Positions 1 through 64,000 of a stretch of DNA of 64,000 bases are shown in pieces (position 1 is the first letter of the stretch; the number at the start of each line of letters is the position of its first letter). The notes under the pieces are model-generated. The model ran no database searches. It was not told the DNA's origin and worked only from the letters and a program-made list of their open reading frames with translations. Origin of the DNA: the human T2T-CHM13v2.0 reference genome, Homo sapiens; NCBI RefSeq assembly GCF_009914755.1, contig NC_060930.1; one strand, written 5' to 3'. A program made the translations under genes and the position numbers.

Positions 1-722
1 GGGCTGCGAAGCTGCATTAGCTGTAGTTTGTCTCCTGTGAAGTCTCAGCTCTGCAGTGAGGCTCAGGCAGCCCAATGACGAAAGGCCTTTGGCGAGCCTT
101 GCTGATAAAATGAGCAGGGATATTCACAGAGGTGCCCCCTCACTGTCTGCCAAAACACTGAAGGATTACTCAGCATGCTTGGTGTCAGTTCAGTGTACTT
201 ATTTCCACCTAATTATTTAAAAATAACCATGTATGATATAATTTGGATGGTGCTCAAACCTATAGCCTGAGGGGAACCAAATTTGAGAGCCCCAGCATGT
301 TTTCCCAGCAATTCTGCTACTGCAGCCTCTCTCCCAGGCCTTCTTCCTCCCACTGAAAGACAACAAGATCCTTCCTGTCCCGTTTCCTCATTTGGCCAAG
401 GGGTTGGTGTGGGCCACTTTGGTTCCAAAGATCTTGAGAGACCCTCCCATAAAATTTTGGTGTCTTAACTGGATTGTGACAAATTGTTGAGAACCAAGAG
501 TACATATGGTAACTGGAATATGAGATGAACTAGAAAGTCTCATGTACTGACTTGAATTGAGCACTAGTCACTCTGTTTTCTGGACATGTCAATTAATTAG
601 GTAGAAAGCTGAAATCCCTGCTAAAAAGTGTGCTCTCTCTTCTGCTGCAGTATTGACATCTGTATTTCAGAAGAATGTTTTAAATGGGCATTTTTCTTGC
701 GGGGGGGTTGGGCATTCTTTAG

Positions 723-848
723 GACAAACCTCTGGAATTTTTGTCGTATTTTCTGCTGAAGAAATGTGGCAAAAAGATCAAAGATGTTGAAGGAAATGTT
801 ATTCCAACAAAATGTGACCCAAAGACAACATTCAGTTTATTCATGAAG
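723..848 (+). CDS. ECT2L: Candidate in-frame ECT2L cassette exon, DKPLEFLSYFLLKKCGKKIKDVEGNVIPTKCDPKTTFSLFMK
   Basis: ctttag acceptor (AG 721-722), AAG|gtaaag donor (GT 849-850), 126 nt open, phase 0/0 matching the next exon. Not in the human ECT2L sequence as I recall it. Confidence 0.6.
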
Positions 849-1263
849 GTAAAGTTGCTGCTGAATTTTTATGCCATTGCTTTTCTGTAGAGTTAGGCAC
901 ATGTGATAAAGAAATTCATAAATCATTATATGAGCTCTACTGGGAAGCTTTAACTTGTCATTTCTCCAAAGAATTTTATTTTCATGAAGTATTACTAAAA
1001 TAGGGTGTTTTGTAGTTTCATAATATGAGTAACATTTAAGCCGCTTAAAAGCATAAACTGCAACATGTTAACTTGAGTAACACTATTTGGTTGTGGGGAG
1101 AAAGGTAGAAATTTGCATTTTGCTTTGACATTTATGCAATTGAGCCCTGAGAGAACTTAAGGGGAATTTTTTTTTGAGGGAGGTGAAACTAAGAATAGTT
1201 CTTTTTTTTTCTTAGTTGAGATTCAAATTCATTAAAGAAAAAAATGGGTTTAAAGCGAGTTCT

Positions 1264-1600
1264 GGCTGGGCGCGGTGGCTCACGCTTGCAATCCCAGCAC
1301 TTTGGGAGGCCCAGGCGGGCAGATCATTTGAGGTCAGGAGTTTGAGACCAGCCTGGCCAACATGGTGAAACCCCGTCTCTACTAAAAATACAAAAATTAG
1401 CTGGGCATCGTGGCATGCCTATAATCCCAGCTACTCAGGAGGCTGAGGCAGGAGAATCACTTGAACCCAGGGGGGTTCAGTGAGCCAAGGTTTGCTTGAA
1501 CCCGGGGAGGTTCAGTGAGCAGAGGTTGCAGTGAGCCAAGATCGCACCACTTTACTCCACCCTGGGTGACAGAGTGAGACTCTGTCGTAAATAAATAAAA
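1264..1600 (+). mobile_element. AluS with internal right-arm duplication
   Basis: GGCTGGGCGCGGTGGCTCAC start, A-rich linker, (TAAA)n tail. Confidence 0.95.
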
Positions 1601-2060
1601 CTAGTTCATCAGGCCAAAAAGAATAATTTTGCCAGTACTATATTAGGAATCCAAGCATTCTTGTTTACATGAAATAACCAGGATTCAAGAAATGCTGAGA
1701 ATTACATTGTCGTTCACATAACTGATTTCTATGTAGGGGAAAATACTGTTTTAGAACCATTTTATGTCCATAGAAAAGTCACCTGTCTTTGATGTTTGAA
1801 GGCGTAGGATGGCAGTCCCTAACACAATCTCACCATGGAGGGCTGCTAGGAGTAAGAGACTTGTGAGCACCTCTAGCAGGCAAATCATTTGTTGCCCTAT
1901 TAACCTGATATTCTGGAAGTATTTGTTAATGCTTCTTTAAAGGACAGTGCAGGGCAGGGCAGGAGCAGACATAGAGAACTGCTGGAGGCAGCATTCCCTC
2001 TGCCTGCTGCCCCAAATGAACTCAGCAGCACACGGCCTGCCGTCATTAAGACCCATCCTT

Positions 2061-2385
2061 GGCCAGGCGCAGTGGCTCACGTCTGTAATCCCAGCCCTTT
2101 GGGAGGCAGAGGTGGGTGGATCACTTGAGGCCAGGAATTTGAGACCAGCCTGGCCAACATGGTGAGACCCCGTCTCTACTAAAAATACTAAAATTAGCCA
2201 GGCATGGTGGGGCACACCTGTAGTTCCAGCTACTTGGGAGGCTGAGGCAGGAGAATCGCTGAACCAGGGAGGTAGAGGTTGTAGTGAGCCAAGATCGCGC
2301 CATTGCACTCCAGCCTGGGCCATAGAGTGAGACCCTATCTCAAAAACAAACAAACAAAAAAAAACAAAACAACAACAACAAAAAA
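2061..2385 (+). mobile_element. Alu (S-type)
   Basis: Full dimer, A-rich tail. Confidence 0.95.
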
Positions 2386-2500
2386 CCCTACCCTTCTGCT
2401 GTTACCATAGCACAACCCTTACTTTAATCCTCCCCTCCCCCACAAAGTGCCCAAGTGGCTTATTCTTCCCAAACACAAGCAACTCCCTGAGACAGGAGTC

Positions 2501-2675
2501 TTTATTTTATTTTTTAATTTTTTTTTTTGAGATGGGGCCTCGCTCTGTCACCCCATGCTGGGGTACAGTGGCACAATTATAGCTCACCATAGCCTTGAAC
2601 TCCTGGGCTGAAGCCATCCTCCTGTCTCAGCCTCCCAATGTGCTGGGATTACAGGCCTGAGCCACCACGCCTGGC
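2501..2675 (-). mobile_element. Alu monomer (FRAM-like)
   Basis: Poly-T followed by a single antisense Alu arm. Confidence 0.85.
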
Positions 2676-3904
2676 CATCCCAAGAGGAGTCTAAATGCCT
2701 TTCCAGGGATATCTAAGCCCTTTACAGGTTGAAGCCCTGCTTGCTGGCTGCCCTGCCCCCAAATCGGTATTTTCAGGAAACTTCTCAGGCAGAGGGCAAT
2801 TCCTCATCTTTTTAGTTCCATTCTCTAAATATTTGCAGGAGCTAACCAGCTAACCACATGCTAGACCTTCTGCTAAATCCTGGGACTAGACAGCAAAGTA
2901 AGACAGTTCCTGCCTTTGTGGAGGATGAGGCTGATACACAAATAGGTGGTGCAGCATGATTAGCGCCTGTTAACAGAACGCACGGGCTGGGATGGGAACC
3001 CCGGGGTGGGAACGCCAGATGGGCATTTAGTCCAGACTCCTCTTTCTGCTTCTCAGAGGCTGCTGCTTTCATCTCATTATGCCAGCCACCATCTCTTTGA
3101 AATTCTTGGAGATTATTCTCCCAAAAGGGTGGACATAGTCTCCATCCATCCTTTAGCCTATGAAAACCTGAAAAACAGCACCCAGGCCTCTAATACCACT
3201 CATTTTCCCTTGGTTCACTAAAGGGAATGATCAACATATAACCACATTACACAGGTTCCAAATTCTTCCAAAGTCCTTTCAACATCTGCTGATTCCTGAC
3301 TCCCTGGAATCCTTATTGGATTCTTTCACCCACCTTTATTCCTAAGGGTGAAGCTATTACCTCGAAACCCAGGCATACAGATCCCAGAAAACCCCCTCTT
3401 TGGAGCAAGAAAGCAATAAGGACCAAACTAAGGTGCTTCCTCCTCTGAAGTGCCACTCTCACATGTGAAAGACCTAACTCTTGGTGAGAACCATTTCTGG
3501 GCTCATTGAAACCTAAGGGAATGATCACTTGGAGCAGTTCCTCTGAGGCACTTTCTCCTCTAGTTCCTCTGCCAAATAAAATTCAAAATGAATGAAGTCT
3601 TTTCAACTGGCTATTGATCCGAACAGCTCATTATGTTCATAAAATAATGCATGAAATTTGGGCTGAAAGTTCCTCATTGCTGGAAATCAGGCCCTCTATT
3701 GCTACATTGTCTGCCTGTAATAAAACTGGAAAAATGCAAAACTCCTTAATGCCTGGAAATTTGATTAAAAAAAAATCGAATTAGAAAAAAATACATATTA
3801 GATTCTCATTTGATTCTCTACTATTTAACACTAAAGAGCTTGGGCACAAAGCCCACAGAACAAATGCGGAGACCTCTAGGAGGAAGAACCACAGCTAAAC
3901 GTCA

Positions 3905-4360
<456 letters not shown>

Positions 4361-4408
4361 ACCCTCCCAGAGAGGCTTGTGTAATACGGATTATCTGTCA
4401 AATCCAGG

Positions 4409-4410
<2 letters not shown>

Positions 4411-4450
<40 letters not shown>

Positions 4451-4510
4451 TGTGTGTGTGTGTGTCCATCCATGTATCCATCTATCCATCCACCTACCTA
4501 CCTACCTATC
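4411..4510. repeat. (TG)n microsatellite followed by TCCA/TACC tetramer repeats
   Basis: Direct reading. Confidence 0.95.
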
Positions 4511-5361
4511 ATCCTGCTGCCCAATCATTATTTGCTCCTGGTTTTTGTCTGCCTATAATGTTTACACTGATACCATGCAACCATGGTGATGGCTGCCCGC
4601 CAGAATTATAGTTGTTCCTGAACTCTACCTGTCATTTTCACAACTATTTCTGGCCCCTTATCCAGGCAGCTGAGTGTTTGCTGGCAGAAGCATCAGCAAT
4701 GACTAGAATGTCTCTGGAAAATAGTGTCTGCCCATGCTCCATCCTAGAGAAAAATTCCTAACATGTTCTTTGTGAGCTTTTTTTTAATGGTCTTCCTTAT
4801 ATGTCCCGCAGAGCCAAGGCAAAGACCCACCAACCCAGAATGATAGTTGTCTTATAAATGTGCAAAGTTTCTGCCATGTTACTTCCTCTGAATTCATCCA
4901 TAAAAACTAAGTAAAAGATAGCATCGGAATCTAAAATTAAGCTGTAAAAATTCTGGCAATTAAACATATAATATAAAATGAGTGAACTTGCCAATTTTAG
5001 GTTCAAACAAAATTACTATGCCAAATCAATGTCCTATCCACAAAGAAAAAATTATATTTAAAAAAGTAAGTTGCTGCTGAGCCGGAATGTGAAACAAAGC
5101 CCAACTGTAAGCGAGCAGGTTCTAAAATAGCCAAGGTGGTCTGGGGGGGTCCATGATGACACCTGAATTTTAATGCATAAATTTTCATGTGAGCCTGTAC
5201 AGTCAGGTGATCTCCCAGAGAAAGATGGCTCCCTTATCTGTGAGATCCACAATACAATTGTGTGCTGTTTGGGTTATCTTAATCTTGGCCCAACCTGAGA
5301 GTTTTGTTTTTGTTTTTTGAGACAGTCTCACTCCATCATCCACGCTGGAGTGCAAGATACT

Positions 5362-5654
5362 GGCTGGGCACAGTGGCTCACACCTGTAATCCCATCACTT
5401 TGGGATCCCAAGGCAGGAGGAACACTTGAATTTGAGACCAGCCTGGGCAACATAGTGAGACCTTGTCTCTAAAAAAAAATGAACAAAATTAGCCAGGCAT
5501 GGTGGCACATGCCTGTAGTCCCAGCTACTTGGGAGGTTGAGGTGGGAGATCAATTGAGCTTGGGAGGTCGAGGCTGCAGTGAGCAAATATTGCACCACTG
5601 CACTCCAGCATGGGTGAAAGAGTGAGACCCTGTCTCAAAACAAAACAAAAACAA
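5362..5654 (+). mobile_element. Alu (J-type), preceded by an antisense Alu 3' fragment at 5301-5354
   Basis: Alu consensus match. Confidence 0.9.
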
Positions 5655-6388
5655 GTAGATCTCCTCCCTGGCTCCAAGCCATAAGTATGGATACATGCCA
5701 GGCTGGTATGAGACAGCCACAAGTGCAGAGGACAAAAGAAATCATTAGAAGACTCCCTGGAGCAGACAGGAAGCACTCAGGCTCAGGTGGGACCTCCTGC
5801 CATCTGGGACTGAGCTAGCTGGCTGCAGGTTTGCAGACCAGGGTTCTTCTGCAGAGGCTCAGGCTGCCAGAGCAATGTGGCATCTCCAAAATAAAAATTC
5901 GCTTTTGCCTCAGTAGAGTAAGGTAAAAGGAGCCTTAGTTACAAATTGAAGTTATTCTTCCAGCCTCATCCCTGGACATCCAAGGGTTGCCATTGGTAGT
6001 TTTGTCTTTGATGAGGAAGGCAGCAATAACGACCATTGACCATCATCATCCCTCAACATAAACACAGGACCACTGCTGTGTTGCTAGGGTAGACCCTGGG
6101 GTGCTGCAGGCAGCAGGGGTGGGGGTGGAGGGCTTTAAAAAAATGTGCTAAGTTTGAGAGAGGCCACAGCAAGAATAGTTAACAAGGTAAAGTGAAGAAA
6201 GAATAAGCCTTATTTAAATGTGCAGGTCTAGAAAGGTTATGTGAACTGTTTATGACACATTTTCACTTGGTGGTGAAAAAAGGAGTGAGTTTTGTGAGCT
6301 TTTCCTTCTGGATCTTAAAAATAAAAATAACCTATTTGCCCTCAACTGAGAAGGAACAGAGCAGAGCTGAGGCAAAAACCTGTTACCT

Positions 6389-6696
<308 letters not shown>

Positions 6697-7021
6697 TTAC
6701 CCAGGAATGTGTGTGAGTCTTTAAGCCTGGGAGGAGCCCCAGCCCAGCATCACTTCCCTGGCTCCCAAGGAAGAGGGAGCTACGCTGGATTTAGTTCTCA
6801 AGTATTATGTAGTTCAAAAGAAGCAAAGGCTATTTTTAAAAAACATAAAATTGAATGTAAGAGTGGCATCCCATTTGCAAGCACTTAACTCATTGTGTGT
6901 AGGGAACACTGTGGTTGGGGCTGAAGGCAGAGGCTTCTGAGGGCCTCCTGCGGGCACAGTACTGAGTTTTCAGAGATGTCAAGACCTGCCTCCAATAACC
7001 AAGTTTCCATTCAATCTTCAG

Positions 7022-7108
7022 GAAAGAAATGTTGTAGAAGACAATTCTTGGGACACAAAGTCCAGGCTCAGCAAAAATGATTTAAATTTTGAAGCACTGA
7101 TTAATCTG
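7022..7108 (+). CDS. ECT2L: ECT2L exon, [29 protein letters not shown]
   Basis: tcttcag acceptor, CTG|gtaagc donor, 87 nt, phase 0/0. Confidence 0.93.
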
Positions 7109-8210
7109 GTAAGCTATTATATAATGTAACTTTACCATTGGTTTTGCTCCTGATAGTGAAATTTCAGCCTTTATTCTGGTTAGTTCTTCATTTTCCTTGA
7201 AAATTTCCCTTTGGGGGATTAAAAAAAAAAACCTCAAAAATTATTAGAGAGAATTCAGCTGGCAGACTTTTTTTTCAAATAAGCCCCAGACTGAAAAGAA
7301 GTTGAGCCAGAAGGATAGCAGTGTAACATCTTGGAGCAAAACCAATCTGTATGTTACTCCCTGACTTTCCTTTATGGTACTAGGATGTCTTTTAAAGAAA
7401 TGGCACATGGACAAAGGCTCACAGTTTCTAATTAATCTACCAACTTACAGTCTGACTTCAAAAGTTGAATCTAATGAACACAATGTCTAGGGCTCCGTCT
7501 TTCTGTGTCAAGGGTAAAGTGTGGAGGAAGCTGCAGCCTCAGCAGGGGCCGGTCTCGTCCTGTGTAACCCACGGCATGGGCACACTGTTTTGTTTTCTTC
7601 AACACACAAACACACTTATTATCACCTTTCATTCTCAGAATCCTATAAAGGACACATCCCTAGCCACATTTTATAGATAAAGAACTAGAGTTAAGAAAAG
7701 TTACATGGGGGAAAAAAGTCAAATGACTTCCCTAAGGCCAGACAATTGGGCAAGAAAAATCTTAAGTCCTGCAGCCCTGAGCTCAGACCTGGGGCTCTTT
7801 CCCAGCCCCAGACACCCTGGCTGCAGACAGTGCAGGCCGTGGAGCCCCAGGACATGGATGCCCACTTGCCCCAAACCCATCCCTAGGAACACCCAGGAGG
7901 AGCATGTTCCATAGAGCAGTGGATATGAGGGTATCTCATCTGACTATTAGTAATAATACCTCATAGTGGTTTCAAGATAACAACACAAGGTTTGACAATG
8001 AAAACCTTAGTTCAAAATGATTATAAATGTTGGATAACTCCAATATGTAAAAATATATACATACAGAAATACACATATAATATTAAAAAAATAATATGGA
8101 CTGTAAGCCAACTGCCAAGTAGGATGCAGATGTATTTTTTACCTTATTAGATATGTCTAAATAGGTATTCTAGACAGACCATGTGTTTGGAAAATAAACA
8201 AGAAGAGTTT

Positions 8211-8487
8211 GGCAGCTCATGTTTGTAATCCCAGCACTTTCGGAGGCCAAGGCAGGTGCATCGCTTAAGCAGAGGAGTTTGAGACCAGCCTGGGCAACAT
8301 AGAAAAACCCTGTCTCTACAAAAAAATTACAAAAATTAGCCTGTTGTGGTGGCTACTCTGGTGGCTGAGGCAGGAGGATTGCTTGAGCCCGGGAGGTCGA
8401 GGCTGCAGTGAGCCATGAGTGCACTACTGCACTTCAGCCTGGGTGACAGAGGGAGACCCTGTCTCAAAATAAAAAATGTAAAAAAAG
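8211..8487 (+). mobile_element. Alu (J-type) with internal deletion
   Basis: Alu consensus match. Confidence 0.9.
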
Positions 8488-8616
8488 AAGAGTGTGTTTA
8501 TAATATTTCAAATACAGTGAGTTCTCTCATTTTTCTCTTAAGTTTTTTTACATTATAATTCCAGTTAATGAAATTATGGTTAACTCATCTTGGTGAAGAT
8601 CACATAGCATTACACA

Positions 8617-9920
<1,304 letters not shown>

Positions 9921-10219
9921 ATTGTCATATTTTATTGGGGGCAGTGTGGGGTATACTTAGGGCTGGAGGGAAAATAATAATTCTAGGCTAAAATTGAAGG
10001 ACATTATGTTTTTGAAATTTAGATATTATAAATTTTCTGGTATAAAGATGCTCATTTTATAGCTTTTGAAATATGCAAATAAAAGAAAAAAATTATCTAG
10101 TACCAGCAATAAAAATTAATTTCTCTCTCCATATAAACATAGCACACACAACATCAGGGTATGGAATTTCTTTAGGCCAGTGTATGATTTTCACCTCTGC
10201 ATTAAAAAATAAAACAAGA

Positions 10220-10598
<379 letters not shown>

Positions 10599-10716
10599 TC
10601 ATAGCTCCAAGTCTATCCTTCATACTGAAGTTAGATCCTTAATACTGAAAGAAGAGCATATGCTTCAGATTTTTCATATGTCAGCTGGGGAAGCAAATTA
10701 GTTAATAATGAAAAGG

Positions 10717-11031
10717 TGTCTTCACCTGTTCATGCTGCTGCAGTAGAATACCTGAGACTGGGTAATTTGCAAAGAACAGAAATTCTTTATGGAGGCTGGG
10801 AAGTCTAAGATCAAGATGCTAACATCTGTCAAGGGCCTTCTCTTGGAGTGCTCACATGGTGGAAGGCAAGAGAGGACCAACTCCCTCTGCCAAGCCCCTT
10901 TCTAAGGGCACCTGATCCCATTCATGAAGGAGGAGTCCTCATGACCCAGCCATGTTTTCATGACTCCACTTCTTAATACTGTCACATTGGCTACACCTGA
11001 ATTTTGGAGGGGACACATTCAAACTGTAGCA
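10717..11031 (-). mobile_element. MaLR solo LTR (MST/MLT1-like)
   Basis: gaatacctgagactgggtaattt...ggggacacattcaaactgtagca typical of MaLR LTRs. Confidence 0.8.
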
Positions 11032-11504
11032 GAGGGCTAGCTCATTTCAGTTCTTCTGTTTGCAAGATAATCAATAAAACACTACTTGGAAAAAGAAATA
11101 GGAAAACAAACAAGAGTAGACAAGCCAAAGTCTTCCTCACTAGACTGTAACCTCCATGAAGACAGGACTCTGTCCTGTTCTCATCATTACATGGCCAGCA
11201 CCAGCATAAGACACCTAATATGGATTTGGATGGACAGATGGATAAAAATAAGTTTCAAACTGCCTTCCTTTAGATCCAAGATTAAAAGTCCCTTCTCTAC
11301 TTGGCCATCAGGCTGGCCCCATATGAGGGGCTCTTTGATGATACTAGGGACAAGTGATGGACAGCGGGGTCCTCCGTAGCCCCCGTGAAGTCCCCTTCAA
11401 CCTGAACAGCACAAACCAGCAAGGCGGGTCTCCGTGTAGCTGCCTGACTGCTCAGCACTTCTACTTCTCCATCACTGACTTGAGTTCTTAACACTTCTCT
11501 ACAG

Positions 11505-11719
11505 GAGAGAATACTCCAGAAGGACTCAGCAGAAAAGCGAGCTAGAGTTGTCAGAGAACTCTTACAGAGTGAGAGAAAATACGTGCAGATACTGGAAATT
11601 GTGAGAGATGTTTATGTCGCACCACTGAAAGCAGCATTGTCATCAAACAGAGCGATTCTGAGTGCTGCCAATATCCAGATCATTTTCTGTGACATTCTAC
11701 AGATTTTAAGTCTCAACAG
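11505..11719 (+). CDS. ECT2L: ECT2L exon, start of DH domain ([31 protein letters not shown]...LQILSLNR)
   Basis: ctctacag acceptor, CAG|gtaaac donor, 215 nt, phase 0/2; DH CR1-like [10 protein letters not shown]. Confidence 0.96.
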
Positions 11720-11967
11720 GTAAACCCTGAATATGTATTTTTTTTAATATTCATTGTGCACTGAGAAGAGCCCATGCTTTATTGTTTCAAAAGCAGTATG
11801 GAGGTGCAATGATGCTCTGACCCTCTTAGGGACCCTGATTATAGCAGCGAGATCCTCATCACATTACCTACCGGGCTGCAACCAGTAGTGATTCCCAAGG
11901 ACACCCCTTCCCCCGTTCATAGCCATGGTGCAAGGAGTGGTGTTCAGGACCTAGGCATTTTGTAACC

Positions 11968-12482
11968 CAGTGATCCCCAACCTTTTTGGCACCAGGAACC
12001 AGTTTCATGGAAGACAATATTTACACAGAGCAGGGGTGGGGGGAATGGTTTCAGGATGATTCAAGTGCATTACAGTTATTGTGCACTTTATTTCTATTAT
12101 ATTATAATATATAATAAAATAATTATACAACTCACCATAATGTAAACCAGTGGGAGCCCTGAGCTTGTTTTCCTGCAACTAGATGGTCCCGTCTTGGGAT
12201 GATGGGAGACAGGGACAGATCATCAGGCATTAGATTCTCATAAGGAGCATGCAACCTAGATCCTTCAAATGTGCAGTTCACCATAGTGTTTGCACTCCTA
12301 TGAGAATCTAATGCCACTGCTGATCTGGAGCTCAGGTAGTAATGCAAGCAACAGGGAGCGGTTGTAAATATCAGTGAAGCTTCACTCACTCAACCCCCAC
12401 TCACCTCCTGCTATGCAGCCTGGTTCCTAACAGGCCACAGACTGGTACCTATCCATGGCCTGGGGGTTGGGAACCCTTGCTG
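11968..12482. mobile_element. MER1A-like hAT DNA transposon
   Basis: ccccaacctttttggcaccagg...ggggttgggaaccc termini, about 515 bp. Confidence 0.85.
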
Positions 12483-13271
12483 TAACCAATAGACTGTCCA
12501 TGCAAAAGCTAGCAGGAAGGAGGAGAGTCATACGCTCCTTCCTAATCAGCAATGTTCAGTTAAGCAATGGGAAAAAACCAGAAGGATTTAATGGGATTAA
12601 GCCACCAGGACACTTAGCTTAGAAAGCCCAAGGCTGAGGGTCAGTTTAATAACAACATATTTTCAAGTGCATAACATGAGAGAGAAAAGTGATCATTTCT
12701 GCCTGTGGTAAAAGGAGGCAACCTGAGTATGTCCTTCCCTGAAGGTAACTCTCTAGGTAACTTGGAACAAGTTCTTTCCTGTCAGTGGGCCCCAGCTCCT
12801 ACAGTGAAGAGGTTGAACTGGGCCTCTTTCACTGTTCAAAGCCTCTGATGGATGAATGAGGGATTTTCTTAGAGCTCTGGGGAACTGAGCTAAGCAGAGG
12901 CTATGGCATTCAGCTGTTGAAGACAGTGGAGCACTCTCCTCTACAAACTGTAAGAACTTTCACCCATCTGCCTATCTGGAGGCAAGAGACTAGGACATTA
13001 GGCAGCAGCTGTATTGTGGCCATTGTGTGGTTCCTTCACCTCAAGGAACTGAGGTGAAGAGGTGGGATTCCACCCCGGCCAACCTACTCCTTCACGTCCC
13101 AGTTCCCTTTCCTGTCAAATCTCCACTTCTCTGTGTTAGGAAGAAATGACTTGACCAAAACCCTACCGTAAAGGACTAGGGTGAAAATGCCCATGCTGAT
13201 GACAATGGATATTTGGGTTTGTAAGTTATCACAAGTGAATATTTCATGCTTATGCTCTTCTCATACCACAG

Positions 13272-13419
13272 GCAGTTTCTAGATAACCTGAGAGACAGAC
13301 TGCAGGAATGGGGCCCAGCTCACTGTGTGGGAGAAATAGTCACGAAGTTTGGAAGCCAGTTAAACACATATACCAATTTCTTCAACAATTACCCTGTCAT
13401 TCTGAAAACTATTGAGAAG
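13272..13419 (+). CDS. ECT2L: ECT2L DH exon ([26 protein letters not shown]...ILKTIEK)
   Basis: ccacag acceptor, AAG|gtaaat donor, 148 nt, phase 2/0. Confidence 0.96.
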
Positions 13420-14414
13420 GTAAATGAGTTTCAATTCCATCATTCTATAAGACCTGAGCTAGAAAGGAAGTTACGTGTGGAACCCGAAAGACCAGCGTTA
13501 ATAAGAAAGGCTTCTCTGCTCTTAGCTCCCAGCTGTCTTCCCATACTGTGTGATCTCTGAGGACAGGAACCCTGACTTAGGGGCTAGCACAATATTTGAC
13601 ACCCAGCATTGCCAGGAACTGGTTCTTAAACTGAACTCATCCTCATGCAAATGGCCAGGCTTTCACCTGCCCCAGATACCCTCAGCTTACAGGAAAATGC
13701 TCCACAGTTGAGCTTGGAATCCACTCTGCTACTACAATCCTGTGTATCCTTGACAAGTTCACTCTCTCATGTAGAAAATAAATTAATCATCCACATCTTT
13801 CTTGGAAGAACAATCAATTTATGAAATGTCACTATCAAGTAAGGAATGTCTTGGTCTTACATTTCCTAGAGAGTAAATTATTAACAGTTTTCCCTGTTGC
13901 AATTTCTGGCATTATTTAATCTGAGCAGGAATATCCAATTCCCTCATGTACCACTTGCTGCTCTTGTGGGGATACCTTCTTATGGGAATAACATCCCTCT
14001 TTCTTCCCTCCTCAATTGGTATCGAAAGCCTAGAAAAGGCTACCTTGTCACATGGCAGCACACTTCTGCCAGAGTCCACTGTGACCACTCGTCTTCACTG
14101 AGGCCCTGCAGGAAAGGCCTGTGGGCTGGGAGGCCTCTGGAGGGCTCCGGCCCTTGGACAGCTTCCTTTGTAGTATTCCTTCTACCCCACCCAGGGAGTC
14201 TAGTCCCTGCTGGACAACTTGATGATTCAAAAGTTACATAAATAAGGTAGTTTCATAGAACCGACCTTGGAGACAAGGATTGGAGCAAAGTATCACATGG
14301 TATCAGGAACACACTGGTGCCTAAATTTTTTTAGCTATAGATAATGATGCCTAGTTCACTAGCCCAGTGTGTGCACACAAGTAAGTACTTAGCTTAAATG
14401 TTAGTTATTTGGTT

Positions 14415-14712
14415 GTGGGGTTTGTTTTGAGACAGGGTCTCCCTCTGTCACCTAGGCTGGAGTGCAGTGGCATGATTACAGCTCACTGCAGCCTCGACTT
14501 CCCCAGGCTCAGGTGATCCTCCCACCTCAGCCTACCAAGTATCTAGGACTACAGGCATGTGCCACCACACCTGGCTAATTTTTTTGTATTTTTTGTAGAG
14601 ACGGAGTTTCACCATGTTGTCCAGGCTGGTCTTAAACTCCTGGGCTCAAGCAATCTGCCCAACTCTGTCTCCCAAAGTGCTGGGATTACAGGTGTGGGCC
14701 ACCATGCCAGCC
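14415..14712 (-). mobile_element. Alu (J-type)
   Basis: Antisense dimer. Confidence 0.93.
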
Positions 14713-14903
14713 AATGTTAGCTATTAATATGATTGAAATCCATGAATATTTCACTTGGTCTTAGCCGAAAGTCCAGTAATGAAATCAGTGAATATTTGAT
14801 TTCTGTAAGTTAGCATTGCTGACATCTTTCAGGCATGGAAAGGGAGGTAACTTTACGGGTGCTCTAATAGTGATAAATGAATACATTTTAAAACAGATAT
14901 TAA

Positions 14904-15208
<305 letters not shown>

Positions 15209-15379
15209 TATATTAAGTACAGTAGAATACCTGTATAATAAATATTACTATGGAAAACGTAATTAACAGAAGTATTAAAGGTGAATACCATTAATAGTCA
15301 AGATCTTACTATACTGAAATAACATTTACTGTGTGACAGCCACTTTATGGATAGGATTGTTTTTTTTCCACACCACAAC

Positions 15380-15510
15380 ATTAGAGATGATATCCATGTT
15401 ACAGATGAGAAAACTGAGGCTCAGAAAAGTTAAGTAATTTGACAAGGTTATATATTCGATTTATTCTAATTCAAATCCAGGCCCACCTGGTTGCAAAGTA
15501 CATTCTTATT
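15380..15510 (-). mobile_element. MIR
   Basis: acagatgagaaaactgaggctcagaaaagttaagtaattt core. Confidence 0.75.
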
Positions 15511-15569
15511 TGTCTATACTGATTAAGTTCAATGAATAGGGTCAGGTCTATGTATAATTAACACACATT

Positions 15570-15874
15570 CTTTTTTTTTTTTTTTTTTTTTTTGAGATGG
15601 AGTCTCGCTCTGTTGCCCAGGCTGGAGTGCAGTGGCGCTATCTTGGATCACTGCAAGCTCCGCCTCACAGGTTCATGCCATTCTTCTGCCTCAGCCTCCT
15701 GAGTAGTTAGGACTACAGGCGCCCGCCACCACGCCTGGCCAATTTTTTGTATTTTTAGTAGAGACAGGGTTTCACCATGTTAGCCAGGATGGTTTCCATC
15801 TCCTGACCTCGTGATCCGCCTGCCTCTGCCTCCCAAAGTGCTGGAATTACAGGCATGAGCCATAGCGCCCGGCC
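15570..15874 (-). mobile_element. AluY
   Basis: ctgcaagctccgcc and gttagccaggatgg diagnostics, TSD aacacacattct. Confidence 0.93.
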
Positions 15875-16052
15875 AACACACATTCTTAACATATTAGGAA
15901 GACACCAATGGCACTACTAACAGTCTACTAATTGGTTAGACATAGATGTTGCCCTTTTGCTTCAGGCATTCCATAGATCATGCTTGCTCAGTGGAACAGT
16001 GGACTTTACAACTATCTCATAAAGTTTTGACAATATAATCCTCACCTTTTAG

Positions 16053-16126
16053 TGCAGAGAAATGATACCAGCATTCCGAACTTTCCTGAAGAGGCATGAT
16101 AAGACCATTGTTACCAAAATGCTGAG
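16053..16126 (+). CDS. ECT2L: ECT2L DH exon ([24 protein letters not shown])
   Basis: ccttttag acceptor, GAG|gtacgt donor, 74 nt, phase 0/2. Confidence 0.95.
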
Positions 16127-16220
16127 GTACGTTCTGAGGGAGAGCACAGCAGGGGTCCCCCCAGAGAGGGCATTCCTGGGCCTTCAGAGACCAGAGCTCC
16201 CTTCTCTATGCCTCATACAG

Positions 16221-16377
16221 CCTGCCAGAGCTGCTGCTGTACCCATCCCGAAGATTTGAAGAATACCTTAATCTTCTCTACGCTGTCAGGCTTCATACCC
16301 CTGCAGAGCATGTTGACCGTGGGGACTTGACCACTGCAATTGACCAAATCAAAAAATATAAAGGTTATATAGATCAG
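16221..16377 (+). CDS. ECT2L: ECT2L DH exon ([19 protein letters not shown]...KGYIDQ)
   Basis: catacag acceptor after a 94-nt intron, CAG|gttggt donor, 157 nt, phase 2/0; CR3-like segment. Confidence 0.95.
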
Positions 16378-16954
16378 GTTGGTTGCTGATAAGAATCTGT
16401 GTCCTTTAAACATGTTACAATGCCTTTGTGGTACTCCCACTCAAAGATCCTGAGACACCTTATCTTCTTGTGGGGTTCTTCGCTTTAAAGTCTTTCATCC
16501 TTTTAATGCTAAATCAATAGTGTGTTCCGTGATTTCCAACACTAAGGGCATCTATTCTAAGCCAAGCAACATGAGACAATGTTTTCAGATATTTGTACAA
16601 ATATAATGAAATTTTTATGAAAGTTTGAAGAATGAAGTATTTGGACTGATTTTTTACACAACTAAAAGGCAAAAAAAAAAGTAAAATCCTTTGTTTCTGA
16701 AAGTACTTTCAATGCATTAATTAGCTTTCCTGCCTCAGTGAGTACAATGGTCATAATTATTCTCTGAAGAAGTAATTAAGCACCTTGGAGTACAGTACTA
16801 TCATTCTGAAAATATTATTATTATATTGTGCATACTGTAAACAGGCATCTGGGCTGAATGTAAACTGCTAACACATTTTTCCATGCAGATACTTTTTTGC
16901 ATTCAGTTTTGTCACTTGCCTTTGTTTTAAAACATTGGGTACAGAAAATTGAAA

Positions 16955-17264
16955 TTTTTTTTTTCTTTTTTGAGACAGGGTCTGGCTCTGTCACCAAGGC
17001 TTGAGTGTAGTGGTGTGATCTCGGCTCACTGCAACCTCTGCCTCCCTGATTCAAGCAATCCTCCCACCTCAGCCTCTTGAGTAGCTGGGACCACAGGCAG
17101 GCGCCACCATGCTTGGCTCTTTTTTTGGCTTTTTTAAAATGTGTGTAGAGATGAGGTTTCACCACTTTGCCCAGGCTGGTCTTGAACTCCTGAGCTCAAG
17201 CCATCAGCCCACCTCAGCCTCCCAAATTGCTGGGATTACAGACGAAAGTCACTACACCCGGCCC
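16955..17264 (-). mobile_element. Alu (J-type)
   Basis: Antisense dimer. Confidence 0.92.
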
Positions 17265-17402
17265 AGAAATTTGAAACTTTCTATTATAACATATGAAAAT
17301 ACCAAGCCCTGTATCAAGTGCCATAAAATATTTTAATCTATTTCTTTTATGAATAAAAATGTCACAATTTTAGTTTGCCTAAAAGTACTTTTTTTCCCCT
17401 AG

Positions 17403-17468
17403 ATGAAGCAAAACATCACTATGAAGGATCATCTGTCAGATATACAGAGAATCATCTGGGGATGCCCT
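17403..17468 (+). CDS. ECT2L: ECT2L exon ([22 protein letters not shown])
   Basis: ttcccctag acceptor, CCT|gtatgt donor, 66 nt, phase 0/0. Confidence 0.93.
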
Positions 17469-17679
17469 GTATGTATTCTTAGGAACTTGCTGTATCTCAT
17501 GCTCATGAATACAACCTCCAGTCTTTTGCAAAAGGAGACCTACAGATCCCAAGGCAGCTAGTATTTGTGGAATGCCTGCTACGTGCCAGGCACTGCCATG
17601 CTCTCCCATTTCACATCCTTGTTACCTGCAAGGTTGCTCTATAAGAAGGGGCACAAGTGAGCTTGCCCCTATCCCATAA

Positions 17680-18074
<395 letters not shown>

Positions 18075-18805
18075 ATGTTCTACTTGTTTTCTATCTCCCT
18101 GCATATGATACCTGGTGCAGGATTCTGCACCCTGATGGTATCTGAAAAAGCTTTAGAAGGCCTGTGTTAGCGACATGTTAACCTATAGAATTTCATCTGG
18201 CCCCACCCTCCCTTATCTCTTACAGTTTTCCTGACTTCCTTATAATCATACCACACAGATCCACTCACGATTCTCTAATGTTAACCTCTTTTCACACATT
18301 TGTGCTTTGTGCATACTCTTTCTTCTCTGAAATTGCTTTTCTTTCCTATTTCACTGGATAAACCCCTATTCATTCTATAAAAATCTAGTTCAATCATCAT
18401 ATCCTTTGCAAAGTTTCCCCCAGCATTTCCAGCTGTCAGCGGCTTCTTTGTAGGGATTTTGCATCCTGAACATTCCTGTTACATTTTACTGCAATCCTTT
18501 ATTCATGAAACTGGGAGCTCCATCATGTGTGAGCTATGATTTACTTGCCTTCTCATGTCTGGCACATAAGAGGAGCTCAGGATGTGAGTTACGTTGAATT
18601 AAAGTATCAATTGATTAGAAATGTTATTTTTATTTAGTCAAATTGGGGAAGCAAGATGAAGTTGTTTTGTCATAATTTTGGTCTGGACATTTTGTAGGGA
18701 AAGATAATTGAGGTTGATTGGTTTGCAAAGATCCAAATTCTTGAAACTCAGAGTCTACAAAACTCTCTCTGGATCACTGTTCACACCAAGAGCTCATCCC
18801 CATGA

Positions 18806-19176
<371 letters not shown>

Positions 19177-19492
19177 TAATAGCTACCTTCTTATCCCCCA
19201 ACCCCCAACTTTGTTTTTGATATTAGGAAAGCACTTACAAATAAAACTATCATGTCAGCAGTTTTAAAACTTTGACAAAGATTACTTTTTTCCCCTTAAA
19301 TATAGTTTTCTTTGTCAATACTGTGGTCTTTCTAAGAAAACCTGTTTCATAAACAGTGAAAATATTCACTTTTTCATACTTGAACTGTGTTTTAGTTAAC
19401 ATTTGCATATTCTGAGATATAAAATGGTTTGCAGTAGTAATTTTATTTAAAAAAATTTATATGTACTTCTAATTTTGTTTTTGATTTTACAG

Positions 19493-19581
19493 ACTCTATC
19501 AGAAGTAAACAGATATCTGATTAGGGTACAAGATGTAGCCCAACTTCATTGCTGTGATGAAGAAATAAGTTTCTCTTTAAG
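19493..19581 (+). CDS. ECT2L: ECT2L exon, PH start ([30 protein letters not shown])
   Basis: ttttacag acceptor, AAG|gtaaac donor, 89 nt, phase 0/2. Confidence 0.94.
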
Positions 19582-19863
19582 GTAAACAATAGTTAACTAT
19601 CCTAAGGCTGTGGACACCTTCCAAGCAGGTGACTGTCTTACTCATCCTGTAGCTCCAGCATTCAGTACAATGTCTGACACAGTAGGTTTGAAATGAATCT
19701 ATGCATTGGACTGAAAAGTTACAGAGGACTCCCTCTGAGATAGTGTAGGGTATTTTATCACCATGTTCACATTCCAGCCAGCTACTGGATAGAATGGGAG
19801 AAATAAATTGTCCCTGCCAGGACCACAAACTCCACATAAGCAGGCATTCTAAAGGTTGGTCAC

Positions 19864-20169
19864 TTTTCTTTTTTCTTTTTCTTTTTTTTTTTGAGATGGA
19901 GTCTCACTCACTGCCGCCCAGGCTGGAGTGCAGTGGCGCAATCTCGGCTCACAGCAACCTCCGCCTCCAAGCTATTCTCCTGCGTCAGCCTTCCAAGTAG
20001 CTGAGATTACAGGCACCCGCCACCATGCCCAGCTAATTTTTGTATTTTTAGTAGTGATGGGGTTTCACCATGTTGGCCAGGTTGGTCTCAAACTCTTGAT
20101 CTCCAGTGGTCCACCTGCCTTGGCCTCCCAAAATGCTGGGATTACAGGCATGAGCCACTGCACCCGGCC
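19864..20169 (-). mobile_element. Alu (S-type)
   Basis: Antisense dimer, TSD cacttttct. Confidence 0.93.
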
Positions 20170-20394
20170 ACTTTTCTACTTAGCTAAGCTCCAAGTGTTG
20201 TGGGATTTTCACACCAATGATCTGCTCAAATGTAAGAAAGAGAGGACCAATTTATTATCCTCAGATAGTTATTGAGGTCAGTTTTTAAAAAGACCTTACA
20301 GTATTTAGTTTGCACAATGCTCAGAGTAGTGTAAGAAAAAAAAGATGGAAGGATGCTAATTTTTATAAATTAGTATCCCCTTTACTCCTTTAGA

Positions 20395-20650
20395 ACAAGG
20401 ATGGGCAAACTTTTCTGTAAAGGTTCACATAGTAAATATTTCAGATTTTGCTGGCCAAATGATATCTGTGGCAACTACCCAACTTTGCTATTGTAAAACA
20501 AAAGCAGCTCTATCAATGACACAACACATAACAAGTAATACACTATTCATAAACAGTACAAGATATAAATGAACAAACATGACTATGTTCCAATTAAACT
20601 TCATTTACAAGAACAGGTGTGGGCCATAGTGTGGTGATATCTGCTTTAGA
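20395..20650. mobile_element. MER58-like hAT element
   Basis: ggcaaacttttctgtaaagg...atagtaaatattt start. Confidence 0.75.
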
Positions 20651-21199
20651 AAACTGTTCATCAAACTATGAATAAAATAGAAATAAAATAAATAACAAAA
20701 TAATTAATAGAATCAAATAAAATTCTATTCTCAAACATTCTTCCTTTCTTTACATAAGTTTGATTTTCAGTATTAATGACAAAGAGTGATTCAGCAAACA
20801 GCAACCAAAGGGAGGGGAATTAACTCCTTTAATTTGTTCAACTCCAATAAATGTAATAAAAATTGATTTGTTATTTCAATGAATATTTCAACAAATGTTC
20901 CTCAAAGGCACAGGGTAGCAGGGTAGGTGGAAGAAATCAGTCCCCTCACCTCCATCCTTACCTAGACTAGATCTTAAATGAAAATCAAATCACACAATAT
21001 GTCACTTTTCTCATTGTCATGACATTTTTGTTTTCTTTGATCTTTTTTTTTTTTTTTTTTGGTCAGTAGCAATAGAAAACAGCTACAATGATGGAAAGAA
21101 ACTAGCTACCAAACCAGCAATTCTAAACACACTGGTTTGGTAGAAGACATTCTATGATGATTCCAGTTTTTGATTATTAGATTATTCTACATTCATGTA

Positions 21200-24898
<3,699 letters not shown>

Positions 24899-25071
24899 TA
24901 CAACTTCCAAGCTCTTTACATGTGGACTGGAAGCTGGAGGTCTAATTATCAGAAATTAGACTTTGGTCTACAGTACTTGGACAAATGAAAATACTTTGAA
25001 GATTTAGGATAATCCAAAATCATTTTATGCTCTAATTGTGAGGTACATTTATATTTAAATAGGCACTACTC

Positions 25072-25449
25072 TGAGCTATGAGGTATGAGGTATGAAAAAT
25101 TTACCAGGCCCAGAGACATGAGTATGGGACTTCAGTCACACCTCCCCATCCATGCTTGCCTAGGGCAATTGTTCCTGGGCTGCCTCACCCATTATCTTCA
25201 CATACTGGAAATTGTAGACAAAGAACAATTATGGTCAATCAATAGCTTGTGCTATTTTAGTATAAAATCTTGGTAACTCTGGAACTGCCTCTTCTTTTTC
25301 TTTAAAAATCCACTTGTAAATGCTACTAATTGGGGTGTATATTCCTGGTAACTGAATCTATGCTCCAGGGTTGCAGTCCCCAAGCTTAGCCCAAATAAAC
25401 TCTACTTATATTGATTTTGCCTCAGCTTCTTCCTTTTAGGTCAACGACA
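25072..25449 (+). mobile_element. Solo LTR (LTR47-like; family uncertain)
   Basis: TATAAAA-like box, aataaactctacttatatt...ttaggtcaac end. Confidence 0.6.
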
Positions 25450-25521
25450 CTGTCTCAGTGATTACATTTATATTATTTGCTAATAAATTTAAATGTAATT
25501 TCAAATTAATATTTGAAATTG

Positions 25522-25652
25522 ACTGGGTGTGGTGGCTCATTCCCGTAATCCCAGCACTTTGGGAAGCTGAGGTGGGAGGATCACTTGAGGCCAGGAGTTC
25601 TAGACCAGCCTAGGCAACATAGTTGGACCCCGTCTCTACAGGGGAAAAAAAA
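25522..25652 (+). mobile_element. Alu left monomer (FLAM)
   Basis: Single arm with A tail. Confidence 0.85.
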
Positions 25653-26119
25653 ACGTTTTGAAATTAGGTAAATGCAAAAAGATATCACACAATACTTAGC
25701 CTGCAACCTTGTTTTCCGTCATTTTAGAAAATCACATAAAACCCAAGGAATGCCATCCCCATGATTTCTACCAGGAATTTTTACTTAGAGGAAACATACT
25801 CTGCTTGTATTTATACATACAGTACCAACTCATATAAGGCTTTACTCTTTACCATATATGTTAGCTTCTCTCATTTGATAGATTTAATTACAATTACCTG
25901 ATGAGGCAGGTAGGACAGGAACCACGTTATGGGTGGGCAATCTGGCTTAAGTTGCCTAAAGTCATAGAATAAGTGCTGGTCTGGAATTTAGAACCAGGTC
26001 TCCCAGTGCACAGGCAGTGCCGTTTCCAGTGATTGGACCAGAAGGTAGAAAGGTGAACCAAGCCTTCCTCATAATAATCTCACTAACATAGTAACAATTA
26101 CTAAACATATATATATATA

Positions 26120-26774
26120 TTTTTCTTTTTCTGAGACAGAGTCTCGTTCTGTTGCCCAGGCTGGAGTGCAGTGGTGTGATCTCGGCTCACTGCAACCTCT
26201 GCCTCCGGGGTTCAAGCGATTCTCATGCCTCAGCCTCCCAAAAAAGCTTGAAGTACAGGGGCGTGCCACCACTCCCAGCTAATTTTTTTGTATTTTTAGT
26301 AGAGATGGGTTTCACCATGTTGGCCAGGCTCATCTTGAACTCCTGGCCTCAAGTGATCCACCCATCCTGGCCATGTGTGAGCCACTGCACCTGGCCACAA
26401 ATAACAAACAATAACTATGACACAAAAAGAACGAGTAAGTGTTTGCATCCTAAATGAAATTTAAAATAGAGATGAAGTCACACAGTTATTTTAAGAGCTG
26501 GGAAATTCAGAGGGCAATTTGTTCCTCTGAGGACATGGACCATTATTTTGGGTATGTTAAGCTTTTAGAATATATTTTGTACCTTGGAACTTCTGTATTA
26601 TCGTTTTTTTCATAAACACTGATTTTCATTGCTGAATTTTTTTTTTTTTTTCCTTAATGAGATGGGGTCTTCCCATGCTGGCCAGGCTGGTCTTGAATTC
26701 CTTAGCTCAGATGATCCTCCCAACTCGGCCTCCCAAAGTACTGGGATTACAGGCGTGAGCCACTGCACGTGGCC
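26120..26774 (-). mobile_element. Antisense Alu (26120-26396) and Alu left monomer (26636-26774)
   Basis: Alu consensus matches. Confidence 0.88.
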
Positions 26775-26894
26775 AAAGCTTACTGATTTTTAAGCATGCT
26801 TTTTTTCTTCCAATGGAGTCTTGCCAAAGGTCTATTCACCAGTGCAGGACTGGTGAATAGAGGCCTGGCCTTGTTCATCAAATAGAGCCATCCA

Positions 26895-27155
26895 CTTCCC
26901 AGGCCAATTTTCCTTGGGGAAATATCCTATTATACTGCCAAAAAGATACACTGTAAACTTTCCTCTTAGCTTTCCCCAAAGGGATCTACAGTCACTTAGC
27001 AGGGTAACTATGCAACAGAGAAAATGTACCCAGGCTTCTCAAGGATACTAGACTTTGGTCCAGAATTGACTCATTTTGGGGACCCCAAACGCCACTGTGA
27101 TCCACCAGGCTAGGTGATAATCAGTTTTGACTCAGGTCAGCTCACAGTGGTGCTG
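26895..27155 (+). mobile_element. ERVL internal (gag-pro) fragment
   Basis: atactagactttggtccagaattgactcattttggggaccccaaacgccactgtg resembles the ERVL protease region LLDTGSELTLIPGDPK..HCGPP. Confidence 0.65.
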
Positions 27156-27198
27156 ATGACCTGCTGTTGTCCATGTACTGAAACTCTCCATGTACTGA

Positions 27199-27489
<291 letters not shown>

Positions 27490-27809
27490 TAAAACTTTCT
27501 TTTAAAGTTTTATGTATTTATACAAGTTGGGTACTTCCTGCCTTTCTCTGTGTCTCTTGTGCTGGCTAATACAGTAGTTTAACAACAATAACAAAACACT
27601 TCTAGAATGGAGTTAAGAATGTACATTATAGTAGCTGTGTTCCATTTTGCTGAATCACTGAATCTATCTGTAAATAAGCAAAGAAACTCTATTCAAGTTC
27701 AGAACAAAACCCACCATTGGAGTTGGTTCTGAGTGTGAGCAGAGGCAGATTTCTGAAACACTAGGAGCCACTGCAGCTGCTCCATTATGTCAATACTAAA
27801 GATGAAATT

Positions 27810-28066
27810 ACAGCCATATCTGCAGGCCCCACACCCATGGGTTCAACTGAGGATGGAAAACATTAAAAAATAAATAAATACAATTAAAAAAACAAATAAA
27901 AACCTCATACAGTATAAGTATTCACATAGTGTTTACATTGTATTAGATATCATAAGTAACCTAGAGAGAATATGCAGATTATATGCAAATACCAAGCATC
28001 CTCAGATTTTGGTTTTCGCAGGAGGTCCTGGAACACATTCCCCATGGATATCAAGGGATGACTGTA
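27810..28066. mobile_element. MER2 (Tigger family) fragment
   Basis: ggtcctggaac...ggatatcaagggatgactgta terminus. Confidence 0.75.
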
Positions 28067-29084
28067 TCTGCTTTTGCGTATTTAGTTTAACCGTATTTAC
28101 GGTTAAACTTTTAGAGTTTTTGGTGTTTGGTCTGTGGATAAACATTGTTGGAGATCTTGAGGGGCTTAATTTAGTAAATGGCTTTTGAAAAGTTTTTCTA
28201 GATAAAAATTATATATAAAATAGCCCTCTCAGAATCAGACTGAAATAATAACCTCATTGTGTGTTTCTTTCCCTCACTCATGTCCTTGGATTACGAAAGG
28301 CTCAATTCTAAGCTCAAGTTAGTGTGGCTGCTCCATCCCTTCCCTGGGCCAACCATCCACCTGGTCCAAGTGGGTCACAAAACTGGAATTCTCTTTCATT
28401 CACCTCTAATATCGGCATTGTCCCTTCCAAAGGAAAAAACTGAACATCAATTTACCAAAGCAAGTACCTCTTTGAATGCTGCTTCTTCAAAGCACTCTGT
28501 TGGCATATTTCCTGATAATTCGGATACAGCAGTTTTATTACAGATTTAAACAGTTTCTAAACTTCTATGATAGGAGAAATAATTGTTCTTATCATGGATA
28601 TGGTAAAAAAAAAAAAATTGCTCCCCTTCTCCCCCAAAAAAGCAAGACCATGGTAGAATTCTTTTGCCTATTCAAAATGGCTACTCACCACAGACTGCCC
28701 ATCACAGACTTAAAATGCACCTCCTGCCTTTCTTGCTTCCTCTCTCCCTCATCCTTAGTTCTATTCATTCCTTTATTCTCAGAATAACCTATTGACTTGA
28801 TCTAGAAATATTTTTTGCAAGGTATCAGTAAATGTGAAGCACCCCACTCCTTCCAGCCTAAATCATAACCAAAGACAAGAAGAAAATGTTTGAAAGAAAG
28901 AGCTAGCTCTAGTGGCTGGGTGACCACTATGTTTCCATTGACCCACACACCTAAAACAACTCCTACTTCCTAACGCTGTCCAAGTAGCTGAACCTGAAAC
29001 ATGGTACTCTTGGACATTTTTAAACTACCTGGTCCAGTCCTTTGCCCAGTTCTTAGGCATAGCTGTAACTAATAAATGACTGAA

Positions 29085-29235
29085 GTGCCTTGCTCCTTGA
29101 AGTGTGGCCTGCAGATCTGTGGACTCAGCATCACCAGAGAGCTTGCCAGAAATGCAGAATTCTCAGGCCACCCTAGCTCTACTCAATCAGAATTTGCATT
29201 TTAACAAAATCACCAGGTAAATCAGAAGCAAATTA
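29085..29235. mobile_element. MER5A-like hAT element
   Basis: agaaatgcagaattctcaggcc...aatcagaatttgcattttaacaa. Confidence 0.8.
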
Positions 29236-29323
29236 AAGCCATTACCATATAAAGTGAGTTATAAATATGAATTATAGCAGCTTTTATGAAGAACAACCTG
29301 GAGGTCTTTGATAAAAATATACA

Positions 29324-29580
29324 CAGCAGTCCCCCCTTATCCATGAGAATACCTTTCAAGACCCCCAGTAGATGGCTGAAACCTCAGAGTACTGAGCCCT
29401 ATAACATCACGTTTTTTGATATACATACATACTTATGATAAAGTTTAGTTTAAAAATTAGGTACCATAAGAGATTAACAATATTTAATAAAATAGAACAA
29501 TTATAATGACATAAAGTGGTAACAGTTATGTAAAGGTTTATCTGAAGAAAGGGAAACCATAAATAAGGGGGGACTATTGT
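29324..29580. mobile_element. MER44-like (Tigger7) element
   Basis: Terminal inverted repeats cagcagtccccccttat / ataaggggggactattg. Confidence 0.8.
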
Positions 29581-30798
29581 GTAGCCTTTGACCAATCCGT
29601 CCTACTCTCAGGAATTGTATCTGACAGAAGAACAAATATTAGGACTTTGTTTCTATGTAAGAAATCGTTTGTTGCAACATTCACAGTGGCAATACAGAAA
29701 AAAAAAAATGAAGTAAGAGAGAGAGGGAGGGAAAAAAAGGAGGGGACCCAAGCCTCTAAACAAAGCAAATGTCCATCAAAGGAGAACACCCATCAATAGC
29801 AGAAGAGTTGAATAAATGATGGTGCACCCACACCATGAAGTACTAGTCATTAAAAAGAAGGAATAAAAGTCCTATCCATTAACTTGAAGTGATTTCCATT
29901 GCTGATTGAGAAAAGCAAGAAAAGAGTAGGGAAAATCTTAGCATTTTTGTAAGATAATGGCAATAACCTTTCCTGTACATAGATTGTGTGTGTGTGTGTG
30001 TGTGTACCTGAGCAAGTATAAAACAGTGGAAGGATACGTACTAGGTTGATAACTTGGGTGACCTGAGTGAAGACAGGGGTGAGGCTGTGCTATGTGGAAA
30101 AGTAGAGGGGAAAGAGGTACACTAAATAAAAGCCAATAGCAGGGATTGATGTCACTTAAGCGTTTTGTAACACTTTATGTTCCGACAATTTAAAAATTGA
30201 ACAAAAATGGTGAAGAAAAATAAGAGACCTGAACAAGCATAAATATATGGACTCTTCATTGGAGTAACTTCCTGAGGGTTGCTTGATGCTTCTGGAAGGA
30301 AAACAATTATGCTCTATTAAAACATTTAGTTTGCTTCACTTAGCCACCCCTGGTGGGGAGGGGGAATTGGGGAGTGGGAGGGTGGGGTGGGGTTCCCCAA
30401 GCTCCTCCCAGGCTATCACCACTCACTGCTCGGCTAGAACACTCCCACAGGACAAATAACCCACACTAGAGCACAGTGAGGCCTGCCCAACACAGCAATC
30501 TCGCTCCAATGACAGAAAAGCAAAGAGGATAACAGATGGGAGGTTGAGGACACCAAATTTTGCCCCTTGATAAATATGCCTACAGTTGACCATGGTAGCA
30601 ACCTCAGCAAAAACAAAGAACTATTTAATTTTTACCTTTCAAACTGATGAACTATATTAGGTTATCTACTGCTTTCCAATCAAAAGTAAAAATGTTTATA
30701 TTTACTTCTACATAGTTAAATGCTTTTTTCTCCTATTAATACACCTCATGCCACATCAGTTCTTATTCTTGTGTTTCTCTCTACCCCAACTTATTATC

Positions 30799-31089
30799 TT
30801 TTTTTTTTTGAGGCGGAGTCTCGCCCTGTCACCCAGGCTGGAGTGCAGTGGCGCAATCTCAACTCATTCCAATCTCTGACTCCCAGGTTCAAGTGATTCT
30901 CCTGCCTCAGCCTCCCAAGTAGGTGGGACTACAGGCATGTGCCACCATGCATGGCTAATTTTTGTATTTTTAGTAGAGACGGGGTTTCACTATGTTGGCC
31001 AGGCTGGTTTTGGAACTCCTGACCTCATAATCAGCCTGCCTTGGCCTCCAAAGTGCTAGGATTACAGGCGTGAGCCACCGCGCCCAGCC
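30799..31089 (-). mobile_element. Alu (S-type)
   Basis: Antisense dimer. Confidence 0.93.
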
Positions 31090-31492
31090 TTGTTATCCTT
31101 AAAGGTGAAACAAAACAAAGACTTATTTTCTTCAGATTGCCCAAATACATCAAAGTACCTAACAACACAGATACAAAGTAATTCATTTCATAAAGAAGGG
31201 AAAGTCAGTGTTCATTTTTCCCGCAAGGATTATCAAATACTTGTCCCATGGACAAACTCAAAGCACTCCACCAGGAGCCCTGATGGCCCACAGTACTGAC
31301 CTGACCTCAGAGACACAGGAGGGGCGAATCACATCAGGAGGAATATTATACTGAGAACTTCAACCAGCCATTCAAAATGTCAGTAGTGGGGTAAAAGCCT
31401 TGACTAGTGACTTATCAATTTCAAGATGCTTAACTATGTAACAAAGCATGTATGTTATGTATTAAAACTGTACCTTCTCCATTTTAACACAG

Positions 31493-31665
31493 GCTCTATG
31501 AACACATCCATGATCTCAGCCTTTTCCTCTTCAATGATGCCCTGCTCGTTTCTAGTCGGGGCACATCTCACACTCCATTTGAGAGGACTTCAAAAACAAC
31601 CTACCAGTTCATTGCATCAGTGGCCCTTCATCGGTTACTCATAGAAAATATTCCAGATTCCAAGT
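31493..31665 (+). CDS. ECT2L: ECT2L PH exon ([20 protein letters not shown]...ENIPDSK)
   Basis: aacacag acceptor, AGT|gtatgt donor, 173 nt, phase 2/1; FLFND motif typical of DH-associated PH domains. Confidence 0.95.
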
Positions 31666-33044
31666 GTATGTATTCTTTTCCTTCCAAGAGACAGATACCT
31701 TCAAAAAGCTATATAATGTAAAGCTCTTTAACAGAACAGTAGAAAAAGGACTGGAATTATAATTTACCAGGTTGCAAACAATTCCCCCAATATTAGAATT
31801 TCATTAAACAATGTAAACTTTCATCTACTTTTGAAATGGTTAAAGACAGGGCTTCTGGCATTCAGACATGAACCTTAGACATTAGGAAAACAGCTTTCAA
31901 AAATCACAAAGGGAGGCAAGGCCCCTATTTCCGTTCTTTGAAGCAGTGACATGAGAGCTGGAGCTCTCAACCACTATTCTATACTGTCTGAAGATGCCAC
32001 AGTCTTAAAGCATATTTTAAATTTTTATCTATTACTTTCCCATTCTACTAGGACTAAGTGATTATTACATATTTGACACTACCTTTCCTTCCTTAAGTTT
32101 GCATCTAAGCTAGGAGTTGTTAAATAAAGGAATCAACAGATATGCAAAGGATGCTTGGTAAATTATTCACACACAGTAATTCCAATAGAAATATCATTTT
32201 GTCACGAAAACGAAATGCTACTTAAACCCACTATACATATTTTGTTATTATCCTATACTTTACTTCCCAAGCTTAAAAGGATCTGTATCTTATTCCTATA
32301 TCTGTTAGGCCAGGCAATCTGAATGTAACATCTCTCATTCCAATGTTTTTCACTGCATGTAAAGACAGGACTTTGGTTAAAGTTGGAACCCAAGACCTTA
32401 CAGAAGTACCAAACTAAATAAAAGGGCTATTTCCCAGTGGCTTTAGCCCCATTCTAAATCTGAGCCTGAGAAAAGAATGAGTATTTCCACCTAGAATACA
32501 AACTCAGGTTAAAAAGGCTTAATTAACTATCATCACTGGGTATGGTTAGTGTATGAAACATGTCTCCTTCAGTTCCCCTCCCACCATGACAATCAGCTGT
32601 GACCTATGTCAAAACATTGTTAAGTAACCTAATAGACAGTGGGCATTCAGCTAAGTAGCTGGCTTGATTCTGTCACTGGCTCTCATACTGAGGTCGTCTA
32701 GGTCTAGCTCTTAGCATCTTTATTTATAATAACTATCAGTAAAGACTGTTACTGATTCCAGTTCCTTCTGGAGTGATTGAGACAAGGAATTAAAAAACAT
32801 CACATCATCTATCCGTTAGTCTTTAAAATAATTGCTAATTACAATAACTGTAATATAAAGACATCATTTTACACTGCATGTGAATTATTCAGTAATTTTA
32901 GGAAGTTATATTCTACACTGAATATGTATTTCTTTTTAGGTTTTAAAAAATTCTTAAAGATGATGATTTTTGAGTATTAACATTTTTTCTCATTTTGATT
33001 GTTATCTGCAAAGATTAATTAGTATACCTCAAATGCTTTTACAG

Positions 33045-33172
33045 ATGTCAAGAATGCATTTATTCTTCAGGGTCCAAAATATAAATGGATTTGTGCTACA
33101 GAAATAGAGGATGATAAGTTCCTATGGCTGTCAGTACTTCGAAATGCAATCAAAAGCAGTATGGAGAAGTGA
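33045..33172 (+). CDS. ECT2L: ECT2L last coding exon ([42 protein letters not shown])
   Basis: ttttacag acceptor, phase 1, TGA 33170-33172; PH C-terminal helix Trp. Confidence 0.96.
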
Positions 33173-33621
33173 GACCGAACTTGAAAACTTCAGGGGTGCC
33201 AATTCTCCCCAGCAAAGACAGACAACATGTATTTTCTGTTCCAAAATATCCAGTAAGAAACAGAATAACTGTCATGGATGATGAGATAAACTAAGATGAC
33301 CCATAGGATCTTTCCAACTTTTAAACTTTATCACTTGTGCTCACTTATGTAGAATGTATAAGTACATTTTGAGTCCAAAATTTTGAACTACTTCTTTTGG
33401 TAGCTGTATTTCATGGATAATATTATTTAGAGTAATTTGATGTGATGAAACCTAAGACAGAGCAAGCACATTGTGTAAAGCTTTGTTTTATGATCTAATG
33501 AAAAAAGCAGAATGAAAGTGTTTCTTAAGTGATCAGTCTAGAAAGATATTTTAATTTGTTGGTGATTTACCATTTTTAACATTTTCATGAAACAATTATT
33601 GATTTAAAATATGGATAAGAG

Positions 33622-33926
<305 letters not shown>

Positions 33927-34060
33927 GGACAAGAAATACAAATGGCAATTTACTCAAAAACTTGTCACACTTATCCTTAGTATGAATGTACTCCTCTAGA
34001 GAGCATTAAAGATATACCACTACAAAGTACTAAAAAGTTTTCTATAATTTTTAAGTGTTA

Positions 34061-34066
34061 TTTATT
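34061..34066 (-). terminator. Candidate distal REPS1 polyA signal AATAAA (others at 34280, 34577, 34855, 35261, 35430)
   Basis: TTTATT on + downstream of the REPS1 stop. Confidence 0.5.
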
Positions 34067-34653
34067 GGAAGGCTAAATTCTAAGAAGCTTTAAAAAATAT
34101 TTTTGACATTGTTAAATTAGAAGGCTATTTTTAAAAAGCATATTTTAAAAAACAAAACTAAATGGAAACAGCAAAACTTGCTTGTAATGAAATACAGCTG
34201 AGTAAAAATGTTTCTTTGAAAACAAAGACACTCAGAAAAACAGGTGTTGAGTAGTTTCCTGGGCCTTTAATGCTTTAAATTTATTATTTAACAACTAAAG
34301 CCATACTGAAAGCCACTTGGAAACTTCAGCTGATGTATATTTTTACCTAGATATTGTCAGGTAAAAATTGTATTAATCTTGGAAGCTTGAGGTTGTCAGT
34401 TTCCCTTGTTCTTCAAATTCTTGTTTACAGTAACAAAGTCTATCGGTGCAGTTTAGGACTGTGAATCTATAGTATTTAAACATTTTTTCTTTCAGAAATG
34501 AAAATACAAAATCTTCTATTTCTTAAAACTTTAAATCTTGTTAAAAAGATGAACAAAAGTTAAAATATTATGCTGTTTTATTGGTGTAAAACCACACTTC
34601 TGATTCTGCCAAGATATATCCATGCAGTTTAAAATCTATGATCCTATAGACAG

Positions 34654-34659
34654 AATAAA
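34654..34659 (+). terminator. Candidate ECT2L polyadenylation signal AATAAA (an ATTAAA also lies at 34005-34010)
   Basis: First canonical AATAAA I found on + after the stop codon, about 1.5 kb downstream. Confidence 0.5.
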
Positions 34660-35608
34660 TCTTAAAGGGAATATCTGCTGTTAGCAATGGATCGAAATGT
34701 ATATATCATTTAATATTAAACAAAATCTAAAACAGCATATTGTCCTGAATAAGGCATACTCCAGAAACTCATTAATAGGAAAAACTTGTCTGTATAGCAA
34801 AAGAATGAGTGACAAGATGGCTAAAGGTAAACTAGAAATCCTAAGGAATTTCCCTTTATTCTGGGAATAACTGATATCCTCAGAAGTTTTAAAACAATAC
34901 TTAAAAAAATTAAGAAAGGCCATTACTCATACCTATTTCATAAGTTTACATGACTGCTGAATTATTGAATCTCATAAAATAGTTCGAAGTCGCTGATGAA
35001 GTTGATCACATTTCCACAAGGAAAATATAAAATCTCACATGTTTGTATTTGTCACAAGTTGACATGTAAAAGAGGCTTCAATGTACCACATGATTTGTGA
35101 AGAATGTAGACGGCTGCAGAGAGTAAATTAGCTTATGGTGAAAACCACCTTATCCAATATAATTCTTTAAAATCAAAATTAAATGGGAAACTCTTTCTAA
35201 AGATTTTTATAGAATAGATGCTTTATGTAAAATATTAAACATAAAAGGACAAACTGACAATTTATTTCTGAGTCTGTGACTGAGATGTAAATGAGGAGCC
35301 CATTCTATAAATTAAATTGGTGTGTGGTATTATCCATAGAAGCATTGCATATCCCAGATGCTAGGGAACAGAAAAGGTGGGTGTGCCAACAAACACAATC
35401 TACCCTCCAGAAAACGCCATCCTGACCTTTTTATTGTCGAAATTAAAAAATAAAAGATACTTAAATACAACGGTGAACATATAGGGCAAAACAGAATCAT
35501 AAAATTTAATGTTGAGTTAAGCAGTGAGCTGAATGTCTAGGTCTCCAAATTGGCTTTGAACCCAAAACCACTTAAAAACAAGTATGTTCACAGTTAACGG
35601 CAATTGGC

Positions 35609-35707
<99 letters not shown>

Positions 35708-35839
35708 TCAAAGTATATAAAAATGAAGAAATATCTAACAACAGCTCTGCTTCAAGAAAACAATTTAAATTTGTCAAGACAACTAAGGGAGAGCTTATTC
35801 ATATTTTAAAAGTATACTTCACTTTAGAAATGTAGTTTC

Positions 35840-36135
<296 letters not shown>

Positions 36136-36924
36136 GAAATGTAGTTTCTTTATATGTTTAATATTAAAATAAGATCCTAGTAATTTCAAACATTTTCTTA
36201 TTACACAAATCAGGGAAATAGAATGTCTAGTTTTTAGAAAAGTCACTGTTTGCAACAATGGGTATTAACACCTGAATTTTGCAATAAACCCGCCCCCTGG
36301 TAGATGAATTTGTTAATGTAGCTTCTTTTCCCTAGTGATGACATCTGGCTATATCAACTCCTAGATCTCATTTTGAGCTTTAGTTTCCCAAAGAATAACT
36401 TTGCATTCAGAATTTTTAATCAATGTTGATTTTAGGCAGTCTTTTCAGTTAGCCACCATATTCTAACTTACTTACTTTCCTATTTTTCTCTTTCAAATTG
36501 ACAGTACTGTGTTTTAACCAGAACTACCTCTATTTTGTACCTTACTTCCCATTTTCTGTTCTCAGAAGTAAGGAAAAAAGTAATTTTTCAAAATAGCTTC
36601 TATATACTTGTTTCAATGGTCTTCCCTGGTTCAGAAAAACATGCATTAACAAAATTTTCATCTTCATGGTATTATACTACTAAGCTTGTCTTTAAGTTCA
36701 TTCTTCCTGTACGATGGACTAAATTAATAATCATATAACTACAAATGTCTTCTCCTCTGATCATAGAGTTATACAACAATATCATTCATTCAATAGATGT
36801 TTATCAAATGCCTAAAATATGATCTAGGTTTTGGGGATAGACACAAAGTGGCCATAAGTTTATATCATTCATTCAACAGACATTAACAAATGCCTAACAT
36901 ACTAGGTTTCGAGGAGAGGGACAA

Positions 36925-37402
36925 GACGGTCATAAGTGTATCTAGGACAATCCCAGTTTATACCCAGTGTCTTGGCCTAAATAATAGTAATACCACCCTC
37001 TTTTTTTCCTCTCAAAAGTGTCTCGATTTGGATGGTATATTACGTGGTCTTCCTAAACAGAAATGATTATGATTTACCCTCAATGAGTTCACTGTAGTAG
37101 GACAGAGAGACAAATGTGTCACAGATAATAATTCCAGGACAGTGTAATAAATGCTAAATGAGGAGCATGAACAGAATGTTAGGAGAATGAACTAACTGCA
37201 TTCATTTTTCATTTCCATGGACTCTCATCTCATCTTTGTTCTATTCCAAGTGGGGCCAACAGTGCTCCAGCATCTCCACTGCCTGGAAGCTTAGGAGAAA
37301 TGCAGAATTCCCAGGTCCCACCTTAGCTCTACAAAAACCAGAATCTTCATTTTAACATGACCCAAGATTACCTGTATATGCCTTAAGGTTTGAGAACCAC
37401 TG
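36925..37402. mobile_element. MER94-like (about 36925-37056) and MER5A-like (about 37235-37402) hAT fragments
   Basis: Recognised by eye from consensus-like segments. Confidence 0.6.
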
Positions 37403-37732
37403 GTTTGTAAGACATGAGTACCTAATAATGTTGGGGAACCATAAGCAATTCTGGGAGTAATTTTTTTTTTTGACTCAATAAAGAAGGAGTAAGTAAGAGT
37501 AATTTTTATTTCTAGGGATGCAAAGAAATTATAGTTACTAGAAAACAAACACATTCCTCTCAGGTATTAGGTGACAGTATACACACTGCATAAGCAGCAT
37601 TTCTATTTAAGGCTTGCCTTTTCTCTTTCCACATGCAAGATGACTGAAATTGCTGCCACTTCTCTTCTTCTTTAGACCTGTTTAAGTCCCTTTAATGGAA
37701 TCTGAGTTGTCTTTGATAAAAGGACAAACTAG

Positions 37733-37857
37733 GACCTGGGTGCAGTGGCTCACGCCTGTAATCCCAGCTACTCAGGAGGCTGAAGTGGGAGGATAGCTTG
37801 AGCCCAGGTTGCCAGGGTGATAGAGCGAGATCGTGTCTCTTTAAAAAAAAAAAAAAA

Positions 37858-37897
<40 letters not shown>
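37733..37897 (+). mobile_element. Internally deleted Alu with A tail, then (GT)n
   Basis: Direct reading. Confidence 0.85.
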
Positions 37898-37899
<2 letters not shown>

Positions 37900-38046
37900 C
37901 GGGGAGGGGTTAACTAACCACAGTCAAAGCATCTAGAAAATTAGAGAAGAGAACCATATATGTGATCTTGGAGGTATCTGAGGTCACATTCCTTCTCTTT
38001 AGGTTTCTTTACTAAGATAAGGAACATTATAAAGATTCAGAAACTA

Positions 38047-38217
<171 letters not shown>

Positions 38218-38419
38218 CTATTCCTTCCTGATCTATTTCTAAACATGAGAAGCAAAAAGAGCATCTTTTTCCTTACTAGCACAGCTCAACCTCACTTGCT
38301 CAGTTGCAGTAGTATATAAGCTTCAGCACTATAGGAAAGGTTAAAAAAAAAAAAAGAAATTATTAAAAAAATTCTTCTTCTGTAGAATCACCTGAATTTA
38401 AGTAAAAGAGTCTAAAGTA

Positions 38420-38645
38420 GGTACTGGCAAACCTTTTCTGTAAAAAACCAGATAGTAAATAATTTCAGGCTTTGTGGGCCAAAGAGTTTCTGTCTCATAT
38501 TCTAGTTTTTTGTTTTCTTTTCTCTTCTATTTTTTCTTCTCTCTTCTACAAAAAAGAAAAAGTCATTCTTAGCTCATGGGCTATACAAAAACAGGCCATA
38601 GGCTGAATTTGGCCCATTAAGACTTAATCTGCTGATTCCTGGTCT
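38420..38645. mobile_element. MER58-like element
   Basis: ggcaaaccttttctgtaaa...agatagtaaata...aaacaggcc. Confidence 0.7.
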
Positions 38646-38813
38646 AGAACACCATAATTAAAATACCAGTTTTACTATAAACTATCAAGTTTAAAAAATG
38701 TACTGCTACGGGGTTTGAAAACAGGGTGTTAAAATGGCATTGAATTCAACTTAATAAAGGGGGAAACATGGGAAGAATACCTACCCGTACATGAGGAGGC
38801 TCTGCTCAATTAA

Positions 38814-39153
<340 letters not shown>

Positions 39154-39224
39154 AGTTTGATTATTTTTAATTGTCGTGCTTTTTCTTCCTAGTAATTAAA
39201 TGTGTCTAGGAATAGCTTTGATTA

Positions 39225-39419
<195 letters not shown>

Positions 39420-40083
39420 TCATAGTTAGCACTTTGCAACACCATTTGCTTTCTTTAAGCCATTTGCTCTTGGAAAATTGAAAGTTACTTGTCCTACTTT
39501 AAATCTATATATTTGTGGCAAGAGCTAACTTAAATTACAGTGAGAAAAGATGTTTCTAGTTGACACCACAATCATGAATGTACCTGCAATATAAGTATTT
39601 TTAGAGCAACATACTGATGCAAGACTGTAATATTCACAGTTTTAACATAAATATGATACAGAATCAATATATACCTGTTCAACAATAAACAAAGGCAGTC
39701 TCCAGAAATATCTATGCATTATCACCATAGGATTTCTTACTCAAAAATACTAACATTCATCTTAATGAATAAAATAACATTATAAAGTAATGGAAAGCTA
39801 GGCAACTCTTTAAAAAACCAAAAACATCATTATTAATATGCACTGTAATTATAACTTCTGAAAATGAGTTGACAGTTTGTCGGTGATTATGAATCTGCCC
39901 TTGGCAGAATAAAAAACAGCATTTTGGCATTTACCATAACTTGATTTACCTGTAAATAAATAAAAACAATAGTCAACTGCTATCTCTTTAGTTAAGTGAT
40001 ATTTTTAATTTGTTACTGTGAGTTGACAAAAATAAAGTTCATTACTTAAAAACTCACAGGACTACTAATGTAATAAAACATAG

Positions 40084-40421
40084 TGATATGGTTTGGCTCG
40101 GTGTCCCCAGATCTCACTTCAAATTGTAATCCCCATGTGTCAAGCGAGGGGCCTGGTGGGAGGTGACTGGGTCATGGGGGTGGTCCCCCATGCTGTTCTT
40201 ATGAGAGTGAGGGAGTTCTCACAAGACCTAATGGTTTTACAGTGAGGCACTTCCTCACTCTTTTTCTATCCTGCCACCTGCTTCCCCTTTGCCTTCCACC
40301 ATAAATGTAAATTTCCTGAGGCCTCCCCAGCCATGCAGAGCTGTGAGTCAATTAAATCTCTTGTTTATAAATTACCGTCTCAGGTGGCATCTTTATAGCA
40401 GTGTGAAAACAGACTAATACA
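40084..40421 (+). mobile_element. MaLR LTR (MSTA-like)
   Basis: tgatatggtttggct...acagactaataca. Confidence 0.88.
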
Positions 40422-40571
40422 CACACAGTGTCCAGAAAGTAGAATTTAAGCACTTCAGAAACACATGCTGTTTTTATAACTATTGGGAATGTCTAGATAA
40501 CAGAAAAAAAAAGTTACCAAAATTATTCCCTCAAAGGGAAAGTGTGCTGATACTTGCAATCTAAAGTACAC

Positions 40572-41278
40572 TGATATAGTTTAGATATTTGTCCCCTCCA
40601 AATCTCATGGTGAAATGTGACCTCTAATGTTGGAGGTGGGCCTAGTGGGAGGTGTTTGGGTCATGGAGATAGATCCCTTGTGAATGGCTTGGTGCCCTTC
40701 TCACAGTAATGAATGAGTTCTTACTCTTGAGTTCACATGAGAGCTGGCTGTTTAAAGAGCCTGGCATCTCTCCTTGCTCCCTCACTCACCATGTGACACA
40801 CCGGCTCCCACTTTGCCTTCTGCCATGATTCTAAGTTTCCTGAGGCTTCACAAGAAGCAGATGCTGGTACCATGCTTTCTGTACAGCATGCAGAACCATG
40901 AGGCAAAATAAACCTCTTTTCTTTTTTTGAGACAGGGTCTCACTCTGTCACCCAGGGTGGAGTGTAGGGCACTATCTCAGCTCACAGCAACCTCCACCTC
41001 CCAGGCTCAAGCGATCCCCCCACTTCAGCCTGCCAAGTAGCTGGGACTATAGGCGCATACCACCACACACGGCTAATATTTGTACTTTTTGTAGAGACGG
41101 GGTTTCGCCACATTGCCCAGGCTGGTCTCAAACTCCTGAGTTCAAGTGATCCGCCTGCCTTGGACTCTCAAAGTGCTGGGATTACTGGTGTGAGCCACTG
41201 TGTCCGGCATAACCTCTTTTCTTTACAGATTACCCAGTCTCACATATTCCTTTATAGCAATGCAGACGGACTAACACA
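40572..41278 (+). mobile_element. MaLR LTR (MSTB-like) with a nested antisense Alu at 40917-41208
   Basis: tgatatagtttagatatttgtcccctcc...ggactaacaca; Alu TSD aacctcttttcttt. Confidence 0.88.
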
Positions 41279-41777
41279 GACATAAAACATATAAGGATTG
41301 ACAGATGAACAGATGGCATGGAGAGATATGTAGTAAAGCAAGTATCCTAAAATAATAATGGTATAAAGTAGTGAATTTACTGATGTACAATGAAAAATTG
41401 TTTCAATTTTTCTGTATGCTTAAACGTTTTCATAATAAAATGTTGGGGGAAAAAATTATACCTAAAACAGTTAAAGAACAAGTTAAGAGAACAGGGAATA
41501 ATAACAACCTTAGAGGGCTGATAATTTTTCTTTATTATATTGAAGACTACAATAAAAGAAACTGAATTTCACCTATAAAGAAGTTCTACCTTATATAGTG
41601 GGAAGAATGCAATAACCACTTAAATTTTGAGAACCTGTGACACATACTTAACATAGATTACAGAATATCATCTCCATTAAATAGGCAGACTTTGTTCTGA
41701 GCTAGACTGACTATACTACAGTTAAAGGCAGAGAAATGGGTTAGATGATTTCTGGCTGACCTTATTTCTAAAAATTA

Positions 41778-41927
<150 letters not shown>

Positions 41928-42110
41928 CTAAAAATGAATATGTTTATCACTATTAATTCTACATAACATGTAATTATGCATAAATATAGAATATGTACCA
42001 AATCAGAATAAAATGTTAAATATTCTGACAAGAAAACTGAGATGATGATAAGAAACTTGAAGGAACTTTATTAAATGAGCCTTCTCTGCTACTGAAAGGC
42101 AGATGGGAGA

Positions 42111-42465
42111 GCAGGTAATAGATGTGTGAGGGAGAGGAGGACAGGGCAAGGATGCAGCTATGTAACAGATGTGTGAGGGAGAGGAGGACAGAGCGAGGAT
42201 GCAGGTAACAGATGTGTGAGGGAGAGGAGGATGGGGCGAGGATGCAGGTAATAGATGTGTGAGGGAGAGGAGGACGGGGCAAGGATGCAGGTAGTAGATG
42301 TGTGAGGGAGAGGAGGATGGGGTGAGGATGCAGGTAGTAGATGTGTGAGGGAGAGGAGGAGGGGACGAGGATGCAGCTATGTAATAGATGTGTGAGGGAG
42401 AGGAGGACAGGCGAGGATGCAGGTCATAAATGTGTGAGGGAGAGGAGGACGGGGTGAGGATGCAG
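42111..42465. repeat. Minisatellite, 8 copies of a ~43-bp unit GCAGGTAATAGATGTGTGAGGGAGAGGAGGACGGGGCGAGGAT
   Basis: Units start at 42111, 42154, 42201, 42244, 42287, 42330, 42373, 42419. Confidence 0.96.
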
Positions 42466-43299
42466 CCACTGCACCGAACCTCTAAGTGGTTAGTCTGGGA
42501 AGTCTTCGTGGTTGGGAGAAGGGAGGCATCCACCCAGGGGAGTGAGTACGGTACCCTGTGCACACCTCTACATGCCCACTCTGACCCTCCTAGATGCAGC
42601 CCAGTCCCCTAATGGGCACGGCAGAAAGTTGTAGGTTTTAAAAGGGAGCTAGTAGGAAATTTTCCATGGCTATGACCTATAAGAAAGAGATTGCAGAATT
42701 CCTCTGGTCTCTCCAACTCCACATTTATGCTCAGCAATTTAGGTCAGAGATTCCTAGAGAGGTTCTTGCCATTGGAACTACAATAGAATATCCTAGAACA
42801 CTGTGAATATTAAATTTTGGTATCCTATAGTCTTTGCTTAACTAAGGCAACTTACTCTCATACAAATTTTAAATGCTTTAATTAGAAGTTTGGCTGAAAT
42901 TTGTTTTTAGTTAAAGTTGTAATTAGATCTAAAAGTTACATATAGTGAAATTCCCCTTGGGGAAAAGTTGCAATGAGTGGAGCTATGGTAACCATGGCCT
43001 CTTATGACAGGGAAATCTTCACCAAATCACACAGACAGATGCTTAGCATTAAGATGGAAACCCCCAAAGCAGCGTTTTAGCCACGGCCAGGCGGTGGTGT
43101 CTTTGCATGTGATATCAATCCCCCACCCCCACCAGACTCTGATACTTAGTAAGCATTACACTGCAACCAGCAGATATTGGAGGCCAATAAAAAAGATGAG
43201 AAGCACTGACCCAGGGAATATTTTACTCACTGATGTCCCCTCTAATATCTGCTCTGTTGACACAACATGGTATGGGAAGTGACTGCCTGCAGAAAATTA

Positions 43300-43518
<219 letters not shown>

Positions 43519-44614
43519 TCAGAACAGAGGAACACACATTCTATCAGCCTATCAGTGTCACAGAGTCATCTTCTTCTTCTTTGAAAACTTAGTATATAAA
43601 GATGACCTGTTTTATTATCTGTAAGTTCAGAGAGGTGTATTATAGTAACATTTAGCTCTAAAGAAATGATTAAACCATAAGTGAAAAGCTAAGACACTAA
43701 AAAAAAAATTAAGATGATAAACCTCCAATAAAAAGATATTTTTTTTCAAAAACTGTATTGCAAAGAAAGTACACTGAAGGAGAGGGTAGGTCTGGCCCTA
43801 CCCCCATTCTCCACTTGCATGTGTTTTTTTCTTAATTGGACTAATGCACAATAGTTTCTTCCTTAAATAAGTTATTTTTTTTTAATGTTTCACTGTTTCT
43901 TAAAAAGCTTGCTCTAAAAAGTGTGAAAACCACTGCTCTATCCTCCCAACATGTCAGGAACATTTCCCTTCAATTCATCTTCCACTCCTTTGCCAGCCAG
44001 ACCAATGCTGCTCCATCTTCAGTCTAAAAATATGTTTACTGAATATCTACTTGTGAACAAAACAAATGAGGCCCACTTATACTCTAATAAAGCTGACAGT
44101 CCGGAGCAGGAGAAGAGAATAAGTAAATAAGAAATTAAAATAGAGTGTGAGATGTTTTATGACAAAGGAAGTAAAGGATACTAAAGAAAGAAATCTGAAG
44201 TCTCTTCCCTTTAAAAATTCTTCATCTCCTCTAAGAAAAAGTCTATCCTTCTTACTACGATATGGACAGCTTCATTTCTCATCACTCCACACATCTACTC
44301 CTGTTGTGCTGAACTAACTTGTTTTCCCCTGAGGAATGTGCCAGGCTTAACACAAACCTCCATCGCTTTGTGGATGTCATACCTTCGGTTTGGAATACCT
44401 TTTCCCCAATAAATTCCACTTTATCTTTCAAGTCCCTGCTAAGTCTCATTCCTTCATTTCATGTATAATGTGATCCTTAACTTTAGCCACTAAGGCTGTC
44501 CCAAAGCATTTTATAAATGTCTACTACAGCACTCTAATTTTGATGTGGAAGGGATGCAGAGGTCATTATACTTCCTTAACTCATGTGGTAAACACATCCA
44601 GAGAGATGCAGTGA

Positions 44615-44928
<314 letters not shown>

Positions 44929-45252
44929 TGGTGAAGTGATTTTGTGAGTCACTGCTAGACCCAGGACATTAATGGATATTTCCTATCTCCCAATCCATTG
45001 TTGTTTCCACTAAACTCTTCTCTGTCAAGACATTATCATTTGTTTCACTTTTAAGGCTCTTTCAAAAAATAACTCAGATCATTCTTGAAATGTGCATCTT
45101 TCAAAATGAGATTCAGCCTCACTGAATTAAATGCTCATTAAAGATTACCAACAGATCATTCCTGACCTTCCAAATAATTTGAGAATAGAATTAAATACCT
45201 AGCAGGCAAAGTGATCATGGGACATTTAGTAATAAATACCTTGGAGAATTAC

Positions 45253-45317
45253 CTGTGAGGGCTGTGGTCTTGGAGGCACTGCAGGAGGATGGGCAACAAC
45301 TCCAGCCTGTTGTTGTC
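45253..45317 (-). CDS. REPS1: REPS1 exon ([22 protein letters not shown])
   Basis: atgcag acceptor, CAG|gtaatt donor, 65 nt, phase 1/0. Confidence 0.94.
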
Positions 45318-46008
45318 CTGCATGAATACAAAAGTTCTTCTTTTTAGTAACTGTATAATCACTTTGTTAATAGAAGAAATAGGCTGAATGAATGTGACTA
45401 CATGATAAAGATTTCTAAGAATGTTTGTTAAGTATTAGAAGGCAAGTACTAACTTGTTACATGGTCTGTATGTAACCTAAAGACCAAATCTCACAGCCTT
45501 TCATCAGATCTCACTTTGCTTCTTACCTCTATTACATGAAGCCCTCCTGGCATACTCCTGCCTATTCCCATAATAGCAAACAATCTTGATTTTCTTCGTG
45601 TATCTCTGACTGCTGTTTAGGTATCAAATGAAAACTTCCAAATTTTCCCTTTCACTTAACACTTCACTTTTCCTCACCATTCTAAACTCACAGTGACTAA
45701 AACATAACTTCATCATCCTCTGCCCTAACTTTTCTATTTTAACCAAGGTAACAACAATACTGCCAGTTCTTCAAAAATTAAAAACCTGGGTAAGTTATGA
45801 CTCTTCTTCTTCATCAGCCAAATTGAGACCTATCAGTTCCCACCCCCCCAACCCCTTAATATCACAACACCGTTCTTTTAAAATTTCCTGTGACATCTCT
45901 CAGGTTCCCATCTTCATTATTTGCACTCAAACACACTTTAAGTAGTCATTAAGAAAAGAAATTGCCTCTCATCTGCTGTCTTTTAATCCAAAATTTTCCT
46001 TCAGATAA

Positions 46009-46314
<306 letters not shown>

Positions 46315-46404
46315 TAAAAGACATGTAATAGAAACAAAAATAAAATGTGTATGTGTGTTGGATTAACTTTAAAATTAAATGATAATGTATATTATGGTTC
46401 TCTA

Positions 46405-46563
<159 letters not shown>

Positions 46564-46761
46564 CTACTGATATCAGAGCTTTTTTCTTTTTAAACATTTA
46601 CACTTGGCTAAGCAGCAAAGGATCTTATTAGCATGACATTTTCTCAACACTCAAGTATGTAAGTGTTACAATAAATTAAGATAGCACTGTTTATGATGTA
46701 CCCTAAACAACTGATTATTTTATGTGGCTAACAATTTTTTTAATAAAGTTATTAAGCAAAA

Positions 46762-47247
<486 letters not shown>

Positions 47248-48060
47248 TGAAGTACCCTTTCATGTGTCCGCAGAGGCCATCTCATTTTAGAGGTGACTAT
47301 GCTCAAACTCAACTCGCCCTAGAGATTCACTTCTTTGCTACCAAAGTCTTTCATATTCTGAAAAGAGTCTCCAAGGACTCTGGTAATCTGATCTGCATAT
47401 ATGGGAATAAACAGCAGAGTAAAATCCAAGATGACTGAGAATGCTAAGAAACACAGGAAGAACTACATGAAGAATCAGAAAGGAAGACAAGCAGCCTTCT
47501 GACTCTAAGCTGCTTGGAGATTCTGCATCCTCGCTACATCCACTGGGCACACAGCAAAATGATACTCAACACGTGCAAAAAGTGAGGAGAGAAAGATGCT
47601 TCTGTCCTGCACACACCTTTTAGTGGATGGTAAAGCCCTTGCAGACAAATCTCTAGCCTCCTCCACCCTATCCCACACCCTTCTTGTTTGTGCCTGAAAG
47701 GTTATATGTAACGCAGAACTTCAGGGTGGGGAGGTGGCCCACCACTGGGCTGTGCTTTTGGATGGTGTTTTAAAACACAGAATTCTTTTGGTACTTACCA
47801 TAAGGCTATACATGTATTACTTGACAGATTCTCGTTGTTTAGGTACAAAAAGGACTTATAAAACTTCTATCGTCAAGAAGTTATCACCTCTTTTTAGAGC
47901 TTCCACAACATACCATTTAGAAAGTCAGGGTTCTTTTTGTTTTTCTATTCAAGTTGGAAAGGATCAAAATTACTTGTCTTTTACATAAATCAAAAAGTAA
48001 CCTAACAGCTTTCAGAGAACAAAATCATTTGTGCTTGGTTCTAAATAGTTTTAAACATTA

Positions 48061-48201
<141 letters not shown>

Positions 48202-48461
48202 CTATTTAATAATAATCATTTCTTTACTTTTTGCTCTATCTACTCCAAACAAATATAAGTGATATGCTGTTTCAAGCCAGAGATAGTCAAAGATTGGCTA
48301 ATAGGCTAACAGTTCATCCTAGTGTTATTAACTGTAAAAAATTAACTACAAATAAATCATGGCATATTTACACAGTAGACAAAGCAAGTTATAGTCTAGA
48401 AAAAATAATGAATACTTAATGATGCAGAAATATTCAAAATAAGTCACAAAATAGTACATAT

Positions 48462-48999
48462 ACAATGTGGCCCTCCAAATCTGTGGTTCTGTATCTGTAG
48501 GTTCCACAGCTGAGGATTCAACCAACCGCAAACAGAAAATATTAGAAAATAAAGTAACATTACAACAATAAAAATAACACAAATAAAAAACCATGCAGCA
48601 TGACCGTTTTTTTAATATAGTTTGCATGCGTGTGTGTGTGTGTATGTTTGTGTGTGTGTGTGTGCGTGTGTATATTTTTTTGGGGGTTAGAAATGAGGTC
48701 TCGCTATATTGTCCAGTCTGGTCTCTAACTCCTGGGTTTAAGCAATCCTCCTGCCTTGATTTCCCAAAGTGCTGGGATTACAGGTGTGAGCCACCGTGCC
48801 TGGCCCAATAAAACAACTATTTACATTGTATTAAGTATTATAAGAAATCTAGAGATTATTTAAAGTATACAGGAGGATGTGCATAGGTTACATGCAAATA
48901 CTACACCATTCTACATATCAGAGAGCTGAGCATTCACAGATTTTGGTACCCATGGGGGTCCTGGAACCAATTCCCTAAACATATTGAGGGATGACTGTA
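48462..48999. mobile_element. MER2 element interrupted by (TG)n and an antisense Alu monomer (about 48626-48806)
   Basis: ggattcaaccaaccgc...gagggatgactgta. Confidence 0.8.
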
Positions 49000-49559
49000 T
49001 TACAATTTCACATTAGATACAAACATAACTTACATATGTGCAGAATGAGAACTAAAGTTGACAATGAATCTGTTAATCACAGACATTTGTGGAATAGTGA
49101 GAATATGAATAATTATTTCATTTTTATCTATTACATTTCTACAATAAATACGTTACTTCTGTAATGGACAAAAAGGTCGCTTTTAAAGAACAAATTAGAA
49201 ATACTTTAAATAAAAGTAATTTTAAAATTGTTAATGTGAAAATTAAAAATTTGACATGGGAATAAAATGTGCTTATACAATAATAACAATTATGAAATTA
49301 GCCAAGGATCCCAGCTTTTTCTGCAGAGGAAACATTTATTTTCAATTTCCTCAAAGTCTCATGAAGCACAAGAGAATCCCAGAAATAGACTAAGAGTTGT
49401 GACAGAAAAAAGAAATTTTAAGATAGAAACTCTAGAGACAATCTGAAGGAATATTACTACATATGTTCAAGAGTCATAAGCTGAAGGGACTGGTTATTTT
49501 AATTGTATTTCAAAATGTATCTCTTTCCTTTTTCTTGTAAATCACAGAATCATCTAGTT

Positions 49560-50470
49560 GGTACAAGAATGACATTAAAATGAACATATTTCCATCTGGA
49601 TATTTTAACAGGCACCTCAAGTTTAAAGCATATGAAACTGAACTTGATTCTTTCTCTACAAACCTACAGCTATCAGTTTTCCTCATTTTCCTGTTCTCCA
49701 GGCCAAAAACCATGAAACCACCCTTGACTCCTTTCTCTCTTACATCCTATAGCACACAGGTAAAAGCAACTCCTGAGGTCTTTTCCTCCACAATGCACAC
49801 AATATAGCCAGAGTCCAGCCACTTCTCATCACTTCCACTGCTTGCACCCTAGACACCAAGCTGTCACCATCTTCCCTTGCCTGATTACCGCTATCTCCTA
49901 AATTGTGTCCTGTTTTGTCTCGCCTTCTTTTGGCCTATTACCATTAGGAGAGCCAGACTGATCCAGTTAAAAAGCAGGCTCAAATCATGTCACTCCTCCA
50001 TTCAAACCTTCGATTGGCTTTTCATCTAAGTCAAAGAAAGTCTGACACTGCCTCCTGTTACTATCCTACCACTGCTACCTTTCCCTGCCAAATTTGCTAA
50101 CTAATTCTATTCCAGGTATTTGCCTGCTATTCTAGTAAAAGCAGGTCCTGCCTTAGGGCTCTACATTTGCTGTTTGCTGTGCCTTAATTTTCCTTCTGGA
50201 TTTGTACAGCTGAATTCATCTCCTTCAAGTTTTCACTCAAATGACATTTTTTTGGTAAGGCCTTCCTTGACCATCCTATTTAAAATGGCACTCTCTCCAC
50301 CCTTTCCCAGCTTTATTTTTATTCACAGTATTAGTTACTTTCTAATATAAGAGTTATTTTTTATCTCCCTTTTATCTCCCTTACAGAATGTAAACTCTAT
50401 AGCAGCAAAGACTTTTTTACTGTTCAATCTCCAGTGCCTAGAACAGATCCTGGCATACTGTATCCAATTA
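49560..50470 (+). mobile_element. L2 fragments
   Basis: tcaaatcatgtcactcc, ccttccttgaccatcctatttaaaat and cagtgcctagaacag L2 3' segments. Confidence 0.7.
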
Positions 50471-50764
50471 ACACTGGCTGAATGAAAGTATACACAATTT
50501 CTTGTGTGATAGAAAAGGAAGGAACCACTGAGGAAGAGCCATAAGATCAAACCTGGCTACACAGAGAGGGATGGCAAACAGGAAGCCTGCATTGAAGCAG
50601 GAGTCAATGGGCAACCATTTATTCACTGATAGGGCAAAGTGTTCGAAAGGGTTCACTCTCCTCTACTTTATCTAGTGAAGACGGTATTAAATGCATACAC
50701 ATCTGAAATAGTCAGACTCTAAATCCAGACTTAGTAAACTTCAAATGGAAGATGTAATACTTCA

Positions 50765-50926
<162 letters not shown>

Positions 50927-51547
50927 TCATAAAGCTCAGAGTGTAAGACTTCATTTAAATATCCAAAGAAGTGGCAGGTAAATCCATAAAATGTAAGACA
51001 AAATAATATTTTTAATAAAAACAAATGTAAAACTGTTTATTTATAATTTTATTTTCTGCCATAATAGAAGATAGTTTATAATGAAAAAGTTTATTTGCAT
51101 GTTCACACTTAATTTTATTCCTGCAGCACACTTAAACACTACATATGTAAACTGTAAAGTAAGTTAATTTATAACGCTGACTTACACAAAAAAAATCTAC
51201 CTTTGAGAAACCCTGAAACATTTAGTCTAAAATGAGACATTCCAAGAGTTCAAGCAAAATATATAATTTCAAAGCCAAAATTTATTTTAACATATATCTC
51301 TTCAGTTAAAGTTTTAACATATTTTAAACGTAAATTTACAAGGATGAACATAAAAACCCACGGGGTATTAGAAATGTCACATTTTCAAATGTCCTTATTT
51401 TAAAACTCCGTAATTTAAAATAAATTCCTTTTAAAAACAGCAACATAAATAAATATGCATGAACATATACATAATTGTAGAAAGTACTAGCTTAAAAAAT
51501 AAGCGATGAAAGAAATTTGAACCTTGACAGAATAATTACATATTTCA

Positions 51548-51679
<132 letters not shown>

Positions 51680-51932
51680 CTAGAGACAAATGGGAGGAAA
51701 TAAAGAATTTGTATTAAAATGTCAAGCTAATGCCATGCAATAATCAAAACAAACAAAACTAAAAACCAGTGGACAGGCTTTCCCATTTACACTAAGGCAG
51801 GCATGAAAATAAGCTTTGTAAGTTAAAAGCTCTAGAATTCTATTTAAAAATCAAGCTCACTATATATGCCTAGTATCTGCTTAATTAAAAAAAAAAAACA
51901 TTTTAAGTGGAGTGATTAAAGATTTACATGAA

Positions 51933-52117
51933 GGCTGGGCACTGAGGCTCACACCTGTAATGCCAGCACTTTGGGAGGCCAAGGCAGGAGAATCACTTGA
52001 GCCCAGAGAATAGCCTAAGCAACATAGTGAAACCCTGTCTCTTCAAAAAATATAAAAACGATCTGGGCATAGCCCATGACTTATAGTCCCAGCTACTCGG
52101 GGATGCTTAGGTAGGAG

Positions 52118-52148
<31 letters not shown>

Positions 52149-52557
52149 GAGATGGAGTCTCGCTCTGTTGCCCAGGCTGGAGTACAGTGGCGTGATCTTG
52201 GCTCACTGCAACCTTCCGCCTCCCAGGTACAAGTGATTCTCCTGCCTCAGCCTCCCAAGTAGCTGGGATTATAGGCACCTGCCACCATGCCCGGCTAATT
52301 TTTATATTTTTAGTAGAGACAGGGTTTCGCTATGCTGGCCAGGCTGGTCTCGAACTCCTGACCTTGTGATCCGCCCGCCTCGGCCTACAAAGTGCTGGGA
52401 TTACAGGCGTGAGCCACTGCGCCCGGCCAGGTAGGAGGATCCTTGAGCCTGGGGAGTGGAACCTGCAGTGAGCTGTGATCATGCCACATCATTTCAGCTT
52501 AGGTGACAGAGCTAGACCACATCTCAAAAAGTGTGTGTGTGTGTGTGTGTGTGTGTG
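51933..52557. mobile_element. AluJ (+) split by a nested antisense AluS (52123-52428), then (GT)n
   Basis: TSD aggtaggaggatcc at 52109 and 52429. Confidence 0.93.
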
Positions 52558-55500
52558 AGATTTACATTTAAAAAATGCTCTTATAAAAACACAGTTCAAG
52601 ACAATATTAAAAAGTGAGGAATGATCTGATAAAATTATGCAAATGTGAGCCTTGAAGTTAAAATAAACTATTTCATGAGAATCCAAAATCTAAGTAACAG
52701 ACTGAAAACTCATTTTCAGTAAACTGCTCAAGAAAATTTGACACTTTCTTTAACCTATAAAACAAAGTTAATGAGATGCCTATGACATTGCAATAGTAGG
52801 CACAATACAAACTTCCTACGGATTAATTCAAAGTGTTTAAATTTGATTGTCTCAAAATTTAGCATGAAACTGCCACAAAGGAATCCATTTTTTTTAAGAG
52901 GAACAAGACTCCCATTCTAAGAAGCTAATACTTTTCTTAAACATTTTTCATTACTGTAATACAGTTGATATTTCTAAACTTCATGAGAGTCTAGTCTAGT
53001 TAGAGGACTAAAGGAATTGATAATAAAGACTTCTGACTAGAATGAAAGCACAAAAGAAAGGATGAGAGAATGAAGACAATGGTAGCCTCTCAGAAAAAGA
53101 AGAAAAAGAGAGGTGTACCTAGGACACAGTAGGCCTGATCTTAGGGACTGAGACTCCCAGGGCAGAAACCAGAACCAGATCAAGCACCTGGCTTAACAGC
53201 AATAGACCAGCTGAGAAACATCACCAAGGGGGCCCAGCTCCTTCTATGAGGGGTCAGTTCACACTCTGTATATGCGGCCGCTAAAGACTGAATTTGAGAT
53301 CCTAAATTTTGAATATCTAGTCATGAATTAAGTTTATAATTTAGTGTGGAGGATAATGGCCTTTCAGTTTAAGTTGGAAACTGTTTTGGTGAGACAGTAC
53401 TGTGCTAACACCAAGCCCTTGCTAGAGAAAGCGAAGTTCCAGCATACCCTCTCTTATCTGACATATCTCCTTGCCTTATGTTTATCTCTGAATTCAAACA
53501 ACTTGTAACAAATTCTTTACATCTATTATACTAACAAATTCATTCAAAGTAATTTCTTGCCCCTACACCACAGAGAATCTGGACAGGGTTCATGTACTTA
53601 ACCAATCAACCTAACATTTGCCCTACAACTCAAAAATTATAGTTACAAATAATATTAACATTATAGATGGATGAAAGTTTAGATTTGTCTTATAATAATA
53701 AGTCATTCTCAGGAAAGTATTTATAAGAATACCTTTAAGATATTAAGTTATATGTTGGTTATAAAAACATGGCTTTAGGAGCAACTCTACTATTTTCTTA
53801 ATTTACATTTAATACCAGAAATAACTGTTAAGAAAATCAGAATTTACCTTTATAAGGCAAGATCAAAGGAGAAAAAAATGATAGTTCATGAGAAAATAAG
53901 TCTTATTCCAAATACAAAGCAAATTAGAAATTTTAAAAAAGAAAAACTTCTTAGATGCTTTAATTCATAACATTCATCTAATCTATATTCGACGTATGTG
54001 TATGTGTATATAAAATCAGATTTATAAAGCTTGGAACAGCTGGGAATGTTAACTAGCATTTTCATATATTTGCAGTGCAATCAATCACAGCAAAGACTAA
54101 CGCATTACACTTCTCATCCACCTACAATTTTCCTGTGTTTTCATTCATGTATATCCTAGCAGAAGCAGATTCTACCAAAGGCTACTAATTGACAAGCAGT
54201 TCAAGAAAAGAGATCAAGTTTCTGGAAACAAGACCATCAGAATCTCAATTTCATCAGAACTATGAAAGCTTAATAACTAACCATCTGGTTTGCAAATGGG
54301 GTCACTGCACTGTGTAGTGGTTGTCTCTAAATGCTACAGACCAGTTTGGAACTTTGCACTGACTTTTACTGAGCAAATGGCTAATTATTACAATTTAGTT
54401 TCTTTTTAATAGTCTGTTAAATATTTCCAATACTGTAAGAAATGTTAAATTCATAATAGAAGAGTAGAGTTTTTCCCCCCAGGTGATTCCCTTGTAATCT
54501 GAATGTGCCTTATTTACTTACTTATAATCCTTATTTATATAAAGCCTTGCAAAGGATCATGTGGGATTGTGGCTACAGGCTGTAGTGGGTCTGTAGATGG
54601 GTAATACTTCAGGTAAGTATCAAATGAAGGTTAAGAAACTTAGACACTGTAGGACACAACTAAGAGAAAGCAGGCTACTCTTCTAACCGAAAATTTAAAG
54701 TAAGAATACTGGTTGGGAAACAAAGTTCAGATTTAAGTTTGCCAACATAAAATAAATATTTCTAGGCATTAGATTATAAACATAAATATTTAAGAATGAC
54801 AATTTTTTAAAATCCAATTCAGAGGTCTAAATTCAAGTTTAAAATGCAAATTAATCACTCTATTTTCCTAGAGCCTCCTGACACACTAGAGATAACAAAG
54901 GAAAGTAATGAGCCACATAATTTTAGACACTAGAGCTGCAAATCTGAATATTATTTCCAAGAAATGTCAATAATATCACTGCTACTCAACCAACTATTTC
55001 TCTACATTTCCTGTCAGTCGTAGGTCAATTTATTTCGCTTCTGAGTTCTAGATTTTTATACATAATGTTCTTGCCTGGCCTGACAAAGAATCATAATACA
55101 TTGTCACTATTTTTTAAGGGTTAGAGAATATAATAGTTTCTTTATTGCTACATCTAACCTTCCTTCCCATATACTTTCATTAAGTACTTTCATATTAGCT
55201 TAACTGTACAATAATGAGACAGGAATAATATAGAGAATCAAAACTTAAAGCTTAAAGGCAAAACTTTAAACTTAAAAAGAAAACAAAGATAAAACTTCTA
55301 ATTTACAGAACTTGTCAATTCCTAAGAGATCTTAATTATAGCTGCCAATAAGCAGCAAAGTTTTCAATCATTGCCTTGTATTTCTCCTACATTTTTCAGA
55401 GACTAAAATAAAAAATAAATGCCTTAAATGTAGCAAGAAATGAGGAGCAAAAGGCAGAGATAATCTACATATCAACTGGTCCTTGAATACTTAATAGACA

Positions 55501-55573
55501 ATAAAATAAACATTTTAAAATTGTACATTATCTGTTTGAATTCAATAAATGTAACAGCAGCCTCTAGATTTCA

Positions 55574-55964
<391 letters not shown>

Positions 55965-56911
55965 TTATCTTTAAATGCCACTTCTTCAAAATCTCTTTAG
56001 ATGACAAGACCATTTTTACATTTAATTAATAAATGCTGGCTGTCTTTGATCAGATCATCTAGAAAGAACGACTTATGTCATTTTCTCCATATCTTTCTAC
56101 TCAGCTCATTTTAAAAATTCTGCCTTTACACATTTCTTCACTTTCTGCTTACTCCCTCTTTTCTTTTTGGAAAGTGCTTATTAGCACATCCTTGTCTTAA
56201 AAAAAAAAAAAAGACAGAGAGAGAAAGAAAAAGAAAAAGCAGAGAAGTGAACAGGGAGAAGAACGATTAACAGCTAAGGTTTTCAAAAAACCCAAGGGAC
56301 AGGTGTAGCATATATTAAATTAACTCTATGGGGACAGAATTTATTTTTTAAATCAGGATATGAACTTTGTAGCATTTTCAAAGCAACACAGTAAGCCACA
56401 AGAAGACAAGACAGAGGCTCCTTTGCATAAGCGGAATATTTGACCAACATCTTGTATTGCTGAACTTGATTCTCTCTAACAGGACTCAACATACTAATTA
56501 AATAAAAGCCATGTCATTTGGCATGTCAAAATAAAAGATGACATTGCATAAATAGTTACATATGTAGGACATATTACATGATGTGTAAGCATACAGATAA
56601 TACATAAAGAGTCACTACACTGAAATAAACAGTATGTATATAAAATATACACTTAATTAGCAAATGATAAGGTTAACAAAATAGATTGTCACAAAAAATG
56701 CTTCTCTAGACACATGTACCAGATTTTAAAAACGTAGTTTTCTCTCAACAAAATAACTAGAAAAAAGGAATGGCAAAAAATGTCTTTCCCACCATTAAGC
56801 ACACAAAAACCAAAAAGCCTGCCGCCACTTCCCTCTAAGCACTCCACTGAATCATGCATATCAGCTAAAAACGATAATGAATGGAAATTTGGGTTAATAA
56901 AATTAATCTCA

Positions 56912-57043
<132 letters not shown>

Positions 57044-58614
57044 TCAGCATGATGAGAAAGATGGAGTAAAAGATCACTGGAGAAGATTTAGCAAAGTAAT
57101 TCAGAGGTTGCACTGCAAGTTGTGTTTCATAGGTTTAACAAAATTCAGTAATTTCTATTTTTCCGTCAACATTTTATATTTATTCTGGGTCACTTGTAAT
57201 GTAAGGTGAGGAGTTCACAATCAAAAGTATAGTAATGATTTATTGCAATCTCTATGGAAGAGATTTAAAGCCTTACAGAGTTAAAATAAAACACAATACA
57301 GGAGCAAAGTCTAAGTGATATAAATGTCCACCAAGTAAAAATGCTAAAGAGGCATGCCTTGACTAAAGAAAGAAAGAATAACATCAAATTCTTCTTTGAA
57401 CATTCAAATGTTAATGTACTGATTTTGTGATCCTAATGAATCAAAGTTTTGTTCAAAACAAAGCAAGTCAGTGCGACTTGCCAGTGCGACCCCTGAAAGA
57501 TGATTCTATTATGTACGTGCACATATTTTACACATATGTATAGATATTTAATAAAATATAATTGAGATAAAATGCAAAGAATTCTGGAATTAATATATGT
57601 AGAGCTTATGTCAATCTGTAGCAAGTCAACCCCTGCAATCAGCACTACAAACAGGGTCATGCCAGACCACAAGACAGAACTGCCAATCAGACACCCCCGC
57701 TTCCCCACTCCCTACCCCATGCTAGAAAAATCAGAATGCGGCCACAATGAGAGCAAATCAAGCATCTGAGCATGAGTTATATACAGATGTATTTTGATAT
57801 GAAATACTACTCTTCTAAAAGAGGTACACAAAAAAAATCATACCTCTTAAAACAGGTGGAGTGATAAGTCAATATTAATTACAGTAAATTCCATTTGTTT
57901 TGGAGATCTTAGTAATAAAATGGTATAGAATTTTTACATTAAAATTGCATTAAAATTATCATTTAAATCTGATTCTTAAGAATTATCAGTTATCCTCTAA
58001 AGAGGAAAAAACATCTACACACATACAATGTATACACACAAATATTTACACAAAGACAAAACTACCCCATAAACCAAAATCCTCTTTGGGAAAGTATACA
58101 TTTTTATGCTTCAAAGTTCAACTTACTATTTAAAATAGTGACATTTAAGTTGAGAAGATATGTAAAAATTAAATATTAGCAAATGAGCACACTGGTGAAA
58201 ATTACCTACAAAAACGGCTAATACAATAATTCAACGACTTTTCCTACAGATTAGTTTTCATATGAAAATTAAGATATTCTGAGAAATACTGATCCAAAGT
58301 ATTTCATGAATTAAGAATCCCACAATAATTACTTTTATCATGCGGCATCACTTCAGGAAAGTTACTTATCAATATCTGTTAATATAATTAGTTTTTTCCT
58401 CAATAATTATTGTTACAGGGACACAGAAGGAAGTTTTAAAATCCTAATTAACTAACTGTGGAGAAAAGTTTACAGAAGATTTTTGCCAAAAAGAAGGTAT
58501 TTACTTGTGTACCTCATTTGGGTGGCATGAAGTTTAACTTTGTTTCACAAGACTGCATGTAAGTTACCTGGAGGACAAAGGGACTCTCTTATCATCTTCA
58601 TACTTAATTTTTAA

Positions 58615-58775
58615 GGGCTCACAGCTGTGGAACCAGACTACTGGAATCCCAGTTACGCTGTGCAAACTTGGGCAAGTTGTATAACTTCTCTGTGCTTCAG
58701 TTTCTCCATCTGTAACATATTATCTACCTCATAAGATTGTTCAGAGGACTAAAGGAGTTAATATATATAAAGAGT
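58615..58775 (+). mobile_element. MIR (a second MIR at about 60140-60320)
   Basis: ttgggcaagtt...ttctctgtgcttcagtttctccatctgtaa core. Confidence 0.8.
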
Positions 58776-60487
58776 TTGTTTTTGTATTGTTTTTTAAACA
58801 GAACTGACATATCAAAAGTGCTCCATAAAGGTTAGAGATTATTAGGGTCATCTCCTATACTGTCTTATCCGTAACCACAGGTGCTAAATAAATCTATGTT
58901 GAAAGATTACTAGTGCTTTCTGGAAGACAATTAAAATGTAATCTAAATTCCATATCCTAACTAGATATTTTTAGAAATATCATTAGATGTCTCAAAATCA
59001 ATGATTTATTAACATTTTGATTTTTCACATATCGAAAAAAAATTATGACATTCATGACCTCATTACCAAATACTATAAATAAAACTTTATGGGAATATTT
59101 AAGTAGGGAAAATGCAAGTACTACTACCTGAATTTAGAAGGGACTTCCATTTCTGTCTCTAATGATCACATACGATTTTATTTAGAATGAACATGGGCTT
59201 TAGATTTGAGATGCTTTAGAAAGAATGTTTTTATTTACAAACTGATATCAATGGAATACAAATATTCTTTTAATGTAATACTGGTTTTTAAAAAAGACAC
59301 AAGATGAATAGATGCAGCAAAAATAGTAGTGTCTCAACAATTACCTTACTTTCCATAAACCCTCTCTATTAGCAAATTCTTTCAAGGTGTAATCCCTTCA
59401 TCTAGAAAAACACTTGTATTAATGGTTTTGCATCCAATAGTAGGATGGATGGTGTGATGTTATAATGTCTCAGACACAAGTATCCTGGCTGCAATTATGT
59501 CATAAAGCAGGAAATAGTATAAAACCACCAGTTAGTTCTGTTTTCCAACTGTCCAAAATTATTAATATCTAGCATGCTCTTTAATCCAGCATTTTTCTGG
59601 CTTTAAAAGGCATGGAAAGGACAGAAGCTTAAAATTTCTTCCTGAAAGTGAACAAACTTTTGTATTTTTAGCATTTCCTACATGCTACAAAAAGAAAAAA
59701 AATAAGAAAAAAACGTAACTTGTTCACAAAGAAAACTGCTCTAATAGGCTACAGCAATGGTTTCCAAATGGAGCTCTCCAGGGCACTAAAATTTAACAGA
59801 GGGGCCTAAGCAGGTGTTTTAGGGGAGGCAGGGCCTCAGGTCCTCTTCCCTTATTCTGATCAGTGGCCCTTTTGATGCTTTACATAATGGAATTTCAAAT
59901 AAATTGGGGAACAGTGCATTTGTCCCAAATTCCATTTTGCATACTGTGCTTGGTCATATATGACACATCTTAATGCAGTTAATATGGCTAAACATTCTAT
60001 ATTGAAGAAAACTAATTATACAGAGTTTTCAGGTTGTAAAACATACTTTCTTCATATGGAAACTGAATCAGTCACTTATTTTATCATTTCCAATGCTAAG
60101 ATCCCAAATGTACTATTACATACCTTGTTTACAGGACTGAGAAGGCAGTGTGACACAGTGGATGTGGCAGTTGACTAGATATCAAAGGACTTACGTTCAA
60201 ATCCTAGCTCTCGTCCCTCACTGGATATGAGATCTTGGCCAAGTCATTTACCTTTTGATGGTTAAACTTTCTGAATCTGCCTCTCTAAACTCACAAGGTT
60301 TTAATGGGGATAAGTGGTGGAAATCAAATGACAGAATATATACTTTGAAAACCTCGAAAAAGTCACATAATTACAAACATTTATCATAGTATATCTGATA
60401 TGTTCTCTCAATTATGCATGCATGCTGGAAGAGACAGACTGAAATTGCCCTCTTTGGAACATCTTACCTTAAAAGAGTTAACTTTTA

Positions 60488-60643
<156 letters not shown>

Positions 60644-62809
60644 TTAAAAATAGAGAAATTCTCTATAAAGACTACATTGTAGTTTATTTTAGGCATATTT
60701 ACTTATTAAAAAAAAGCCAACCGATGATTTTCATAAGTAGTAATATATAATCTAAATCTCCTTTCCTCATGTTCTCAGAGTAAGCATTTTAACAGACATT
60801 ACTTATTCCTGCTACTTATGGTCTACTCAAAACCACAGCTTTTCATGAAAATAAAATCTAGTTAGGAATAAAAAGAAGGTTATACATAATAATATTGCAA
60901 TAGGTCACATGCTTTAAAATAATTTTCTGATAACAGAAATAGATTTATACCAGTTTCCCAAAGTGTATTCTATTCCATGGAATACTCATCAGTAAGGTGG
61001 CTTTGAAAAATTAGGTTTTCTGCTCAAGTAAGTTTGGGGAAACAATAATTCTCTGTTGGAGCATCCGTATGCACATTTGTATATCAAGACTTGTGATGTC
61101 TCAAAGTTTAAAATAAGCTTTGTTTAAATCACTTTTTTTTTTCCAGACACACATCCTTTTCATCAAATAAAATCCTTCAGTATTCCCTTGGAATATACTT
61201 TGGGAACTGCCAATTTATACTAATTCACTCATATATCCTCTACAAATCTCCCTTGTTAACAAAAAAACAGAACATACTTGCAAGGCACAAAGCAGAAGGA
61301 GAGAGTCCCCAGCCACGGGAAAAAAGCAAAGTCAATAAGCTCTGTCTGAAACTTAACTTTTATTATTAAGCTCACTAGCACTTACAGACTTAACTGAGAT
61401 AGTTACAAATCCATTATACTATTTCAAAATGGTTTTTAAAGTATTTTGAGGTATCATATTCTACTTTTAAGCATAGTTAAGCTTAATTTAAAATAACTCT
61501 AAATTATATTTAAAAACAGAAGGAAATTTCAAAGGTCACTAAACTCTCATTCCGATTCTTCCAAGCTGGCTTTGAATATAACCCCAGTCAACAGGGAGTA
61601 CCTAATCGGTTTAGAACTCATATCAAAAATATCATTACAATATCATTGTGTCTGACCATGGGCAAGTTGAATGAAACAGCACCTGAGTTTCTCCATCAGA
61701 AAGACAGCTGCCATTAAATGTTAGCACTATACTTCAGATTTCTAAATAGACATCCATATAATATAAGCTAGCAATGTATAGCTTTTAACTTCTCAATCTA
61801 TTCATCAGTAAATCCTTTAAGTTTTAGTGCCTAACATAGGGCCTAATACATACGGGCACTCAGGTATTTACTGAATCAGTTGCCTTGTGTATTCTTTTTT
61901 ATTTAACTTCATTCACCTTTACTGCCATTTTCCTAAGACCACAATTAAGTACTGACAGTTGAAAAAGTTCTCCAAATGTCCTTTCTGCTACTGTTACATG
62001 CCTCCCTCAAAATATTTCCTTTTTACTTACCCAGACGTTATACCTTTATAATTATACCACATTGCAAGTTCTAATCTGCAGTCCAGAATTGTATTCTGAT
62101 TGATTTTTGTTTTCTAAGATCAGAAATTATTTCTTTCTTAAGTCCTATATCTTCTCAATAGAAGTGTCTGGGTAGTACAGAAGTAGGAAGACTTCACATA
62201 TTATTCTATGAAGACCTCAACTCAAAGTTCTTAGAGAAGAACTTATGAAAAAATTATTTAGGATAAACAATAGTAGCAAATTCCTCATTGGATAGTTTTC
62301 ATTGGGAAAAAAAAATTATGAAACTTTATCCCCAGTGATAACAAAGGGAAAGGGAAACAGTAGCTATAAATTTGACAATATACTGAAAGTGAAAGTCTAC
62401 CAGGAGAATAATAAAGAAGTATCTTCAAGGGATTCCCCAAAGCAGGTGAGTACTGAAGAAAATAAACAGAATTAAAACAGTATTAACTACAAGATGACTA
62501 ATTTTCGAAAGAATTTATTTAAAGCAAGACTCTATTACTTTATTTTTAAACATCAATCTTAGGGCAATCTGCAAGTCCTGGTTGGGTTTTCAAGACCACA
62601 GTTCTCATGATTTCTTCTACTGACAAATTTAGGGCCAAGCTGTACCACACCCCCACCTCAGGGCAGTTATGATTTGGGACAGATTCTGGGAATATTTCTG
62701 GTTCACTGGTACAAAGCTGAAGTGGGTCTAGCTGCTTGAGGCTGCAAAGTGAAATGCTAGTCACCCAAATAATTATACTTTACCGCTATTTCAATAGAGT
62801 TATTTTCCT

Positions 62810-63780
62810 AGAGTTGTAGACCTCAAACTGTGGACCACAGACCCCTTTCTAAGAGTCCCCAAGACTCTTTTAAAAGAGACCTGAAAGGTGAAAACTATTC
62901 TTGTAATAATGCTTTTCCCATGTTGACATTTGCACTGAATCAAGGCAGTGGCGACAAAATATAGTTATTGTATTCTTCACTTACAGTTATTGTATTCCTT
63001 ACCCCCCCCCACATACATAAGCATTAAATATAAATAAATATGCATGCTGATCTCACTTATGAATGTTCATGAAGCAGTACAAATTAATTTTATTAAATCT
63101 CAGCCCTAAAAACACATCTTCCTCTGTGTGTCAAAATGGGAAATACATACACACAGCATTTCTGCTGCATATGTAAGTACAATGGTTGTCTCAGAGAAAA
63201 GTACTTGTGTGATTCAGTTGTAAGCTGAACAAGCCACTTTTTTCGTGGAACACCATTTTTCCTGAAAGAACAGCTGATAATCTATAATAATTCGGACTTG
63301 GGTATCGCGCGGGCATTTTTTCAAAAATGAACAAAGTGAGCTTGTCATTTCAAGGAAAGCAATGTTTTCAGTATTTGTTTCCAATGGTTACTAATGACAA
63401 TGCTGAAGGTTTCAAGGGAAAACTCAAATTTTGGAAAATGTATATCCACGTCCATAATCTCAAGAGCTTCCAGCACTTAAAGGCTTGATATGTTGTGAAA
63501 TCAGCAAATGCACTTTTTAAATATTTTTATAATGAAAGATGTCAACATCTGAAAGATCTGTGTAACTCAATGAACTGATATTTTACAAATATCCAATGCA
63601 TTACGGTATAAAATCAAGTTAAAGTACAAAAAAATGCATTAAAGTGGCTTCAGTTTCCACACTGCAAGTAACCTTTAAGAAATACCATTTGTGCTTTGAT
63701 GTAGTACCAAAGAATAATTACGTTATCTGAAAAAGCCATGAAATAGTCCTTCCTTTTATTGTGTGAGGCTAGATTTAATT
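62810..63780. mobile_element. Charlie1-like hAT transposon remnant, followed by a MER58-like element to the window end
   Basis: caaactgtggaccacagacccc start; acagcatttctgctgcat, cagggaaa-like transposase remnants. Confidence 0.7.
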
Positions 63781-64000
63781 TGGAAACTTTTTCTATATTA
63801 GGCCAGATAGTAACTATTTTAGGTTTTGTGGCTATAAGGTATCTGTTGCAGCAATTCAGCTCCACCATTATGGTGCAAAGGCAGTCCTAGACAATTCATA
63901 AATAAGTGATGAGCACTGCTGTGTTCTAATACAATTTTTATGGACACTGAAATTTGAATTTCATACAATTTTTAATGTGTAATAAAATATTATTCTTTTC

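What the first reader, a model, noticed from the sequence alone, without database searches (positions are those of the whole stretch)
661..860. Hidden in-frame ECT2L exon resembling the second helix of a Dpy-30/RIIa docking motif, with a G-run-disrupted acceptor
Seen: 723-848 is a 126-nt open, phase 0/0 exon with a good donor (AAG|gtaaag) encoding DKPLEFLSYFLLKK. The polypyrimidine tract is broken by G7 (701-707) and gggc. A competing acceptor at 669-670 (tatttcag) would give a 178-nt exon with a stop at 788-790. Recalled, not in the window: human ECT2L reads ...ALADGLMELSKEDS|ERNVV..., skipping this exon. Inference: joining gives ALADGLMELSKEDSDKPLEFLSYFLLK, which parallels the DPY30 motif [26 protein letters not shown]. 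Such motifs dock on AKAP-like helices and are common in ciliary proteins. ECT2L may therefore carry a splice-switchable, or lineage-eroded, dimerization/docking domain just before the DH domain.
Basis: partly seen in the sequence, partly recalled or inferred. Interest (0 to 1): 0.8.

Follow-up and report, generated by a model that had tools for sequence, protein, structure and literature searches.

The report
ECT2L cassette exon completing Dpy-30 domain
An already annotated, optional 42-codon exon of the human cilia-linked gene ECT2L supplies the second helix of a small Dpy-30-type pairing-and-docking module, so including or skipping the exon probably decides whether the protein carries that module.

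Summary
Window 723-848 is a real, in-frame (phase 0/0) 126-nt cassette exon of ECT2L, as described. It is not hidden: the hub's RefSeq table lists it as an exon of other human transcripts. Of 158 stored placental ECT2L models, 135 include it and 23 skip it.

Joined to the constitutive upstream exon (window -1367..-1264, ending KEDS in phase 0), it supplies the second helix of a Dpy-30-type helix-loop-helix.
- Pfam PF05186 spans the junction in 15 of 18 inclusion-form orthologues (3 over the cut-off; the ape/human-like segment scores 14.4 bits) and in 0 of 6 skip forms.
- A profile of 20 inclusion segments finds solved DPY30, NME5, DYDC2, AK7 and Sdc1 chains (best E 4.8e-5). A skip-form profile finds none.
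- AlphaFold2 gives a hairpin that superposes on DPY30 (Z 4.5-6.2). The skip form gives one long helix.

The acceptor is the most pyrimidine-poor of 22 in the window. G-rich sequence also precedes the exon in other mammals, so 'disrupted' and 'eroded' are not shown.

Dimerisation and docking are inferred; the complex predictor was unavailable. Verdict: new member of a known kind, moderate interest, raised by a 2026 preprint placing an ECT2L dimer at the ciliary transition zone.

The parts
686..712 (+). G-rich stretch in the 3' end of the intron: GGG 686-688, G7 701-707, GGG 710-712. It interrupts the pyrimidine tract and is a candidate splicing-regulatory element. One part of the feature lies outside the window and cannot be listed as a row: the constitutive upstream exon at window -1367..-1264 (L009 2633-2736). 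That exon encodes the first long helix of the motif and ends in phase 0.
   Evidence: G7 alone is not above chance. G-rich codons precede the exon in ORF fragments of other mammals.
713..722 (+). Short pyrimidine run and acceptor (cattctttag).
   Evidence: Pyrimidine fraction 0.45 over -23..-4, the lowest of 22 acceptors in the window.
723..848 (+). 126-nt cassette exon, phase 0/0, 42 codons.
   Evidence: Listed in the hub's RefSeq table as an exon of other transcripts. Present in 135 of 158 stored orthologue models.
723..767 (+). Codons for DKPLEFLSYFLLKKC, the second helix of the Dpy-30-type hairpin.
   Evidence: Mean identity to human 0.91 over these 15 positions against 0.62 for the other 27 (55 unique sequences). 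Aligned to the [12 protein letters not shown] helix of DPY30.
849..854 (+). Donor gtaaag.
   Evidence: It matches 7 of 9 consensus positions, within the 5-8 range of the other internal exons in the window.
669..670 (+). Upstream AG (tatttcag). Used as an acceptor it would give a 178-nt exon with an in-frame TGA at 788-790. No annotation uses it.
   Evidence: hub table.
7022..7108 (+). Next ECT2L exon (87 nt, phase 0/0, starts ERNVV). It is joined directly to the upstream exon in the skipping form.

Best explanation
Window 723-848 is a placental-conserved, in-frame cassette exon of ECT2L. The constitutive upstream exon (window -1367..-1264) encodes the first long helix and the loop of a Dpy-30-type helix-loop-helix. 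This exon encodes the second helix (DKPLEFLSYFLLKK) plus a less conserved 27-residue linker that leads towards the DH (RhoGEF) domain.

Including the exon gives ECT2L a complete Dpy-30-type dimerisation/docking module about 70 residues before the DH domain. Skipping it, as in the selected human transcript, leaves half a motif that cannot form the hairpin.

By analogy with DPY30, NME5, DYDC and AK7, the complete module should pair two ECT2L chains into a four-helix bundle that binds an amphipathic helix of a scaffold protein, probably in motile cilia. The weak, G-rich acceptor makes inclusion dependent on regulation.

Shown here: exon structure and phases, conservation, sequence homology to Dpy-30 domains, the predicted hairpin, and loss of all three signals in skip forms. 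Inferred: dimerisation, docking, the ciliary partner, and the role of the G-rich stretch.
For: Exon anatomy and phases:
-.

Conservation:
- 135 of 158 stored placental models that hold the upstream exon include the 42 codons and 23 skip them.
- I saw the exon in printed sequences from primates, colugo, tree shrew, rodents, pika, carnivores, pangolin, bats, horse, rhino, pig, ruminants, hippo, elephant and tenrec.
- Exon lengths among 63 unique upstream-plus-exon sequences are 42 (55), 41 (6), 40 (1) and 38 (1) residues.
- Five unbiased ORF fragments from other mammals are open through the exon.

Homology to Dpy-30 domains:
- PF05186 spans the junction in 10 of 12 and 5 of 6 full-length inclusion forms.
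- It is over the 22-bit cut-off in 3: P0018 at 25.6, P0041 at 24.5 and P0040 at 22.2 bits.
- 20 of 20 60-residue segments hit it at E<=10, best 4.5e-7.
- The profile of those 20 segments against all PDB sequences returned 22 distinct sequences at E<=10. One is ECT2L itself. Twelve are named DPY30, Dpy-30 motif protein or DPY30 domain-containing protein 2 (E 4.8e-5 to 0.095). Eight are named NME5, NDK, AK7, Sdc1 or KLLA0E03521p, which I recall to carry Dpy-30 domains. One unrelated chain appears at E 1.1.
- The alignments cross the exon junction.

Fold:
- AlphaFold2 on the 20-row alignment gives helices 7-15, 17-32 and 38-57, with pLDDT 87-92 over residues 21-50.
- The first 25 Foldseek rows are entries that hold Dpy-30-domain proteins, by title or by my recall of their subunits.
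- VIA-align gives Z 4.5-6.2 over 42-51 residues for nine of them, 3.4 for one more DPY30 chain (7ud5_P), and at most 2.9 for unrelated rows.

Controls with skip forms:
- 0 of 6 skip forms have a Pfam Dpy-30 hit at E<=10.
- The skip-form profile finds only ECT2L itself in the PDB.
- The skip-form model is one helix 2-41 followed by coil, pTM 0.37.

Context:
- Passages read in bioRxiv 10.64898/2026.06.11.731632 assign an ECT2L dimer to the transition-zone doublet of bovine tracheal cilia.
- Passages read in PMC4199137 report that zebrafish ect2l knock-down affects motile cilia.
Against: - The human/ape-like segment scores only 14.4 bits (E 0.032), under the Pfam cut-off. Full-length Pongo, Trachypithecus and Arvicanthis forms gave no Dpy-30 row.
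- The exon peptide alone matches no Pfam family and no PDB chain.
- A six-frame PF05186 scan of the human genome listed 15 places at E<=10, none at the ECT2L locus.
- Foldseek E-values are all 1 or above, and Z of 4.5-6.2 is modest for a helical hairpin. Mean pLDDT is 74.
- The orthologue proteins are gene models, and the set is biased because two of the three searches were seeded with the exon.
- The selected human transcript and the deposited 904-residue chain are the skip form (hub table).
- No non-placental orthologue was seen (one search listed 120 of 364).
- No expression or junction data could be examined.
Confidence: 0.72

Rival explanations
1. The exon is real and homologous to Dpy-30 domains, but in human it is a vestige. 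The major isoform skips it, inclusion is splicing noise from a weak acceptor, and the module no longer functions in the human lineage.
For: - The selected RefSeq transcript skips it (hub table), and the deposited ECT2L chain is the skip form.
- The acceptor has the lowest pyrimidine content of 22 in the window.
- The ape-type motif scores lowest among those scanned.
Against: - The human exon is intact.
- Its first 15 residues are identical to those of bat-type orthologues that pass the Pfam cut-off.
- Skip forms are also modelled in carnivores and a mole, where inclusion forms exist too. Skipping is therefore not a human peculiarity.
- RefSeq keeps a human transcript with the exon (hub table).
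Confidence: 0.2
2. The exon is coding, but the likeness to Dpy-30 is a chance or convergent amphipathic helix-loop-helix. The region is a linker or a regulatory segment for the DH domain, not a dimerisation/docking module.
For: - Most orthologues are under the Pfam cut-off (15 of 18).
- Structural scores are modest.
- No dimer could be predicted or measured (tool unavailable).
Against: - The reciprocal profile search returned Dpy-30-family chains almost exclusively (20 of the 21 non-self sequences).
- The invariant positions P38, L39, E40, L42, F45 and L47 of alignment A1 fall on the PIEFLxxYLL core of DPY30.
- Three orthologues pass Pfam's curated cut-off.
Confidence: 0.08
3. 723-848 is not an exon at all, only a chance open frame with splice-like flanks.
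For: An open frame of 42 codons has a prior of about 0.13 in random sequence (own arithmetic).
Against: - RefSeq lists it as an exon (hub table).
- 135 orthologue models include it at the same junctions, 133 of them exactly adjacent to the upstream exon.
Confidence: 0.01

Closest known systems
DPY30 (COMPASS/MLL subunit) C-terminal dimerisation/docking domain, Pfam PF05186; solved in entries 3g36, 4riq, 4rt4
   Same: - Helix-loop-helix with the ...GL..L.KE.P.NP[IL]EFL..[YF]LLK core.
- The ECT2L segment profile hits it at E 6e-5 to 2.6e-4.
- The predicted hairpin superposes at Z 4.6-5.6.
   Different: - In ECT2L the module is internal, in a 959-residue F-box/DUF4347/DH/PH protein, and half of it sits on a cassette exon.
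- The loop proline pair of DPY30 is reduced (ENP-DKP in bats, EDS-DKP in apes).
- DPY30's own intron in the loop is phase 2 and 4 nt away in the alignment, so the intron is not shared.
- Dimerisation and ligand binding are untested for ECT2L.
Ciliary Dpy-30-domain proteins NME5 (radial spoke), DYDC2, AK7 and central-pair DPY30; entries 8j07, 9fqr, 7n6g, 9nw3, 8wzb
   Same: - Matched by the ECT2L profile: NME5 at 1.2e-3, DYDC2 at 0.095, AK7 at 0.39.
- Matched by fold.
- ECT2L is also cilia-linked.
   Different: - These proteins carry the motif constitutively at an end of the protein, which I recall rather than tested.
- ECT2L's assignment is to the transition zone, not to spokes or the central pair. 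The preprint does not say which ECT2L domain was fitted.
PKA RII-alpha dimerisation/docking domain (RIIa, PF02197) and AKAP docking
   Same: The same kind of X-type four-helix bundle that binds an amphipathic helix. This is established knowledge that I recall, and it is the mechanism proposed here.
   Different: No RIIa family row for any of the 20 segments at E<=10. ECT2L is of the Dpy-30 type, not the RIIa type.

Membership tests
Dpy-30 motif (Pfam PF05186) | Score at or above Pfam's curated cut-off (22 bits), tested on orthologues | tested here: met
   P0018 scores 25.6, P0041 24.5 and P0040 22.2 bits. That is 3 of 18 full-length inclusion forms over the cut-off; 15 of 18 show a sub- or supra-threshold row.
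   The Pongo segment is identical to human from its first residue through the first 19 exon residues, which covers the whole motif. It scores 14.4 bits, E 0.032. Full-length Pongo gave no row at E<=1.
Dpy-30 motif (Pfam PF05186) | Reciprocal similarity to proteins with solved Dpy-30 domains | tested here: met
   The profile of 20 segments hits DPY30 and 9nw3_7A at 4.8e-5 to 2.6e-4, and NME5 at 1.2e-3. 20 of the 21 non-self sequences belong to the family (12 by name, 8 by recall). The skip-form profile hits none.
Dpy-30 motif (Pfam PF05186) | Helix-loop-helix fold superposable on the DPY30 domain | tested here: met
   The AF2 hairpin has pLDDT 87-92 over residues 21-50. The Foldseek top rows are Dpy-30 chains with TM 0.5-0.7, but E>=1. 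VIA gives Z 4.5-6.2 against at most 2.9 for unrelated rows. This is a prediction, not a structure.
Dpy-30 motif (Pfam PF05186) | Homodimer forming an X-type four-helix bundle | not testable with these tools
Dpy-30 motif (Pfam PF05186) | Binds an amphipathic helix of a partner | not tested
RIIa (PF02197) | Sequence match to the RIIa profile | tested here: not met
   RIIa is not among the 8 families matched by any of the 20 segments at E<=10.
Conserved cassette exon | Length a multiple of 3, with phase 0 on both sides | tested here: met
   126 nt. The upstream exon ends in phase 0 and the downstream exon starts in phase 0.
Conserved cassette exon | Both inclusion and skipping forms annotated in one species | tested here: met
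   In human, the hub table shows a selected transcript without the exon and another transcript with it. Lutra lutra has X1 (959 aa) and X2 (917 aa), and Canis and Mustela each have both forms; in Ursus the inclusion and skip models come from different species. All of these are gene models.
Conserved cassette exon | Measured inclusion in transcripts | not testable with these tools
   No RNA-seq data were available.

The most novel reading that the evidence does not exclude
The cassette exon is a switch that decides whether ECT2L dimerises through a Dpy-30-type bundle and docks on an amphipathic helix of a transition-zone scaffold.

[quoted passage not shown] It would be made only by the exon-including isoform. 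Models built on the human canonical (skip) sequence would then miss the very domain that anchors a RhoGEF/F-box enzyme at the ciliary gate.
Probability: 0.15. Interest if true: 0.75.

Novelty: new member of a known kind. Interest (0 to 1): 0.5.

Why it matters
- ECT2L is a poorly studied protein that combines an F-box with a RhoGEF. It is linked to motile cilia and, in a recent preprint, to the transition-zone linker as a dimer.
- A Dpy-30-type dimerisation/docking module would give a concrete mechanism for that dimer and for anchoring the protein.
- Half of the module lies on an optional exon that the reference human isoform lacks. Structure predictions, interaction screens and variant interpretation based on the canonical 904-residue form would therefore all miss it.
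- In the held library, no paper links ECT2L to a Dpy-30 domain. The search for ECT2L with 'Dpy-30' found 0 papers. The search for ECT2L with 'DPY30' found 1 paper, an unrelated gene list.
- Pfam's precomputed annotation already flags the domain in two orthologue records, so this is a database-visible but undescribed feature rather than a new kind of thing.

Tried and rejected
- **Exon peptide alone.** It matched no Pfam family and no PDB chain, even at E<=10. Half a motif is too short.
- **Whole-library phmmer with the 42 residues.** 14 hits at E<=0.001. Six are mammalian ECT2L or naive ORF fragments of the same exon. Eight are repeat-rich unrelated proteins: five of the six I scanned showed zinc-finger, HYR or SdrD repeats and the sixth (P0069) only a weak GldM row; two were not scanned. 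No Dpy-30 protein was found this way.
- **Six-frame PF05186 scan of the human genome.** 15 places at E<=10, none at ECT2L.
- **Protein atlas look-up of the Pongo segment.** No usable hit.
- **Shared intron with DPY30.** Rejected, because the positions differ by 4 nt and in phase.
- **G7 as a rare signal.** Rejected as such: 6 found against 5.3 expected.
- **G-quadruplex at 686-712.** It is predicted only in a 42-nt context, not in the 100-nt fold.
- **RNA fold of 661-760.** z = -1.94, and 8 of 200 shuffles fold as well, so the signal is weak.
- **Rfam over window 1-8000.** Nothing.
- **Search for non-placental orthologues.** The third homologue search listed only the best 120 of 364, all placental.
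- **Literature searches.**
  - One search was badly framed (any 2 of 5 terms) and gave nothing on ECT2L.
  - (ECT2L with 'splicing') gave 27 papers. I opened one from its listing; it mentions ECT2L only as an eQTL gene.
  - A search for the entry code 11xu found no paper.
Full report
**1. The observation**

- A short pyrimidine run ends in tag at 720-722, so the acceptor AG is at 721-722.
- The exon runs from GAC at 723 to AAG at 848 and is followed by gtaaag.
- G7 sits at 701-707 and is followed by ttgggc.

Frame 1 of 723-848 is open for 42 codons and starts DKPLEFLSYFLLKK. A stop-to-stop listing shows that this frame opens exactly at 723, because the acceptor's tag is an in-frame stop. The AG at 669-670 would give a 178-nt exon that runs into TGA at 788-790.

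- I fetched 74 kb upstream and ran tblastn with a capuchin orthologue. This placed every ECT2L coding exon and put the preceding one at window -1368..-1264.
- Reading it shows an acceptor ...tttacag|GG, the text ...ALADGLMELSKEDS, and TCT|gtaagt, so it ends in phase 0.
- The exon at 7022 begins GAA AGA AAT (ERN) in phase 0.

The exon is therefore a clean 0/0 cassette.

**2. It is not hidden, and it is not human-specific**

The hub's RefSeq table lists 723-848 under 'exons of other transcripts' of human ECT2L.

A word-seeded search with the 42 residues against longer proteins returned 62 proteins. Fifty-eight are named ECT2L (or, for one bat record, a hypothetical DH-domain protein) and come from primates, carnivores, bats, pig and horses; four have no name. 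Two further searches, seeded with Ursus arctos residues 495-590 and 495-720, added these groups:
- ruminants, hippo, camelids and pangolins;
- colugo, tree shrew, pika and hedgehog;
- many rodents, lemur and loris;
- elephant and tenrec.

In a script I classed the stored models of more than 500 residues that hold the upstream exon. Of 158, 135 include the exon, 133 of them exactly adjacent to the upstream exon, and 23 skip it. The skip forms read ...SKDNS|ERNV..., exactly like the human selected transcript. They come from bears, panda, dog and relatives, walrus, otters, ferret, a seal and a mole. Several genera also have inclusion forms: Lutra lutra has X1 (959 aa) and X2 (917 aa), and Canis and Mustela have both; among bears, Ursus arctos carries the inclusion model and U. 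maritimus and U. americanus the skip models.

Caveats:
- All of these are gene models.
- The set is biased, because two of the three searches were seeded with the exon.
- Only the best 120 of 364 hits of the last search were listed, all placental.

I can therefore say nothing about marsupials or non-mammals.

**3. Pattern of conservation**

Among 63 unique upstream-plus-exon sequences, the exon is 42 residues long in 55, 41 in 6, 40 in 1 and 38 in 1. For the 55 of full length, mean identity to human is 0.91 over the first 15 positions and 0.62 over the other 27. The human first 15 residues (DKPLEFLSYFLLKKC) are identical to those of the bat-type orthologues P0018 and P0041.

Five short proteins from the representative library are plainly naive ORF translations of genomic DNA from other mammals. 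They are open through the whole exon, run on past the donor (MKVKLLL...), and begin before the acceptor.
- They show that the intron flanks are conserved too, which is common around regulated exons. That generalisation is my own knowledge, not a test made here.
- They show G-rich codons just before the exon: ...GGGGGIFQ|DKP in P0067 and ...GLGVWIFQ|DKP in P0017. Human reads ...GGLGIL*|DKP in that frame.
- The G-rich stretch is therefore not a human lesion. Those species have CAG where human has TAG at the acceptor.

**4. What the exon encodes**

The exon peptide alone matches nothing in Pfam or in the PDB sequences. Across the junction the picture changes.

*Pfam.* PF05186 (Dpy-30 motif, 42 positions, cut-off 22 bits) aligns positions 7-40 to the last 19 residues of the upstream exon plus the first 14-15 of this exon.
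- It does so in 10 of 12 full-length inclusion forms and in 5 of 6 more.
- Scores are 25.6 (P0018), 24.5 (P0041, Molossus), 22.2 (P0040, Myotis), 18.4 (Lutra), 18.3 (Echinops), 17.9 (Ursus, Bos), 15.4 (Ochotona), 14.8 (Equus), 14.2 (Elephas), 14.1 (Sus), 12.7 (Saccopteryx), 12.2 (Sapajus), 11.8 (Callithrix) and 11.7 (Hipposideros).
- Pongo, Trachypithecus and Arvicanthis gave no row.

*Segment alignment.* I cut 60-residue segments from 20 orthologues to make alignment A1, mean column identity 85%.
- All 20 segments hit PF05186 at E<=10, best 4.5e-7.
- The Pongo segment is identical to human from its first residue through the first 19 exon residues, which covers the whole motif. It scores 14.4 bits, E 0.032.

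*Reciprocal test.* I searched the A1 profile against 177,635 distinct PDB sequences. Besides ECT2L itself it returned:
- Dpy-30 motif protein 9nw3_7A at 4.8e-5;
- human DPY30 in ten entries at 6.1e-5 to 2.6e-4;
- NME5 at 1.2e-3, DYDC2 at 0.095, AK7 at 0.39 and yeast Sdc1;
- a single unrelated chain at E 1.1.

The printed alignments run from profile position 16-18 to 50-55. They therefore cross the junction at 35|36 and place the ECT2L PLEFLSYFLLK on the [11 protein letters not shown] of DPY30.

**5. Fold**

AlphaFold2 on A1 gives helices 7-15, 17-32 and 38-57, with mean pLDDT 74 and 87-92 over residues 21-50.

Foldseek against the PDB finds no match at E<=0.001. Its first 25 rows are nevertheless entries that hold Dpy-30-domain proteins, by title or by my recall of their subunits. 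They include 4riq, 4rta, 4rt4, 3g36, 7n6g, 8j07, 9nw3, 8wzb, 6chg, 6ven, 9ijj, 7ud5 and 9fqr, with TM 0.4-0.7. VIA-align on those rows gives Z 4.5-6.2 over 42-51 aligned residues for nine such entries, 3.4 for one more (7ud5_P), and at most 2.9 for the unrelated ones. For a 45-residue hairpin this is consistent with the family, but it is not strong on its own.

**6. Controls with the skipping form**

- 0 of 6 full-length skip forms show any Dpy-30 row at E<=10. In the same call, 5 of 6 inclusion forms do, including the Lutra X1/X2 pair.
- A profile of nine skip-form segments (A2) finds only ECT2L itself in the PDB and no Dpy-30 protein at E<=10.
- AlphaFold2 turns the skip segment into one long helix 2-41 followed by coil, pTM 0.37.

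Skipping therefore removes all three signals.

**7. Splice signals**

I compared the 723 acceptor with the 21 annotated acceptors in the window.
- It has the lowest pyrimidine fraction over -23..-4: 0.45, against 0.50-0.90 for the others.
- It has the most G in that stretch: 10, against at most 6.
- Its donor matches 7 of 9 consensus positions, which is ordinary.

This fits an exon whose inclusion needs help. It does not show that the G run is the cause. G7 itself is at chance frequency in the window, 6 found against 5.3 expected.

Tracts at 686-688, 701-707 and 710-712 fit a long-loop G-quadruplex pattern. This is one of 6 such places on the plus strand. The 100-nt minimum-energy fold does not use it. 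That fold instead pairs 669-680 with 686-697, which buries the competing AG, and pairs the G run with 749-756 in the exon. It is only weakly better than shuffles: z -1.94, with 8 of 200 shuffles as good. No Rfam family matches in 1-8000.

**8. Context from papers**

- No paper in the held library contains both ECT2L and 'Dpy-30'.
- The one paper with ECT2L and 'DPY30' mentions them in unrelated passages.
- Passages read in a June 2026 preprint (bioRxiv 10.64898/2026.06.11.731632) assign 'a dimer of ECT2L' to the B-tubule of the transition-zone doublet of bovine tracheal cilia, as one end of the transition-zone linker. [quoted passage not shown] The passages do not say which residues were fitted. 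I could not see the figures or supplements.
- Passages read in PMC4199137 report that zebrafish ect2l is a gene whose knock-down shortens kidney-tubule motile cilia.
- Passages read in PMC5499878 treat ECT2L as an old Dbl-family member that was lost in several lineages.
- The PDB copy holds a 904-residue ECT2L chain in two copies (entry code 11xu in this copy) whose sequence is the skip form. No paper mentions that code.
- The bovine models I saw (P0132, P0133) include the exon.

**9. Mechanism proposed**

Shown here:
- a conserved 0/0 cassette exon;
- a junction-spanning Dpy-30-type motif by sequence and by predicted fold;
- loss of the motif on skipping.

Inferred from what is established for DPY30, NME5, DYDC and AK7 and for the related RIIa domains:
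- the complete hairpin pairs with a second copy into an X-type four-helix bundle;
- the groove of that bundle binds an amphipathic helix of a scaffold.

On this reading, the inclusion isoform of ECT2L would be a dimeric, docked RhoGEF/F-box protein, and the skip isoform would lack this means of pairing and docking. I could not test dimerisation, because the complex predictor was unavailable.

**10. Comparison and verdict**

By sequence and predicted fold this is a Dpy-30-type module, not an RIIa-type one. It is a member by Pfam's own cut-off in three bat-type orthologues and a sub-threshold member in the rest, including the human-like form.

Three of its labels do not hold:
- 'Hidden' is wrong.
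- 'G-run-disrupted' is unproven.
- 'Lineage-eroded' is not supported for the exon itself.

Novelty: a new member of a known kind. It is visible to automatic annotation in two records (P0018, P0041) but is not described in the papers I could search. Interest is moderate. It would rise if the exon-including form proves to be the one at the ciliary transition zone.

Noticed in passing
window 7022-7148: The hub lists an alternative exon 7022-7148. Reading through the donor at 7108 gives VSYYIM and then a stop at 7127-7129. No GT follows 7148, so this looks like a terminal, intron-retaining end that would truncate ECT2L before the DH domain.
   Followed up: partly
window 7022-7108: The 87-nt exon after the cassette is itself skipped in some orthologue models. 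P0043 (Halichoerus) and P0042 (Molossus) go from the cassette exon straight to ERKLQ... It is therefore a second 0/0 cassette next to the first.
   Followed up: no
window 669-697 and 699-756: The predicted RNA fold pairs 669-680 with 686-697, which buries the competing AG at 669-670. It also pairs the G run with 749-756 inside the exon. z = -1.94, and 8 of 200 shuffles fold as well.
   Followed up: partly
window 686-712: Four G3 tracts with loops of 12, 1 and 2 nt fit a long-loop G-quadruplex pattern right at the 3' splice site. This is one of 6 such places on the plus strand of the window. It is predicted only in a 42-nt context.
   Followed up: partly
L010 and L011 (G000 C2, DPY30 locus): The DPY30 gene also splits its motif by an intron in the inter-helix loop (AAG GAA AG|gtaaga ... 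cag|A CCA CCA AAT). That intron is phase 2 and lies 4 nt upstream of the aligned ECT2L site, so the two introns are not shared.
   Followed up: yes
orthologue P0104 (Galeopterus), junction before the cassette exon: The colugo model carries four extra residues (GVFQ) before DKPLE, meaning an acceptor 12 nt further upstream. The matching human 12 nt end in the in-frame stop TAG, so human could not use that site in frame.
   Followed up: no
orthologues P0025, P0028, P0082, P0130, P0131 (Canis): Dog-family models carry a 24-residue insert (KSSCCFCCRFITKVVPDLEWIIQG) between the two exons upstream of the cassette. This is a further alternative exon or a retained piece, and it is not present in the human tblastn map.
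   Followed up: no
PDB copy, entry code 11xu: A 904-residue chain named ECT2L is deposited in two copies. Its sequence at 492-528 is the human-type skip form. I could not learn which residues are modelled or which paper it belongs to. The preprint cites a different code.
   Followed up: partly
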